In this document: in pieces, positions 1-64,000 of the stretch
How positions within the stretch are numbered: the stretch's first letter is position 1
How the letters are laid out: every line of letters begins with the position of its first letter
Assembly (NCBI GenBank): GCA_046759445.1
Contig: JBHICG010000006.1
Span: forward strand, 36,945-100,944
DNA from: Candidatus Scalinduaceae bacterium
GTDB taxonomy: Bacteria > Planctomycetota > Brocadiia > Brocadiales > Scalinduaceae
Length of the DNA: 64,000 bases
Direction of reading: 5' to 3'
The notes under the pieces: model-generated
Database searches by the model: none
What the model was told of the DNA's origin: nothing
Seen by the model: the letters and a program-made list of their open reading frames with translations, nothing else
Translations under genes and position numbers: made by a program

Positions 1-1346
1 TACTTTGCATCTGGATAGTTATCCGTTATATATTGCCTGGTTCTACGGATAGAGATAATTTGTAGGACATCCGCTAACTGTGAAATATACCCCTTATCGG
101 CTTTCTTGAATTCCTTTTCAAGGTCAAAAATACCTTCCTTGAAAAAAACTCTTTTGTCGTTCTGGGCAAGCAGCATCAATTGAAAGTATAAGTCCCAGTG
201 GGTATTATTCATTGGGGTAGCGGTTAAGAGTAAGACCTTAGGTTTGTGTGTTTTGCTTGCTTTTTCTATAAGGGTGAATAATGTTTCATATCGATTTGAA
301 AATGGGTTCCTGAAATTATGAGATTCATCAATTACGATAAGGGCTATGTCTTCCAGTTTGAAATTCAGTTTTTTCTCCAAGATACTAAAGTCATAATCTT
401 CTCTTCCAAGTTCCTCCTGGTGAATAATATTTTCAGACACTCCAATATCCTTCAAAGCAGGTTTCCATAAAGGTTCATCCACAGATGCAGGGCATATTAC
501 AACAAACCTTTTACGTCTATAGAAACCAAAATCTTCGATAACCTTCTTAGCAATCCATGTTTTACCAAGACCAACAGAATCTGCAATCAAGACACCATTG
601 TATGTCTTAAGACGTGAATATATTCTTTTAACAGCATCCTCTTGAAAATTGGATAGGTCAACCTCGCTGGAGGGTAGCGTCTCTGGGGTCTCATATTGAT
701 ATAAGATGTCATCCTTCTGTAGTTCGTACAGGGATTTTATGAAGATACTGAAAGGTAGGTATTCTTTCGTTCCAAGTTTTGATTCATCCAGGATTCTTAT
801 AAACTCTTCTTTAAAGTTTGTTGCCTCATTCCAGAACTTCTCATACCATTCTTGTCTTATGTATCTACTGTGGGCTTCATCGAGTACTGCATTGAGTTCA
901 GTATTAGAAGTAAAACCAGAATACGTAAGATTGCTTGAACCGAGAATTGCTAATTTATCAAAGAGATATACTTTACCATGGAGAAATCCCTTTCTGTAAA
1001 GTCTAACTTCGACATTCGTTTGTTTCAGGAATTCAATTAGTGTAGTAACTGTGTCTTTTTTATCTTTTTCAAATGCTTCATCTTCTAAATCCTGCCTGAT
1101 GCCTTTTTTATATATCTGTTCAGGTTCAAAAATGTCAGGTTTTTTTACTTCCTTTTCTGGAGATATACCAAGAAGCAACCTGAACATTTCAACTCCAAGG
1201 ATTGAATCTTTTATCAATTGAAAACCAGATATATTGAAATAGGCGGTTGAAACATCAAAGGTCTTTTGTCCCTGTAATATTTTGTTCAGCTCTTCAAATA
1301 GCTTAAGCTTGTTATTGTCTATTATTAAGCTTTCAGGTCGATACAT
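1..1346 (-). CDS. PLD-nuclease + SNF2/SF2 helicase fusion (N-terminal part; runs off the window; not in ORF track)
   Basis: Manual translation from ATG at 1346 (MYRPESLIIDNN...) gives the PLD motif HGKVYLFD...GSSNLT, Walker A ADSVGLGKT, DESH and motif III LLTATP in one frame. Confidence 0.88.
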   Translation of the reverse strand, partial: MYRPESLIIDNNKLKLFEELNKILQGQKTFDVSTAYFNISGFQLIKDSILGVEMFRLLLGISPEKEVKKPDIFEPEQIYKKGIRQDLEDEAFEKDKKDTVTTLIEFLKQTNVEVRLYRKGFLHGKVYLFDKLAILGSSNLTYSGFTSNTELNAVLDEAHSRYIRQEWYEKFWNEATNFKEEFIRILDESKLGTKEYLPFSIFIKSLYELQKDDILYQYETPETLPSSEVDLSNFQEDAVKRIYSRLKTYNGVLIADSVGLGKTWIAKKVIEDFGFYRRKRFVVICPASVDEPLWKPALKDIGVSENIIHQEELGREDYDFSILEKKLNFKLEDIALIVIDESHNFRNPFSNRYETLFTLIEKASKTHKPKVLLLTATPMNNTHWDLYFQLMLLAQNDKRVFFKEGIFDLEKEFKKADKGYISQLADVLQIISIRRTRQYITDNYPDAK

Positions 1347-1355
1347 GATTTTGTT

Positions 1356-1727
1356 TCACCTATTGTAATGTTTTACTATTCTATCCCTATCCTCAGTTTC
1401 TTTGTTTCCTTTGTAATAAATTTCAACTAGCTCAATTTTATCTACTTCTTTAAAATAGGCGTAGATTACTCTGATGCCGGATTGAACTCCTTTACCTTTT
1501 AAAGACTTACAGGCAAATTTTCTTGCCTTATATATTTTAGGACATTCTATTTGTAAACCAGTTAATGGGAATATGCCTTTATTATCTATTTTTAATTTGT
1601 GGTAAAGATACAACTCTTTCTCAATAAATATCTTTAAATCATCTTCCAGGGTTTTAAATTTTTTAAGAAGTTTCTTTATATCCTTCTCAAATTCAGGAAG
1701 ATGGGATATTTTATGAAATGTCTTCAA
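1356..1727 (-). CDS. RelE/HigB-like toxin
   Basis: 123 aa basic protein with EFEKDIKKLLKK...YKARKF...GKG.QSGIRVIYAY...IYYKG; overlaps the upstream antitoxin. Confidence 0.7.
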   Translation of the reverse strand: MKTFHKISHLPEFEKDIKKLLKKFKTLEDDLKIFIEKELYLYHKLKIDNKGIFPLTGLQIECPKIYKARKFACKSLKGKGVQSGIRVIYAYFKEVDKIELVEIYYKGNKETEDRDRIVKHYNR

Positions 1728-2490
1728 CGTATTCTCTTACTGAATAGGGGGGTGTTCTGTAAAAGACAGACTCATATTCGATAATATCTTGATCTTTTGT
1801 GGTTAGCCAGGGAACATCATTGTGGGAGTATTCACTTATTTGAGCAGCGTTCATTTCAGAAAGCCTGTTCAATGTATCGTCAATAACTTCAATTTCATTT
1901 GCCTTTAGTTTAGATAGGTCTGCTTTTCTCAAAGGTAAGTATTTGGTCTGGGGGTATTCGAAATAGCTACTTTCAACTTTTATGATTTTTTCTTCTTTAA
2001 TCATCTTGCTGGCTATCTTTTTAAATTCTATGGGCGTTGGTCCATAGCGATTTTTAATATAAGTGGCACCTATCAATTGTTCTTCATATTTTTCATAGAA
2101 ATCAAAGTCAATGAAGTACAGAAGCTTATAAATTACAGTCTCTCCAATGTTTGATTTTGAGCCAACCTTATTAAGAATGTAAAGAAAAACCTCCTGAAAT
2201 TTCTCCAGATTCTTCTGCGGAACATTGATTCTGATTTGAGGCTTTGATTCTTTCCTTTTCTTGGTTTCTTTTAAAATCACTTCAGGTTCTTTTTTTAAAT
2301 CCAGTAAACTATCTACTGAAATATCGAATATCTTTGATAGTTTTATTAATTCATCTGCGGAAATTCTTCTTTCTCCGTTTTCTATCTGAGAGATTGTTGG
2401 GCGTGAGACCGTTAACCGATCGGCGAGCTTTTGTTGGCTAATTCCTGATTGCTCTCTCAATTCTCTTATTCTATGACCAATCTTAACCAT
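1711..2490 (-). CDS. XRE HTH + Panacea (DUF4065/SocA-like) antitoxin
   Basis: N-terminal HTH (ISQQKLADRLTVSRPTISQIENGER); C-terminal KLLYFIDF...YGPTP...SEYSH...PW Panacea motifs. Confidence 0.82.
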   Translation of the reverse strand: MVKIGHRIRELREQSGISQQKLADRLTVSRPTISQIENGERRISADELIKLSKIFDISVDSLLDLKKEPEVILKETKKRKESKPQIRINVPQKNLEKFQEVFLYILNKVGSKSNIGETVIYKLLYFIDFDFYEKYEEQLIGATYIKNRYGPTPIEFKKIASKMIKEEKIIKVESSYFEYPQTKYLPLRKADLSKLKANEIEVIDDTLNRLSEMNAAQISEYSHNDVPWLTTKDQDIIEYESVFYRTPPYSVREYVEDIS

Positions 2491-2509
2491 AATAGTCTCC
2501 TTTTTTATG

Positions 2510-2538
2510 ATATTACATAATGTAAGATATTATGTCAA
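2510..2538 (-). promoter_or_regulatory. sigma70-like promoter of the TA-helicase operon with an overlapping palindrome (candidate operator)
   Basis: Minus strand TTGACA-17nt-TAATAT; palindrome TTACAT-A-ATGTAA at 2513-2525; SD GGAG upstream of ATG 2490. Confidence 0.6.
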
Positions 2539-2560
2539 GAGAATGTTGTATAATATTACA

Positions 2561-3916
2561 CTAGATAATCTTTGATATAGCATGGGCAAGTTTGTTTATA
2601 TCCTCTTTTGTCTTTGTCTCTGTTACACACAGAAGCATGGCGTTTTTGATGTCTGGATAAAGACGTGATATGTCAAGACCACCTATTATGCCGGATTCAA
2701 AGAGGTGTTTATTTATGTCTTTTATTTTACAGTCAGCCGTAATCTTTATGGCAAATTCGTTAAAGAAGGGTTTGTCAAATAATTGCTCTATTCTGTCTAT
2801 CTCGCATAGTCTGGCCATTGCATAGTGACTCTTGTAAACGTTCAATTCGCTAACTTCTTTCATTCCAGCCTTGCCTAATGTGGCGAGATAGATGCATGTC
2901 CTGAGCGCTAACAGTTGCTGGTTTGTACAGATATTTGATGTCGCCTTTCCGCGTCTGATATGTTGTTCCCTTGTCTGAAGCGTGAGTGTGAATGCACGCC
3001 TGCCTTTTGAATCGGTTGTAGCGCCGGCAATTCTTCCCGGCATCTTTCTCATAAGTTCTTTGCTAGTTGCAAAAAACCCAGCATGCGGTCCACCGTAATA
3101 AACATGATTGCCCAATACCTGTATGTCTCCTACAGCAATGTCTGCATTATACTCTCCGGGTGGTTTGATTACTCCTAATGTCATCGGATTAACACAGGCA
3201 ACAAAAAGTGCTTTATTCTTATGGGTTAATTCTACCATCTCTTCTATTTCTTCCAGACAACCTAAGAAGTTTGGTGTCTGGATTAAGACGCATGCAGTAT
3301 TAGGGTCAATCATATTTTCAAGTTCTGAGACAGACGTGATGCCGTTATCCATTTCAAGCTCTATGAGTTTAACATTCAGTCCCTGAAGATAAGTTGATAA
3401 TACTTCCCTGTATTCAGGGTGAACGGTTTTTGACACTATAACCTTTTCTTTTTGTGTATACCTTAGGGCCATAATTGCCGCTTCCGCCATGGAAGATGCG
3501 CCATCATACAATGAAGCATTTGCTACATCCATTGCCAGTAACTCGCATATCATGCTCTGGAATTCATATATTGCCTGTAGCGTTCCCTGACTTACTTCAG
3601 GCTGATAGGGGGTGTAACAGGTATAAAATTCGCCTCTACCACTTAAATGGCCAACGATGCTCGGAATAAAATGCTCATAAGCCCCTGCGCCAAGATATGA
3701 AGCGTATTTATTAATGGTTGCATTATTATCGCTTAAAGACTTGAAGGAGCGTTTAAGTTCCATTTCGGAGATTCCAGCAGGTATGCTTATGGGTTTGCAA
3801 AGCAATTCTTTCGGTATGTCCTGTAAAAGATCATCTATTGATGAGACTCCAATCTCTTTAAGCATTGATTTGATATCTGATGCTGTGTTAGGAATATAAT
3901 TTATTTTGTTTGGCAC
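2561..3916 (-). CDS. gcvPA: Glycine dehydrogenase (decarboxylating) subunit 1
   Basis: YLGAGAYEH, YTPYQPEVSQG, ANASLYDG, REQHIRRGKATSNICTNQ motifs. Confidence 0.95.
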   Translation of the reverse strand: MPNKINYIPNTASDIKSMLKEIGVSSIDDLLQDIPKELLCKPISIPAGISEMELKRSFKSLSDNNATINKYASYLGAGAYEHFIPSIVGHLSGRGEFYTCYTPYQPEVSQGTLQAIYEFQSMICELLAMDVANASLYDGASSMAEAAIMALRYTQKEKVIVSKTVHPEYREVLSTYLQGLNVKLIELEMDNGITSVSELENMIDPNTACVLIQTPNFLGCLEEIEEMVELTHKNKALFVACVNPMTLGVIKPPGEYNADIAVGDIQVLGNHVYYGGPHAGFFATSKELMRKMPGRIAGATTDSKGRRAFTLTLQTREQHIRRGKATSNICTNQQLLALRTCIYLATLGKAGMKEVSELNVYKSHYAMARLCEIDRIEQLFDKPFFNEFAIKITADCKIKDINKHLFESGIIGGLDISRLYPDIKNAMLLCVTETKTKEDINKLAHAISKII

Positions 3917-4287
3917 AATTCTTCGTATTCCTTATTCGATAAAAGATTTTTTAACTGTTGAAGGTCTGCCATTTCAATCTGAAAAAACCAGCCTTTGCCA
4001 TAAGGGTCTTGGTTTACCAACTGTGGATTATCCTCAAGATTATTGTTTATTTCGATGACTTTACCAGAAACTGGTGCGTAGATATCATAGGCGGCCTTTA
4101 CAGATTCAACAACCGCACACGCCTTACCAGCTTCCACAATGCTGTCCAAGGCGGGCAATTCAACATAAACAACGTCGCCAAGTTGATCCTGGGCATGGAA
4201 CGTAATGCCAATCCTGACCTTGTTCTCTTCTTCTCTCCTCGACCACTCATGAGTCTCTGCATAGAATAAATCTTCTGGAATATTCAT
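3901..4287 (-). CDS. gcvH: Glycine cleavage system H protein
   Basis: LGDVVYVELP, VESVKAA (lipoyl-Lys), NQDPYGKGW. Confidence 0.96.
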   Translation of the reverse strand: MNIPEDLFYAETHEWSRREEENKVRIGITFHAQDQLGDVVYVELPALDSIVEAGKACAVVESVKAAYDIYAPVSGKVIEINNNLEDNPQLVNQDPYGKGWFFQIEMADLQQLKNLLSNKEYEELCQTK

Positions 4288-5394
4288 TTATCTACCTTTC
4301 TTTGGTTTATGGATAAAGGGTGTATTCACGATTACGGCGGGATGACTTGTACTCCTGATTTTTATGTCAATATGCCTGTCAAGTTCTGCAAATGCAACAG
4401 GAACATATCCAAGACCTATACCTATCCCCAAAGTAGGGCTAAAGGTTCCACTTGTTACTCTACCTATAATATCATCATGATAAGATATCTCATTATTTAA
4501 TCTGGGTATGGCTTTGTCAAGCATCTTAAATGCGATTAGTTTTTTCTTTAAGCCATGTTCCCTTTGCTTTAATAATGAATCCTTGCCAATAAAGTTTACC
4601 TTGTTGAATTTTACAGTCCAGCCTATATTTGCTTCAAGCGGTGTAACTGATTCATCGATATCATTACCATAGAGGAGAAAGCCAGCCTCTAATCGTAATG
4701 TGTCTCTTGCACCCAGGCCGGCGGGTTTGAGTTCCATGTCCTTGCCTTTTTCAAGTAGCATGTTCCATAAGTGTTCACAATGCAATTGGTCGAGAAAGAT
4801 TTCAAATCCATCCTCTCCTGTGTACCCGGTTCTGGATATTGTTAGTTTCATTTCATTCTTAGTTGTTTCTGTAAATTGAAAACGTCTAAGAGATACGCAT
4901 TCCTCACCAAATACTTGTTCAATTATGTGTTCAGAATTTGGTCCTTGAATTGCCAGAAGGGAGATTTGGTCACTTAAATTGTTTATGTTTGTGTCGTTTG
5001 TTTTGAGCTTTGTTATCCAATCGTTGTCTTTCTTTATGTTTGCACAGTTTACGACGAGCATGTACTTTTCAGCATTATATTTATAAACTATAATATCATC
5101 AATAATCCCTCCGTCATTATTGCATATCGGAGTGTATGTGGCTTTGTTTGTTGGTAGATTACTAACGTCATTAGCCATAATCTTTTGGATTAATTCGGTT
5201 GCTCCTTTTCCATCTACGATTATTTCTCCCATATGGGAAATATCAAAAATGCCTGCATTATTTCTTACATTCTGATGTTCATTGATAATGCTGTCATATT
5301 GTAGAGGCATTAAAAAGTTGTGGAAGTCAACAATCCTGGCGCCAAGGTTTACGTGTACGTCATGTAATGGTGTTTTTTTGTTGCTTTTAATCAA
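4288..5394 (-). CDS. gcvT: Glycine cleavage system aminomethyltransferase T
   Basis: FDISHMG, RTGYTGEDGFE, GLGARDTLRLEAG. Confidence 0.96.
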   Translation of the reverse strand: MIKSNKKTPLHDVHVNLGARIVDFHNFLMPLQYDSIINEHQNVRNNAGIFDISHMGEIIVDGKGATELIQKIMANDVSNLPTNKATYTPICNNDGGIIDDIIVYKYNAEKYMLVVNCANIKKDNDWITKLKTNDTNINNLSDQISLLAIQGPNSEHIIEQVFGEECVSLRRFQFTETTKNEMKLTISRTGYTGEDGFEIFLDQLHCEHLWNMLLEKGKDMELKPAGLGARDTLRLEAGFLLYGNDIDESVTPLEANIGWTVKFNKVNFIGKDSLLKQREHGLKKKLIAFKMLDKAIPRLNNEISYHDDIIGRVTSGTFSPTLGIGIGLGYVPVAFAELDRHIDIKIRSTSHPAVIVNTPFIHKPKKGR

Positions 5395-5491
5395 TAGTAT
5401 CCTTTTCCTTAAGGGAAAAAAAATTTACTTGTAAAGTATGAATTTTAGTAATATATTAAAAATTATTAAGTATTTCAAAAAGAATAATTAG

Positions 5492-6073
5492 GTGCAATTT
5501 ATGATACAGGAATTTAAGATTAAGAGAATCATTGTTTTTGCTGTTATATTAATTCTTATTTGCTTGATATGTATATTTATGGCAATAACATCAGTCGGAA
5601 AATATAGGGCAGAAATGATCGAATCAACAAACTTAGAACAGAAATTGAATAATATGGAACAAGATCTTAGAAATCTTGATATGAGGATCAAGGAACTTGA
5701 AATAAGAAGACAGGCTTTAAGTTTGGAGAAAGGGCAGATAAGTAAAGATTATGCAGCGCTTAAAGACAAATACACATTTCTCGGGAAAACTATTAGGACA
5801 TTGGAAAGTGACGTGAATACATTACAAAAACTCATAAGTGAGAATGAGGAAATTGAAGAGGAATCTGATGAAGATACTAAAGAGATAGAGTCCCAATTAA
5901 GTCTGTTGAAAAGTCAAAACGATAAATTACTAAAAGAGCTTGCAAAGAAGACAAAAGAGAAAATGATACTGGAAATTGCCTTAAAGGCACAGGCAAAAAG
6001 ATTGGGAATATCAGAGGGGTACAATCCAGAGTTAAAAGAACTATTAAAAAACTTTACAACAAGCCTGCAGTAA
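5492..6073 (+). CDS. Membrane-anchored coiled-coil hypothetical protein (start probably ATG 5501)
   Basis: One N-terminal hydrophobic helix followed by an E/K/L-rich heptad-like region. Confidence 0.7.
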   Translation: MQFMIQEFKIKRIIVFAVILILICLICIFMAITSVGKYRAEMIESTNLEQKLNNMEQDLRNLDMRIKELEIRRQALSLEKGQISKDYAALKDKYTFLGKTIRTLESDVNTLQKLISENEEIEEESDEDTKEIESQLSLLKSQNDKLLKELAKKTKEKMILEIALKAQAKRLGISEGYNPELKELLKNFTTSLQ

Positions 6074-6364
6074 AACGTCGTTACCATTTCCCCGTAATCC
6101 GTTATATACCAATAAACAAGACACAGATTCCCGCAGACATACACGATAAAATATTATTTCTTATCTGGAACTTCATAGCAAACCTTCATATCTTTTCAGG
6201 ATACCACGAAGTATTAAAATTGTTATTATACTTCTGTAAATAGGTTTTTTGTCTCCTGTTAGAGGGAATTATTTGGGGTTGCATTATATACTATCATCTA
6301 TTGTATTAAGAAAGGGGAAGAGAAAAGAAATTCCACAGATATAAATATCGAGTAATGGAAAAAA

Positions 6365-6646
6365 TCAGTTAATGTCAGCTACTTTTACAGACAACAAAAT
6401 TCTTCTATCAAACAACCTTCTTCTGTCTTTTGGGGAATGGCGAGTAGAATTAAGGTAGTATTTTCCAGATCTAAAGATTACGTTTTTCATCGCTAAATCT
6501 TTTTGGGTTTCTAAAAGAAGTCCGCTTCCATCTATTTCACAAACTAATTCATCAGAGAACTCCCACCTGTTAATTTTTTTATTTAGTCTTCCGATTCCAC
6601 ATGGAAAACTCAGAGGGAGTCTCAGCATTAATCTCCTTTCCTCCAT
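6365..6646 (-). CDS. Small PilZ-like protein, possibly degenerate
   Basis: ERRLMLR (RxxxR) and EIDGSG (DxSxxG-like); SD-like GAGG upstream. Confidence 0.45.
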   Translation of the reverse strand: MEERRLMLRLPLSFPCGIGRLNKKINRWEFSDELVCEIDGSGLLLETQKDLAMKNVIFRSGKYYLNSTRHSPKDRRRLFDRRILLSVKVADIN

Positions 6647-7129
6647 ATCCTACTTCCTCTTCTAGTATGTTTATGTAAAATAAATGACAGAAGTGCATAA
6701 AAGATCAATTTGAGAAGTTAAATATCGTTCATCTCCTTACCAATAGTGGATTTACTAACTCAAAGTTGCCAAATATTTACGTAAGTTCTTAGTTTGTATA
6801 AAATAAGGTATGTTTGTTTTTCGTTACACTAATAAAGAATAGTTGAAAGAAAATTTGTTTTATTTCTGATGTTTTTGAGGAATTTGAAAAAATGTCATGG
6901 TTAGTCTTAGACAGACTAAGCCAAACATTATAAAAAGGATACACACCAAATTAAATATAGACTTTCACAGGGTAAAACATGAAATAAGTATTTTTTTCTA
7001 CGATTTAATCTAAAATTCTAGACTTTTGAGAATATGAGGATGGCATTGATTGGATCAAAGAGGAAGCAATTAAAAAAATCTAACAAATATGAAGAGAGAT
7101 TATGGTAATGACAAAGGAGTTTGATTTTC

Positions 7130-7486
7130 CTATCTTGGTATTTCGTTAGCAGTTTTATTTATTATTTCTTTTCCTTGTTTGCTAATGTCTGTAAACGAAG
7201 TTGCGATACCAAACATAGAAGAGTTCAGGTGTTCATCAATACGGATTATTTTTCCTACACAATTTATGAGAGGTGTAGATTTAGAAATATCTATTTTTAA
7301 ATCTAGATGTGTATTAATTCCTAAATTTTTTTTGTAATCAAAAAGCATACCTCCTTCACTCAAATTTTTCACAGTAACCATACCCCAGTCAGCGGAGACT
7401 ATCCTCTGAGCAATTATAGTTCGGAACCTTGCCTTAAAAGGTTTTTCTATTCTTTTATATTTCCTTCTTTCTAGACTATCATGCAT
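7130..7486 (-). CDS. PilZ domain protein (c-di-GMP receptor)
   Basis: ERRKYKR and NLSEGG motifs; GKIIRI; single-domain size. Confidence 0.8.
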   Translation of the reverse strand: MHDSLERRKYKRIEKPFKARFRTIIAQRIVSADWGMVTVKNLSEGGMLFDYKKNLGINTHLDLKIDISKSTPLINCVGKIIRIDEHLNSSMFGIATSFTDISKQGKEIINKTANEIPR

Positions 7487-7672
7487 AGGAAGATGTTGCC
7501 GTTTACTTTAAATTGTTCTTTAGATTGAAAGTTAAAGGTAGATTCTAATGGTGAAGAATTAATTAAACATTTCACCAATATTCAGCCACATTATTTTTTG
7601 TCAGCTCTTGCTACAATATGAATAAATGCTAATGAAATGATGCATTGAAGTCAATAAAATAGTTTCTTATTT

Positions 7673-8485
7673 CTATGACTTTCTTTTTAGAAATCTTATC
7701 GGTAATGTCAAACATAAAATGATAAAGAGGATTGCGACTATACAGGGTGATGTTGGGAGGTCAAAATTATATGAGAAAAGAAATCCTGTGAATGCAGATA
7801 TTATGCCAGCGGTTATGGCTATGATAAAGACGTTCTTCATCCTATTTGCGATGAGTAATCCAATCACAGCAGGGATGGTTAAGAACGACGTAATAAGCAG
7901 GTTTCCGGCAGTTCGTATCCCGATAGAGATAGCAGCGCCAATTGTTAGGTAAAGCATAAGTTCCCATAACCTTGCCCTCATACCAGAAGCTCTTGCCATC
8001 TCAAAATCGAGTGTGATTGATGCAAGTTCCTTGTAAAAAAGGAAATGTGCGATGAAGATGCATGTAACAATAATAGCCATCAAATATATTTGATACGGAG
8101 TTACTGCTAGTACATTCCCAAAGAGCAAATCGTCAATTTCGTGTATGCCTTTTGCACTTTTAGAGACTAGAAGGATTGTTGCGGCACTTGCCACGACGAA
8201 GCCTATACCTATTATACTTTCATTTGATAATCGCCTTTCTTCGAACCTCGTGGAAAATATAGCAACCCCCAGGAACGTAAACAATAAAGAAATGAGTGTA
8301 GGGTTCGTACCAGTTATAAAGGCTACTGCTATTCCAGCAGATGAGACCTGTGTTACCGCTACACTGACAAAGACAATCCTCTTCAGTACAACGTAAACGC
8401 TTAGATAAGAACACACTAAAGCCACAAGCAGCGAACACAGAATGGAATATTTGAAAAATTCTAAATTAGTGAGAAAATTTTCCAT
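7673..8485 (-). CDS. Zn/Mn-type metal ABC transporter permease
   Basis: Multi-TM ABC-3 family protein with LLFGNVL and D.EMARASG. Confidence 0.9.
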   Translation of the reverse strand: MENFLTNLEFFKYSILCSLLVALVCSYLSVYVVLKRIVFVSVAVTQVSSAGIAVAFITGTNPTLISLLFTFLGVAIFSTRFEERRLSNESIIGIGFVVASAATILLVSKSAKGIHEIDDLLFGNVLAVTPYQIYLMAIIVTCIFIAHFLFYKELASITLDFEMARASGMRARLWELMLYLTIGAAISIGIRTAGNLLITSFLTIPAVIGLLIANRMKNVFIIAITAGIISAFTGFLFSYNFDLPTSPCIVAILFIILCLTLPIRFLKRKS

Positions 8486-9233
8486 TTAATCTTGAAGTAA
8501 TTACTTTTTGTCCCGAAATATTAGTCATCTTAACCCGTACTCCGTATACCTTTAACATCATCTCTTCGGTAAGTATTGTATCAACAGGCCCTAAACTTAA
8601 AGTGCCTTTGTCAATAATAGCAAGTGTCTTCACATAGTTGGCTACTACGTTGAGGTCATGGCTGACTAATATAACGGTGAGTGGATATTTATCGTGTAGA
8701 TCCTTTACAAGTTTCATTATTGCCCACTCTCCATGAATATCCATTCCTTCAACGGGTTCATCAAGTAGTAGTATACTTGGTTTACCTACCATTGCCCTTG
8801 CAATCAATGTCCGTTGTTTTTGTCCGCCCGAGAGTTCTCTGTAATTTTTATATGCCAAATTCTCTATTCCAACGTTTTTTAACATTTCCTTGGCGATTTC
8901 ATAATCCTTTCTTTTTGGTCTTTTAAAAAGTCCTATTCTTCCATATCTTCCCATAATGACCATTTCCAGTACCGTAATAGGAAAAAGTTCGTCTACAAAG
9001 GCGTGTTGGGGAACATAACCAATTCTCCTTTCATGCCTCTGTTCATTATTGCTAAATGTAATTCTTCCTTTCAAGGGTCTTAATAATCCCAGGATTGCCT
9101 TTAAGAGAGTGGTTTTTCCAGAGCCGTTGGGTCCAACTATTCCAAAAAAATCTGCATTCTCTATGCTGAAATTTAGAGAAGTAAGCACTGGTTTTTTACC
9201 ATAACCAAGATGTACGTTGTCAAATTCAATCAT
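8466..9233 (-). CDS. Metal ABC transporter ATP-binding protein
   Basis: GPNGSGKT, IGYVPQ, LSGGQKQR, LLLDEP, SHDL. Confidence 0.93.
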   Translation of the reverse strand: MIEFDNVHLGYGKKPVLTSLNFSIENADFFGIVGPNGSGKTTLLKAILGLLRPLKGRITFSNNEQRHERRIGYVPQHAFVDELFPITVLEMVIMGRYGRIGLFKRPKRKDYEIAKEMLKNVGIENLAYKNYRELSGGQKQRTLIARAMVGKPSILLLDEPVEGMDIHGEWAIMKLVKDLHDKYPLTVILVSHDLNVVANYVKTLAIIDKGTLSLGPVDTILTEEMMLKVYGVRVKMTNISGQKVITSRLNGKFSH

Positions 9234-10206
9234 TGGGGTTTATTCCTAGTTCTACATATGTATTTACTAGCTTATCGATAATAAAATCAAAGAGGGCGAA
9301 ATAATCTTTGATTCCACTTATTCCTTCAACTGAAGTAGGTAGCGTTAATACCCTGGCGCCAGTCTTTGAGGAAATAAATTCTGGCACTTTGTTCTCATAA
9401 TACGGTTCCTTGATTATTAGCTTAATGTTTTCTATTCTCATCATCATAATAAGATTTTTAATGTGAGAGGGGGAGGGTGGTATTCCGGGTTTTGGCTCAA
9501 TATATTCTACCACCTTGAATCCAAATCTCTTCGTTAAATTTGGCCATGTCTTGTGATAGGCGATCACGTTAGTATTAGTATAAGGCTTTATTTTTTCTAA
9601 CCACTTAACCAGAGATGCATCTATTTTTTTATCAAAGAGTCTTTTATTGTCCTCGAAATAATTTGCGTTTTCTGGTGAGATCTTTTTTAAGCCTTTTAGA
9701 ATGTTTTGTGCGATTTTCTTGCCGTTGAGAGGGTCCAGCCAGTAATGCGGATTTCCAAATACATGGATGTCTCCCATTGCCCTGGTGATCCTCGTCTGTG
9801 GTATTTGTAGCAATTCAACACCTACTGAGGCATCAACGTATCCTGGAGAACCATACCTTATCCGTGGATTCCTTGCACCATCTTCAAGTAGTTGTGCCCA
9901 AAGCTCAAGATCCAAACCAACTTTAATAAATAGGTCAGCTTTATTGAGCTTTAGCATGTAACTTGGTTTTGGATCAACTATGTGAGGGTTTTGATATCCC
10001 TTTGTAATGCTATCCACCTTAACCTTATTGCCACCAATATACTCGGCAATAGATTTTAAATCCGTGGATGTGGTTATAACTATTATTTTCTTTGCAAATG
10101 CAGAGCTGGAGTTTAGGACAAACAATGGTAAAATTGCCGAGAAAAAAACAATTATTGTCCACATCGAAACTTTTTTCTTAAACATTTGTTTTCTCCATAT
10201 ATGCAA
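9226..10206 (-). CDS. Metal ABC transporter substrate-binding protein (ZnuA/TroA family)
   Basis: Signal peptide; NPH, GDIHVFGNPHYWLDP, AYH and EPKPGIPPSPSH motifs. Confidence 0.92.
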   Translation of the reverse strand: MHIWRKQMFKKKVSMWTIIVFFSAILPLFVLNSSSAFAKKIIVITTSTDLKSIAEYIGGNKVKVDSITKGYQNPHIVDPKPSYMLKLNKADLFIKVGLDLELWAQLLEDGARNPRIRYGSPGYVDASVGVELLQIPQTRITRAMGDIHVFGNPHYWLDPLNGKKIAQNILKGLKKISPENANYFEDNKRLFDKKIDASLVKWLEKIKPYTNTNVIAYHKTWPNLTKRFGFKVVEYIEPKPGIPPSPSHIKNLIMMMRIENIKLIIKEPYYENKVPEFISSKTGARVLTLPTSVEGISGIKDYFALFDFIIDKLVNTYVELGINPND

Positions 10207-11574
10207 TTAAAACGGGTGTGGCCTGTGCGTACCCAGGGTAAATGTTGCCTGTAATGTTAATGCGTTATCCCCTTCTTCTATAGGCGTAACAACGGAGTTT
10301 CTCTCAGAATGCATATATTCCAATCTCAAACGCATAAATTCACTTTGCCAGAAGGTCAGGTATGGAGAGATTGACCATTCACTGTCCTTGCTATTCGTTG
10401 GAAACTGCGAGTAATCAAATCTTAGTCCGGCAAAGAGCCTGCGTGTAAGCTGATATTCACTAAATGTGTAAAAACCGTAACCATCAATATCTTTAACGTC
10501 TATAATAGCACCCGTGGCATCAAAACTGCCTAATTCTCTCTGACTTGCAAAGAGTTCAGTTTGCCAGATGAATGATTTATAAAGTTTCTTACCTGGAGGT
10601 CTCCATCTAAATGTAAGATCAATGCCTTCCATTGTGTGCCTGAAATTCCTTTTCGTAATCGTTGTTTTTTCTATATCGCTTATATCTCGTGTTTGAAAGC
10701 TTAATCCCAGCTCAAGATTAGAGCTATCTGTGATATCAAAATAATTCCTGAGATGCGCCAGATATATTTGATCCTTACCTTTAATACCTTCATCTGAAGG
10801 AGTGAGGATTTCAAAAGTTAACTCAGAGTATATGTCCCATGGGTTTGGCATAATCTTGCTTATTGATATCCCTGGCTCTTTTTGACCTTCTTCACCCAAA
10901 AAATTCTTTATTGGTTTTGGGTAATCAACCTGGGAAATCTCTGGTCTATGGGTCTTGTTTATTTTTCCAAAACTTGTTCTAAAGATGCCTGCCTTTGCCT
11001 GTAACCCCCACGGTAAGGTAAGCAGTGTTACGTATCCTTCTTCAATGCTTGGAGCGCCTCCGTCTTCGGATGAAAAGAAGAAATCTGCACGAGCATAGGG
11101 GTCCAATACACCCTGTAAGCCCAATTCTACTTCCCTCAAGCTTATGCTATCTGCAAATTCATTTTCAGTGAATGGGTTATTTGCGCGTCCTTCATCGATG
11201 CTTTTTCCGGGCCAGGTAATATTACCAACGGTATCACCAATAACACTGATATCTGGTAACAACATTTGCCACATCCCACCACCTGTACGCCCGGACACAT
11301 AAGAGATTATGGATTTTTCATTATTTTCTTCCATTAACAATTCCAGCTCTTTTTCCAAAACTTCGTCGTTTTCTGTTTTGGTATTTTTTGACTCAAGTTT
11401 TGCAATCTTATTTTCCAACTCATTAATTTTCACATCATATTCTCTTTTCATGTCCTCAATCAGAATCTGAAGATTATGGATTCTTTGGTCAGTTGTGTCC
11501 TGATTTGCCAGAACGATTTTGGGCATAGAGAAAGCGAAAATAAGACAAATCATGTAAATGTATAGTTTTCTCAT
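10207..11574 (-). CDS. Putative outer-membrane beta-barrel porin linked to metal uptake
   Basis: Signal peptide, coiled coil, amphipathic beta strands, C-terminal GTHRPHPF; directly upstream of the ABC genes. Confidence 0.75.
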   Translation of the reverse strand: MRKLYIYMICLIFAFSMPKIVLANQDTTDQRIHNLQILIEDMKREYDVKINELENKIAKLESKNTKTENDEVLEKELELLMEENNEKSIISYVSGRTGGGMWQMLLPDISVIGDTVGNITWPGKSIDEGRANNPFTENEFADSISLREVELGLQGVLDPYARADFFFSSEDGGAPSIEEGYVTLLTLPWGLQAKAGIFRTSFGKINKTHRPEISQVDYPKPIKNFLGEEGQKEPGISISKIMPNPWDIYSELTFEILTPSDEGIKGKDQIYLAHLRNYFDITDSSNLELGLSFQTRDISDIEKTTITKRNFRHTMEGIDLTFRWRPPGKKLYKSFIWQTELFASQRELGSFDATGAIIDVKDIDGYGFYTFSEYQLTRRLFAGLRFDYSQFPTNSKDSEWSISPYLTFWQSEFMRLRLEYMHSERNSVVTPIEEGDNALTLQATFTLGTHRPHPF

Positions 11575-11705
11575 ATTAATCCTCCATCCTCATATAATAC
11601 TTGACGGTATACGAGATTCTTTTATGAAATGAATACTTATCAGTTTAAGTCCAATGGATGTAAATAGTAAGTGAGAAGTATCTTAGCAGTCTTATACGTG
11701 ATTAA

Positions 11706-12101
11706 TTAAGAAATGGTTGATGGTGGGCTGCGTGGATTGTTTATGCTTGCTTTGGAGGAGAAGTAAACCAGTTGATCATATTTAAAGGACCTGGATGCAT
11801 CCGGTATTATGTGTGATTTGTTTGGAGATATTTGAAACCTTTTAGGCGTATTCTTGAGCCATTTGCATATACTGCATTCGTCTGCGCTGTGGTCGTTGTA
11901 GCAGAGAATTGGTTTCTTGTTGCACGTATTATTACCATTTAAATCAGTTTTCTCTGGATGATTGCTATCAGAATAGTGTGTGTGATATGCCGTCTCATCG
12001 AATGCATGGAATCCACCCGCAGTTATGCAAAGAATGAAGTAGGGAACCAGTACTAATATGGATAACTTTTTAAAGCGTTGTTTTGACTTGAAAGTGTACA
12101 T
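11706..12101 (-). CDS. DUF2946-like leader protein (hydrophobic N-terminus, His-rich, CxxC, C-terminal RSPP)
   Basis: HAF...HTH...HSADECSIC...PRSPP; first gene of the metal uptake operon. Confidence 0.7.
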   Translation of the reverse strand: MYTFKSKQRFKKLSILVLVPYFILCITAGGFHAFDETAYHTHYSDSNHPEKTDLNGNNTCNKKPILCYNDHSADECSICKWLKNTPKRFQISPNKSHIIPDASRSFKYDQLVYFSSKASINNPRSPPSTIS

Positions 12102-12195
12102 AACATAAACTACAATGTCGTTTACATTTATATATATGCTATTTAAGGTAATATATTTTTTTTATTTGTCAAACACTTTCTAAAATAATTTTAAA

Positions 12196-12343
12196 GGGGT
12201 ATGCACTTGACTGACCTGAAATTTCCATAAGATATTGATCATGCATAAATTAATGGTAATAATTGGACAATCGGCCTAAAAACACCTTAACTTTTTTTTC
12301 AAGTGCTTACGATTTAATTGGGTCAGTCAAGTGCATACCCCCG
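12196..12343. mobile_element. MITE-like element with 21-bp perfect terminal inverted repeats
   Basis: GGGGTATGCACTTGACTGACC (12196-12216) and GGTCAGTCAAGTGCATACCCC (12321-12341); TAATTTTAAA direct repeats at 12186-12195 and 12344-12353. Confidence 0.75.
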
Positions 12344-12352
12344 TAATTTTAA

Positions 12353-13015
12353 ATGGAACAGGAAGAAACAAATATCAGGCTTAAAGTAAGGCATATATGT
12401 AATGAACTAAAAGAGCATTTGCCGTTTACGGTTATTAGTTCGATTGCAGCCATCATCCTTGTTGGAATAATGACGGTATTAGAGTTCACGTTAAAAGAAG
12501 ACCTTATTACACAGGGTTCTCAAAGATTATTCCACATCTTCCATCCAGTCCATATACTTTTTAGCGCAACTGCTACTTCTGCAATGTTTTGGCATTATGA
12601 AAAGAGGTTAATAAAGGCTGTTATTCTTGGCCTTACGGGTTCTATCCTGGCATGTGGGATTAGCGACGTAATTATCCCATTTTGTTCTGGTTTTGTTCTC
12701 GGCAGGAGCTTTGAATTTCATATGTGCATTATGGATCATCCATTGATAGTCTTGCCATTTGTAACCATGGGGATTTTTATTGGACTCATAGCGATGGAGA
12801 AGGTTGAAAAAACAACCTTTTATTCTCACTCGGGCCATGTCTTTGTGAGCAGTATGGCTTCCTTGCTCTATCTCATCTCGTTTGGGTTGGTGGATTGGTT
12901 TAATTATGTGGGAAGTGTATTCATCATCATCATAATAGCCGTAATCATACCATGCTGTACGAGTGATATTATCTTTCCTTTATTATTTGCAAAAGAGGGA
13001 AAGTGCAGAGAGTAA
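12353..13015 (+). CDS. Multi-TM membrane protein rich in His/Cys (possible metal transporter)
   Basis: About 6 hydrophobic helices; HLPFT, FHIFHPVH, CGISD, HMCIMDHP, SHSGH, PCCTSD; divergent from the metal importer. Confidence 0.75.
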   Translation: MEQEETNIRLKVRHICNELKEHLPFTVISSIAAIILVGIMTVLEFTLKEDLITQGSQRLFHIFHPVHILFSATATSAMFWHYEKRLIKAVILGLTGSILACGISDVIIPFCSGFVLGRSFEFHMCIMDHPLIVLPFVTMGIFIGLIAMEKVEKTTFYSHSGHVFVSSMASLLYLISFGLVDWFNYVGSVFIIIIIAVIIPCCTSDIIFPLLFAKEGKCRE

Positions 13016-13031
13016 TAAATACGGGAAGTGT
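12953..13031 (+). repeat. 79-bp direct repeat, copy 1 (3' end of the membrane protein gene)
   Basis: Matches 14119-14197 with 5 mismatches. Confidence 0.92.
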
Positions 13032-13058
13032 TGTCCCTGTTTTCCACTGTTTTCCAGT

Positions 13059-13406
13059 TCAAAGTGGTAAATATTGAATTCTATTCAGTAAGTCTTCAGG
13101 GCCGCCCGCTTTTGCAATGATCTCCAAATCGCGAACGCAAGATCCAATTGAAACACGTAATTGGTGAGCATAGATAATACCGTGGAAAGATGCACCAGTT
13201 CTTTACCGCTTTGTTGCTTCTTGCAGTAGATTATAATCTCTGGTGAATAACACACGCCCCAATTCACTTGCACGATCTAGTAGTTCTGGATCATTCACAT
13301 CAGTTGCGCCGTCTTCAAAGGCGGTGATAATGTTCACCCCACGTGCTCTTAGTCCGTCCGTTATCGCGCGAGGCACATTATGATCCATGTAAAGTTAGAT
13401 TGCCAT
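13059..13406 (-). pseudogene. DUF5615/VapC45-like PIN toxin with two in-frame TAA stops
   Basis: MAI*LYMDHNVPRAI...LFTRDYNLLQEATKR*RTGASFHGIIYAHQLRVSIGSCVRDLEIIAKA...IQYLPL; ATG overlaps the antitoxin stop (TAATG). Confidence 0.85.
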
Positions 13407-13720
13407 TATATTAGCTTCTTGGCTTTTAGTCTGGCAACAAGTGGCGTTGGTTTTGTTGCTTTTCTCATTTGATCCACTTGCTTTAATTGTTGTTCAATTT
13501 CTTGATCAAGCTCTTTCTGATGATCAGAGTAGTAAGCCAAGGCTGAGTATATTTGGCCTAATGTGAGATGAAGGTGTTGATATTGGAGCTCTTCGGGGCT
13601 CCAACCATAGGCAATCTTATCGAGGATGAGTTCAATTACTTTCATTTTAGTACCCACAATAATCGGTACTTTTTCTTCATTGATGATGATGTGTTGGTAT
13701 TTTGTTTCACCGATTGGTAT
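13406..13720 (-). CDS. DUF433 antitoxin; natural start appears mutated to ATA (13720)
   Basis: YQHIIINEEKVPIIVGTKMKVIEL...GWSPEEL...LTLGQIYSALAYYSDH; SD GGAG 7 nt before the in-frame ATA. Confidence 0.8.
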   Translation of the reverse strand: MPIGETKYQHIIINEEKVPIIVGTKMKVIELILDKIAYGWSPEELQYQHLHLTLGQIYSALAYYSDHQKELDQEIEQQLKQVDQMRKATKPTPLVARLKAKKLI

Positions 13721-14118
13721 TTATAAACTCCCTGAATGTGTTAAATACTATTCTGTCCCACTACACATCAACTAACTTACACGTTGAAATTATAATTTGC
13801 AAGGAAAATTGAATCTATAAGTTCAATTAAAAGTATTGACCAGAAAAACTGTCTGAATATTTCAAGATTTGCCAGTAGAAGTTACAAGGTTTTTAATTAT
13901 TATTTTTATTGTTTTCTCTCAACTCGTTTGATAGTGCGTATTATGGTAAAGTAGTGAACACCTAAATATTCTGCAGTCTCATTCAATGTATAGCCATAAC
14001 TAACATATGCTTTGTAAATGATTTTATCCTTCATTTTTCGTCCTTATATTTATCTTCTGGAAGTAATTTGTCAAATGTTGGCAAAATATTTGTGGTATTG
14101 CAAGACTTTATAATCCAA

Positions 14119-14197
14119 TGTTGTACCAGTGATATTATCTTTCCTTTGCTTTTTGCAAAAGAGGGAAAGTGCAGAGAGTAATAAATACGGGAAGTGT
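14119..14197 (+). repeat. 79-bp direct repeat, copy 2 (orphan gene 3' end)
   Basis: Encodes the same CCTSDIIFPLLFAKEGKCRE* as copy 1. Confidence 0.92.
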
Positions 14198-14246
14198 CGC
14201 TTTTTTCCAACCTGTCGTCAGGTTGACACGAAAGTTAGAGCCACAA

Positions 14247-15188
14247 TTACCCACCAACCTTTTGATATGCCATCTCTATAAATTGCTTTGCAGTTTCAAA
14301 GTCTTCTTCCGACTTAACAGTTATTTCAAAGCTACCTGTACCGAAATGTCCTATATTAGTTACATCTCTTGAAATCGGTGGCGGGTCTTCGATTTCATTT
14401 GGATTTAGCTTAAGGTACAGGAGAACTTTTTGCTTATGTACTTCCATGCACATAATGTTTTGTGAGATTTTGTAAGCTACATAGAGTTTCTTTGGAGTTT
14501 CTTCTATTTGAGGATCCAAACCCAAAGTGAACTCCTGAATCATTTGTACAACATCTCTTATCTTTTCTGGCTTACCTTTAATGTGCTGTTTAAATGTGTA
14601 AATTCCAGTTGCCCGAGTCATTGCGGCCTTCTTGCCTGCGGAGACCATAACAGGATTTTTATCTGCGCCGTCAGAACTAATAGGTGTGTAGCCCTTTTGA
14701 AAAATCTGCTCCAAATAAAGCGTTGAGTTCTTGAACAGCCGATATTTCCAAAGTTCGATATTGATTCCCATTAATTGGACGGCGTGCAAGTCATACCTTT
14801 TGTAGTTTGGCGCAATACAGATTACTCTAATATCTGACCAATCTATCTCAACATTATTTCCTAACTTCTTCTGAACGGCAATTTCAAAATCGCCACGGTG
14901 GTCGTAAAGCCAGGAAAGATAAAAAAGACTTTGGTTGATTAGTTCGGACAACTCTACTTTTTTATATTCGATAATCACTGGGTTGTTATCTTCGGAAATT
15001 GCTAGAGAATCAATCCTACCTGCATGCTGTTGGCCAGTTGCAAATTCTGACGACACAAACCGACAATTGAACACGGGTTGAAGATTTGTTTCAATTAGAT
15101 TTTGCAGAACTTTTTCGCTGTTGAAATCGGTTTGCTCAATTGGACTCAGTTGTCCGTTGTTTATTTCAAAGATTGGCATGACGAACAT
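14247..15188 (-). CDS. NucS-like PD-(D/E)xK nuclease domain + DUF5655 domain protein
   Basis: E..LQNLIE.NL, GRIDSLA...VIIEYK, Q.LFY.SW; C-terminal KKLYVAYK...RDVTNIGHFGTG. Confidence 0.78.
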   Translation of the reverse strand: MFVMPIFEINNGQLSPIEQTDFNSEKVLQNLIETNLQPVFNCRFVSSEFATGQQHAGRIDSLAISEDNNPVIIEYKKVELSELINQSLFYLSWLYDHRGDFEIAVQKKLGNNVEIDWSDIRVICIAPNYKRYDLHAVQLMGINIELWKYRLFKNSTLYLEQIFQKGYTPISSDGADKNPVMVSAGKKAAMTRATGIYTFKQHIKGKPEKIRDVVQMIQEFTLGLDPQIEETPKKLYVAYKISQNIMCMEVHKQKVLLYLKLNPNEIEDPPPISRDVTNIGHFGTGSFEITVKSEEDFETAKQFIEMAYQKVGG

Positions 15189-15225
15189 TACCTTTCATTT
15201 ATCTCACCGTCTTTCTCAATAGCTC

Positions 15226-15286
15226 TAATGGACGTAGCTAACCTGTACCTAAGGTTGTCAGCTGAACCATTTAGTTGCGTCCATTA
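15226..15286. repeat. Imperfect hairpin upstream of the nuclease gene (attC-like size)
   Basis: TAATGGACGTAGCTAA ... TTAGTTGCGTCCATTA. Confidence 0.6.
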
Positions 15287-15467
15287 CAGTCGACACGTAA
15301 GCGTCGGCTATTACTTTTATATTTATTCTATATTTGTTGGCATGTTATCGTAATAAATAGCGCAATTTTATACTTTATTAGACTCTATAGGATTGTGGAT
15401 TGGAGAATATAGGTTCAGAAAAAGCCAAATAAGAAATCTAAAATTCATATCTTATTCAGTATAAGAG

Positions 15468-16751
15468 TTATTTATTTGACTCGTCATGGTGGTGAATACC
15501 AAATAGCTTTTTTATAGTTTCCACATATTGGTATCCACCTCCGTTTTTGGCATGTTCTTTTCCTACCTTGGCAGGCCTATGGAGGATTTTATTAAGTGTT
15601 CGCTGCATCGAATAAACTATCTGTTCCCATTCTTCATGTGCAATGTTTCTCAATTTTGGTCTTAATCGTTCAAGTTCTTTTTCACCTATGTTATGGAAGT
15701 GAGTCCTTAATTGGGCAATAGCGGGTTTAATCTTTAACTCTTCAAACCACGCCATGTATTTTTCTACTTCCTTGTTGATAATCTCCTGACACTTTTCAAA
15801 CTCTTTTCCTCTTTCATCCATGTTTTTGTTTACGACAGTTTGTAAATCATCTATGTTATACAGGTATACGTTGCAAATCTTTGATATTTCTGGATGTATG
15901 TCCCTGGGTACAGCAATGTCTATCAAAAACATAGGGTTGCCTCTACGAATCTTAATAGCATTCCTTATATGGTCTGTATGAATTACATAATGAGGGGCAG
16001 AAGTGGAGCTGATGATTATGTCAGCCTGATGGAGATAGTCATTAAGCGAATTATAATTAAGCGCCTTTCCCTGGTATTCATCTGCAAGGGCCTTTGCTCT
16101 ATCAAAATTTCTATTAGCGACCATTACTGTTTTAGTGCCGCGTTCTATGAGGTGTTTTAGGACAAGTTCACACATCTCTCCAGCGCCAATTATAAATACC
16201 GTCTTATCGGAGAAATCCTTGAATATCTTGACGGCAAATTCTACGGCCACAGAACTTACAGAAACCTTACCTTTGCTGATTCCTGTTCGTGTATGTATTT
16301 CCTTGGCGACGTTCAGGGCTCGCTGAAATAGTTGGTTCAATATGTTGCCTGTTGTTTCTAAAGAAGCTGACGTCATATAAGCGTCTTTTACCTGCGAGAG
16401 TATTTGAGATTCGCCTACTACCATGGAATCCAGGCTGGATGCAACAAAGAATAAATGTTTGACGGCATTTAAATTTTGGTAATGATAAATATGGTCGGCG
16501 AAATTCTCTTTTGGTAATCCATGAAATGCAGAAAGGAAGTCTATTAGAGACTCTTTGTTTAAACAATCATTGGGTGAAGTGCCGTAAACTTCAACGCGAT
16601 TACAGGTGGAGAGTATTACGGCTTCTGACGATGGGAAAGACTGTGTAAGGGAAGATAACGCTATTGGTATTGCAGATTCTTTAAAGGCAAGCGTTTCCCT
16701 TATTTCTAAAGGAGCAGATTTATGATTAAGCCCTATAGCATGTAAGTTCAT
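15468..16751 (-). CDS. hemA: Glutamyl-tRNA reductase
   Basis: LSTCNRVE, SLDSMVVGESQI, GAGEM, DIAVPRD. Confidence 0.96.
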   Translation of the reverse strand: MNLHAIGLNHKSAPLEIRETLAFKESAIPIALSSLTQSFPSSEAVILSTCNRVEVYGTSPNDCLNKESLIDFLSAFHGLPKENFADHIYHYQNLNAVKHLFFVASSLDSMVVGESQILSQVKDAYMTSASLETTGNILNQLFQRALNVAKEIHTRTGISKGKVSVSSVAVEFAVKIFKDFSDKTVFIIGAGEMCELVLKHLIERGTKTVMVANRNFDRAKALADEYQGKALNYNSLNDYLHQADIIISSTSAPHYVIHTDHIRNAIKIRRGNPMFLIDIAVPRDIHPEISKICNVYLYNIDDLQTVVNKNMDERGKEFEKCQEIINKEVEKYMAWFEELKIKPAIAQLRTHFHNIGEKELERLRPKLRNIAHEEWEQIVYSMQRTLNKILHRPAKVGKEHAKNGGGYQYVETIKKLFGIHHHDESNK

Positions 16752-16773
16752 TTTGCTTTGAATCTTATTAAGT

Positions 16774-17667
16774 TTAAAATTCTATCTTTGCCAAACCAGC
16801 ATCTTCAGATGGTATCTTTTGTTCGAGTTTAAGGGGACTCTTTACGTAAGCGTGTTTAGACCCCATTAAAAATGGAGCTACAAACGTAAGCAGCACAATA
16901 ATAAAGCCCGTTATCGTAACACATGCAATTCTTGTCCCATGAAAAGAAGCTCCTAGTCTTATATGCAATAATGCCGCATAAATTAACCATGTAAGCGCTC
17001 CCAACAGCACTTTGGAATCCAGATACCAGAGATCACCCAATATATTGGACGTCTTTGCCCAGATTGTGCCTGTAACAAGACCAATCGTTAGAAGGGGGAA
17101 ACCAAAAGTAATAGTCTTCCACATTAATGTATCTAAAGTCTCAAGAGAAGGTAGACTATTGAAAAGTCGACCAAAGTCTTTTGTTTTTAATTGTCTTTCC
17201 TGAGCCAAATACATTACGCTTAATATAAATGAAACGGTAAAAGCGGCATATCCCAGGAAAATTGGGATTATATGTGCAAATTGCCAAAATCTTGCTAAAT
17301 CATTTGATAGAGTTAGATCATTTCTTATGAGTGGGAAGGCTGCAATGGAAGATAAAGTGGCTATTGGAATTATAAAAAAAGTAAGCGATGGTAATTTATA
17401 CAAATATTTGATGATGACAGAAATTATGACAACTAAAAATAGAAAAAAAACGGATGATTCAAAAAGAGTATTTATGGGTAGGTTTCCAGATATTGAACTG
17501 AGTATTATCAGATATGCGCCGTGGAAAAACAGACCTGATAGGACAAAAAAGCTTGTCAGTCTTTTATTGAATTTATCTGGATTGAATATGGCGCCAATTT
17601 CCCATATAGAATCAAGAAGATAAAACAAGATTGCTATAATAAAAATATATTGCGTATGATCGAACAT
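16774..17667 (-). CDS. ccsA: Cytochrome c biogenesis protein (CcsA/HemX-like)
   Basis: Multi-TM; conserved His, LPSLETLD, GTIWA...W..D.K (WWD-like). Confidence 0.85.
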   Translation of the reverse strand: MFDHTQYIFIIAILFYLLDSIWEIGAIFNPDKFNKRLTSFFVLSGLFFHGAYLIILSSISGNLPINTLFESSVFFLFLVVIISVIIKYLYKLPSLTFFIIPIATLSSIAAFPLIRNDLTLSNDLARFWQFAHIIPIFLGYAAFTVSFILSVMYLAQERQLKTKDFGRLFNSLPSLETLDTLMWKTITFGFPLLTIGLVTGTIWAKTSNILGDLWYLDSKVLLGALTWLIYAALLHIRLGASFHGTRIACVTITGFIIVLLTFVAPFLMGSKHAYVKSPLKLEQKIPSEDAGLAKIEF

Positions 17668-18118
17668 CGTTTATGATAATTTTGTGTTAATAATTAAAAA
17701 TTAAGTTTATAAAATAATTAGAAATTAATCAAACGAAAAAACCCCATAATTTTTTTTATAAATACTAAGGAATTGGGAAGATACATTGGAGGCGTTGTCT
17801 ATGATCACGAAGTTGTTGTGCTACTACGGTTATTAGATGAGTATAAGATAAATAAAGAAGTGTATGTTCGTGCCGCTTGCGGCGGCACGAATGGACGCGA
17901 GCTGTAACCATTGATCCCCGTTAGATGGTGAGAAGTATAACAATTAGCAGAAGTATTTTAAATAAAACATATATGAAGAGCAGGGCATCTTTTCAGGTTA
18001 ATCATTCGAGCCGCCTGTTTTCGCAGTAGTAATTGATTTTCCATTCACATCTGTGCATAAACTAAAGCGGCTTTTTTAGGCTTATCTCATATGTTGCCAT
18101 AAGGGATTCACTTACTAT

Positions 18119-18820
18119 CTATCCAAAAAAGCTTACCCTCAATGTTAATAATAGTATCTTTAAATCAAGAATCCAGCACATCTTCTTTATATAAAGTATG
18201 TCATAATGGAGTTTTTTCTGTACATCACGAATTGTTTCATCATATCTATTGTAGCATTGAGCTAGACCTGTTATTCCAGGCTTTATCGATAATCGTTTAG
18301 TGTAGCCGGGTATATTTTCTTTGAATTTTTTTACATAAAACGGTCTTTCCGGTCTTGGTCCGACAATACTCATTTCACCCCTTATCACATTAATAAATTG
18401 TGGCAATTCATCTAAATGTGATTTCCTGAGAAATTTCCCAAAGAAGGTTATTCTTGTGTCGTTTCTTCCCGCCCAAACAGGACCGGTTTTTGATTCAGCA
18501 TTTACACACATTGTCCTAAATTTGATTATCTCAAATATGCGTCCATCTTTACCTACCCTTTCCTGTCCGTAAAATATTGGGCCTGACGAGGTCAGTTTTA
18601 TTATTATTCCGATTAAAAGAAACAACGGTGATGTGATTAATAATCCAATAATTGAGACGAAGAAATCCGAAAACGGCTTTAATTGACTATATCCATGCCT
18701 CATAAAATGGATAAAAAAGCCTGAAATTAATGTAAGAATTTGACTGATTGTAGGTATTATCAATAAACGCTTATGATATTTATTATGAGTATTGTGAAAA
18801 ATAAATTTAAGAATTTTCAT
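18119..18820 (-). CDS. Bacterial sugar transferase (priming phosphoglycosyltransferase)
   Basis: KFRTM, LDELPQFINV..GEMSIVGPRPERP, KPGITGLAQ. Confidence 0.93.
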   Translation of the reverse strand: MKILKFIFHNTHNKYHKRLLIIPTISQILTLISGFFIHFMRHGYSQLKPFSDFFVSIIGLLITSPLFLLIGIIIKLTSSGPIFYGQERVGKDGRIFEIIKFRTMCVNAESKTGPVWAGRNDTRITFFGKFLRKSHLDELPQFINVIRGEMSIVGPRPERPFYVKKFKENIPGYTKRLSIKPGITGLAQCYNRYDETIRDVQKKLHYDILYIKKMCWILDLKILLLTLRVSFFG

Positions 18821-18861
18821 ATTGAATATCCACTTGGTTTAAAATATATTGTTTTGGTAAT

Positions 18862-19200
18862 TTAAACAAATAATTTAAGTTTTTCTTTGAATTTCAAAGC
18901 AACTCCCAATCCTTTGGCATGTTTATTTGAATTTATCTTTTCTGTTCTGACAACTACTCCTGTTCCAGTAAGCCTGATTAATTTACTAGGTAGTCCGCGT
19001 GTACTAGTAGTTGTATATATTTCAATATTTATTGTTTTTCCTGTAAAATAGCATTTGTCATCATTTGCTATTACTTCAAAATAGACACCGCCTGGGCTAA
19101 TGTTCTTTGATTTAACTTTATTGTCAAGTAACTTCATTGGCAGTGATAGTTCTAATCTTTTCTCAGCTCGTCTTTCAATCCCTTTAGCTGCGTTTTTCAC
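18862..19200 (-). CDS. PilZ domain protein
   Basis: ERRAEKR, NISPGG, GVVVR...GVALKF. Confidence 0.8.
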   Translation of the reverse strand: MKNAAKGIERRAEKRLELSLPMKLLDNKVKSKNISPGGVYFEVIANDDKCYFTGKTINIEIYTTTSTRGLPSKLIRLTGTGVVVRTEKINSNKHAKGLGVALKFKEKLKLFV

Positions 19201-20100
19201 TATCTCACCTTTGCATTAAATATTATATTATTTTGTTAATAAGCTAGATAAGATCTTAATTATGTTTAGATTTATATATACACAATAATCTATTATATTT
19301 AATGCATGACTCGCTGTACCTTTGATTAGCTATATTTATCAGAATTTAACATTATAATGCGAACTAGATAATTATGAGGTGTAACGTCAACCCACCCCTT
19401 ACTTTATCTTTTTTTTAATGCTTGATTTCAAACATTGTCTCTGTGCGAATTACATTTACATAAAGGAAATAGCAAAACAAAAAGGACGTAATATATAGTT
19501 AATCTAGAAATATTTTTGTTCAAATTTCTTTATATGTTATATGAATTACACAATTCCTGTACCATTAATGTATTCAATGGCAAATTGAATTTTAAGTTAT
19601 TTAAATCATTTATCTTAAGATTTGATTTGTTCGTATGATGACAAGGAAAGAGAATTATACCTTTAGATTAAAATGTTTATTAAAATCAACATAGTGAATT
19701 GTGTTTGCTCCATTATGATTTAAGTACTTATTTTGTATAAAGAAAAGTATGTATACTATCCATTACAACAATCAATAATATTTGACATAAAATTCGATAT
19801 AAATAAGGTGCTCTTATAGGATTTTAAAAAATGTCATGGAGGGTGTTAGACAGTCTATGACAGACATAGAATGTGTTGCACATGAAGACAGAGGAAACAA
19901 AATTACAGAGTGAGCGGCATAAATTATAAGATAAGGATAACGACTTTCCTTATTATGGATTTATTAAAACTCAATCATGCTAATTGTGGAGGAAAATATG
20001 CGCTCTGAATTCTACAACTTAAGATTTGGAAGACTTGAGAAATGTATGTTTGTTTTTGATCATTTAAAAAACATTCAGTTCGTGTAAAACACAAAATGGA

Positions 20101-21366
20101 TCAATGGTATAATTTTTTTAACCTTTCAAAGAAGTCAGGGAATGTCTTGCAAACGCATTCATGATTTTTTATCTTTATTCCTTTAGTCCTTAAACCGATA
20201 AGGGTAAAACTCATCGCCATGCGATGGTCATTGTACGTTGATATTTCAGCAGAATGCGGTACTGATGGTTCAACTTCAAGTCCATCCTCATATTCTCTCG
20301 CACTTACTCCAATTTTCTTAAGCTCTTGAACAAGTGCAGTAATGCGATCTGTCTCTTTGTAACGTAGATTCCTAACATTTCTTATACGCGTCTTTCCCTC
20401 TGCAAAGACTGCAACAGCTACCAGGGTTTGTACTACATCAGGCGTGTCATTCATATCTATGTCAATTCCCTTCAATTTATTCCCTTTTACCTCCAACCAA
20501 TTTTCTGACTTCTGCGTGATACAGCCCATCTTGCTTAAGATATCAACAAACAAGGCGTCACCTTGTAGCGAATTTTTACCTAAGCCTTCAACCCTGACTT
20601 TCCCACCTGTTATAGCAGCCGCAGCAAGAAAATATGAGGCGCTTGACGCATCGGCCTCTATGATATACTCACAACCTTTGTATCTTTGGCCTGAACTCAC
20701 ATGAAATTCTTTATGTGATTTTCGTATTACATTCACCCCAAATCTATTCATTACAGCAATTGTCATATCAACGTAATTCTTTGACACCAGGTCATCAGTT
20801 ACTAAAATATGAACGTCATTAATTGCGTAAGGTGCAGCTAAAAGGATTGCACTAATATATTGACTGCTGACATCACCTTTCATCTTAACTGTTCCTCCCT
20901 TTAGCCCACATGCATTTATCAAAACAGGTGGACAATCTGTATTTCCCTTTGAGACGACATCTGCTCCAAGATGATTTAGGCCATTAAGCAGCTCTTGAAT
21001 AGGTCTATTTCGCATACGCTCCACACCATCAATCTCATAGTGACCTTTGCCGATTGTTAATGTGGCAGTCATGAAGCGCACAACTGTTCCTGCATTGCCA
21101 GCAAAAAGATTTGCTTCCCTCGCAGGTATTTCCCCCTTACACCCTTTTACAATCAATGAATTATTCTCTTTAATAATTTTAACCTGTATCCCTATTTCAT
21201 TAAGACATGATATCATGAGGCGTGTATCTTCACTTAACAAGACATTCCTAATTATTGATTCACCTTTAGCAAGTGAAGCCGTTATTAATGCCCGGTTTGT
21301 ATAACTTTTTGATCCTGGAACTGTAACCGTAGCATTTATATTGTCAATTGGTTTAATTTCTAACAT
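20101..21366 (-). CDS. aroA: 3-phosphoshikimate 1-carboxyvinyltransferase
   Basis: PGSKSYTNR, GNAGT, SSQY, KETDR, DHRMAM. Confidence 0.97.
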   Translation of the reverse strand: MLEIKPIDNINATVTVPGSKSYTNRALITASLAKGESIIRNVLLSEDTRLMISCLNEIGIQVKIIKENNSLIVKGCKGEIPAREANLFAGNAGTVVRFMTATLTIGKGHYEIDGVERMRNRPIQELLNGLNHLGADVVSKGNTDCPPVLINACGLKGGTVKMKGDVSSQYISAILLAAPYAINDVHILVTDDLVSKNYVDMTIAVMNRFGVNVIRKSHKEFHVSSGQRYKGCEYIIEADASSASYFLAAAAITGGKVRVEGLGKNSLQGDALFVDILSKMGCITQKSENWLEVKGNKLKGIDIDMNDTPDVVQTLVAVAVFAEGKTRIRNVRNLRYKETDRITALVQELKKIGVSAREYEDGLEVEPSVPHSAEISTYNDHRMAMSFTLIGLRTKGIKIKNHECVCKTFPDFFERLKKLYH

Positions 21367-21542
21367 TTTATATTAACCTTTCGATAAAGGGAATTATAGA
21401 CTGACAAAATCTTTTCATCAAGGACAAATGCACCCAATAACATAGTTATGACACTGATTCCCACAGATATACCAGATGACAAATGACATTAGATCTAACG
21501 AAACGAGATTATGCCTGTTCACCATTCTGACTCTAAAAAGTA

Positions 21543-21572
21543 TTGACAACTAAAATGTTTTATGAGTAAACT
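21543..21572 (+). promoter_or_regulatory. sigma70-like promoter upstream of hemC
   Basis: TTGACA-18nt-TAAACT. Confidence 0.45.
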
Positions 21573-21692
21573 AGCTCCCTTCAGTTGCTAATTTATCGCG
21601 TCTTGCTTCACAAGATGAGATTATCTTGAAGGATTTACAGATTCTTTAGGGTGGGCAATGCTCACCCTTATATGTTTTACCATTAAAAAGAT

Positions 21693-21894
21693 TAATTAGT
21701 ATCTGTTGGGGAAACACGGTTTTGTCATCCTGAACTTGTTTTCAGGATCTCTTAACATATTGATACATATAGATTCTGAAATAAATTCAGGTGTGATTCT
21801 ACTCAACGTGTAGAATCACTTAAGTAATTCTGCTGTTGTGGAATTACCAATGACACCTTTGGATATTTGGGCTTTCCGCAACAAATACTAATTA
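21693..21894. mobile_element. MITE-like element (family A) with internal REP-like palindromes
   Basis: Ends TAATTAGTATCTGTTGGGGAAA and TTTCCGCAACAAATACTAATTA; internal GTCATCCTGAAC..TTCAGGATCT; related inverted copy at 46140-46240. Confidence 0.7.
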
Positions 21895-21942
21895 TATAAT
21901 TGTAGAATTAATGAGACATTTAACAATGCTAGGAGCTGATAT

Positions 21943-22917
21943 TTGAGTAATAGAAAAACAATTGTTATTGGTTCAAGAGGGAGTAAATTGGCCTTAATCC
22001 AGGCAAACTGGGTTAAGGCGCAACTTGAAGCGCATAATCGGGAAATAGAATTTAATATAGAAAAGATAAAGACTACGGGTGACAAAATTACTGATGTGCC
22101 ACTTGCTAGAATAGGAGGGATGGGATTATTTACAAAAGAACTTGAAAATGCCCTTCTTGATGAAAAGGTAGATTTAATAGTTCATAGCGCAAAAGACATA
22201 CCTACTGAAATCCCAGAAGGTCTTATACTAGGAGCATTTTCAAAGCGTGAGGACCCACATGACGTACTGATAAGCAAAGATAACCTGACTTTAAATAAGC
22301 TTCCACAAAATGCAAGGATCGGAACCAGTAGCTTGAGGCGCAGATCACAAATCCTTTCCTTCAGATCAGACCTTGAGGTTGTAGATTTACGAGGCAACCT
22401 GGACACAAGGTTAAAAAAAATAGATTCAGGAGAGCTTGATGCAATAGTCGTAGCCAGAGCGGGTTTGTTGAGATTTGGTCTATTTGATAAAGCAAGTGAG
22501 ATAATACAGTATGACATAATGCTTCCTGCCGTAGGACAGGGAGCGCTTTGTATAGAAATTCGTGGTAATGACGCTGATGTTAAGGAAATTATTTCAATTC
22601 TAAATCATCAGGAAACAATGTATGCGGTCAAGACAGAAAGAGTGCTTCTCGCAGAGCTTCAAGGTGGGTGTCAAATTCCAATAGGCGCCCATGCAGAAAT
22701 AGTTTTACCGGATAAACTGGAACTGGAAGCAGTTGTGTGTTCCCTTGACGGAAAAACAGTCGTAAGAGATTCGATTTCAGGGAACGTTGATGACTTTGCA
22801 GACATAGGACATAAACTTGCACAAAGGCTTTTATCAATGGGTGGCGCCAAGATTCTGGAAGAAATACGGACAAGCCTGGATAAAACAACACTTGAAAATC
22901 CATTCAATAAATCTTAA
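21943..22917 (+). CDS. hemC: Hydroxymethylbilane synthase
   Basis: GSRGSKLALIQ, VHSAKD, GTSSLRR, GGCQIP. Confidence 0.97.
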   Translation: MSNRKTIVIGSRGSKLALIQANWVKAQLEAHNREIEFNIEKIKTTGDKITDVPLARIGGMGLFTKELENALLDEKVDLIVHSAKDIPTEIPEGLILGAFSKREDPHDVLISKDNLTLNKLPQNARIGTSSLRRRSQILSFRSDLEVVDLRGNLDTRLKKIDSGELDAIVVARAGLLRFGLFDKASEIIQYDIMLPAVGQGALCIEIRGNDADVKEIISILNHQETMYAVKTERVLLAELQGGCQIPIGAHAEIVLPDKLELEAVVCSLDGKTVVRDSISGNVDDFADIGHKLAQRLLSMGGAKILEEIRTSLDKTTLENPFNKS

Positions 22918-22946
22918 TCATGAGTGGAGCATCTTCACGGGCGGGT

Positions 22947-24614
22947 TCAATCTGATGTACCGATTGTTTTGTCAAGGCTCCCTGAATCTTTTTTGGTTTT
23001 CTCTACCTCTTTTAAGATCATATACCAAAACTCTGAGAAGACTCGATTCATCCTCTTTCTTGCCCAGCGTCCGATTACATAAAATACAACGAGTAAGATT
23101 GGAATCAATAGAATCCAAATCCATTGTTTGGTGAATAACAAATCTTTTCCTATGAACTTTATTAAGTCGCTTACAGAAAACAACATTTTGAGCGCTTCGG
23201 TGATATTTGAATCAGAAATTTTAGCAGACAAAATAATGGAGAATGCAATTATTGAAGTGAACAAAAATGCGTAATGAGAATAGCGCCTTATTGATACCCA
23301 CCTTTTGACCCTGTCCAATAGTGAATTATCGCCGTTGAGATGTTTGCGAAATATTTGAATAAACAGATCATATTTTTTTTTGTAATTCTTATCTTGATCA
23401 TAGTTTTTGTCATTCTTATCTGTTGATACAAATTCACAATTAAATGGAATATTTCCCGGGGCATAACCTTCAGTACATTGCAAAATTCTCTCAATCACGC
23501 TATTGTGGATTTTTGGCGTGATGATATGGTACTCTTGGCAGAATTTATCACCACCAATATCTCGAGGTTTATAACGGTAATATACTGCCATACCTGAACG
23601 CGAGTCATACAGTTTGTCAGTAACATTTCTGCGATCGCGATAGAGTTCCCGGTCATGATCAATAAACCTGAGCATGTCTTTAGTAGTGAGTCTGGGCTCG
23701 GCTTTTTCCGCTTTCGACTCTTTAGCAGTGAGTCTGAGCCCGGCTTGTTCCGCTTTCGACATCATCCAGTCAAGAGATATAAGTGACATTCCATGTTTGG
23801 GATAGCCGCCACCAACATTGGAATGGACGCCCGCAAACCAGACTTGCTCAATACGGCTATCTTTTTTATCTTCTTTATCTTCTTCGCCTTCTTCATCCCA
23901 CATAACAGGATGAAACGTAAGCCTTTCATCATCGATTGAGAGGGCGTGACACAGCTTCTTTACTTTTTCTTCCGAACTGAGTTTGGAATCAACAAATTTA
24001 AAGCGATAGATAAATGTGTTTATGAATTTAGCAAGTTCATCAATAGGAACACCAACTGCATCCACGGTATCCCAAACACCTATGAATGCGATCTTTTCAT
24101 CGCCGACGCTGTGTTCATTTCGAAAATCAACAATCCACTCCTCGTTGTATTCCTCACGGAAGCACTTACCAATAAATGTGCGATATTTACTACGGTACTT
24201 ACTATAAGCCATTTCTACTTTGTCCAATAGTTCTGCGTCGCTATTCAGCTTTTCTCGGTCAATTATACCACAAGTATTAATCAAGCCTGCGAGCGTCCTG
24301 ACCGTAAATGCTCCCCGGCTGAAACCGAAAAGATAAATCCGATCTCCCTTTTCATACGTCCTTACCAGGTCTGCATAAAGCTGTTTTACGTTTTTACTCA
24401 ATCCCCAACCGAATGCACCACCAAGTATCTTTAGCAGTTTTAAATTTTCAGTGCCAACACCATCATCATAAAACGCAAATTGCTGTGGACGACCGGAATC
24501 ATTCCTGTGGCCATGAAGATCTACGGCCTCATATAGCTTGAAGACGTTTGTCCCGCGTTTTTGGATTCCCTTGCTCCCTGTCCCGTCCGAACATAAGACA
24601 ATATTCCTGACCAT
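22947..24614 (-). CDS. DUF2235 (Tle1-like) alpha/beta-hydrolase with C-terminal TM helices
   Basis: LCSDGT, TNV, YDDGVGT, GFSRGA, GVWDTV, HALSIDDER, WFAGVHSNVGGG. Confidence 0.9.
   Translation of the reverse strand: MVRNIVLCSDGTGSKGIQKRGTNVFKLYEAVDLHGHRNDSGRPQQFAFYDDGVGTENLKLLKILGGAFGWGLSKNVKQLYADLVRTYEKGDRIYLFGFSRGAFTVRTLAGLINTCGIIDREKLNSDAELLDKVEMAYSKYRSKYRTFIGKCFREEYNEEWIVDFRNEHSVGDEKIAFIGVWDTVDAVGVPIDELAKFINTFIYRFKFVDSKLSSEEKVKKLCHALSIDDERLTFHPVMWDEEGEEDKEDKKDSRIEQVWFAGVHSNVGGGYPKHGMSLISLDWMMSKAEQAGLRLTAKESKAEKAEPRLTTKDMLRFIDHDRELYRDRRNVTDKLYDSRSGMAVYYRYKPRDIGGDKFCQEYHIITPKIHNSVIERILQCTEGYAPGNIPFNCEFVSTDKNDKNYDQDKNYKKKYDLFIQIFRKHLNGDNSLLDRVKRWVSIRRYSHYAFLFTSIIAFSIILSAKISDSNITEALKMLFSVSDLIKFIGKDLLFTKQWIWILLIPILLVVFYVIGRWARKRMNRVFSEFWYMILKEVEKTKKDSGSLDKTIGTSD
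23677..23760. repeat. 42-bp in-frame tandem duplication inside the DUF2235 gene
   Basis: 23677-23718 vs 23719-23760, 4 mismatches; SKAEQAGLRLTAKE / SKAEKAEPRLTTKD. Confidence 0.9.
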
Positions 24615-25104
24615 CGTTAATACCTCCTTTTATTAATGACACCAAGAAATGTAAATATTTTGTATTACTTTATTATGGATAGATACAATCTTGAAGGGAT
24701 CCTCTAGGTAAGAAAGATTTGTCTTCTAAAAAAGCATGATATATATTTATATACAATGCTATTCCAACTGAGTTAATGCTGACAGCAATAGCTAATATAG
24801 ATACCGTAGTGTTCATGTACACTTAACTCTGATCATGATGAGAAGCATAGATTATACTACCTAAGTGCGATATTTTTTACAGCTATCACTTAAATTTAGG
24901 TTTCTATTTGATTTGATGATTACGCTAACTTTATTATAATTTCTTTAACTAAGCCCTTCGATTCATAAGTTCGTTGGCAAACTTATTTAGGTTTCGGCTG
25001 AGGGCTTAGATATAGGGCTTAATGTATGCCAGGAGAGCAACATAGTCAAGTCCAAATTATTAGAATAAGTACGCTGATTTAAATACTCTGGCGAAAAGCT
25101 GAAA

Positions 25105-25335
25105 ATGTCAAAAATATACGCAAAAGTGAAGCATTCACGACGTAATACCATAATGATATTGATTGTTCTTGTAACTATATGTATGACCAGTCGAATAGTA
25201 TTTATGGGCAGATATCTTGAAGCGTGGGATAGTATAGATTTTGCCTTAGGTCTACGTGACTATGATATCGTGTACTGTCAGCCTCATTTTCCGGGATATC
25301 CTGTGTATATGTCATTATGTCGGTGGTTATTGACT
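25105..25335 (+). pseudogene. Truncated N-terminus of a GT-C/DUF2723-like membrane protein
   Basis: TM helix then WDSIDFALG...YD...QPHFPGYPVY; the ORF tail is only the antisense of pcm. Confidence 0.55.
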
Positions 25336-25355
25336 GAAACTGAAGCTGAAACTAG

Positions 25356-26144
25356 TTACTTTGTAACTTCCTTTTCCTCTACAAGAGGGACGAATCGTAC
25401 TGGGATTGTCTTTATGATATTAATTTTTTCTTCTGCATCTTTTTCCACTATTAACAAATCCTGACCGAAAAAGGAGCTATTGACTGGAATAACCATCCTT
25501 CCACCTGGTTTTAATTGTTTTACCAGAGGGTCAGGAATTTTCTCCGCAGCAGCAGTCACTATTATGGCATCGAATGGTGCCTTATCTGGCCAGCCAAGGG
25601 AACCATCTGCTATCTTGACATTAACATTATTATATCCGAGGCTTTTCAGTCTTTCATCTGCCTGAAGCCCTAACTCTTTAATTATTTCTATGGTGTACAC
25701 TTCTTTAATGATTTTAGAAAGGATTGCTGCCTGGTAACCTGAGCCTGTTCCAATTTCAAGGACGACATCGTTTTTGTCTACATTTAACATTTCCGTCATC
25801 AGTGCAACGATGTATGGCTGGGATATAGTTTGTCCTAATCCGATTGGTAATGGCTGATCGTAGTAACTATATTTTATGTAATTTTCAGGGACAAACAAAT
25901 GTCGTGGAACAGTTTCCATCGCCTCCAGAATATTTTTATCTTTTACTCCTCGAGCACGTATCTGGAATTCTACCATCTTCTTCCTTTCCTCAAGGTATTC
26001 TGCCTCCGTAAGCGAGATGTTTTTCCTTGCATACACTATTGAATCGCTTCCAGTGAAATGCAAAAAAGGAAGGTAGTTATAAAGGGCACAATATAAAGCA
26101 ATTATTATGGTTATAAGGATTACTACTTTCATTATTATCTCCAT
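25356..26144 (-). CDS. pcm: Protein-L-isoaspartate O-methyltransferase with an N-terminal hydrophobic segment
   Basis: VPRHLFVP, GQTISQPYIVA, VLEIGTGSGYQAA, APFDAIIVTAA, VRFVPL. Confidence 0.95.
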   Translation of the reverse strand: MEIIMKVVILITIIIALYCALYNYLPFLHFTGSDSIVYARKNISLTEAEYLEERKKMVEFQIRARGVKDKNILEAMETVPRHLFVPENYIKYSYYDQPLPIGLGQTISQPYIVALMTEMLNVDKNDVVLEIGTGSGYQAAILSKIIKEVYTIEIIKELGLQADERLKSLGYNNVNVKIADGSLGWPDKAPFDAIIVTAAAEKIPDPLVKQLKPGGRMVIPVNSSFFGQDLLIVEKDAEEKINIIKTIPVRFVPLVEEKEVTK

Positions 26145-26328
26145 ATTTAAGAAATTGCGTTACATATATATGATAAGTTTTACGATTGAGTATATCAATA
26201 TAAAATATATAACTTGCAAGTAAGCCGTGAGTCCTAAAATACGCAAGTTTTACTTGCAGTAGACTAATTTGGCAATTATACTTACGCAGTCAATTGTTAT
26301 AATTCACTTCCTTTACTAATAAGTAAAA

Positions 26329-26934
26329 ATGAGAAAAGATAGAAGAATAAAAAATTTAAAAAATGAAAGCTTTGTTATTGACACAAGTATTTTTACCAAT
26401 ACTGATGTAAGTATTGCATTTGGTAAGAATCCCACTACTGCCTTAAAAGGGTTTTTAAGACTGATAAGCAAAATAGAGGGTCCTTATTTTTATATGCCAC
26501 CCTCTATATATAAAGAACTCATGAATTTCGTAGATTCCAATAAAATTCCAAAAGATCTACAGGTCAGAATATTTCAAAAGCCACCAAAAAAATATGAGAT
26601 GAATGTTCCAGCCTTTTTACTTTACGAGTTAATAGAGGACGTTCGCCATCGTATTGATAAGGGACTAAGAGTGGCAGAGCAAGCCGTAAGGGAAGTGGTA
26701 ACAGATACTGAGCCAGAAACGATAACAAACCTTAGAAAAAAATATCGTTCAGCATTAAGGGAAGGAATTATTGATAGCAAAGAAGATGTTGACCTAATAC
26801 TATTGGCAAAAGAGTTGGATGGTATTTTAGTTACCGCTGATAAGGGGATAATGACATGGGCAGATAAATTGGGGATTAGATTCATAGAATCGCGTAATCT
26901 CCGTGGAATTATAGATAAACTAATCAAAATGTGA
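26329..26934 (+). CDS. HARP: protein-only RNase P (Aq_880/MJ0950 'RNA ligase partner' PIN family)
   Basis: [66 protein letters not shown]. Confidence 0.9.
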
Positions 26935-28044
26935 AAATCCTTCCCAATGCTTTTGAATTATTTCGCAAGAAGAGAAACATCTCTTTACAAATTCTGCATG
27001 CCAGTATCTTCCAATCTTTTTCTGGTTAATTAATACCGCATCTACTTTACATTTACGGAAGTGTTCAAATAATTTGTTAATATTTTGTTTTTTGTTGAAT
27101 CTAACATTAAAATGTTCTACTAACATTCCATCCTTTACGGCTTTCTTAACACTCTCAAAGATCGGAAGAAGTATGGCTTCACCTGTCTTCTCAATAAATG
27201 TTTTGTCTAAAGGGAAATTGTGTTCCAAAAGATAAAAAGCTGCTCTTAATATCCTATGCGTAAAAAACTCTGCTGGAGTCTCTACCATTACGGGGGAAGT
27301 GACCTCTATGTCTCTGAGGCATGAGCCTATTGTAACATATTTTAGTGTTTTTTCTCTTGGGTCTGTGGATTTAAGTACAAGCCCTTCGCAACCATTCTTA
27401 TTCAGGTCTTTGACATTTTCTTTTAACCTTTTGATGTCAGAAAGAGTATATTTGCCAAATCGGGTTACTGTCGGAATCTCATATTTGTCAAATAACTTAT
27501 ACCTTTCTTCTGCAGGAACCTGTTGATCAGTATTTTTAATTCTTATATCGAACGCATAAAAATTAACGTCCTCAGTAACATATGGAGGCGATTCTAAATT
27601 GTATGGGTTTTCGGGACCGGCTATTTCTCCGCAGACAATCAGATCAGGATTATCATTAAAAAATCTTCCTATATTAAAGAAATCCTTCATTCTGTCGGTG
27701 CTGAAAGGGCAAGCATAACCACCTCTGGTGAAAGCAAGCACTTGATCCTGTACCTTGGCAACTCTCACATTATAGCCATCCACTTTTTCCTCTACGTAAA
27801 AAGTATTATCAAAAGTTTTTCTGATACCATTTTCTAATTGTAAAATTCTTGCTATATGGGGGAAATTAAAAATGATCTCTGAATCAGTTATTACTGAACC
27901 TTTTTCTAGGTCTTCTATTTTCTTTACCACCCTGTAAAAGGTAACCCCATCAAATTCGTCAGATACTACATTGTGGTTTTCTAATGCTTCCTTCCATGTA
28001 TTTTCCGTTATATTAATATTTAAAACAGTCTCTAAAATGCCCAT
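26920..28044 (-). CDS. ATP-dependent RNA ligase, Pab1020/Rnl3 family
   Basis: Motif [45 protein letters not shown]. Confidence 0.9.
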
Positions 28045-28168
28045 AATTCGTAAAATAACATCGTTATATTATAAAATATTTAGCAAATGTACAATGCCAT
28101 AAATAAAGAGAGTTATTTCTTATATTGAAATTAATATTGTAAACATAAAAAATTTCATATTTTTAATA

Positions 28169-28197
28169 TTGACACCTTTTTAAACCTAAAGTATAAT
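28169..28197 (+). promoter_or_regulatory. Perfect-consensus sigma70 promoter upstream of the DHH gene
   Basis: TTGACA (28169-28174), 17 nt, TATAAT (28192-28197). Confidence 0.75.
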
Positions 28198-28466
28198 CCC
28201 AATTACTTTTGCTTGCCTAAATTATATTCTTATAGTAACATATATATAAATGGTTTTTGTAATTACAAGTCAGTATTTTCCAATCATCAATAAAACAAAT
28301 TAGTATCCTGCAACTGCTAATTTGTTTTTTCATACTTCTCAAAATTTTTAAAAAGAGTATACCATCCCATTAATCAATATTTATTAGAAGGAGCCATTTT
28401 AAACCGTTACGATTTATTTAAAATGACTAATTTATTTAGCTTGTTCAATTTTTGGAGAAATTCATA

Positions 28467-29948
28467 ATGTACATTGTCTTCGGTTGTGGTTCAACCGGAA
28501 ACGCAGTAGTAGAGGCCTTAAACAAATCAGGAAAAGAAGTATTAATAGTAGATAATAATGAGAAGGCCCTGTCAGCCTGGAAAGAACAACACCTTAATGT
28601 CCTGGTATCAGCCATAAACTCTTTTGATTTTAACTCTCAGGTATGTAAGGATACTAATATATTTGTAGTCCTAACTGGAGATTCAAAGAGTAATTTATTA
28701 TTTGTAAAAAAAATAAAAAAGAAATTACCAAAAAAGATTGTCTTTGTCAGGGCTTCTAATCAGGAAGAAGCAGAAAATTTAAAAGCTAATGGCGCTGATA
28801 TGATATTACAAACAGGTAAGATATTGGCGCAAACAATATTGCCGGAACTTGAAGCTATTGAGATGAAACAATCCGCATTCACCTTAGTAAATATCATCAA
28901 GGAATCTAACAGCAAAGAAATGGCAATATTTCTACAGGACAACCCAGATCCGGATGCGATAGCTTCTGGACTAACTTTGAAACACATAAGTAAGTATTGT
29001 GATGTAGAAAGCAACATATATTATGGAGGCAATATTAGTCATCAAAAAAACAAGGCTTTAATCAATCTATTGAATGTGGATCTTATAAAAGTGAAAACAA
29101 AAGAGGAAGCAATAGAGATAATAGGGTCAGCTGGTAAGCTAGCATTGGTAGAGGCATCAATACCATCAAAAAATAATATTTTGCCTGTAGAAGTTATGCC
29201 TAATTTGATATTTGACCATCATCAGGTAGACATTAGTTCTGTTAAGGGGGATTTTATCGACATCCAACCTAAATTAGGCGCTACAGCTACATTGATGACT
29301 AAATACATTCGTCAATTAAACATAAAACCTAATCCTCAGCTTGCGACGGCATTATTATATGGTATAAGAACAGACACGAATGGTTTTACCAGAAATACCT
29401 CATCTGAAGACTTAAGTGCTGCTTCATATCTGTCGCCTTTGGTTGATGTAAATGTCCTGAGTCAGTTGGAAACTCCTCAAATGAGTTTAGAGACCCTTAA
29501 TATTATTGGAAGGGCAATCCGTAACAAGGAAATCAGGGGTTCGTACCTTGCTTCATTTGTGGAATTTATTAATGATAGAGATGCTCTCCCACAGGCAGCG
29601 GAAATGATGTTACAGTTGGAAGGCGTATATACGGTTCTCATCTTTGGAATTAATGATGATAAGGTTCAATTATCTGCAAGAAGCCGAGATACAAGAGTCA
29701 ACTTAGGCACGCTTCTACAAAGTGCATTTGGCAAGTTAAATACGGGAGGTCACGCCACAATGGCTGCAGGAACTATTAACCTTGGGATACTTGGTGATGC
29801 GAACGACAGGACATCTCTTTTAAAAGTAACCTCTGATGCTGTTAGGAAAAAATTCTTCTCTGCAGTTGGTGCTGAGTATGAAAAAGAAACATTACCAACA
29901 ATTGGAGAATCAACAGAAAATTCAAATGGAACTTCTGACAAGCAGTAA
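28467..29948 (+). CDS. TrkA-N (RCK) + DHH/DHHA1 phosphoesterase
   Basis: VFGCGSTG Rossmann start; NPDPDAIAS, DHH, GIRTDT, SARS, GGH...AAG. Confidence 0.88.
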   Translation: MYIVFGCGSTGNAVVEALNKSGKEVLIVDNNEKALSAWKEQHLNVLVSAINSFDFNSQVCKDTNIFVVLTGDSKSNLLFVKKIKKKLPKKIVFVRASNQEEAENLKANGADMILQTGKILAQTILPELEAIEMKQSAFTLVNIIKESNSKEMAIFLQDNPDPDAIASGLTLKHISKYCDVESNIYYGGNISHQKNKALINLLNVDLIKVKTKEEAIEIIGSAGKLALVEASIPSKNNILPVEVMPNLIFDHHQVDISSVKGDFIDIQPKLGATATLMTKYIRQLNIKPNPQLATALLYGIRTDTNGFTRNTSSEDLSAASYLSPLVDVNVLSQLETPQMSLETLNIIGRAIRNKEIRGSYLASFVEFINDRDALPQAAEMMLQLEGVYTVLIFGINDDKVQLSARSRDTRVNLGTLLQSAFGKLNTGGHATMAAGTINLGILGDANDRTSLLKVTSDAVRKKFFSAVGAEYEKETLPTIGESTENSNGTSDKQ

Positions 29949-29968
29949 AACAGGAAAATCTTGGCAAT

Positions 29969-30397
29969 TTAAAAATCATCATCTTTCTGCCAATCTGCTG
30001 AATGATAGCTAGAATGAAAATGGAATTGGCTGGATTCAAATTTATGCATGATTCTTTTCTTTAAGAGCTTTTTTAACCACCTTCTGAATCCTGGTATCAT
30101 AATGAGAAAACCAACTACATCCGTTATCAGTCCTGGTGTAACTAATAATGCACCGGCAACCAAAATAAACAGACCATCGAGAAGGCCATTCGTTGGAATA
30201 ACCCCGTTTTGCATATCCATCTTTATGTGTCTGTAAACATTCAAGCCCTGGCCCCTGGCAAGAATGCCTCCTGCTATGCCTGTTACAAATACAATTGCCA
30301 CGGTTGTAAAGGCCCCTAGATACTTTCCTACCTGTATCAATAGATATAATTCTATTAACGGTATAAATGTGAACAATAAAATAAGACGAACTAACAT
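29969..30397 (-). CDS. fxsA: FxsA family membrane protein
   Basis: PLIELYLLIQVG, LLVTPGLITD..G. Confidence 0.9.
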   Translation of the reverse strand: MLVRLILLFTFIPLIELYLLIQVGKYLGAFTTVAIVFVTGIAGGILARGQGLNVYRHIKMDMQNGVIPTNGLLDGLFILVAGALLVTPGLITDVVGFLIMIPGFRRWLKKLLKKRIMHKFESSQFHFHSSYHSADWQKDDDF

Positions 30398-30591
30398 ATT
30401 AATCTCTCTCTTTAATAACGTACATTTCAGCGATTATTATGTGACTTACCAAACGGAAATTTAATAAGTTGCTTTTATGTACAAATCAAAAAAATCTTGA
30501 CTTAGTGTTTATACATTACATAACATAATTTGGCAGTAGCCAAACATAATCGCACAATAATTAAATACGGAAATAGATAGATTAATTAAAT

Positions 30592-30751
30592 CTAAATTGA
30601 GCGATTTGTGTAGCCGCAACCTTTAGGTTGCGTAATTTACGTGAAATCTTCATATACCCATCAGGTGATAAGAAACGCAGGCTTATCCCGTTGCTGATAT
30701 CTACGGGACTTAAGCACTGCGACTACAGTAATATAAAATCGCTCAATTTAG
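30592..30751. repeat. Nested palindromic element (16-bp outer IR, GTAG-type REP inside)
   Basis: CTAAATTGAGCGATTT and AAATCGCTCAATTTAG; inner TGTAGCCGCAACCTTTAGGTTGCG ... TGCGACTACA. Confidence 0.75.
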
Positions 30752-30770
30752 GTTAAAGCTAATTTAAACT

Positions 30771-32231
30771 ATGGTTGACTTTAGAAGCAGAACAAAAGAG
30801 AAAGTAGTAATCCAGGAGATCAATTCAGATATAGATCCATTAAAGATATTTAAATACTCGCAGGATTATCCAAAAAATTTCTTTCTTGACAGCGCTGTTA
30901 AGAGCCAAAAACTGGGAAGATACTCATTTATTGGCTACAATCCATTTCTTACAATTATGTCAAAAGGAAATAACATACTGATACAAGATCGTCAAAACAT
31001 TACCAAGAAAAGGGGGAATCCTTTTGACGAATTAGGAAATCTCTTGAGGCTTTTCCATATTAATAATAATCCTAAACCTGTCCCGTTTTCGTGTGGTGCA
31101 GTTGGATACTTTGCTTATGATTTATGCCATTTCATAGAAAAAATACCGAATACAACGATTGATGACATTGAATTTCCAGAAATGTACTTTAGTTTTTATG
31201 ATACAGTTATCAGTTTCGACCATTACGAAAATAAATGTTTTATTACGGCGTTTAATTTTAGTCCATATTCTAGAAAAAGTACAGAGAAAAGAATCAACCA
31301 GATATCAAGAATGATAAACCAAAGAATGGTCAGGTCGTATGAGGAAGAGCCTAGGATTGCCGGAAGCATAATAAAGCGAAAGATAATAAGTAATTTCTCT
31401 AAGGAAAATTACTTAAGGGCAATAGAATACGCAAAGCAATATATTTACTCAGGTGATATTTATCAGACAAATCTTTCGCATAGGTTTCAAACTCAGATAG
31501 AGAGGTCACCTTATAAAATATATGAAAGATTGAGAGAAATAAACCCGGCTCCGTTTTCATGTTACTTAAAGTTTGACAACAAATACGTAATAAGTTCGTC
31601 TCCAGAAAGATTCTTGTCAGTACGGAATATGCCTGATAATAATGGTAACGGTGGCAATGAGATAATACGAAATGTACAAACAAGACCAATCAAGGGGACT
31701 AGACCTAGATGCAGCCATAATGATGTAAATGAGAGAATGAAGAAGGATTTACTTTCAAGCAAGAAAGATGCTGCTGAGTTAAGTATGATTGTAGACGTAG
31801 AACGCAACGATTTGGGGCGAGTATGTAGTTATAATACAATTAGGGTAACTGAGAAAAAGGAACTGGAAGAGCATCCTACTGTTTATCATCTCGTTGCCAC
31901 TGTCGAGGGAAAGCTTCATCCTCGATATGATATAATAGATTTAATTAAGGCAACATTTCCAGGAGGTTCTATCACTGGTGCACCAAAGGTCAGGGCAATG
32001 CAGATAATCGATGAACTAGAACCTACCAAGCGAAGTGTATACACGGGAGCTATTGGATATATAAGTTTTGATGGAAACATTGATTTTAACATTGCTATCA
32101 GAACATTCTTGGCAAAAGATGATCATGTATATTTTCAGGTTGGAGGAGGAATTGTTGCCGACTCTGATCCAGAAAAAGAGTATGAGGAAACATTGCACAA
32201 GGCGAAGGCCCTAATAGATACACTTGAGTAA
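30771..32231 (+). CDS. pabB: Aminodeoxychorismate synthase component I
   Basis: GDIYQTNL, NPAPFS, SSPERFL, PIKGT (PabB-type), FPGGSITGAPK. Confidence 0.9.
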   Translation: MVDFRSRTKEKVVIQEINSDIDPLKIFKYSQDYPKNFFLDSAVKSQKLGRYSFIGYNPFLTIMSKGNNILIQDRQNITKKRGNPFDELGNLLRLFHINNNPKPVPFSCGAVGYFAYDLCHFIEKIPNTTIDDIEFPEMYFSFYDTVISFDHYENKCFITAFNFSPYSRKSTEKRINQISRMINQRMVRSYEEEPRIAGSIIKRKIISNFSKENYLRAIEYAKQYIYSGDIYQTNLSHRFQTQIERSPYKIYERLREINPAPFSCYLKFDNKYVISSSPERFLSVRNMPDNNGNGGNEIIRNVQTRPIKGTRPRCSHNDVNERMKKDLLSSKKDAAELSMIVDVERNDLGRVCSYNTIRVTEKKELEEHPTVYHLVATVEGKLHPRYDIIDLIKATFPGGSITGAPKVRAMQIIDELEPTKRSVYTGAIGYISFDGNIDFNIAIRTFLAKDDHVYFQVGGGIVADSDPEKEYEETLHKAKALIDTLE

Positions 32232-32296
32232 AGTTTCTGTTAAGCACAGATAAACGCAGCGCAGCCGAAACCAAGTTTGAAGTGTCTTAAGTGAAC

Positions 32297-32365
32297 TAAA
32301 GTGCCTAAAGTTAAAAAATTGTTTTTTACTACAATTTTAGCTCACTTCAAACTTTAGGCACTTTA
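32297..32365. repeat. Palindromic intergenic repeat
   Basis: TAAAGTGCCTAAAGTT and AACTTTAGGCACTTTA form a 16-bp perfect IR. Confidence 0.75.
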
Positions 32366-32445
32366 AACTTTTTGTGAGATTAAAAATATTGCTAAAAGAA
32401 TCAGTTTTTACACATTTTTAGTATAGATGAACAACGATCAATGTA

Positions 32446-33300
32446 ATGCAAAGTGCCAGGTTTATCTTTTTAAACGGAAAGATTGTATCAGATACAGAAG
32501 GACATATCTCTTTAAGAGACAGAGGGTTCTTATACGGAGACGGTATTTTTGAAACGCTACGTTCATACAATGGTATTCCTTTTAAACTTAGTGAGCATTT
32601 AAGTCGTCTACGTTCTTCGGCCGGGAAACTCAAAATTCCATTTGAATATACGATAAAAGAAATAAGCAAGAACGTTAAAGAATTACTTAAGATAAATAAC
32701 ATCCCGGATGCCTACATCAGGATAACGCTATCAAGGGGAATAGGAAACAATGGGCTTGGAATTAATGATAACTTTGAATCAACACTGTTAATTCAAAGCA
32801 AGCCTTTTATGCCCTATGAAAAAGAATTGTATAAAAAAGGAATGTCTCTAAATGTCTCAAAGACCAGAAGAAGTACGTCATGTCCAATATCCTGTCATAA
32901 GACGACCAATCTCTTAACAAGTATCTTACTGAAAGAAGAAGCAAAAGAAAAATCAGCCCATGAGGTAATTATCCTCAATACAGATGGGTATGTAGCTGAG
33001 TGTATAGTCAGCAACATCTTTATTGTGGACAGTAGGAAAGTTATGACTCCCTCACTCGATACGAATATCCTGCCGGGGATAACACGAAAGATCGTACTTA
33101 ATATTTGTAAAGGCAGCGGTATTTCTACCAATGAAGATCGTTTCAGGATAGAAACGTTAATAAAAGCAGACGAGGTCTTTATTACTAATTCTTTAATGGA
33201 AATAATGCCAATAGCTAAGATTGAAGGTAATAAGATAGGAAAAACTATACCTGGAGAGATTACGTCACAGCTTATGAATGCCTATAAAGATTTAACTTGA
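32446..33300 (+). CDS. pabC: Class IV aminotransferase, probable aminodeoxychorismate lyase
   Basis: DRGFLYGDGIFET, HKTTN, ILPGITR; directly downstream of pabB. Confidence 0.8.
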   Translation: MQSARFIFLNGKIVSDTEGHISLRDRGFLYGDGIFETLRSYNGIPFKLSEHLSRLRSSAGKLKIPFEYTIKEISKNVKELLKINNIPDAYIRITLSRGIGNNGLGINDNFESTLLIQSKPFMPYEKELYKKGMSLNVSKTRRSTSCPISCHKTTNLLTSILLKEEAKEKSAHEVIILNTDGYVAECIVSNIFIVDSRKVMTPSLDTNILPGITRKIVLNICKGSGISTNEDRFRIETLIKADEVFITNSLMEIMPIAKIEGNKIGKTIPGEITSQLMNAYKDLT

Positions 33301-33448
33301 TAATATAGCCTTTCTTCCAATTTAAATATTACAATAATCATCTTATACAGCTAGATAATTATAAAAACATACTTGAGAAAATTCGATTATTTTATAAAAT
33401 CCGTTACTATACAAATATATATATTAAATTATATTGGTAATAAAAACA

Positions 33449-34162
33449 ATGGGATCATTACCTCAAGCAAAACGTTATGAAATTGCAGCTGAATTTGGCT
33501 TTAGATGTGCTATTTGCCGTGCGCCAGTGTGGGAAATACATCATATCGTTGAGCAAGAGCATGGAGGTACTGATAATCGAACTAACCTCATACCACTATG
33601 TCCTAATCATCATCAAGCCTATTACCACCGTGAAAAACTTATAAAGAAACCAGAACTAATAAATTTAAGAGAAAATCCGATAGGACTGAACGACTGTGAG
33701 GGACTGTTTGTGGGCCCCTTAAGTAATCAAAAAACAATTTTGATTGGTAACTGTGAATTCATAGATTGTCATCCAATTTTTAGTTATGAAAATATACCAA
33801 TCATTGATATCATGTGTGGTAATGCATATCAGTCACACCTGTATCTTTACTGTGAAGACAGAAATGGCCAACCAGTAGTTCAGATTCAGAATGGAGAATG
33901 GGTTGTTGGAAAAGGTGCTTTTAGATTTGAAAACACTCCTACTTATATTTCTATACAAGATGACCAACAACCAAGGGAACTTTTGCGTGTGTCCCTTGAT
34001 CAAAATTCACATCTTAGACTAAATGGTTGCTTCTATATTGATAAGCATTATATTGAAATTAGCCCAGATGAGTTCCGCGTTAATAGAATAGGTGTAAGCG
34101 GAAGCTCAGTGAAAGGTGTACCAGGTTTCCGAATAATGAAAAATGGTAGAGTATTATTTTAG
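33449..34162 (+). CDS. HNH endonuclease domain protein with unknown C-terminal domain
   Basis: CAIC...EIHHI...GG....NLIPLCPNHH. Confidence 0.8.
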   Translation: MGSLPQAKRYEIAAEFGFRCAICRAPVWEIHHIVEQEHGGTDNRTNLIPLCPNHHQAYYHREKLIKKPELINLRENPIGLNDCEGLFVGPLSNQKTILIGNCEFIDCHPIFSYENIPIIDIMCGNAYQSHLYLYCEDRNGQPVVQIQNGEWVVGKGAFRFENTPTYISIQDDQQPRELLRVSLDQNSHLRLNGCFYIDKHYIEISPDEFRVNRIGVSGSSVKGVPGFRIMKNGRVLF

Positions 34163-34185
34163 CTTTAGAAAGAAGTTAGTTCTAT

Positions 34186-34521
34186 ATGCCAATTTATGAA
34201 TACAGTTGTGAAGGTTGCAATTATAGATTTGAAGACCTTGCTAGTATTAGTGACTCTTCCAAGAAAATGGTTGAATGCCCTAAATGTAAAGAAAAATTTG
34301 CTCATAAGATTCCTTCGCGTTTTAGTGTAAATAAAAGCGTTAACCAGAAAAAACCTCTTAAAACTGATAACAAGGAAAATCTAAATGAGCGTAGAGCAGC
34401 AATTAATATTGGTAATGCTGGGAATGTAAAATTAGACAACCTATTGGTTAAGGGAGGCCATGTAGCTAATGTATATGGTAATGCAAATGTTAAAATTAAA
34501 AATTGCAAGCGAATTCCTTAA
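34186..34521 (+). CDS. FmdB-family zinc-ribbon protein
   Basis: MPIYEYSCEGC...FE...CPKC. Confidence 0.8.
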   Translation: MPIYEYSCEGCNYRFEDLASISDSSKKMVECPKCKEKFAHKIPSRFSVNKSVNQKKPLKTDNKENLNERRAAINIGNAGNVKLDNLLVKGGHVANVYGNANVKIKNCKRIP

Positions 34522-34560
34522 AAGGGATAATAGGTTCAACTGTCCCTATTCGTTTAAAGT

Positions 34561-35451
34561 TTAATTTAAAATGGATCTTGGTACAATTACGGGTACTGCT
34601 TTGGGTATGATTTCAAACATTGTAGGAACGTAACCTGCAAACTCACCATCTATTTGATACGGAACATGTAAATCTGAAGTAACTGACACAATCTTACCTT
34701 TAATATACCTGACATCTTCTGATTCGGGCAAAGTTCTCATAAAGGCTTTTAAGATATGTCTTAGGATACTAAGGCGTCTTTTCATCTTTATTATGCACAC
34801 ATCAAATATTCCGTCATTAACTTTTGCATAAGACGTAACTTCTATAGGACCGGCATAGCTCTTTGTATTTCCGATAAAGACAAGACCAGCATTTTTTTCA
34901 ATTAATTTTCCATCTATTTCTACAGATAATTTCGGATATTTGTAATTTAGTAGATTTTTAATTATTGGGATTGCATAGGAAAAATAACTGATATTGCCAA
35001 CCCTTCTAAGACTTAAGTCTTTAACTACCATTGCATCGAGACCAACACCGCCTAAAAGGGCAAAATATCCTTTTTCATTCCTTCCTAAATCCAATTTCAA
35101 TTCATTTTCTTGTGCGATTACCTCACATGCATTTATAATATCAAAAGGAATTTTTAATTCCTTTGCAAGAACGTTTGCTGTACCCGTAGGAATAATACCA
35201 ATTCTTATTTTCCAGTTTCTTAAGCCATTTATAACCTCATTAAAGGTACCATCACCACCCATGATAATAATTTTATAATCGTCGTCATTAAGACGTTGTA
35301 CAGCCTTTCTGGCATCACCTCGTCTTTTCGTCTCGCAAAAATCTATCACGTAATCTCTGTCTTTAAAAAACCCCAATGTCTTATGTACGAGTTCTTTAGA
35401 AATACCTTTACCTGCAATAGGGTTCAATATAATTAATAACTTCTTTTGCAT
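34561..35451 (-). CDS. Diacylglycerol/lipid kinase family protein (YegS/DgkB-like)
   Basis: NPIAG, GGDGT, PTGTANVLA, QIDGE. Confidence 0.92.
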   Translation of the reverse strand: MQKKLLIILNPIAGKGISKELVHKTLGFFKDRDYVIDFCETKRRGDARKAVQRLNDDDYKIIIMGGDGTFNEVINGLRNWKIRIGIIPTGTANVLAKELKIPFDIINACEVIAQENELKLDLGRNEKGYFALLGGVGLDAMVVKDLSLRRVGNISYFSYAIPIIKNLLNYKYPKLSVEIDGKLIEKNAGLVFIGNTKSYAGPIEVTSYAKVNDGIFDVCIIKMKRRLSILRHILKAFMRTLPESEDVRYIKGKIVSVTSDLHVPYQIDGEFAGYVPTMFEIIPKAVPVIVPRSILN

Positions 35452-35460
35452 ATTTCAACA

Positions 35461-37011
35461 TCATTCCCATTCAATAGTGCTTGGTGGTTTGGAGCTGATA
35501 TCGTAGACAACGCGGTTAACGCCTCTAACCTCGTTGATGATGCGGTTCGAAATACTGGTCAATACCTCGTGCGGTAGTTTTACCCAATTTGCAGTCATAA
35601 AGTCGGTTGTTTCAACAGCTCTTAAGGCAATAACATTCTCATAGCTTCTCTCATCTCCCATAACGCCAACGGTACTTACTGGCAAGAAGACAGTAAATGC
35701 CTGAGCAATCTTTTTATAAAGGTCTGCAGATTGTATTTCCTGGATCATTATTTCATCTGCAAGCCTGAGGATCTCCAATCGGTCTTGTGTAATTTCTCCT
35801 ATTATCCTTATTGCAAGGCCTGGACCGGGAAAGGGATGTCTCCATATAATCTCATCTGGCAGCCCAAGTTCCGTACCTATTTTTCTTACTTCATCCTTAA
35901 AAAGCTCTTTGAGGGGCTCGACAAGCTCAAACCCCAATTCTGCTGGTAATGCTCCCACATTATGATGACTTTTTATAGTAGCAGTAGGTCCACCATGTGC
36001 AGCAACGCTTTCTATAATATCCGGATATAGGGTGCCCTGTGCCAGGTATCTGATACCGGCCAGCTTCTTTGCTTCTTCCCTAAACACATCAATAAACTCG
36101 TGACCAATAATTTTTCGTTTCTGCTCCGGATCAACTACTCCTGATAATTTTTTTAAAAATCTATCTTTGGCATTTACAAAATGTAAATCTACTTTGAAAT
36201 TTTTCTTGAAGGTTTCAATTACACATTCTGATTCATTCGTTCTTAGTAATCCATTATCGACAAAGATGCAAGAAAGTCTACTGCCTATCGCATTATAAAT
36301 AAGAGCGGCGGCAACCGCAGAATCTACACCGCCTGATAAACCGCATATGACCTTCTCTTTTCCAACCTGCTGTCGTATATATTCTATTGTCCTGTCTATA
36401 TAAGAGCTCATCTTCCAATCACCTGTGCAATCACAAATTTTGAATAAAAAGTTACGCAGAATCTGATTACCAGATGGTGTGTGTGTTACTTCCGGATGGA
36501 ATTGAACACCGTAAAAATCCTTATTCTTATGCCTTACGGCAGCATACGGGCAGTTTTCAGTATATGCAAGTGATTGAAATTCATCAGGGAGTTCTATTAC
36601 TTGATCACCATGACTCATCCAGACGCTTATAGTATTATCAATTGAGTCAAAAAGGAGATTGTGGTCTTTGATTGTACATTTGGTCTGTCCATATTCCCTG
36701 TTTTCTGAAGGTTTTATTTTGGCGCCTAGTATCTGGCTTGCCAATTGCAACCCGTAACAAATTCCTAGGATTGGAACGTCCGTATAAAGTATCTTGTCAT
36801 CACAGCGAGGTGCATCAGGTACATAAACACTTGCAGGCCCTCCACTCAATATTATTCCTTTAGGGTTTAAGTGCCTGATCTCTTCTGGAGTTATTTTATA
36901 TGATACAATTTTACTATATACGTTCTGTTCTCTGATTCTCCTTGCTATTAAATGAGAATACTGTGAGCCAAAATCTATTACGATTACAATTTCGCTGGTT
37001 TCTTTTTGCAT
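35461..37011 (-). CDS. guaA: GMP synthase (glutamine-hydrolysing)
   Basis: [40 protein letters not shown]; start placed at MQKETS. Confidence 0.97.
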
Positions 37012-37383
37012 ATCTTTATAGATATAACGTTTACTATATACTACAAAAATAATCAAGCTTGAATTTAAATTACATTGATCTGAATATAAACTATGGAACT
37101 CTCCTGAAGGGCTTGTCTGCTAACGGGCAGGGAGGGAATACTCCTATTTTCGAGAGGAATTTAATTTTCATAATTTATGGTGCCACAAAGTGGCATAAAG
37201 ACTTATAGTGAAGGTTTTAGTGGTTAATAACCTCTTTAAAAAACCCTTGACTTTGCATTTTCAATTAGTTATATATTAAACTAATTGAGTATTACACTAA
37301 TATTGATTTTGTAAGCTTTTTAAAGATAATTGAAAACGATACTGGTATATTTCACTAAAAAAAAATAGTAAGGAGTTATTAAT

Positions 37384-37767
37384 TTGAAAGCATCAGAATT
37401 GTCACAGTTTAAAAAAATTTTGTTAGAGATTAGAGAAAAATTGTTGGGAAATGTAAATCACATGGAAGACGAAGCTTTAAGGAAATCCAGACAGGATGCA
37501 TCAGGTGATCTTTCAAATGTGCCTATTCATATGGCTGATGTTGGGACTGACAACTACGGTCGTGATTTGACTATTGGACTGATTCAAAATGGTGAAGAAG
37601 AGCTAAGGGCTATTGATGAGGCCTTAGAAAGGATAAATAATAAAACTTACGGTTTGTGTGATGAATGTGGAAAGAAGATTTCCAAAACGCGTCTTACAGC
37701 ATTGCCTTATGTTAAGTGTTGTATTGAATGCCAGAGACAGGAGGAACTAGGAACTGGTAAGCCTTAA
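37384..37767 (+). CDS. dksA: DksA/TraR C4 zinc-finger protein
   Basis: HMADVGTD coiled-coil tip, YGLCDECG...RLTALP...CIEC. Confidence 0.85.
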   Translation: MKASELSQFKKILLEIREKLLGNVNHMEDEALRKSRQDASGDLSNVPIHMADVGTDNYGRDLTIGLIQNGEEELRAIDEALERINNKTYGLCDECGKKISKTRLTALPYVKCCIECQRQEELGTGKP

Positions 37768-38248
37768 GGTCTCGAAAAATACCACTATATTTTTTTTTGT
37801 TGCACTTTGTGGTATTTTACTTGACCTTACAACGAAGAGCATAATATTCGAGAAATTTAAGGATAGTGGAAGATATGTAATCATACCAAATTTTTTGGGG
37901 ATAATCTGTAGCGAAAATGAGGGTATCGTTTTTGGTTTTGCTCAAGGGAAAAACGATATCCTCATTTTCTTTTCTATAGCGGCAATTGGTGCCATCTTAT
38001 GGTTTTACAAAAATTATGACAGATCAAGCTTATATTCTAGCATTGCTTTTGGTATGATTTTTTCAGGTGCTATAGGAAATTTGTGGGATAGGATTTTTCA
38101 TCATCATGTTAGGGATTTTATTGATGTTCATTTAGGATTTAAATATCATTGGCCAACTTTTAATATTGCGGATTCTCTTATATGTATAGGTGTTGCTTTA
38201 CTCTTTTGCGAAATGTTATTTTCGAAAAAGACTAAGAATATTACTTAG
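37754..38248 (+). CDS. lspA: Lipoprotein signal peptidase II, likely non-canonical CTG start
   Basis: N.G..FG, GAIGNLWDR, VRDFI, WPTFNIAD; frame open from 37751 includes the first TM helix and DLTTK. Confidence 0.9.
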   Translation: MVSLKVSKNTTIFFFVALCGILLDLTTKSIIFEKFKDSGRYVIIPNFLGIICSENEGIVFGFAQGKNDILIFFSIAAIGAILWFYKNYDRSSLYSSIAFGMIFSGAIGNLWDRIFHHHVRDFIDVHLGFKYHWPTFNIADSLICIGVALLFCEMLFSKKTKNIT

Positions 38249-39110
38249 CCGCAACATTATTGGTAAGTTCTTGATACTTCTTTAACAAACTAAGTGTGAC
38301 TTTACCCGGCCTTCCTGAAGAAATATTTCGTCCGTCTATCTTCACTACAGGTATAATTTCAGCAGCGGTACCAGTCAAAAAGCATTCATCAGCCACATAT
38401 AAATCATAGCGTGTTAGTTGTTCTTCCTTTACTGCCATACCTTCTTTTTTAGCCAAATCTATAACAACATTCCTTGTTATCCCTATCAAGATTCCTGCAT
38501 AAGTTGGAGGTGTATATACTATGTTGTCTTTTACTATGAAAATATTGTCGCCCGTACATTCTGCTACGTAACCGTCTTTATTGAGCATGACACCTTCGGC
38601 GACACCAGCATTAATACACTCAATTTTTGCCAGAATGTTATTAAGGTAATTTAAAGACTTTATCTTAGGATTGAGCGCTTCATAATGATTACGTATTGTT
38701 GTAACGGTGATAATATCTAGACCTTTTTTGTATAATTCCTTAGTATATAGTTCAATGTAATCTGTTATAATAATCACCTGTGATTCCAAGCAATTAAAGG
38801 GGTCGAGACCAAGCTTCCCTATTCCCCTTGTTACCACTACCCTGATGTATGCATCCTTCATATTATTTGCATCGATTGTAGTCACAATGGCTTCTTTAAG
38901 CTTTTCTTTGGTCATTGGCATCTTCAAGGCAATCGCTTTGGCAGAATTGAAAAGTCTATCGATATGTTCAGAAAACTTAAAAATGTTATTGTTGTAACAT
39001 CTAATACCTTCAAAAACACCGTCTCCATATAACAAGCCATGGTCAAACACAGATACCTTGGCATCTTCTTTAGGATACAACTTTCCATTTATGCATACCT
39101 TGAGCCCCAT
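38241..39110 (-). CDS. ilvE: Branched-chain amino acid aminotransferase
   Basis: DHGLLYGDGVFEGIR, KSLNYLNN, ECFLTGTAAE. Confidence 0.93.
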   Translation of the reverse strand: MGLKVCINGKLYPKEDAKVSVFDHGLLYGDGVFEGIRCYNNNIFKFSEHIDRLFNSAKAIALKMPMTKEKLKEAIVTTIDANNMKDAYIRVVVTRGIGKLGLDPFNCLESQVIIITDYIELYTKELYKKGLDIITVTTIRNHYEALNPKIKSLNYLNNILAKIECINAGVAEGVMLNKDGYVAECTGDNIFIVKDNIVYTPPTYAGILIGITRNVVIDLAKKEGMAVKEEQLTRYDLYVADECFLTGTAAEIIPVVKIDGRNISSGRPGKVTLSLLKKYQELTNNVAAK

Positions 39111-39125
39111 CTACAACTACTCCCT

Positions 39126-39842
39126 TCAATTTCCAGGATGATTCATAATTTTTCCATCTGCTATCTTTACTACACGTCCTGCCATTTTAGCAAACCTTTC
39201 GTCATGGGTAACTATAACCACGGTCTGTTTTGTACTCTCATTTAATTCCCAAATTAAATCTTGAATTTCTCTTCCTGATTTTGTATCTAGATTGCCTGTT
39301 GGTTCATCACATAATAGTACTTCGGGGTCATTCATTAAGGCCCTGACAGTTGCTACCCTTTGTTTTTCACCACCTGATAGTTCGTCCGGTCTATGGTTAA
39401 TCCTGTTACCCAGACCTACTCTTTTTAAGAGCTGAATTGCTTTTTCAATATTTTCTTTTTTAGATTTTGTTTTGAGGAATCGTTGACCAATCAGGCAGGG
39501 CATCAAAACATTTTCAAGAGCGCTAAAGTCAGGTAAAAGATGATAAAATTGAAAAACAAAACCGAAGATTCTGCTGCGTTTCTCGGCCAATTTTTTCTGT
39601 CCTACAGTACTTAAGTTTTCTCCCTTGAAACTTACGTAGCCTGAGGTGGGTGTGTCTAATATGCCCAGTATATGTAGGAGAGTACTTTTTCCTGCACCAG
39701 AAGCCCCCAGGATTATTAATATCTCACTCTTTTTTACATCCAGACTTATTCCACTAAGTACACGAAGTACGTTTTTACCTATTTTATATTCTTTGTATAT
39801 ATCTTTGGCACACAGGAAGTCGCTATTAATTGTTTCTGGCAT
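39126..39842 (-). CDS. lolD: LolD-like ABC ATPase
   Basis: GASGAGKSTLLH, GFVFQFYHLL, LSGGEKQR, DEPTGNLD, VTHD. Confidence 0.8.
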   Translation of the reverse strand: MPETINSDFLCAKDIYKEYKIGKNVLRVLSGISLDVKKSEILIILGASGAGKSTLLHILGILDTPTSGYVSFKGENLSTVGQKKLAEKRSRIFGFVFQFYHLLPDFSALENVLMPCLIGQRFLKTKSKKENIEKAIQLLKRVGLGNRINHRPDELSGGEKQRVATVRALMNDPEVLLCDEPTGNLDTKSGREIQDLIWELNESTKQTVVIVTHDERFAKMAGRVVKIADGKIMNHPGN

Positions 39843-39949
39843 ATTTTACTTTATAATATTAAAATATTTTGCAAACTTCTATTTGGCAACTCAATATTTT
39901 AGATGTGTTTGAGCTTATAACATTTCAGTTGCAAATGAAAAAAAATTCA

Positions 39950-41380
39950 TCAACGTTGCTGACGTAACAATGGGAATAAAATTACGTCTCTAATGGAAAG
40001 GCTATTGGTCAGAATCATGATCAATCTATCAATGCCTATTCCCAAGCCGCCTGCAGGTGGCATTCCATATTTAAGCGATTCAAGAAAATCCTCGTCTATT
40101 TTTCCTTCTTTATCACCATTGGCTATTTGGTCATGGAACCGTTTGCTTTGTTCAATCGGTTCGTTTAATTCAGAATAAGAATTAGCAATTTCCATAGTAG
40201 CAATATATAATTCAAACCTTTGTGCTAAATCAGGATCATTATCACATGATTTTGTCAACGGGCAAATAGTAACAGGATAATCAATTACAAACGTTGGATT
40301 CCACAATTCCTTTTCAACAAGTTGCTCAAATATGTTTTCTGCAATAATATCTTTATGTATGCCTTCAACTTCTATTCCCAACTCCCTGCCTTTTTTTTGT
40401 AACCCACTTTCATCATTTAAATTAACTGAAGCATATTTTGACAAAAGCTCACTAAAAGTACTTCTCTGCCAGGGTGGTGACATATCCAAATTGCGATTAC
40501 CGTAAGGAATATCATAATTGTTATACAACTCGTTAACTAGAGTCATAATCAGGTTTTCCGTCAATTCCATCATTCCTTTGTAATCACTATACGCTTGATA
40601 TACTTCCATCATCGTAAATTCAGGATTGTGTCTTGTAGAAATGCCTTCGTTTCGGAAATTGCGATTAATTTCGTAAACCCTTTCCATACCTCCAACAAGC
40701 AGTCTTTTTAAATACAATTCAGGCGCTATGCGTAGAAACAAATCCATGTCTAGAACATTGTGATGAGTGATAAAAGGCTTTGCCACCGCTCCACCAGGGA
40801 TGGGTTGCATCATGGGGGTATCAACCTCAACAAATTTTCTGTTATCTAGAAAACTCCTTATTGATTTTATAATACTCGATCTCTTTAAAAATGTATCCAT
40901 TACCTTATCGTTAGACAAAAGGTCAAGGTAACGTTGCCTGTATCTAATTTCAACATCCCTTAAACCATGCCATTTTTCTGGTGGTGGGAGGAGTGCTTTA
41001 GAAAGTACAGTAAAATCATCAGCAAAAATGGTAATTTCGCCTGTTCTGGTCTTAAATAAACCCCCTTCAATGCCAATTATGTCGCCCAGGTCCAGCAGGT
41101 GAAAGATATCAAATTTTTCTTTGCCAACTTTATCCAGTTTTATGTAAACCTGAAGCTTGCCTGTCCAATCCTTTATGTGCAGAAACGCAGCCTTGCCATG
41201 AGGTCTCATTGTCATAATCCGTCCTGCGCATCTTGCCTTTGCGCCTTCACCATCATTTGAATAAGTATCTATGGCTTGCTTTAAGGTGATGGTATGATTG
41301 TAATTGCCACCATACGGCTCAAATCCCTTGTCCTTAAGTTTACGGGCCTTTTCAGTTCTATTTTTTTCAAATGTTTCCAC
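39950..41380 (-). CDS. lysS: Lysine--tRNA ligase (class II)
   Basis: RYRQRYLDL, LRIAPELYLKRL, FRNEG, YGMPPAGGLGIGIDRL. Confidence 0.97.
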   Translation of the reverse strand: METFEKNRTEKARKLKDKGFEPYGGNYNHTITLKQAIDTYSNDGEGAKARCAGRIMTMRPHGKAAFLHIKDWTGKLQVYIKLDKVGKEKFDIFHLLDLGDIIGIEGGLFKTRTGEITIFADDFTVLSKALLPPPEKWHGLRDVEIRYRQRYLDLLSNDKVMDTFLKRSSIIKSIRSFLDNRKFVEVDTPMMQPIPGGAVAKPFITHHNVLDMDLFLRIAPELYLKRLLVGGMERVYEINRNFRNEGISTRHNPEFTMMEVYQAYSDYKGMMELTENLIMTLVNELYNNYDIPYGNRNLDMSPPWQRSTFSELLSKYASVNLNDESGLQKKGRELGIEVEGIHKDIIAENIFEQLVEKELWNPTFVIDYPVTICPLTKSCDNDPDLAQRFELYIATMEIANSYSELNEPIEQSKRFHDQIANGDKEGKIDEDFLESLKYGMPPAGGLGIGIDRLIMILTNSLSIRDVILFPLLRQQR

Positions 41381-41547
41381 TGAATCTCTCTAACCTCAAA
41401 TGTTATCAACTCTTACTACACTTGGTCAGGAAGTTATTCTATCAACAAAGAACATGCTGTCAAGCAAAATGCAAATCCACTCTTTTTTATAATAAAGAAC
41501 TTATATTTCTCCTTGAATAAAGGATTTAAAACAATTAAATTAGGAAC

Positions 41548-41916
41548 GTGAATCAACGTTTTACCTGGAAAGAACGCTTGCGGAAAAAGAAGGAATTTCA
41601 AAAGGTCTTTGATGAGGGGAAGATTTTTATCAACGATCAGATAAAAGTGTATGCATCGTTGAATCACAGCTCAATCTCTCGGCTGGGTTTTGTTGTGGGA
41701 AAGAAATTTGGCAACGCACCTAAACGCAATCGCTTTAAAAGGATTTTTCGGGAGGCATATAGACTAAACAAAAATTTATTAGAAAAGGGCGTTGACCTAA
41801 TAATAATTCCAAGATCAGGGTTAACAGATCTTTCACTAAAAGTAATCGAGGACGAGTTTAAGAAGCTCCTATCACAAATTAATGAGCAATTAAGTAATGA
41901 AACACATACTGATTAA
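41548..41916 (+). CDS. rnpA: Ribonuclease P protein component
   Basis: RL....EF..VF..G, RLGFVVGKKFGNAPKRNRFKRIFRE (RNR motif). Confidence 0.92.
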   Translation: MNQRFTWKERLRKKKEFQKVFDEGKIFINDQIKVYASLNHSSISRLGFVVGKKFGNAPKRNRFKRIFREAYRLNKNLLEKGVDLIIIPRSGLTDLSLKVIEDEFKKLLSQINEQLSNETHTD

Positions 41917-42106
41917 GTTTATACAGACATATCAAATAATATTAACTCCTCTTCTACACCCATCATGCCGCTTTTACCCGACATGTTCACAGTACGTAAT
42001 TGATGCAATTGAAAAAAAGGGTATCTTTATGGGAATATTTAAGGGTATATGGAGAATCCTGAGATGTAATCCTTATGGTGGGTCTGGATACGACCCTGTT
42101 AAATAA
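41897..42106 (+). CDS. yidD: Membrane protein insertion efficiency factor
   Basis: CRFYPTCSQY, RILRCNP..GGYDPV-type motif. Confidence 0.93.
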   Translation: MKHILIKFIQTYQIILTPLLHPSCRFYPTCSQYVIDAIEKKGIFMGIFKGIWRILRCNPYGGSGYDPVK

Positions 42107-42159
42107 AATGCCTGTTACCACCTATGAGGGGGGGAATGGTTAGTTGAATTTAGAATAAA

Positions 42160-43167
42160 ATGATTAACGTAAATAAGAGAATTATCGAATGTGTGCCGAA
42201 TTTCAGTGAAGGACGAAATCTTGATATTATAGGTAAGATCGCATCATCAATTAAATCAATCAAAAATCTCAAACTCCTGAATGTAGAACCTGACAAAGAT
42301 TATAACAGAACCGTGATAACCTTTGCCGGTGAGCCATCCTGTGTGAAAGAAGCAGCCTTTAATGCAATAGCTACAGCCTCAGAATTAATAGACATGTCAA
42401 GGCATAAGGGAGAACACCCAAGGTTAGGAACAACTGACGTCTGTCCCTTGGTGCCTGTTTCTAATGTAACTATGGATGAGTGTGTACAAATAGCAAATGA
42501 ACTTGGAAGAGACGTCGGAGAAAAACTCGGCATCCCAGTATATTTATATGAAAATGCTGCAAAAACAGTAGAACGTAAAAACCTTGCAAATATCAGGAAA
42601 GGAGAATATGAAGGACTGAGAGAAAAGCTGAGAGATTGGAAACCAGATTATGGACCTGTAGAGTATGATGATAGGGTTAAAAAAACTGGTGCCACAATGA
42701 TTGGAGCAAGATTCTTCCTGATAGCCTATAATGTGAATCTCAACACCAACGATATTCGTATAGCTAACGAGATAGCAAAGAAGGTGAGGGAATCAGGTTC
42801 ATTGAAAAGAGATGAGACAGGACAAAAGATTAGGGTTCCAGGAATGCTTAAGTACGTAAAGGCTATGGGAGTAGGGTTAAGGGAATACAATATAGCACAG
42901 GTTTCCATGAACCTTACTAACTATAAAAAAACACCTATACATACAGCGTTCGAAATCGTAAAGACTCAAGCCAAGGAATATGGTACAGAGGTAACCGGAA
43001 GTGAAATCGTTGGACTTGTTCCAAAGGATGCACTAGTTGAAACTGGCACTTTTTATATAGGAAAAAAATCTGAAGAAGAATTAATAAAGGCAGCGCTAGA
43101 AAATCTAGGATTAAGTCAATTAAACAAATTTGAACCTGAGAAGAAGATAATAGAAAATCTATTATAA
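42160..43167 (+). CDS. ftcD: Glutamate formimidoyltransferase (FT domain only)
   Basis: IIECVPNFSEGR, YNRTV, HKGEHPRLG..DVCP, IAYNVNL, QVSMNL. Confidence 0.92.
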   Translation: MINVNKRIIECVPNFSEGRNLDIIGKIASSIKSIKNLKLLNVEPDKDYNRTVITFAGEPSCVKEAAFNAIATASELIDMSRHKGEHPRLGTTDVCPLVPVSNVTMDECVQIANELGRDVGEKLGIPVYLYENAAKTVERKNLANIRKGEYEGLREKLRDWKPDYGPVEYDDRVKKTGATMIGARFFLIAYNVNLNTNDIRIANEIAKKVRESGSLKRDETGQKIRVPGMLKYVKAMGVGLREYNIAQVSMNLTNYKKTPIHTAFEIVKTQAKEYGTEVTGSEIVGLVPKDALVETGTFYIGKKSEEELIKAALENLGLSQLNKFEPEKKIIENLL

Positions 43168-43299
43168 ATAACTCCTTTGGCCGCAGTTGAACGCAGATTA
43201 GAGGGATTTAAAAATATTAGACAGGATTAACAAGAAGAACTGGATTTTTTAAATATTTTATTTATCCTGTTATCCTGTCAAATATTTTTGGGATATATT

Positions 43300-43470
43300 A
43301 TGGCTAATTGTTGGAAATGTGGACGTTATTTAGGTGTAAAGGATGAGTGGAAAAAAATGACTACCACAAAGGGAGACATATGCTATGTGTGTTACAACGA
43401 GGTAAAAGAATCAGTAGAAGAGCAAATTCAAAAAGAAATGGATAAAATAAAGAAAAAGAAAATGGAATAG
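43300..43470 (+). CDS. Small CxxC...CxxC zinc-finger protein
   Basis: MANCWKCG...ICYVC followed by a charged helix. Confidence 0.55.
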   Translation: MANCWKCGRYLGVKDEWKKMTTTKGDICYVCYNEVKESVEEQIQKEMDKIKKKKME

Positions 43471-43630
43471 TAAATATTCAACATCCTAGAGTAATGATAT
43501 ATTTGAATCAATAATAAATTTAATAATAAGTAATTATATTACTATATCTTAAAGGAATTTTATTGCTTGAAATTCTTATATAATATTTTTAGTATTAATA
43601 TCCCTTTTTGTTTAACATTATGAATAGAAA

Positions 43631-44740
43631 TTGAAAATTTCAGGTAATAATGTGGAAGTTGGTGCATATGTATATCCGGGATGGCATTCCAGTCCCGAAC
43701 GAGACCGCCATTTCCCCCCGGGTTGGAGTGAATGGGACCTTGTCTTGAGTGCACCTTCCCGTTTTCCCAACCACAATCAACCGCGGCTGCCCGTTGATGG
43801 GCCCTACGATGATTCAGTTCCCTCTGCCTCACAGAAACAGGTTGGGCTTGCCAGTGAGTACGGTGTGGATTTCTTCGTGTACGGTTTTTTCTGGTCAAGG
43901 GGAAAGCGCGTATTTGAGGCTGCCCTGGATAGAGGTTTTCTGGGCTGTAACGGTGGAGAAAATTTCCCCTTTGCCTTAATGTGGGCAAACCGTATGCCCC
44001 GTGGAGTCATTCCCGTAAAACACAAACCCGGTCCTAACATTGATCCCGGCAGGCTCGTGTACACCGATCCGGATGATTTTTTGGAATTGATAAAATATCT
44101 TGAGGAAAGGTATTTTTCAAGATCAAACTACCTTCGCATAGGCGATATGCCCCTGCTTTCTATCTTTGACAGTACCTTTTTCTTCCGGCAGTTGGGAGTA
44201 GGACTGGCGTCCCTGGCAATCCACAAGGTTAAAGACTACCTTATTAAAAAGGGATATCCCGGTCTGCATCTGATGGCCCTTAATCCGGCGCCTGCTATGA
44301 TTGCCGAGTTCAAGAGGTCTGGGTTTGACAGCATAAGCCATTACGTCTGGCTTCCTGACTGGAAGGGTAAGTACAAGCAGGACTATGGAGAACTGATCAA
44401 TAAACGAAGCAGCGAATGGGAATCTTTTGCTAGTAAGTCAGGGCTTACGTATTTTCCATCGGTATCACCCGGGTGGGACGCCACACCACGAGCTGCCGCA
44501 AACGGTTACCATAATCCTAACCGTTATCCCTGGTGGCCTGTTGTGGTGAACGAGGACCCGGCGCTCTTTTCAGATTTTCTTGGTCGGGCAATCCGATACA
44601 CAAAGAAACACAACAAACCCCAACTCTCCTTCATAGCGTCATGGAACGAGTGGAGTGAGGGACATTATCTGGAACCAGACGAACGCTTTGGCAATGCGTG
44701 GCTCAAGGCAGTTAGGAAGGAGAAGCAATATGCCATCTGA
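43631..44740 (+). CDS. Glycoside hydrolase family 99-like / WbsX-like protein
   Basis: AYVYPGWH, GWSEW, YGVDFF, FALMWAN, SPGWDATPR, ASWNEWSEGHYLEPD. Confidence 0.85.
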   Translation: MKISGNNVEVGAYVYPGWHSSPERDRHFPPGWSEWDLVLSAPSRFPNHNQPRLPVDGPYDDSVPSASQKQVGLASEYGVDFFVYGFFWSRGKRVFEAALDRGFLGCNGGENFPFALMWANRMPRGVIPVKHKPGPNIDPGRLVYTDPDDFLELIKYLEERYFSRSNYLRIGDMPLLSIFDSTFFFRQLGVGLASLAIHKVKDYLIKKGYPGLHLMALNPAPAMIAEFKRSGFDSISHYVWLPDWKGKYKQDYGELINKRSSEWESFASKSGLTYFPSVSPGWDATPRAAANGYHNPNRYPWWPVVVNEDPALFSDFLGRAIRYTKKHNKPQLSFIASWNEWSEGHYLEPDERFGNAWLKAVRKEKQYAI

Positions 44741-45674
44741 CTGGACGTTTGTATCTGTGGACATGGAACTTACCAACCGATGTAGTAGTGATTGTCTCAT
44801 GTGTCCGCGCTATGCCATAAACCGTCAGAAAGGCATAATGTCAGAAGATGTATTCAAAGTGATTATGGAGAAACTAGTCGATGAGGGAAGCCTTGTTACG
44901 TTTTCTGGTATGGGTGATCCATTATCACATCCTAAGGTGTTCGAATGGATTTATGACATTCGTCATAAGGGTGGCGACGCAGGAATCGTCGTAAATCCTG
45001 CATCATTAAATGATAATATTTCACGTAAACTTGTAGAGGCCAAGCCAAATTCCATTACACTTTCCTTTCCAAGTGTGAGAAAAGAAGTATTTGAGAGGTT
45101 ATGTCCAAAGACATCTTTTGACGATGCCTTGGAAAGAGCCCAAAAACTTAACAGTCTTACCATTGGAAATGTTGGTCTGAGAGTGGTGGGCTTAATTACG
45201 GAGATCAACGAGGACGAACCAGGTGAATATCTCAATTTCTGGAAAAACCTTGGTGTTCCTTCCAGTATGATCATGTGTCATGGTAGGGGTGGAAACCTGA
45301 AGATACCAGGCATATACGATCGGAAATCAGTTGGACTTAAATCTGGAAGGTGTGGGCTCTTCCAGTTTCACACATTCATTACCTGGGAAGGTGAGGTGCT
45401 TGCATGCTGTCATGACCTGACCGGGGATACACTAATCGGGAGTTTAGCAGATGATGATATTTCTGTTGTTGCCGAAAGGAAACAGGAAATTGCGGAAGGT
45501 TTTATGCCTTTTACGGTCTGCCAACAATGTGATGAGCCACTTAGACAGTACTCCCTTACTCAAGGTTTACCACCGGAAGGTCGGAAAGAACGAAACCGTT
45601 TTTTCCGTTCAATCAGCCTGAAAAAAAGTTCTTTATCAGATGCTCATGAAACTACTCAACCACGAGTTGTGTAA
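44730..45674 (+). CDS. Radical SAM protein with SPASM/twitch domain
   Basis: ELTNRCSSDCLMCPR (CxxxCxxC), GMGDPL, C...ITWEGEVLACCHD...CQQC; start ATG 44730 after AGGAG. Confidence 0.88.
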   Translation: MPSDWTFVSVDMELTNRCSSDCLMCPRYAINRQKGIMSEDVFKVIMEKLVDEGSLVTFSGMGDPLSHPKVFEWIYDIRHKGGDAGIVVNPASLNDNISRKLVEAKPNSITLSFPSVRKEVFERLCPKTSFDDALERAQKLNSLTIGNVGLRVVGLITEINEDEPGEYLNFWKNLGVPSSMIMCHGRGGNLKIPGIYDRKSVGLKSGRCGLFQFHTFITWEGEVLACCHDLTGDTLIGSLADDDISVVAERKQEIAEGFMPFTVCQQCDEPLRQYSLTQGLPPEGRKERNRFFRSISLKKSSLSDAHETTQPRVV

Positions 45675-45696
45675 ACTATTATTTGATTTAAACTTC

Positions 45697-45762
45697 TAGA
45701 TTCCCACTTTAGTGGGAATGACGAAAATATACATTGTCATTTCCGACCTGATCGGAAATCTA
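45697..45762. repeat. Paired REP/dRS3-like palindromes
   Basis: ATTCCCACTTTAGTGGGAATGAC ... GTCATTTCCGACCTGATCGGAAATC. Confidence 0.65.
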
Positions 45763-45802
45763 TTCTCGTAATAAATACCTGAAATATTACTGGGAACGGA
45801 AT

Positions 45803-46081
45803 ATGATGGATCAATCAAAGGTTAAAGAGGATTGGGAAAGGAGAGGGTTTAGTTGTGATATCTGGACTGATCAACCCGGTCAGATCTGGGAGAATTATGT
45901 CCATGATGTTGATGAGTTAGTAATGCTTTTAGAAGGAGAAATAGAAATTACTTTTCAGGGTAGAACCTTTCGTCCCAAAGTTGGAGAAGAAATCCTGATT
46001 CCTGCCGGTGAAAGTCATACTGTGCGTAACATCGGATCTGAACTTAATCGTTGGTTTTATGGATATAAGGAAGAAGCGTAA
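45803..46081 (+). CDS. Small cupin domain protein
   Basis: PGQ.W...VH.VDELVMLLEGE...IPAG..HTVRN. Confidence 0.85.
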   Translation: MMDQSKVKEDWERRGFSCDIWTDQPGQIWENYVHDVDELVMLLEGEIEITFQGRTFRPKVGEEILIPAGESHTVRNIGSELNRWFYGYKEEA

Positions 46082-46139
46082 TAAATTAACTATTATTAGA
46101 TCAATAGGAATTAATGCTAACGACTTATCTTGAGACCAC

Positions 46140-46240
46140 TAATTAGTTTCTGTTTCAGAATCTATATACGTCAATGATTAAGAGACCCTGAATCAAGTTC
46201 AGGGTGACAATATAGTGTTTCTAGCAACAGAAACTAATTA
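46140..46240. mobile_element. MITE-like element (family A), inverted and internally deleted relative to 21693-21894
   Basis: 15-bp IR TAATTAGTTTCTGTT and AACAGAAACTAATTA; interior matches the reverse complement of 21693-21791. Confidence 0.72.
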
Positions 46241-46272
46241 TAAACCATTATAGTCTAAGCAGTCTTTGAATA

Positions 46273-46788
46273 TTAATTTTGGGTATTTTCTTCCTTTATA
46301 AAGGTTCCATATGGACCACGAGTTTCACCATCATTCTCTTTCTCAATAGTTCCTTTATCAGGAGTTTCTATCTTGATTGTTCCGTTTATGGACTTAAAAG
46401 GGGATTGTGATATTTCTATTCTGAATGAGTTGCCAAGGTGTTTGGACTTTTTAAAATGCTCTTGAGTATAATCGTAAACCAGACTGAGAGGGCTCTTATC
46501 TTTTTTTGCCACAAGGGCTTTCTTCTTCTGGTCATAAAGGGTCATGGTTAGTTTTTTATCAACGGGTGTCCAGGAAGCATCAATTTTGATGGTACCGGGA
46601 TGTTTTGCCATAAATATAATTTCTCTTGATCGCATATCTGAAGCATCTTTGAAACCACTGGATAGTTGGAAATTATGTACCTCTTTTGCTGCCATGATAT
46701 ATTTCTGGTCAAGGATTATGAAGGCAAGTATGATTGAAACATTAAGAAGAAAAGTGAAAGATAATTTCTTACGAAATAGATAGCTCAT
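46273..46788 (-). CDS. Exported hypothetical protein
   Basis: SD GGAGG before ATG 46788; basic N-terminus plus hydrophobic helix. Confidence 0.65.
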   Translation of the reverse strand: MSYLFRKKLSFTFLLNVSIILAFIILDQKYIMAAKEVHNFQLSSGFKDASDMRSREIIFMAKHPGTIKIDASWTPVDKKLTMTLYDQKKKALVAKKDKSPLSLVYDYTQEHFKKSKHLGNSFRIEISQSPFKSINGTIKIETPDKGTIEKENDGETRGPYGTFIKEENTQN

Positions 46789-46984
46789 TTGAACTCCTCC
46801 TAAAGTAGAATATGATACCGTAAACAAAATATTTATATATCAAGTGTAATCCTCCAAAATCTCTCACTCTTTCGAAATGATGAGGAAAGAAGAGATAATA
46901 AAATTCAATAGAATATCACTTGATGTTGAATATTTGCTGAAAAACTTGAAGAGGAAACATTTTGTATCATATTAACATTTTCCG

Positions 46985-47013
46985 TTGACATTACAAATTT
47001 AATTTTCTATTCT
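46985..47013 (+). promoter_or_regulatory. sigma70-like promoter upstream of lsrF
   Basis: TTGACA-17nt-TATTCT. Confidence 0.55.
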
Positions 47014-47228
47014 ATTCCTCAATTATATATGAGGTAGTTGCTGTTAGAAATTCAATGAAATCTTAATTAATATCTGTTGAGGAAAGCTTAAATGCCAGAA
47101 ATGTCATCTCTGAACGAAGCGAAGAGTCTCGTAAGTTATTATTGTAATTAGATTTTTCGTTACACTCAGAATAACAATTTTGAGCATTTTGCAGAAGTCA
47201 TAACAATTAAACAGAGGAGGTGTAAGAA

Positions 47229-48041
47229 ATGGATTGGGGAATGAAAAACCGACTGGCACAACTGATGGGATCTGACGGTCATTGTATGTTCATGCCAATA
47301 GACCATGGATATTTCCTGGGACCTACAAGCAAATTAGAAAGACCGGGCGAGACGATTAAGCCGATTATTGAATATTGTGACGCACTTTTTGTTACAAGGG
47401 GAGTTTTGCGTGCTGCCATTAATCCGAATGATAGTAAACCCGTCATCCTTAGGGTATCTGGTGGTACAAGCGTGGTTGGAGGAGACCTTGCGAATGAAGG
47501 GCTCACTACATCCATAAAAGATGCCCTCAGGCTCAATGTTGCAGCGGTGGGCCTGTCAGTCTTTATAGGTAGTGAATATGAACGCCAAACACTCTTGAAT
47601 CTAGGAAAGCTTGTGGATGAGTGTGAAGATTATGGCATCCCCGTTATGGCTGTTACGGCTGTTGGTAAGGAACTGGAGAAGCGAGACGCCAGGTATCTCT
47701 CCCTATGCTGTCGAATTGCTGCTGAACTGGGAGCCAAGGTAGTGAAAACATATTGGTGTGAGGATTTTGATAAAGTCACGAATGGCTGTCCTGTCCCAAT
47801 AGTTATAGCAGGTGGCCCTAAGTTTGATACAGAACTTCCTGTGTTTGAATTTGTCTATGATGGTATGCAAAAGGGAGCCATAGGCGTAAACCTGGGGAGA
47901 AATATCTGGCAACATGAACATCCTGTTGCCATGGCAAAGGCGCTGCATGCCATTATACACGAAAATGCCAATGCAAATGAGGCCAATGAGATATTTAATG
48001 AAGTAAAAAGTGGCAAAGAGGCTGTTTCGTCTGGGGTTTGA
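47229..48041 (+). CDS. lsrF: LsrF-type thiolase/class I aldolase
   Basis: MDWGMKNRL, DHGYFLGPT, RIAAELGA..VKTY, IAGGPK, GRNIWQ. Confidence 0.9.
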   Translation: MDWGMKNRLAQLMGSDGHCMFMPIDHGYFLGPTSKLERPGETIKPIIEYCDALFVTRGVLRAAINPNDSKPVILRVSGGTSVVGGDLANEGLTTSIKDALRLNVAAVGLSVFIGSEYERQTLLNLGKLVDECEDYGIPVMAVTAVGKELEKRDARYLSLCCRIAAELGAKVVKTYWCEDFDKVTNGCPVPIVIAGGPKFDTELPVFEFVYDGMQKGAIGVNLGRNIWQHEHPVAMAKALHAIIHENANANEANEIFNEVKSGKEAVSSGV

Positions 48042-48202
48042 AACAGTCTGCAAAGATAGTATTTACAAAATCTAGTGTTTAAATGCTTTAAACTTGGTCA
48101 CTAAGTTAATTCTAAAATTGCACGCTCGCTTCACACTTTAGACACTTTTTAATAGTGTCTGCTGTTGCTTTTTTTACCTGTATGTATGTTGTCAAGACCT
48201 GA

Positions 48203-48325
48203 TACTATCCTGACGAGTTTAAACAGCTAAAGTATGAGGGTAGAATGATGGGCTTTAAACGTGTAGAATCAGGTCAGCTAGTCCTAAGTTCCTACCATGC
48301 TGCAGTGCAATTCAATTTCATATGA
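48203..48325 (+). pseudogene. lipA: C-terminal remnant of lipoyl synthase
   Basis: [34 protein letters not shown] resembles the LipA C-terminal GF..V.SGPLVRSSYHA; no upstream body. Confidence 0.7.
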
Positions 48326-49672
48326 TGAAATTATAAGACAATAAGTTGAAGACTAAAATTAAAAAGGCAACCCTGATGATTTTTCCTGTCTAATGTGTCA
48401 AATAAATAGGTATGGTGTTTCCAGCTTTTTCTGTCCCCAGATTTTTCAAATTATTCGTTTTATATAACATTTTTTAAAGTAGACAAGCCTTCGTCTTTAA
48501 TCCATTCAAAAACGTTATCAAACTGATCTTTATAATCTTCAATTACAGTTTTAAGACTTTTACTTTATACCTGTAAATTTAATGCAATTAACAGTACTGC
48601 ACCTACAATGGAAAATGGAAAAGGTAAGATAGCTATAGTAGCTAGTGAAGCTCCAGTCCCTCCACCTTCTATAGTGGCTTCTTTCAATATTCCCGTTATA
48701 GACTCACCTTCATGAATTGTGTCAAAGAAAGCTTTACCCAGCATTGACGCAAATAACGAACTTAATATTTCAAATTGAGTACTACCAACAGTTAAAACAC
48801 CTATCCTTCCAGCTACTTTTGCAAAGTCTATTAGTCTGCATTTCATTAAAATTATAGATACTAATTATGTGCACTAATATAGAAAATATACAAAGAGGTA
48901 TTAATGTTACTTCTGCTATACCCAAATGGAAATATTAATATATGTTTCCAGAAAAAAAGTCGGAGTTGTTTCCTAACTCACTGATAGTTAAGCCGTTGGT
49001 TTTGCCAGTGAGAAGATCAAAGGTTATACTGCAACCCTTTTGCCAAGAAATCCTCTACCATGTGAAATATTCTATTATTTTACGGTGAGGTTTGTGTCCA
49101 GTAGATATCCATGGACTTTAAGTTCTTAGTACTCTGTCGGCTCGCGACCGTATGGAATTGCACAGAATTTACCCACCTGAATGATCCGCCCGTGCCAGTA
49201 CGGACTGCGCAGTAGGACAGGTAATTCTTTAATGATCAACTCATTCGAAGTTTTACGGTATGAGCTGATAGGGTAAGCTACACAGCATCCCATTAAACAA
49301 GAAGGTGTAAAAGAGGTGTAGTGTAAGGCAACTAAAGTTGCAACTTATACAAACTAAAGATATTTTTAATGCAACCTATGGTCAATTGATTTTTTGGTAT
49401 AAAAAATGATATATTCACTCTACGTAAAGGTGTCTTTATAAAAAATGGAAAGCATAAAGTGTTAGTTAACTGTATTCTAATAGGTCGAGTAAATTATTAA
49501 GGCAGGAAATAGGTATCTTAAAACAAAGCATATGTGAAATTTCAGACATTGGAAGCGTACTGAAGGCAAGTAAAAAGAATTTACTTTTTTGTTCGGTTCC
49601 AGTTGGAACGGCGAGCCCTGTGAAACTCTAGTGATTGGAAGTAAAAGGTGCTTGTAAAAGCAGAGTAAAAGG

Positions 49673-50047
49673 TTGATTAATATGAAAACTGATAAAAGCA
49701 GAAGGATTGACAGGAATGAAGAGAAAAACCCAAAAGGGGAAAGTACAATCGACATAACTAACGTACTGCCTTGCAGAGTGAATGGTATTAAAGAGTACAA
49801 TTTATCTGACGAGACTGTGCTTTACTTTATGGAGAATGAGACAGTGCACTCACTCAATTGCTCAGCAAAGGCGATATGGGAAATATGTGATGGTAGCCTT
49901 AACATTGTTGAGATCAGTCAGATACTTGGTAAACGTTTCGGTTGTTCTGGAACAGAGCTGCTTCCAGATGTGAAAACAGCCGTTACCAAACTTCAAAAAC
50001 TTTCTCTTCTGGAGTTGAAGAATGCCCCTCGTAAAAAGTCGATTTGA
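49673..50047 (+). CDS. PqqD-family / RiPP recognition element protein
   Basis: DETVLY...VHSLN.SAKAIWEICDG...EI...L...F......L..DV...V..L....LL. Confidence 0.88.
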   Translation: MINMKTDKSRRIDRNEEKNPKGESTIDITNVLPCRVNGIKEYNLSDETVLYFMENETVHSLNCSAKAIWEICDGSLNIVEISQILGKRFGCSGTELLPDVKTAVTKLQKLSLLELKNAPRKKSI

Positions 50048-50888
50048 TGATGGAGGAGAAATGGTGGTGATGGCTCAGAAAACTTTGTACGTTGCGTTTA
50101 AGGGTCATCAAGTGGCCGTTTGCTCAAACATCCCTGAGGTAATTGAATTGATCGAGCGTAGTTTTAGCAAAATGTTAGAATCTGAGTCCACGAGAATTGT
50201 AGGGCGGTTGGAAGTTTTCACTGAAGGTGAGAAGTATCACTTAGTAGGGAACATTACAGCCAGTGAAGAGTACAGATCACTGGGCGATATTTTGGATAAT
50301 ATCCATAAGGAAGTGATTTACCAACTGATTCAAGCAAACCCTGAACTTTTGTGGTTGCATGCAGGAGCTGCTGCCTATCAAGATTGTGCAGTGGTGTTTC
50401 CTGGGGCTTGGGGGCGAGGCAAGAGTACCATTGTTACAAGTCTTTGCGAAAACGGCTGGTCTTATTTGTCTGATGATATTGTTCCTATTGACCTGAATTC
50501 GGGTAAGGTTATTCCTTTTTTTAGGACTCCAACTATACGAAAGAATTCGGGACAAAAAATGTCTTTATCTAGTCTCGAAGAATTGCAAAAGTTAGAAATT
50601 GACCTCAAACAGAATAGATTGTGTCGAGAGCCTATGCCGATTAGTGGTATAATATTCCCTTTTTATAGCCATGGCTCTTCAGCCAGGTTAGTACCATATT
50701 CTCCTGCTGTTGCTACGCTGGAATTACTTGGAAGTTGTATGAATTATGAGAACCATCGAGAGGGGGCGGTGCGCCAACTTTGCAATTTGGTAAAGAACCT
50801 AGCTGTCTCGCGACTATATTATAGCATTGGTGAACAGGCAGCTGAGCTAATAGGTAGTAGTACCCACGAAAAGTGGTATTGTGTTTAA
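50022..50888 (+). CDS. HPr kinase-related P-loop kinase
   Basis: WLHAGAA...PGAWGRGKST...GWSYLSDD. Confidence 0.82.
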   Translation: MPLVKSRFDDGGEMVVMAQKTLYVAFKGHQVAVCSNIPEVIELIERSFSKMLESESTRIVGRLEVFTEGEKYHLVGNITASEEYRSLGDILDNIHKEVIYQLIQANPELLWLHAGAAAYQDCAVVFPGAWGRGKSTIVTSLCENGWSYLSDDIVPIDLNSGKVIPFFRTPTIRKNSGQKMSLSSLEELQKLEIDLKQNRLCREPMPISGIIFPFYSHGSSARLVPYSPAVATLELLGSCMNYENHREGAVRQLCNLVKNLAVSRLYYSIGEQAAELIGSSTHEKWYCV

Positions 50889-50939
50889 CTGGGGATAGGG
50901 TCCGTATGTATTTTAATAAAGCCCGAAAGGAGGATTAGT

Positions 50940-51145
50940 ATGAATAGTGACAATAGTAAAAAAATGATCAAGAAATATCGCTTACAAAACGTGCATTAAT
51001 AAAGGCAGGATGGGCAGTCCCTGTTATCTTATCGATCGGGCTGCCTGTCGGCGATGTTTTCGTACATGCCAGTGGCAACGGCCATGGTCGTCATGGCGTA
51101 GGTCGTGGCAGAGATCATGGCAGAGGTGGCGGTCTGCTTAAATAA
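50940..51145 (+). CDS. Putative precursor peptide (68 aa), split by a 1-nt frameshift in an A7 run
   Basis: SD GGAGG then ATG 50940; adding one A at 50958-50964 gives MNSDNSKKNDQEISLTKRALIKAGWAVPVILSIGLPVGDVFVHASGNGHGRHGVGRGRDHGRGGGLLK*. Confidence 0.65.
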
Positions 51146-51308
51146 CGTAGAACGAGCCACGAAGAACACTTTGTATTTCGGGTGCTGATTATCTGTTGCG
51201 GACCCTATTTCTGGCTTTCCTATCTTAATCTCATTTTGACGGCCACAGCAAAATTAACTTGGTGCGGAAAGTCATGGGACTCTCGTATTGAGAAATCCTG
51301 TTTTTTCT

Positions 51309-51826
51309 AGTTACATCTGTATATGCCCAGTAATTAAGTAACTCTTTTGGTATAATAAATCTCATACCAAAGGAGGGCTTAATGCAATATTCACAAAAAG
51401 TTATTATAAAACGATGGATACCTATTTTAAAGGAATATGAACTAACTAAAGCAAAGGTAAATCCACGTCCATTTAAATTTGTTAAGTACCTTTGTCAGGC
51501 ACATAGCATATCAAAGAAAGAACCTGACCGTTATTATGGCAAATGGATTGAAGGTAACAAGCAACCAGAATCACTCACACCCAATAAACTAGGTCCAAAA
51601 CTAGAAGCAAGAAGAACTCCAAGGTATATAGAACGAAATATTATTAAGACATATTGTCGATTAGGATCTAATCTATACGAGATTGTGCTTCTATTTAAGC
51701 CCCATTATATGGATAAAACACCAACCCCGACCACAGTGGACAAGATAAAGCGCACTTTCTAACCTATGTTACTTTTACGTAAATCTGAAATCGATTTTCA
51801 TATTTGTTTTGAAGTTAAATGTAACT
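51309..51826 (+). mobile_element. Truncated IS481-like element (transposase N-terminus 51382-51762, no DDE core)
   Basis: YYGKW...L.P.K.GPK...RRTP..IE...YEI...TP..TTV..I..R resembles IS481 N-termini; short IR AGTTACAT and ATGTAACT. Confidence 0.6.
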
Positions 51827-52007
51827 GGTAACTCCTGATAGAGAGTCGATAAGGAAATTAGAATGCCTTGTATGAGTGCTCTACAAAGGAGAAATCTTTT
51901 TAGAAAAAAAAGTCGAAGAGACTAAAATCTATAAGATGGCCTATTACTTTCTGGAGAGAAAAGAACAAGCTAGGAAAAAAGATATAATATAATCTTAAGT
52001 TTTTAAT

Positions 52008-53273
52008 ATGAATTTATCTACTGAAAATACGCTTTTACTTTACTGTGTTCAGACCAGAATTACTAAAGATACGTTGGATTATATTAAAGGACTTCAGAGT
52101 CTTTCATTGGATTGGGAAGAGGTATTAAGGTTTGCTTTTTCGAATGATATCGCTCCACTGCTATATCACAATTTGAAAAAAATCCAGGAGAGCCATTTTA
52201 TACCCCAAGAAGTTGTGGATAGGCTAAGAAAAGCCTACTATGGGAATTTGGCCAAGAACATGTACATTTATGGGGAATTAAAGAGGATTTTGGATGTATT
52301 TCGTGAAGAAGAAATAGAAGTTATTGTCCTAAAAGGCGCATCCTTAGCTGAAACTGTCTATGGCAATGTTGGTTTAAGATGTATGAATGACATTGATCTT
52401 TTGGTAAAGAAAGAAGTCTTGGATAGATCAGACGAACTAATGGCTGAATTAGGCTATATTTCAGATGAAAGTCGGCACTCCAAAGACTGGTACAGAAAAA
52501 ATCATCGTCATTTAGCACCTTTCCTCAGTCAAGATAACAAGATTAAAATAGAAATACATCATGATATCATCCCCCCCGAAAATCCTTTCCGTATAGATAT
52601 TCGTAAATCATGGGACAGGGCACAGAGTAATGTAATAGGAGATATTAATACCCTTGTGTTGTCTCCTGAAGATTTGATAGTTCATTTATGTCTTCATTCT
52701 TTTTATTTACAGCCTTTGAAGAAGGGTTTAAGGAACCTAGTAGACATCTCTCAAGTTGTGAGATTTTATGGAGAACGCATCAATTGGGATCGGATAATAA
52801 GAGAAGCCCATGAGGGCAACTTTACGAATTTTATCTATTATCCCTTATGTTTAGCAAGAGACATATTGGGAATGGAGGTAAGAAGGGAGATTTTTGATGC
52901 TCTTAAGACCGGATCTAATATAGGGCTTTTTGAGGACTACCTGCTAGGGCAAATTACCAAAAAAAATGTTCTTTTGAGGGACCATTCTTCATCTATTATT
53001 ATTCCTGATAACCAACGGCTTCGTCACACACTATGCAAGGAACTTTTACGTGAGACTCATGTCCGCAATAAGTTAAGATCTTTATTGAAGATAATTTTCC
53101 TGCCGCGTACTGAGTCAAGCGAAAAAAGCTCCCAAACATCGATTCAAAAATTATCTTGCTTTTTTTGCCTTGTCCTTCATATCTCGAAGCTTATTTTCAA
53201 GTTATGTTACTGTTCTAGTAAAAGCATGATTAAGTGTATTTTTCATAAAACGGTCGTAAAATTAGCTCGCTAG
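52008..53273 (+). CDS. Uncharacterised nucleotidyltransferase (NTP_transf_5 family)
   Basis: VIVLKGASLA..VYG..GLR.MNDIDLLV, LGY, IEIHH, LSPED..VHLCLH, LVDI. Confidence 0.88.
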   Translation: MNLSTENTLLLYCVQTRITKDTLDYIKGLQSLSLDWEEVLRFAFSNDIAPLLYHNLKKIQESHFIPQEVVDRLRKAYYGNLAKNMYIYGELKRILDVFREEEIEVIVLKGASLAETVYGNVGLRCMNDIDLLVKKEVLDRSDELMAELGYISDESRHSKDWYRKNHRHLAPFLSQDNKIKIEIHHDIIPPENPFRIDIRKSWDRAQSNVIGDINTLVLSPEDLIVHLCLHSFYLQPLKKGLRNLVDISQVVRFYGERINWDRIIREAHEGNFTNFIYYPLCLARDILGMEVRREIFDALKTGSNIGLFEDYLLGQITKKNVLLRDHSSSIIIPDNQRLRHTLCKELLRETHVRNKLRSLLKIIFLPRTESSEKSSQTSIQKLSCFFCLVLHISKLIFKLCYCSSKSMIKCIFHKTVVKLAR

Positions 53274-53360
53274 ACAGATCTTCGGAGATGCTCTTGTGTT
53301 TACTGGGAAGAAAGGAAATTACAGCTCTTGTGAATGTCAGTATACAAATGGAAAGAGGTG

Positions 53361-53445
53361 TAATACACCCCATTAAGCAAGAAGATGTAAATTAGAGTTT
53401 TTTGATTTAAAATACCATCTTACTTAAGAAAGGGGGTGCAGTATA
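53361..53445. mobile_element. Pair of degenerate IS-end-like inverted repeats
   Basis: TACACCCCATTAAGCAAGAAGATG and CATCTTACTTAAGAAAGGGGGTGCAGTATA; left arm also present at 49286-49311. Confidence 0.5.
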
Positions 53446-53667
53446 TTAGTGTTGCTAAATTTAACCATTGAAGAAAAATCATAACTTCATCAAATCGCAC
53501 TGAATTGTATAGAGAAGTTAGTTGATTGTCTGGAAAAGTTTAATAAAGGTGAGGTAGATAACAAACAGTATGCCCGTAAGTACCTAGTTTTGCCTTAAAC
53601 AACACTCCCCATCAACAAATGTTGGAGACAGGCTTATGCATTATTGATTTTCTTTATACTACCTCAA

Positions 53668-54087
53668 TTATGTATTTACGAGTTTATTTTCAATTGTGAC
53701 ATTTTTTTTTATCTTGTCAGGTATAGCTCTGGGCTTTCTATTCTTGTCAAGACATGCAAGGACGGTAGAACCAACTGCAATTAACCTTCCTTCATCTCTA
53801 TGTATAATTTCGTAACAGAACTCAACGCTAGCATATTTCATCTTTGATAGACATGTTTTTATGATGAGAAGGTCGTCAAACCTAGCTGGCGCTCTATATT
53901 TGCAATGGGCTTCTACCACAGCCAGAAAGATGTTTTCCTTTTCAAGTTCTGAATATGAAAGTCCAAGGTGGCGTAAGTATTCTATCCTGCCCATCTCGAA
54001 GTAAACAAAGTAGTTTGAATAATATACAAAACCCATTTGGTCTGTTTCCTGGTATCTTACTCTAACGTTAATTTCATTATATTTCAT
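53668..54087 (-). CDS. Acyl-CoA thioesterase (YbgC/4HBT family)
   Basis: VRYQETDQMGFVYYSNYFVYFEMGR, Y..PARFDD. Confidence 0.92.
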   Translation of the reverse strand: MKYNEINVRVRYQETDQMGFVYYSNYFVYFEMGRIEYLRHLGLSYSELEKENIFLAVVEAHCKYRAPARFDDLLIIKTCLSKMKYASVEFCYEIIHRDEGRLIAVGSTVLACLDKNRKPRAIPDKIKKNVTIENKLVNT

Positions 54088-54250
54088 GGTAGGGCAGTAT
54101 AGAACCAGATTTGATGAAAACTAAATTGCTCAATTTATGTAATAAAAAAATCTACGGCAAAAGAAGCAAGCAAATATTGACAAATCTCCCATACCCCCTT
54201 TACTAAAGGGGGATTTATTTAGTTCGTTTACTCGATGCCATGAACTGAGT

Positions 54251-55036
54251 TTATGTCTTTGCCGCCTTAAGGAATGAATCACTGTAAATCTGTTTATTTA
54301 GAATCATTTCGGCACAGATTGCCGCATCCATCAGATTTTGATCAAGGACATCCATTAGGGCGGTATCTAACCCTGCCGCAATCGCCATTATTAACATGGT
54401 TCTATTTAACAAAGACTTTTCCTTTGTACCCTGCGAGAAATTACTCAGGCCAACTGTTATGTGTGGTGGTGGGTCAGAAAGAAGTTTTACTTGGTTGAAG
54501 ACTTCCAGCATATAAGCTGGCTGCTTTTGATCTACGTTAACTGGCAGGATGATTGGGTCAATAAAAATCTTTTCCATATCCATGCCATGTTCAGTTGCCT
54601 TTTCAACGATTGTTGCCGCTATCTCAATTCGTGTTTCGACGTCTTGAGGGACACCTGCTTTGTTCATAGTCAGACATATTAATGCTGCATTATGTTCTTT
54701 TGCAAGTGGCATGTATTCATCAAGGGCTTCGGGTTCGCCTTGTGCTGAGTTTATCATAACGTCATTTTTGGTTACTTCCAGACCGGCCTTGATTACTTCT
54801 AGTTTTTGGCTATCCAGAGCTAGAGGAGTTTTGACGGCTTCTTGAGTTACTTCAACCAGCCATCTCATAGCATCAAGTTGATCTGCGGCTGCCGTGCCAA
54901 CATTAATATCTAAATAGGTAGCTCCGGCCTCGGTCTGCTTTTTTGCTATTTCCTGGATTACTGAGGCGTTCTTGTCTTTGATTGCATTCTTAACATTCCT
55001 GAACATTCCATTAATTCTTTCTCCTATAGTTATCAT
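54251..55036 (-). CDS. acsE: Methyltetrahydrofolate:corrinoid Fe-S protein methyltransferase
   Basis: IGERINGMF, LDINVG, INS, IDP, GLSN. Confidence 0.93.
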   Translation of the reverse strand: MITIGERINGMFRNVKNAIKDKNASVIQEIAKKQTEAGATYLDINVGTAAADQLDAMRWLVEVTQEAVKTPLALDSQKLEVIKAGLEVTKNDVMINSAQGEPEALDEYMPLAKEHNAALICLTMNKAGVPQDVETRIEIAATIVEKATEHGMDMEKIFIDPIILPVNVDQKQPAYMLEVFNQVKLLSDPPPHITVGLSNFSQGTKEKSLLNRTMLIMAIAAGLDTALMDVLDQNLMDAAICAEMILNKQIYSDSFLKAAKT

Positions 55037-55051
55037 TATTTTCCTCTCCTT

Positions 55052-56011
55052 CTAAGTAAGTTTATCAATATGTTCTTTTACTATTGAAACTGCTTTAGGA
55101 TGATACATCCTGATTATGTCAACACCGGACTGTATCAAAGTTACAGCCGTAATTGCTTCCCACATGATTCCTCTTTCTGTGAATGCGCCCCATTGTGGAG
55201 CTTCACTGTCACTGGCCTTTGCCTCCTTTGCACGCCAGGCTTCGTGGCCAACATCACAGATAACCGGTGTTGCCATTTGACTATCGCCTGACAGCGCCGC
55301 TATCCTTCCTCTCTCGTGTATTGAGTAGCAATACTCTATGCCGTATCCCAGAGCGCCCGTGGTTTGAAACATAACTATTTTGTCTAGAGGGAACCCTAAA
55401 TCTGTTACCAGGATATTGACCTGTTTTCCAATGTTTATATCAACTGGAGCCTGTGTTATCAGGTTGTGTCCGTCTGCAAGGCATACGGCAGTGATAGTCT
55501 TATAATTATCTTGTGTAGCGCCTCCCAAGAGACATCTTTCTCCTGCTGCCGCCTGGCTAACCTTTGGCATAACTTCATTGTCCTTTTCATCATTTTCACA
55601 TCCCCAGATAATCAGGGGTAAATCAACGGCTTCCAGGATGGATTTAACCGTATCAACTGCATTATCGGCACTTTTATTTCCCTTGTCCGGATGTATACCA
55701 TCAAGCTTCAGACATATTAAGTCAGCGCCATACCCAGCACATTTTTTTGCCCAACTAGCAGGGTCATTTACCACGTCTTTATATTTCTCTAAAAGTGGTT
55801 CAGGCCAATCTTCAGGAGGTATATCATATACGTCTATTGCAATTGCTATCCTTTTTCCCTGATCTCCATCGAAATCCATAAAGGGAATACTTTTTGCACC
55901 GCCTACTGTCACAGCTTTCCCTCTAGTACCACCTTCATCTTTCGTTGCTCCAATAGTTACTTCTTTTACGGCACCTGTCCATTTTTCTGCTACGTTTGCA
56001 ATTTGCATCAT
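55052..56011 (-). CDS. acsD: Corrinoid Fe-S protein small subunit
   Basis: VTIGAT...GGTR, DP..WAKKC, ALGYGIEY, WEAITA, MYHP. Confidence 0.93.
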   Translation of the reverse strand: MMQIANVAEKWTGAVKEVTIGATKDEGGTRGKAVTVGGAKSIPFMDFDGDQGKRIAIAIDVYDIPPEDWPEPLLEKYKDVVNDPASWAKKCAGYGADLICLKLDGIHPDKGNKSADNAVDTVKSILEAVDLPLIIWGCENDEKDNEVMPKVSQAAAGERCLLGGATQDNYKTITAVCLADGHNLITQAPVDINIGKQVNILVTDLGFPLDKIVMFQTTGALGYGIEYCYSIHERGRIAALSGDSQMATPVICDVGHEAWRAKEAKASDSEAPQWGAFTERGIMWEAITAVTLIQSGVDIIRMYHPKAVSIVKEHIDKLT

Positions 56012-56033
56012 ATCTTCTCCATACTAAATTTAA

Positions 56034-56807
56034 TCATTTTTCTGTTGCAATCAGTACAAATTTATTCATTAAATTCTTGATCTCATTATAAACAACGTTT
56101 TCCTTACTTATTTGTAATAATGATTCACCAGACGTAATACTATCGTAGATTTCATTATTAAAAGGTGTACTGGATGATATTTCAAAACCTGCTTCTGTTA
56201 TTTCAGATTCAACCTTTTTACTTATTCCTTTTTCCGGAACCTTACAAACAACGTATATTTTTTCTTTTATCTTTATCGGTAGACTTTCTATTAATTCAGT
56301 TATTCTTTTTGCTGTGTGTACACCAATGATAGTCGATTCAAATGCTATTATGAGCAAGTCAACATCATTAGTGGTTCTGCGTGATAGATGCTCCATACCT
56401 GCTTCAGTATCAATAACTATATAAGGGTAGCTTTTTTCTGCATTGTCAAGGTACTTACGAAGAAGGTTATTGGCATAGCAATAGCATTTTGGGCCTTCAG
56501 GCCTTCCCATTGTTAATAAATCAAACTTGTTTTCCTCAACGATACTATCTTCAATACAATACTCTATATACCTGTCTTTAGACATACCTGCTGGAATATC
56601 CGCTCTTCTTTCAACTACATCATCACGGATATCAGCAATCGTACCTTCTACTTTTACGCCTAATGATATACCTAGGGATGAGTTTGGATCTGCATCAACT
56701 GCCAAAACAGCCTTGCCAAGCTCCTCTGTTATATAACGTATTATTAAGGTAGCTATGGTTGATTTGCCTGTACCACCTTTTCCTGCCATAGCGATTGTAT
56801 AAGACAT
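56034..56807 (-). CDS. cooC: CooC/AcsF nickel-insertion ATPase
   Basis: GKGGTGKST, DADP, MGRPEGPKCYC, DTEAGMEHLSR. Confidence 0.9.
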   Translation of the reverse strand: MSYTIAMAGKGGTGKSTIATLIIRYITEELGKAVLAVDADPNSSLGISLGVKVEGTIADIRDDVVERRADIPAGMSKDRYIEYCIEDSIVEENKFDLLTMGRPEGPKCYCYANNLLRKYLDNAEKSYPYIVIDTEAGMEHLSRRTTNDVDLLIIAFESTIIGVHTAKRITELIESLPIKIKEKIYVVCKVPEKGISKKVESEITEAGFEISSSTPFNNEIYDSITSGESLLQISKENVVYNEIKNLMNKFVLIATEK

Positions 56808-56809
56808 TC

Positions 56810-58762
56810 TTAACTCTTTTCTGTTAGTTGAGCATCTTGGGAAGACAATTCCTCAAGTACCGATGGGAATTCTTTGAGGTTTGTATGTGGAAGGAAGTTT
56901 GCAGACATAAATTCTTCCATATACTTTGGATTTCCCATAAGATCAAAATAAGTCATTTGAGAGGCAATTTTTTGAACTGTTTCAAATGCCTCTTCTGATA
57001 GTAAAGACATCTTGGCACCCGTTAAGGACGTATTGCCAACAAATTTTATACGTGATGTTGGCATATCCGGCAGCATACCTATCGTTATAGCGTTTCTAAC
57101 ATTTAAATAGTTTCCAAATCCTCCGGCAAGATAAACACGATGTATATCATTTATGCTTAAGCTCATAGATTCTATGAGAATTGATACTGCTGCATAAATT
57201 GCAGCTTTTGAACGCACCAAATTCGATATATCAGCTTGTGTTATCACTATTTCATTATCAATACCCGTTTCTTCTTTTTCAACCAAAACAAATTCAAATT
57301 CATCTTCTTTTTTTCTCAGTCTATCGGTTTCTATACCTTTTTGGAAATTTCCAGACCTGTCTATAATTCCACATCGCAGCATTGTGGCAATACAATCTAA
57401 TAATCCTGAACCGCATATTCCTCTTGGTGGTATATTCCCAATGGCAGAATAACTCACGTCATAATCCTTTGAAATACTCATAATTTCAATGGCTCCTTTT
57501 GCAGCCCTCATTCCATGTCGAATGCCACTACCCTCAAAAGCTGGCCCCGCAGAGGCAGAGCAACAAACCATCCATTCCTTGCTACCAAGTACTACTTCAC
57601 CATTAGTACCAATATCTATAAACAGTGAATGCATTTCTTCTTTGTCAAGCCTAATGGCGGTGGCTCCTGAAGTTATGTCTGCACCCACATAAGCTGCTAC
57701 GCTTGGAAGCGTGTAAAGGAGACCACGTCTGTTTGTGTCTATTCCTACTTGAGCTGTCCTTATTGGAGGGATAAAGTTTGCAGCAGGAAGGTATGGCTCT
57801 CTCCTTATGTTTGCAGGATCTAAACCAAGTAGGAAATGAATCATAGTTGTATTACCAGCACACACAATAGACGTTACATCATCAAGATTTACACCGTTTC
57901 TCTTAACTAAAGTTGAAATAAGGTTGTTTATATCCGATACTATTGTTCTTTGCATTTCATCCAGGGCATCATTCTGTATTACATATATTATTCTCTGGAT
58001 ATAGTCTTCTCCAAATTTCATTTGTGTATTGTAAATAGCTTCGGAATCAATAACCTTTGAGGACTCAAGGTCAAGCAGGCTTGCAACTACAGTAGTAGTT
58101 CCTATATCTATCGCAATGCCAAAGTTACTCTTACTGGTATTACCGGGTTGAATCTCGACCACTTCAAGTGTACGGCCTCGATGTCCCAGTGTTACAGTTA
58201 CATCCCAGTTATTTTGCCTTAATACTTCTGGTAGTTGTTTCAATATCCTGTAACCGGTTTGCATAATGTTTAAGTCTACTCCCTCCTTCATCATGATCGC
58301 CTGGTAAAGGCGTTCATGGTCAGCAACGTTATCGTCCATAGTGGGAGGTTCCAATTTGAGAAATACCTTTTTTACTAACGAGTCATGTTTGAATTGTGCT
58401 TTATTTAGTATTGCCTTCCATGTCAATGAATGCTGTTCGTTCTTGTCAAAAAGTATCTTTTTGCCCTCAAGTCTGGTTTCCTTGGGGATCAGAACTTGCA
58501 AATCACTGGTAACCCGTGCCTCACATGCAAGTATGTAATTCTTTTCTGTTTCCTCACTACTTAATAATTTTGTTGCCGGCGCATCAATCTTGCCACTCGA
58601 AAGGATAACCTTGCACTTTCCACATATACCATCTCCCCCACATATACTGTTAATGTAAATATTTGCCTTGTGTGCGGCATCGAGGACAGTATTTCCTTCC
58701 TCTATTTCTACAATCTTATCATTAGGAAGGAAATGGATTTTGAAAGTGTTATTCTCAGACAT
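56810..58762 (-). CDS. acsV: Corrinoid reductive activator (RACo/AcsV; 2Fe-2S + ASKHA)
   Basis: CGGDGICGKC...LAC, DIGTTT, DIGTNGE, AGPAFEG, GICGSG, LAGGFG. Confidence 0.9.
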   Translation of the reverse strand: MSENNTFKIHFLPNDKIVEIEEGNTVLDAAHKANIYINSICGGDGICGKCKVILSSGKIDAPATKLLSSEETEKNYILACEARVTSDLQVLIPKETRLEGKKILFDKNEQHSLTWKAILNKAQFKHDSLVKKVFLKLEPPTMDDNVADHERLYQAIMMKEGVDLNIMQTGYRILKQLPEVLRQNNWDVTVTLGHRGRTLEVVEIQPGNTSKSNFGIAIDIGTTTVVASLLDLESSKVIDSEAIYNTQMKFGEDYIQRIIYVIQNDALDEMQRTIVSDINNLISTLVKRNGVNLDDVTSIVCAGNTTMIHFLLGLDPANIRREPYLPAANFIPPIRTAQVGIDTNRRGLLYTLPSVAAYVGADITSGATAIRLDKEEMHSLFIDIGTNGEVVLGSKEWMVCCSASAGPAFEGSGIRHGMRAAKGAIEIMSISKDYDVSYSAIGNIPPRGICGSGLLDCIATMLRCGIIDRSGNFQKGIETDRLRKKEDEFEFVLVEKEETGIDNEIVITQADISNLVRSKAAIYAAVSILIESMSLSINDIHRVYLAGGFGNYLNVRNAITIGMLPDMPTSRIKFVGNTSLTGAKMSLLSEEAFETVQKIASQMTYFDLMGNPKYMEEFMSANFLPHTNLKEFPSVLEELSSQDAQLTEKS

Positions 58763-58902
58763 GTTTACCTTAAAGTAGATATATGGGCGTGAAAGAATAA
58801 AGTCTTAACATATATAAAGTGGTCAAAGATGGTTAAATTCTAACATTATTTTATTAAGGCAATTCTTAGAATTGCACGTAAATATTGAAAATGTGCCTAT
58901 AT

Positions 58903-60240
58903 TTAATGCCATGTAGATTTTAAATATGTTGGTAAACCAGACGCTTCTTTTGGACCTACCAACACTTCCCATTTCGTAGTTTCCTGTATCTTGGCTGAAA
59001 GTACTGCTACAAGACCAGGAATAATGAGTTTTTTATGTTTTACTTTTTCTTCTATTTTTGTATCAGCCATGGCCTTTGCAACAACGCTTTCATTTAACTT
59101 GTCACCAGAATATGCTGTTAGTACTGAGGTTCCTTCCGTTTCAACAGCCAGAATGTAAGCTGGCGTACGGCTCGCTTCCACCTCTCCTTCTACTGTATAG
59201 TAGGTCAGAGAGAAATTTGTCGTAAACATGACAGGTGAATTTTCGGTAACCTGTCCGACTTCATAAAGTTTTGGTTCAACTTGAACAGGTTTTTGTGGGT
59301 CAGTAAATATGTTTTGACGCACAGTTAATAATGGCATAATCTGCCATGGTTCACAAGCGTCTATTACCACTATTCCAGCGTATTTCGCTAAAAAAGCGCT
59401 TGCGCTTGCAATCTCCTGAGCCGGGTCACTATTTGGTATGTACGTTAAAGCCGGAAAACCCAGCGAACGGAATGCCTTCTTCAAGGCTGCTCTTCTTATT
59501 TTGGAGAGTCCCTGTAAAATTTCTTTTGTATTTTCAGAGGTTTGGTGTAAGACCATTTCAGTAACTCCAGTTCCCTTAATTTTCTCAGTCAGATCTGCCA
59601 AATCCTCTAAGGTAGGAGCGCTTACGGTTAAAGGGCAATTCTTTTCCTTTGCAATATTTGCCATTGATTCCCAGTTTTCTGCGTTTGCTCCATGAATTAA
59701 GGGCTTCTTGTCTGCACATACCTCTAAAGCAGCCTTCATACCGTCGGCTGATTTACTTTCAAGTATCATAGACAAATGTGTATTGCCGCTTACTTCCTTT
59801 GCCCTTTCAGAAAATTTTAACGCATCTCCGCTATTATTTTGTAATGCAATGAGGTCTATTTCAATCTCTGTACCCACACGCGTAAACTTGAGACCGTTTA
59901 TCTTGTTTAACCTTTCCTTAAATGCTCCATCGTCGAGGTTGTCACTCAAGGTTATCGCGACTCCAGTGGGGTTATAGAATTTTTCATCATGTCTGAAGAG
60001 CACATTCTCTTCGCCTGCTTTTACTTGTTTTTCACCTGTCCCCACGGTTACTAGTTTAATGGGTGGCGCTGAAGCTGCGCCAAGCTTGGCTTTTGCTTCT
60101 TCGCTTACGTCCGGGCAATCTTTCAGCTCAGCTTTCTTTTGTGCCAACTGCATTGCAAATGCCAAGCATGTTGGCCTACCGCATTTTTTGCAGTTTGTTT
60201 TTGGGAGAAGTTTAAAGATCTCAAGGCCTGTCAGTGCCAT
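58903..60240 (-). CDS. acsC: Corrinoid Fe-S protein large subunit
   Basis: LPKTNCKKCGRPTCLAFA...CP, IFTDPQKP, TTNFSLTY. Confidence 0.95.
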   Translation of the reverse strand: MALTGLEIFKLLPKTNCKKCGRPTCLAFAMQLAQKKAELKDCPDVSEEAKAKLGAASAPPIKLVTVGTGEKQVKAGEENVLFRHDEKFYNPTGVAITLSDNLDDGAFKERLNKINGLKFTRVGTEIEIDLIALQNNSGDALKFSERAKEVSGNTHLSMILESKSADGMKAALEVCADKKPLIHGANAENWESMANIAKEKNCPLTVSAPTLEDLADLTEKIKGTGVTEMVLHQTSENTKEILQGLSKIRRAALKKAFRSLGFPALTYIPNSDPAQEIASASAFLAKYAGIVVIDACEPWQIMPLLTVRQNIFTDPQKPVQVEPKLYEVGQVTENSPVMFTTNFSLTYYTVEGEVEASRTPAYILAVETEGTSVLTAYSGDKLNESVVAKAMADTKIEEKVKHKKLIIPGLVAVLSAKIQETTKWEVLVGPKEASGLPTYLKSTWH

Positions 60241-60277
60241 ATATTAATCATTACTGTGAAATGTATATACTAATAAC

Positions 60278-60865
60278 TTATTTAATATCATCTAGTGTCT
60301 TAACAATTTTATTTAACAATCCGTATTTAACTCCCTCTTCGGCAGACATCCAATAATTTCTCTTAGTATCGTTTTCAACCTTTTCAACCTTCTGACCTGT
60401 TTCTACAGCTATTAAATTATTAATCTTCTCACGACATTTAAGTATCTCACTTGCTTCTATTTGGATATCAGATGCTGTGCCATGCACTCCTGTGGATGGT
60501 TGATGAATAAGTATTCGAGAATTTTCCAGACTGAATCTATTCTCCTTTTTTGCACCGATAAGGATTATAACGGCTGCACTGGCAGCAACACCAGCACAAA
60601 TGGCCTTAACTTTTGGCTTAACAAATTTCATCATGTCGTATATGGCAAATCCTGCATCCGCATCTCCGCCAGGAGAATTGATAAAGATTTTGATATCTTC
60701 CTTAGGACTTTCTTGTTCAAGTATTAAGAGTTGAGCAATCACTCTTTGAGCCAATTGCTTGGTGATTACGTCCGCAATTACTATCGTTCGGCTCTTCATG
60801 AGCTTTTTTGATAGGAAGTCAAAACGTTCGTAACCCTTTTCTTCTTCCTCTTCTTGTATATACAT
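60278..60865 (-). CDS. clpP: ClpP-family protease subunit (catalytic Asp position is Asn)
   Basis: INSPGG, AASAA, IHQP, DTKRNYWMSAEE. Confidence 0.88.
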   Translation of the reverse strand: MYIQEEEEEKGYERFDFLSKKLMKSRTIVIADVITKQLAQRVIAQLLILEQESPKEDIKIFINSPGGDADAGFAIYDMMKFVKPKVKAICAGVAASAAVIILIGAKKENRFSLENSRILIHQPSTGVHGTASDIQIEASEILKCREKINNLIAVETGQKVEKVENDTKRNYWMSAEEGVKYGLLNKIVKTLDDIK

Positions 60866-60884
60866 TTAATATTCCTTTCTTTCC

Positions 60885-63065
60885 TCAGAACATTGGTTCC
60901 ATCGAGAGTGCAGGATGATTTACCTTTTGCAAATACTCTAAGACTTCTTCTTCTGTTTGAGCTATTGTTTCGTCAGCAATCTTATTAAGGAAATCGTCTA
61001 ACCCTGCTTCTTTTGCAGCATCGCTGATTGCATCTCCTATCTCCTCTTTAAGTTGTTTTGGCATCCACACCAGCCTGGCAAGACCGCCATCGCCTGATAT
61101 GAATTTATTGCTGCTCATATAAAATTTACTGTGTCCTACAAACCCTGGTGTTTGTATACCGCCACCTACGGTTCCTGCAAGTGTAGAAAACTTCATTCCA
61201 CACGGAGTCATTCCTGTGTAATCTCTATCTACGGTCATTATTCCATTTGTCATTGGCAACATCGCTGATATACATTCGAAGCAGCCGCAACTTGTCATCG
61301 GATTGTTAACCATGCTGTACATACTTACCTGTTCAAATTCTCTGTTAGAGTTTTGATACAGGAAGTTGTTTGTCCCTTCCCAAAGTCCTAATTTCTCATC
61401 TATTAATTTGCCTTTTTCAATCGGTTGGTTAGGGCCTGTTGGTGTTATTTCATAGCCTGCCTTTCCGTCCAACCAGCTTACTGCGCCACATAACCCCGAG
61501 CGTTCTGGCGATATTATGCATACGTGACTGGGCGCAAAGCTCTGGCATAATGTACAACTGTAAAATAAGTTTACGGATGCATCCGTCATTCCAAGAGCTC
61601 TTTCATCGCGTTCAGTAAATGCAGCCTTAACTTCTTCCAATTTGCTCTCAACTTCTTCTTTCTTTGTATATAACTTAACCTGGACCTTATCTAATATTGC
61701 GCCGTACTCTTCATGATATTTAGCGTGAATTATCTTTCCTATGTGTAATATCTTAAATCCGCTTTTAAATGCGTCTTTGCTGATTCGGTGCCTGATGATG
61801 TCTCTCTGACCCATATGAAAAAACCCTTGTGCTTCTCCAAGAAAATGATGTGTTCTTCGCTCAAAGATTGGCTCGAAATCTTTCTGCATCTTGCGCCCCG
61901 ATACCTCAACATAAATTCCTAACGACTTACCGGGGCCTTGTTCCATTTCATCTATTTCTGGCCCTATCACGTCTATTTTAGCATCTTCAATTTCTTCATT
62001 TTCTCTCATCACAACGTATTCAAATGCTGGTACATGTGGACCTCCCACCTCGATGTGCATGTCATCCTTTCTTATTCTTTCACCTTCAAAAGCAGGACCA
62101 TATGATACAGGTATGTCTACCTTAGCAGCAGCCACCTTAAGCCCCCTCACTTCTATACATTTTTCTACCATCTTGTCATGCGGTACAAGCGGTACCACAT
62201 GCTCGTAGGTACAAACACCTGTAGGTAATATCTTAGGTATATCCGTATCTGCAATTGTTGGGAAACCATAGTTGATGGCACCTGCTGCATTGGCATACTT
62301 TTCATCATCTACTTCTCCCAACGCCATTACGAATGCAAAAATTCTGTTTTTGTTGTAAATTAGATTTTTTGTAAAATCTGCTGGCGCTATGCCACCAAAA
62401 GATAAGGCGGCTTTGTTCGCAAAGCCGAGAGAATAAATAGTGGCAGTTATACTCTTCCCGAATGGCACTAACCTTGTCTCCCATCCAAGCTGTACTCCCT
62501 CTTCATCCAGTTGTTCGGCAAATGATTTACCGTTAGTGTTTGCAGAAATAAAAATGTATAAGTTTTTTTCCTGCAACTCCCGTGCTATTTTTACGGCAAT
62601 CTCGTTGGTGGGTGCAGCTCCTACGACTGCTGCAAATCCGGGTGCTGTACCATCAACGAACTCTATGCCCCGCTCACGCAATATAACATCATTTGCAGCA
62701 CCTAACCATATGCCATCTACAGGATTTGGGCCAATCAGGTATTTACATGCTTCTATTACCTCTTCTGCATAAAGGGTTGCCATACCGGCATCAAGCGCCC
62801 AGCCAAGATAAGGTAGGTATACCTTTTCTTCGGGTATTGGTGGCAACAAAGCTCTTGCATGCCCAAGTGCTTCTTCGCAATCCTCCAGAGTCTTCACTTC
62901 AAGAGCTGTTGCTGAGTAAATTATTGGTAGATAATAACCAGTGTTTGGAAACTCAACCTTGGCATCTTTCCCCTTTGAGTCTATTGCTTCTCTTAATTTT
63001 TCCTCTGCCTGCTTTACAATTTTGTGTGCGCCCCTTATTGCAGCGGTAGCTATTATTCTAGACAT
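60885..63065 (-). CDS. acsB: Acetyl-CoA synthase subunit
   Basis: FPNTGYYLP, YSCTLCQSFAP.HVC, GLCGA, MTSCGCFE (A-cluster ligands). Confidence 0.96.
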   Translation of the reverse strand: MSRIIATAAIRGAHKIVKQAEEKLREAIDSKGKDAKVEFPNTGYYLPIIYSATALEVKTLEDCEEALGHARALLPPIPEEKVYLPYLGWALDAGMATLYAEEVIEACKYLIGPNPVDGIWLGAANDVILRERGIEFVDGTAPGFAAVVGAAPTNEIAVKIARELQEKNLYIFISANTNGKSFAEQLDEEGVQLGWETRLVPFGKSITATIYSLGFANKAALSFGGIAPADFTKNLIYNKNRIFAFVMALGEVDDEKYANAAGAINYGFPTIADTDIPKILPTGVCTYEHVVPLVPHDKMVEKCIEVRGLKVAAAKVDIPVSYGPAFEGERIRKDDMHIEVGGPHVPAFEYVVMRENEEIEDAKIDVIGPEIDEMEQGPGKSLGIYVEVSGRKMQKDFEPIFERRTHHFLGEAQGFFHMGQRDIIRHRISKDAFKSGFKILHIGKIIHAKYHEEYGAILDKVQVKLYTKKEEVESKLEEVKAAFTERDERALGMTDASVNLFYSCTLCQSFAPSHVCIISPERSGLCGAVSWLDGKAGYEITPTGPNQPIEKGKLIDEKLGLWEGTNNFLYQNSNREFEQVSMYSMVNNPMTSCGCFECISAMLPMTNGIMTVDRDYTGMTPCGMKFSTLAGTVGGGIQTPGFVGHSKFYMSSNKFISGDGGLARLVWMPKQLKEEIGDAISDAAKEAGLDDFLNKIADETIAQTEEEVLEYLQKVNHPALSMEPMF

Positions 63066-63149
63066 TTTTAACTACTCCTTTTCACCTAAAAAACTCACAC
63101 TACTTTGTGACATAACTAAGCATGTAAGTTTAATTATTGGGTAAAATAT

Positions 63150-64000
63150 TTAATCTTTTTTCTGATGAGAATGTGCTATGCCTGGTTCGCACCCGGCCTG
63201 TGCTGCTGTTAAGTTTTCAGCCTCAAGCGCACGCCTGTCTGCCATATCATATAACTTCCTCTCCTTCTTTACGTTTATGCCCAGCGCATCACGCTTCTTC
63301 TCTATATGGTCTATTATGAGCTTCGCCATCTTATTAACATCCGGCTCAAATGCCCATTTAGCGCCCACTATATCCTCTAACCCCTCACATAACAACTTAT
63401 CTACATCCGGCGCCCCAGCAACTGGCGTCTTCGTCCCAAATATAGTAAAGACACCACTTGTGACAAAATAATGTCCTATCGTAAGGGCCTTTTCGTGCAT
63501 CCAGTCAAAACATGCACCTGCAACAGGCAACTCACTAATATCATTGCCAAGCCCACCTTCCTTTACCATCTCAGAACACGCTATCAGTATCCTGCTGTTA
63601 TCCACACACGAGCCTGCATGAAGCACAGGCGGCATACCCACTGCCTCACACACCTCTCTCAACCCTTCTCCTGCATGTTCCATAAACTCCGGCACCATCA
63701 TGCCCTCTCTGCCACACTCTGCCGCCGCACAACCTGTCTGCACTACCAGAATATTATTGGCTATCAACTGTTTCACCAGTTCCATATAAGGCTGTTGATC
63801 CGGCCATACCGTAGAACTCGTACATCCTACCACCCCTGCAACACCTCGTATCCGGCCATTCATGATGTTATCATTAAGCGGCCTGTACGATGCCCTGAAC
63901 TTGCCGCCCAGCATATATTTTATAGTCTCATGACTGAAACCTATAACTAATTGAGACTTGCTACCCTTCGGTATAAATACCTTAGACTTGTCCCTGTTAG
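63150..64000 (-). CDS. acsA: Anaerobic Ni-CO dehydrogenase catalytic subunit (C-terminal part; start outside window)
   Basis: GFSHETIKYMLGG (manual, upstream of the ORF-track start), GVVGC, TGCAA, GSCVDNSR, WMHEKA. Confidence 0.94.
   Translation of the reverse strand, partial: NRDKSKVFIPKGSKSQLVIGFSHETIKYMLGGKFRASYRPLNDNIMNGRIRGVAGVVGCTSSTVWPDQQPYMELVKQLIANNILVVQTGCAAAECGREGMMVPEFMEHAGEGLREVCEAVGMPPVLHAGSCVDNSRILIACSEMVKEGGLGNDISELPVAGACFDWMHEKALTIGHYFVTSGVFTIFGTKTPVAGAPDVDKLLCEGLEDIVGAKWAFEPDVNKMAKLIIDHIEKKRDALGINVKKERKLYDMADRRALEAENLTAAQAGCEPGIAHSHQKKD

Follow-up and report, generated by a model that had tools for sequence, protein, structure and literature searches.

Do genes for an RRE, an HprK-type kinase, a small peptide, and an NTP_transf_5 nucleotidyltransferase, lying together without a lasso cyclase, constitute a peptide-modification system in their own right, and is the copy described here a working one? 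The locus lies in a window of 64,000 nucleotides (the whole stretch of DNA analysed) from a Candidatus Scalinduaceae bacterium, and comprises the following features:

49673..50047, + strand: PqqD-like discrete RRE (PF05402, 34.1 bits against a cut-off of 23.4)
50022..50888, + strand: HprK/PEPCK-fold kinase of a distinct subfamily (best NCBIfam match TIGR04352)
50928..51145, + strand: precursor-peptide pseudogene, frameshifted (family HMM E 1e-11)
51313..51762, + strand: truncated insertion-sequence (IS) scrap (repeated end of ~45 bp plus a 126-aa ORF)
51772..51968, + strand: decayed 3' half of a B2-like gene (transglutaminase-type, PF13471 leader peptidase)
52008..53273, + strand: NTP_transf_5 nucleotidyltransferase (PF14907, 218 bits)

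Gene content of the window locus

The PF05402, TIGR04352/PEPCK-HprK fold, and PF14907 assignments bear out the identities originally predicted for the RRE, kinase, and nucleotidyltransferase. The four genes described as co-oriented are all real and on the + strand, but their contiguity is broken by a transposase-like ORF and the B2 remnant. Likewise, the predicted lack of an adjacent cyclase, exporter, or B2 protease holds for the first two, as no cyclase or ABC exporter gene occurs among the ORFs adjoining the locus, but not for B2, a decayed copy of which is present. A PF13471 profile scan of the genome (97% complete) returned zero matches.

PF05402 spans residues 47-113 of the RRE, which has a short N-terminal extension and a probable start at ATG 49682. 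Structures matched by the RRE subfamily profile are those of PqqD and lasso B1 proteins, among them 9X8Z ("PqqD family protein"), and the window RRE shares 63-67% identity with the RRE domains of three homologous loci (L026, L143, and L144). The window kinase is intact and, judging from substitution rates, under purifying selection: dN/dS is 0.29-0.32 against L143-L145, and 0.23-0.32 among L143-L145 themselves. Its H113, P-loop GxGKST (131-136), and D151 are invariant in 66 homologues; its motifs align with those of the Coxiella HPr kinase (E 0.014), and Foldseek matches to its AlphaFold model (pLDDT 90.8) are PEPCK and HprK. The best family matches for the pair are those of the NCBIfam "HPr-rel-A system" (TIGR04352 kinase, TIGR04353 PqqD chaperone), in which a PqqD-like gene and the gene of an HprK-related kinase are likewise neighbors; both fall below cut-off, at 74.6 bits against 200 for the kinase and 15.3 against 35 for the RRE.

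A radical SAM gene at 44655-45674 was considered as a locus member and rejected; it lies 4 kb upstream, belongs to another family, and is separated from the locus by unrelated genes. It adjoins a WbsX glycosyltransferase gene. Scanning the locus for promoters and terminators yielded nothing useful. RNA run X3 yielded short contigs that coincide exactly with stretches of the kinase and peptide genes, but because they also match the IS scrap (51572-51785), and because contigs cannot show transcription, they provide no evidence of expression.

The cyclase-less module across phyla

All four genes (precursor, RRE, kinase, and NTP_transf_5) occur in 22 of the 56 kinase-subfamily loci, which were drawn from nine phyla. 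Within 6 kb of the kinase in the 31 loci flanked by 4 kb or more in both directions, neighbors assigned by HMMs on longest-ORF calls (which can miss genes in high-GC loci) include an RRE in 30, an NTP_transf_5 gene in 25, a peptide in 24, a radical SAM gene in nine, a B2 gene in one, and an AsnB/cyclase-like gene in one, the last in a locus without a peptide. The complete set is present in 20 of the 31, 12 of these without radical SAM; four of the 24 well-flanked peptide-bearing loci have no NTP_transf_5 gene within 6 kb. This recurrence upholds, at the family level, the original prediction of a separate cyclase-less module, and a cyclase or protease is not a constant companion of the kinase subfamily. 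When the other 176 ORFs flanking the kinase in 26 peptide-bearing loci were searched with Pfam, none proved to encode an Asn_synthase or an S24/S26 peptidase, nor, at E 1e-9 or 1e-12, an ABC transporter. B2 counts rest on PF13471, since a narrower B2 profile overlooked a probable B2 detected by Pfam at L072. PF13471 occurs within the locus in one of 29 peptide-bearing genomes and gives no match anywhere in 12, mostly incomplete MAGs. PF10502, the SipW-type peptidase family, has no member less than 100 kb from the locus in any of 20 genomes, and none in the window genome. In one genus (g2) the RRE-kinase-NTP trio is common, and a pattern search found no precursor. RRE-kinase fusions account for 15 of the best 150 kinase representatives, in agreement with the predicted RRE-guided kinase. 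The module's role, by comparison with related systems, is probably peptide phosphorylation and decoration.

The precursors (55-350 aa) carry the motif (S/T)RR-x-L-I-x-A-G-W-x-x-P, a hydrophobic stretch, and A-x-A ahead of a hypervariable core, with the leader consensus TRRALIxAGWxxPxVLAxxLPxxAxA. RR is present in 54 of 57 leaders, and W and P are invariant in 49. A leader profile searched over 36 genomes identified 40 places, 36 of them adjoining the kinase, though these loci had also supplied the sequences for the profile. Seven precursors queried against NCBIfam models gave no match at E 1e-8. Cores range from 8 to >300 low-complexity residues, have no conserved ring-forming Asp/Glu, and in many cases begin with Tyr or Thr; they are hypervariable even among the 13 closest homologues of the window peptide, so that the importance once attached to its Gly/His/Arg-rich core is not supported. 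Of 54 peptides, 48 have Ser or Tyr among core residues one to four, compared with 21.0 +/- 3.3 in shuffles (0 of 2000 as high), for cleavage sites set by an author-defined rule that dropped 3 of the 57 peptides and for related sequences that are not independent.

The combination of RRE, kinase, and nucleotidyltransferase without a cyclase is not unprecedented; linear polyphosphorylated peptides (LPPs; lppA-K-B-S-D-N) precede it (Popov et al., 2026; PMC13381572). Both LPPs and the module described here, which we call type A, have a discrete RRE, a kinase resembling HprK, and an NTP transferase but no cyclase; both have a conserved leader with [Y/W]xxP, a highly variable core, and a Ser just past the cleavage site (Ser3 in LppA). 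LppK is also annotated as TIGR04352, the best match of the window kinase. However, LPP loci encode a SipW-like peptidase and an MsbA-like pump, whereas type A loci encode neither; the LPP leader reads YxxPxVLxHQxIxFETxxS, as compared with RR...GWxxP, a hydrophobic stretch, and A-x-A in type A; LPPs are described as restricted to Bacillota (PMC13381572), while type A hosts belong to nine mostly diderm phyla; and many type A cores start with Tyr or Thr. A literature search, with most subscription journals outside its reach, turned up no description of the twin-arginine form, and the main text of the LPP paper does not contain the whole words "Tat", "twin", or "arginine" (PMC13381572). Type A most likely works like the LPPs, but lacks the peptidase and ABC pump dedicated to them as well as the YxxP leader.

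For intact loci we infer RRE binding, phosphorylation, and Tat export. The RRE would bind the leader WxxP and hand the peptide to the kinase, as suggested by LPP and paeninodin structures and by the RRE-kinase fusions. The kinase would then (poly)phosphorylate a Ser, Thr, or Tyr one to four residues past the cleavage site; the position is enriched, and the reaction is modeled on that of LppK at Ser3. Variants S3T and S3Y were not phosphorylated by LppK (PMC13381572), which counts against the model in view of the many type A cores that begin with Tyr or Thr. NTP_transf_5 may decorate the phosphate with a sugar or a nucleotide-derived group, by analogy with pseudomycoidin; deletion of lppN caused no detectable change, and LppN gave no visible product (PMC13381572). 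In the weakest step, the twin-arginine leader would direct the peptide to Tat, and a housekeeping signal peptidase would cut it, in place of LppS and LppD.

At the family level the leader does resemble an export signal, in line with the predicted export through the peptide's own leader: a TATFIND-like rule accepts 48 of the 57 leaders, the spacing to a small-x-Ala site is almost constant (W+16 in 38 of 54), the loci have no conserved exporter or peptidase, and the window genome has TatC. Against these stand a single Pfam TAT_signal match among 49 leaders (E 0.2), W and P residues more strictly kept than the Tat-type positions, an RR motif lying >100 residues into the ORF, behind long N-terminal domains, in several cyanobacterial precursors, and a KR in the window leader itself, which fails the TATFIND-like rule. 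These features would suit a twin-arginine segment acting as a recognition handle or membrane tether, with the phosphopeptide retained in the cytoplasm or inner membrane or cut by another protease; we regard this as unlikely, Tat export being the likelier, though tentative, route.

Frameshift, B2 remnant, and nucleotidyltransferase of the window copy

The hidden precursor gene of the original prediction exists, with a ribosome-binding site (AGGAGG, 50928-50933), an ATG at 50940, and a leader and core at 50960-51145; the ATG frame, however, ends in a stop after 19 codons, and the leader and core lie in a different frame. One base is missing at or just 3' of an A7 run (50958-50964). The downstream frame has KR (50987-50992) where the family has RR, followed by WxxP (51011-51022), a hydrophobic stretch, a predicted cleavage site near VHA, the conserved Ser (51071-51073), and a 24-residue Gly/His/Arg tail; this frame matched no NCBIfam model at E 0.1. 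All 13 of the closest homologues are intact and have RR, and Ser or Thr at the equivalent position. An assembly error is unsupported: Logan contigs of runs X1, X2, and X4 (X4 at depth 2.6) cross the site without difference, with the provisos that X1 and X2 are both possibly source samples and that contigs drop rare variants. Intact relatives L143 and L144 hold the same A7 run plus one extra base, so that the frameshift is probably a real deletion rather than a homopolymer error.

Similarity to L143/L144 stops at 51070. In L144, the peptide is followed by an NTP gene of L026 type, without B2 (84% over 92 nt). In the window, the IS scrap is positioned between peptide and B2 remnant; its repeated end has matches at seven other places in the genome, and also at contig ends in relatives. 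Its 126-aa ORF has no Pfam match, and its Atlas look-alikes are HTH/transposase proteins (scores 0.90-0.92), which we treat as a lead only. At the DNA level the B2 remnant is 65-68% identical to B2 in L027, L028, and L029 (68% over 185 nt to the intact L027 gene). A profile of six B2 proteins, run against 73,699 frames of the genome, matched it at E 5e-7 and nothing else below E 0.3. The remnant contains a frameshift and an internal stop, and the His of the catalytic motif GHAW is gone.

The window nucleotidyltransferase keeps the invariant D128, D130, H184, and D246, and is 33-40% identical to B2-linked homologues as compared with 27% to the L026 enzyme. Its nearest homologues lie 3' of B2 in all six loci examined, as it lies behind the B2 remnant; for this one gene, then, the protease association envisaged as the contrary outcome does in part occur. 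Gene trees place the enzyme as sister to the B2-linked clade with support of 100/99 when 10 rows are omitted (including long branches L001 and L104), and of 82/99 when L104 and L225 are restored under a mixture model; a 36-row tree leaves it unplaced, and, with p values of 0.11 and 0.13, AU tests do not reject its pairing with the L026 enzyme. Taken together, the sequence comparisons indicate that it most likely derives from a B2/rSAM-type ("type B") cassette. Such cassettes come with a kinase, an rSAM, and an RRE of their own and with a precursor of another kind, and the rest of one was not found elsewhere in the window genome. An IS-associated rearrangement probably removed the native NTP gene and joined a type B tail (B2 remnant plus NTP gene) to the locus. 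We consider it reasonably likely that the window copy is a broken chimera, its RRE, kinase, and peptide being members of the widespread, LPP-like type A module.

The locus could instead be the decayed form of a single ancestral cluster whose B2 acted on the window peptide. The remnant does share its locus and orientation, in one type A locus, L096, kinase and B2 gene are 2.4 kb apart, and the window NTP branches outside the B2-linked clade. Yet L144 and L026, the closest loci with downstream flank, pass from peptide to a different NTP without B2, B2-linked cassettes bring their own kinase, rSAM, RRE, and precursor, and the junction is marked by the IS scrap; we find such a single origin improbable. 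Still less credence can be given to a locus that remains active with a borrowed NTP, its peptide made through slippage or -1 frameshifting at A7. A selectively maintained kinase, a nucleotidyltransferase with all invariant residues, and a break at the A7 run itself would fit, but the 13 close homologues are plainly in frame, the relatives have A7 plus one more base, the first Arg of the leader is also lost, no run shows a length variant at the site (contigs dropping rare variants), and a leader profile search found no second copy in the genome. With the precursor frameshifted and the native NTP replaced by a type B tail, the chimeric locus probably makes no modified peptide now. A working, intact four-gene unit is not supported for this locus; the window copy is damaged and a poor exemplar of the cassette.

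Lasso relatives, plug-in enzymes, and significance

According to the review PMC8498205, phosphorylated and phosphoglycosylated lasso peptides (paeninodin, pseudomycoidin) share the RRE, HPr-kinase homologue, and nucleotidyltransferase, and paeninodin leaders use WxxP, as in type A. Lasso systems, as presented there, need cyclase C, a B2 protease, and an ABC exporter and modify a C-terminal Ser, whereas the type A candidate site is at the core start, no cyclase is present, and the window has just the decayed B2 half. That the products are tailoring enzymes of a lasso pathway with cyclase and B2 elsewhere in the genome is scarcely credible: though the tailoring set is shared, some PF13471 match exists elsewhere in 17 of 29 peptide-bearing genomes, and the window genome has at least eight full-length Asn_synthase genes (counted irrespective of lasso-cyclase identity), PF13471 has no match in the other 12 (mostly incomplete MAGs) or in the window genome, and the length range of the cores and their want of a conserved ring-forming Asp/Glu do not suit a lasso.

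The type A cores invite a broader and tentative reading, to which we give slightly less than even credence: a modular, export-coupled platform in which one leader serves as both RRE handle and Tat signal, a common kinase/NTP pair marks the newly exposed N-terminus, and plug-in enzymes vary with the core, yielding Tat-exported phospho(glyco)peptides that include bacterial extensin-like and metal-binding products. His-x-Asp-repeat cores accompany a radical SAM/SPASM enzyme and a methyltransferase-like protein; cores with at least 29% His+Asp (a threshold set afterwards) occur in 10 of 11 rSAM loci versus 0 of 23 without rSAM, and three of three independent pairs agree (p 0.25). Pro-rich cores accompany prolyl-hydroxylase-like, hydroxyproline O-arabinosyltransferase-like, and GlcNAc-transferase genes (L092, L102, L103, and L177), and some kinases are fused to enzymes of these kinds.

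Intact homologues serve better than the window locus for further work, the window peptide being a pseudogene and its NTP having probably evolved with a different precursor; short natural pairs would make the role of LppN testable. One leader ahead of such variable, unrelated cores suggests a very tolerant, engineerable modify-and-export tag. If a RiPP leader does double as a Tat signal, no dedicated protease or pump would be needed, and two long-orphan families, the HprK-related kinases and NTP_transf_5, would gain substrates. Should the family work as proposed, LPP-type chemistry would reach at least nine phyla beyond Bacillota.

Genes of the window locus and its broken peptide gene

The window comes from a genome of 3.6 Mb that is 97% complete; one close homologue of its kinase is assigned to Candidatus Scalindua, and the host is probably an anammox bacterium related to Scalindua. 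The four co-oriented genes of the original prediction (RRE, kinase, hidden peptide and nucleotidyltransferase) were all found on the forward strand, though the peptide frame is broken. The features of the locus are as follows.

49673-50047, +, PqqD/RRE gene (Pfam match)
50022-50888, +, gene for a 288-aa HprK-type kinase (best NCBIfam match TIGR04352, below cut-off)
3' of the kinase gene, +, AGGAGG site and then ATG 50940, the start of the hidden peptide gene
51313-51762, +, IS scrap (end repeated at seven other genome sites; ORF like transposase HTH regions)
51772-51968, +, decayed 3' half of a B2-like (PF13471-type leader peptidase) gene, by similarity to B2 genes
52008-53273, +, NTP_transf_5 nucleotidyltransferase (NTP) gene (Pfam match)

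A Pfam scan of the kinase returned no match; alignment to homologues and HPr kinase shows that its HprK-type His, P-loop, and Asp are retained, and its predicted model has a PEPCK/HprK fold. The kinase occurs in neither of two genomes of the same genus, and its subfamily in only 2 of 28 genomes of the family.

The frame of ATG 50940 ends after 19 codons, and a leader-like stretch with a Gly/His/Arg tail is encoded in the other frame (50960-51145). Contigs assembled from sequencing runs X1, X2, and X4 cross the frame break without any difference (X1 and X2 may be source samples; X4 depth is 2.6), and the related loci L143 and L144, with ~80% DNA identity to the window across RRE, kinase, and leader, carry the same A7 run plus one more base. 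Together, these comparisons argue that the peptide gene is really broken, rather than misassembled. A search with the peptide frame found 13 proteins, all intact and with a common leader; all have RR where the window reads KR, and Ser or Thr at the site of window Ser 51071. The emphasis originally placed on the Gly/His/Arg core is not sustained, as the cores of these 13 homologues vary freely.

Elsewhere in the window (43631-45674), a WbsX-type glycosyltransferase gene overlaps an rSAM/SPASM gene in a higher-GC patch (47%). The same genome holds a second related locus (L001, G000:C20, 9377-13369) adjoining polysaccharide export genes; it encodes a twin-arginine peptide of 59 aa, with YxxP in the leader and Cys in the core. 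The locus also has an rSAM/SPASM-RRE fusion, a kinase whose coding sequence is divided between two frames, and an NTP_transf_5 gene in convergent orientation. A stand-alone PqqD-like gene (L002, G000:C48, 7591-7902) lies upstream of JAB-protease and RND efflux genes.

Origin of the nucleotidyltransferase end

The B2-like remnant runs counter to the initial claim that no B2 protease is adjacent, which also overlooked the IS scrap. In all six related NTP loci examined from relatives (L027-L032), the order is kinase, optional GNAT, rSAM/SPASM, RRE, B2, and NTP ("type B"), with a different short precursor. Locus L026 has no B2, its genes being those for RRE, kinase, NTP, and an intact peptide; in L144, the peptide is followed by the beginning of an L026-like NTP gene. 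The window NTP shares 33-40% identity with type B enzymes and 27% with the L026 enzyme. It is placed as sister to the type B clade by FastTree (79 rows, support 0.996) and by IQ-TREE (100/99 with 26 rows; 82/99 with 28 rows and a mixture model); IQ-TREE with 36 rows left it unplaced, and AU tests did not reject its pairing with the L026 NTP (p 0.11, 0.13). A search of the window's genome for further type B parts found none. Synteny and NTP trees taken together favor reading the locus as a chimera, in which the front of a type A module (precursor, RRE, HprK-type kinase, and NTP, with no cyclase) would have been joined at the IS to a type B tail.

The type B cassette, which contains no cyclase, was also seen in L120, L126, L128, L212, L221, and L222. 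Its precursor, 55-70 aa in length, combines a lasso-like leader with a short end rich in Phe (GFFG-S/T/P-F-S/T-P type), and several cassettes lie behind large secreted proteins. A third RRE-kinase-NTP trio occurs in L223-L227 and L233, where a pattern search found a precursor only in L225; a related kinase match is present in 15 of 20 genomes of one genus examined (g2).

Spread of the kinase family and design of its precursors

An alignment of 66 kinase sequences led to 80 of the 96 confirmed genome loci and 80 of the 146 metagenome loci; 56 loci (L063-L118; kinase E 1e-19 or better) were taken as the subfamily, and the remaining 24 were examined separately. Co-occurrence was counted within 6 kb in the 31 subfamily loci flanked by 4 kb or more on each side: RRE in 30, NTP in 25, peptide in 24, rSAM in 9, and B2 and AsnB-like in one each. 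All four core genes occur together in 20 of these 31 (12 of them without rSAM) and in 22 of the 56 loci, across nine named phyla and two unranked records; gene order differs among loci. In 26 peptide-bearing loci, a Pfam scan of all 176 additional ORFs around the kinase found no cyclase, S24/S26 (signal-peptidase-type) peptidase, or ABC transporter. The predicted cyclase-less module is supported for the family. Of the 29 peptide-bearing genomes, one has B2 inside the locus and 12 lack any B2 match genome-wide; S26 peptidases lie away from the locus in 19 of 20 genomes, with no match in the other. The kinase profile gave 343 clusters (50% identity, E 1e-30 or better), of whose best 150, 15 are RRE-kinase fusions and six are glycosyltransferase-like or 2OG-oxygenase fusions (O-FucT scores under cut-off). 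The family is real and wide.

The leader follows the pattern (S/T)RRxLIxAGWxxP and continues into an uncharged segment; A-x-A usually comes 16 residues past the Trp. The twin-arginine position reads RR in 54 of 57 leaders and KR in three. A TATFIND-like rule is passed by 48 of 57 leaders, but Pfam TAT_signal matched only one of 49 (E 0.2). In some cyanobacterial precursors the leader is preceded by a long domain, and those of L065 (7359-7937), L077 (166-1059), and L080 (7641-8264) share an N-terminal domain of ~150 residues. Among 54 peptides for which a cleavage site was predicted, 48 have Ser or Tyr within the first four positions of the core (Ser in 31, with 17.4 expected; Tyr in 20, with 4.4 expected; three peptides are left out, and related sequences are not independent). 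Leader-bearing peptide genes apart from the kinase locus (G365:C281, C192, and C274; G363:C9) are possible substrates in trans.

Accessory genes appear to track core type. Where the core is rich in His/Asp, an rSAM/SPASM enzyme occurs together with a methyltransferase-like protein, a link not statistically established (three independent pairs, p 0.25). Pro-rich cores (L092, L102, L103, L177) accompany prolyl-hydroxylase-like, HPAT-like (hydroxyproline O-arabinosyltransferase-like), and GlcNAc-transferase genes, and proteins P0182, P0192, and P0258 are kinase-oxygenase fusions. His-x-Asp-repeat precursors, with up to 57 repeats, occur in L065, L070, L088, L094, L095, L104, L110, L111, L116, L118, and L154, beside an rSAM/SPASM enzyme that scores under all NCBIfam cut-offs and a partner protein without a name, up to ~530 aa long and with weak methyltransferase matches.

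Relation to known systems and proposed function

Linear polyphosphorylated peptides (LPPs; lppA-K-B-S-D-N) are described by Popov et al. (2026; PMC13381572) as made with an RRE, HprK kinase, NTP transferase, SipW-like peptidase, and MsbA-like pump, with no cyclase; Ser3 is polyphosphorylated, LppN is without visible effect, and LPPs are restricted to Bacillota. The family here most likely works in a similar way, but three defining features of LPPs (peptidase, pump, and leader consensus) are absent, and it is therefore not filed as LPP. For the window's subfamily, cleavage could occur directly before the Ser or two positions ahead of that; in the latter case the residue would be Ser3, as in LppA. 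Lasso peptide tailoring served as a comparison system (PMC8498205), and W/Y/LxxP are recognition motifs described in PMC12710340. No description of the twin-arginine form was found in the literature searched, to which bioRxiv supplements and the bulk of subscription papers did not belong, and this variant appears undescribed in searchable literature.

Directly seen in the sequences are which genes are present, the motifs, the placement of Ser/Tyr, the fusions, and the lesions. From these, we propose that the RRE binds the WxxP of the leader, that the kinase would (poly)phosphorylate a residue behind the leader, and that NTP_transf_5 may add further decoration; the peptide would be exported via Tat, its leader handled by a housekeeping signal peptidase. 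The window's genome encodes TatC and one S26 gene. The original idea of an RRE-guided kinase and nucleotidyltransferase acting on a peptide gains from the recurrence of the cyclase-less module in the family and loses in the window, where the copy is broken and apparently chimeric. Overall, we consider it reasonably probable that these loci represent an LPP-like family, of which the window holds a broken chimeric copy; for work on the twin-arginine variant, intact loci such as L026, L063, or L086 are the better choice.
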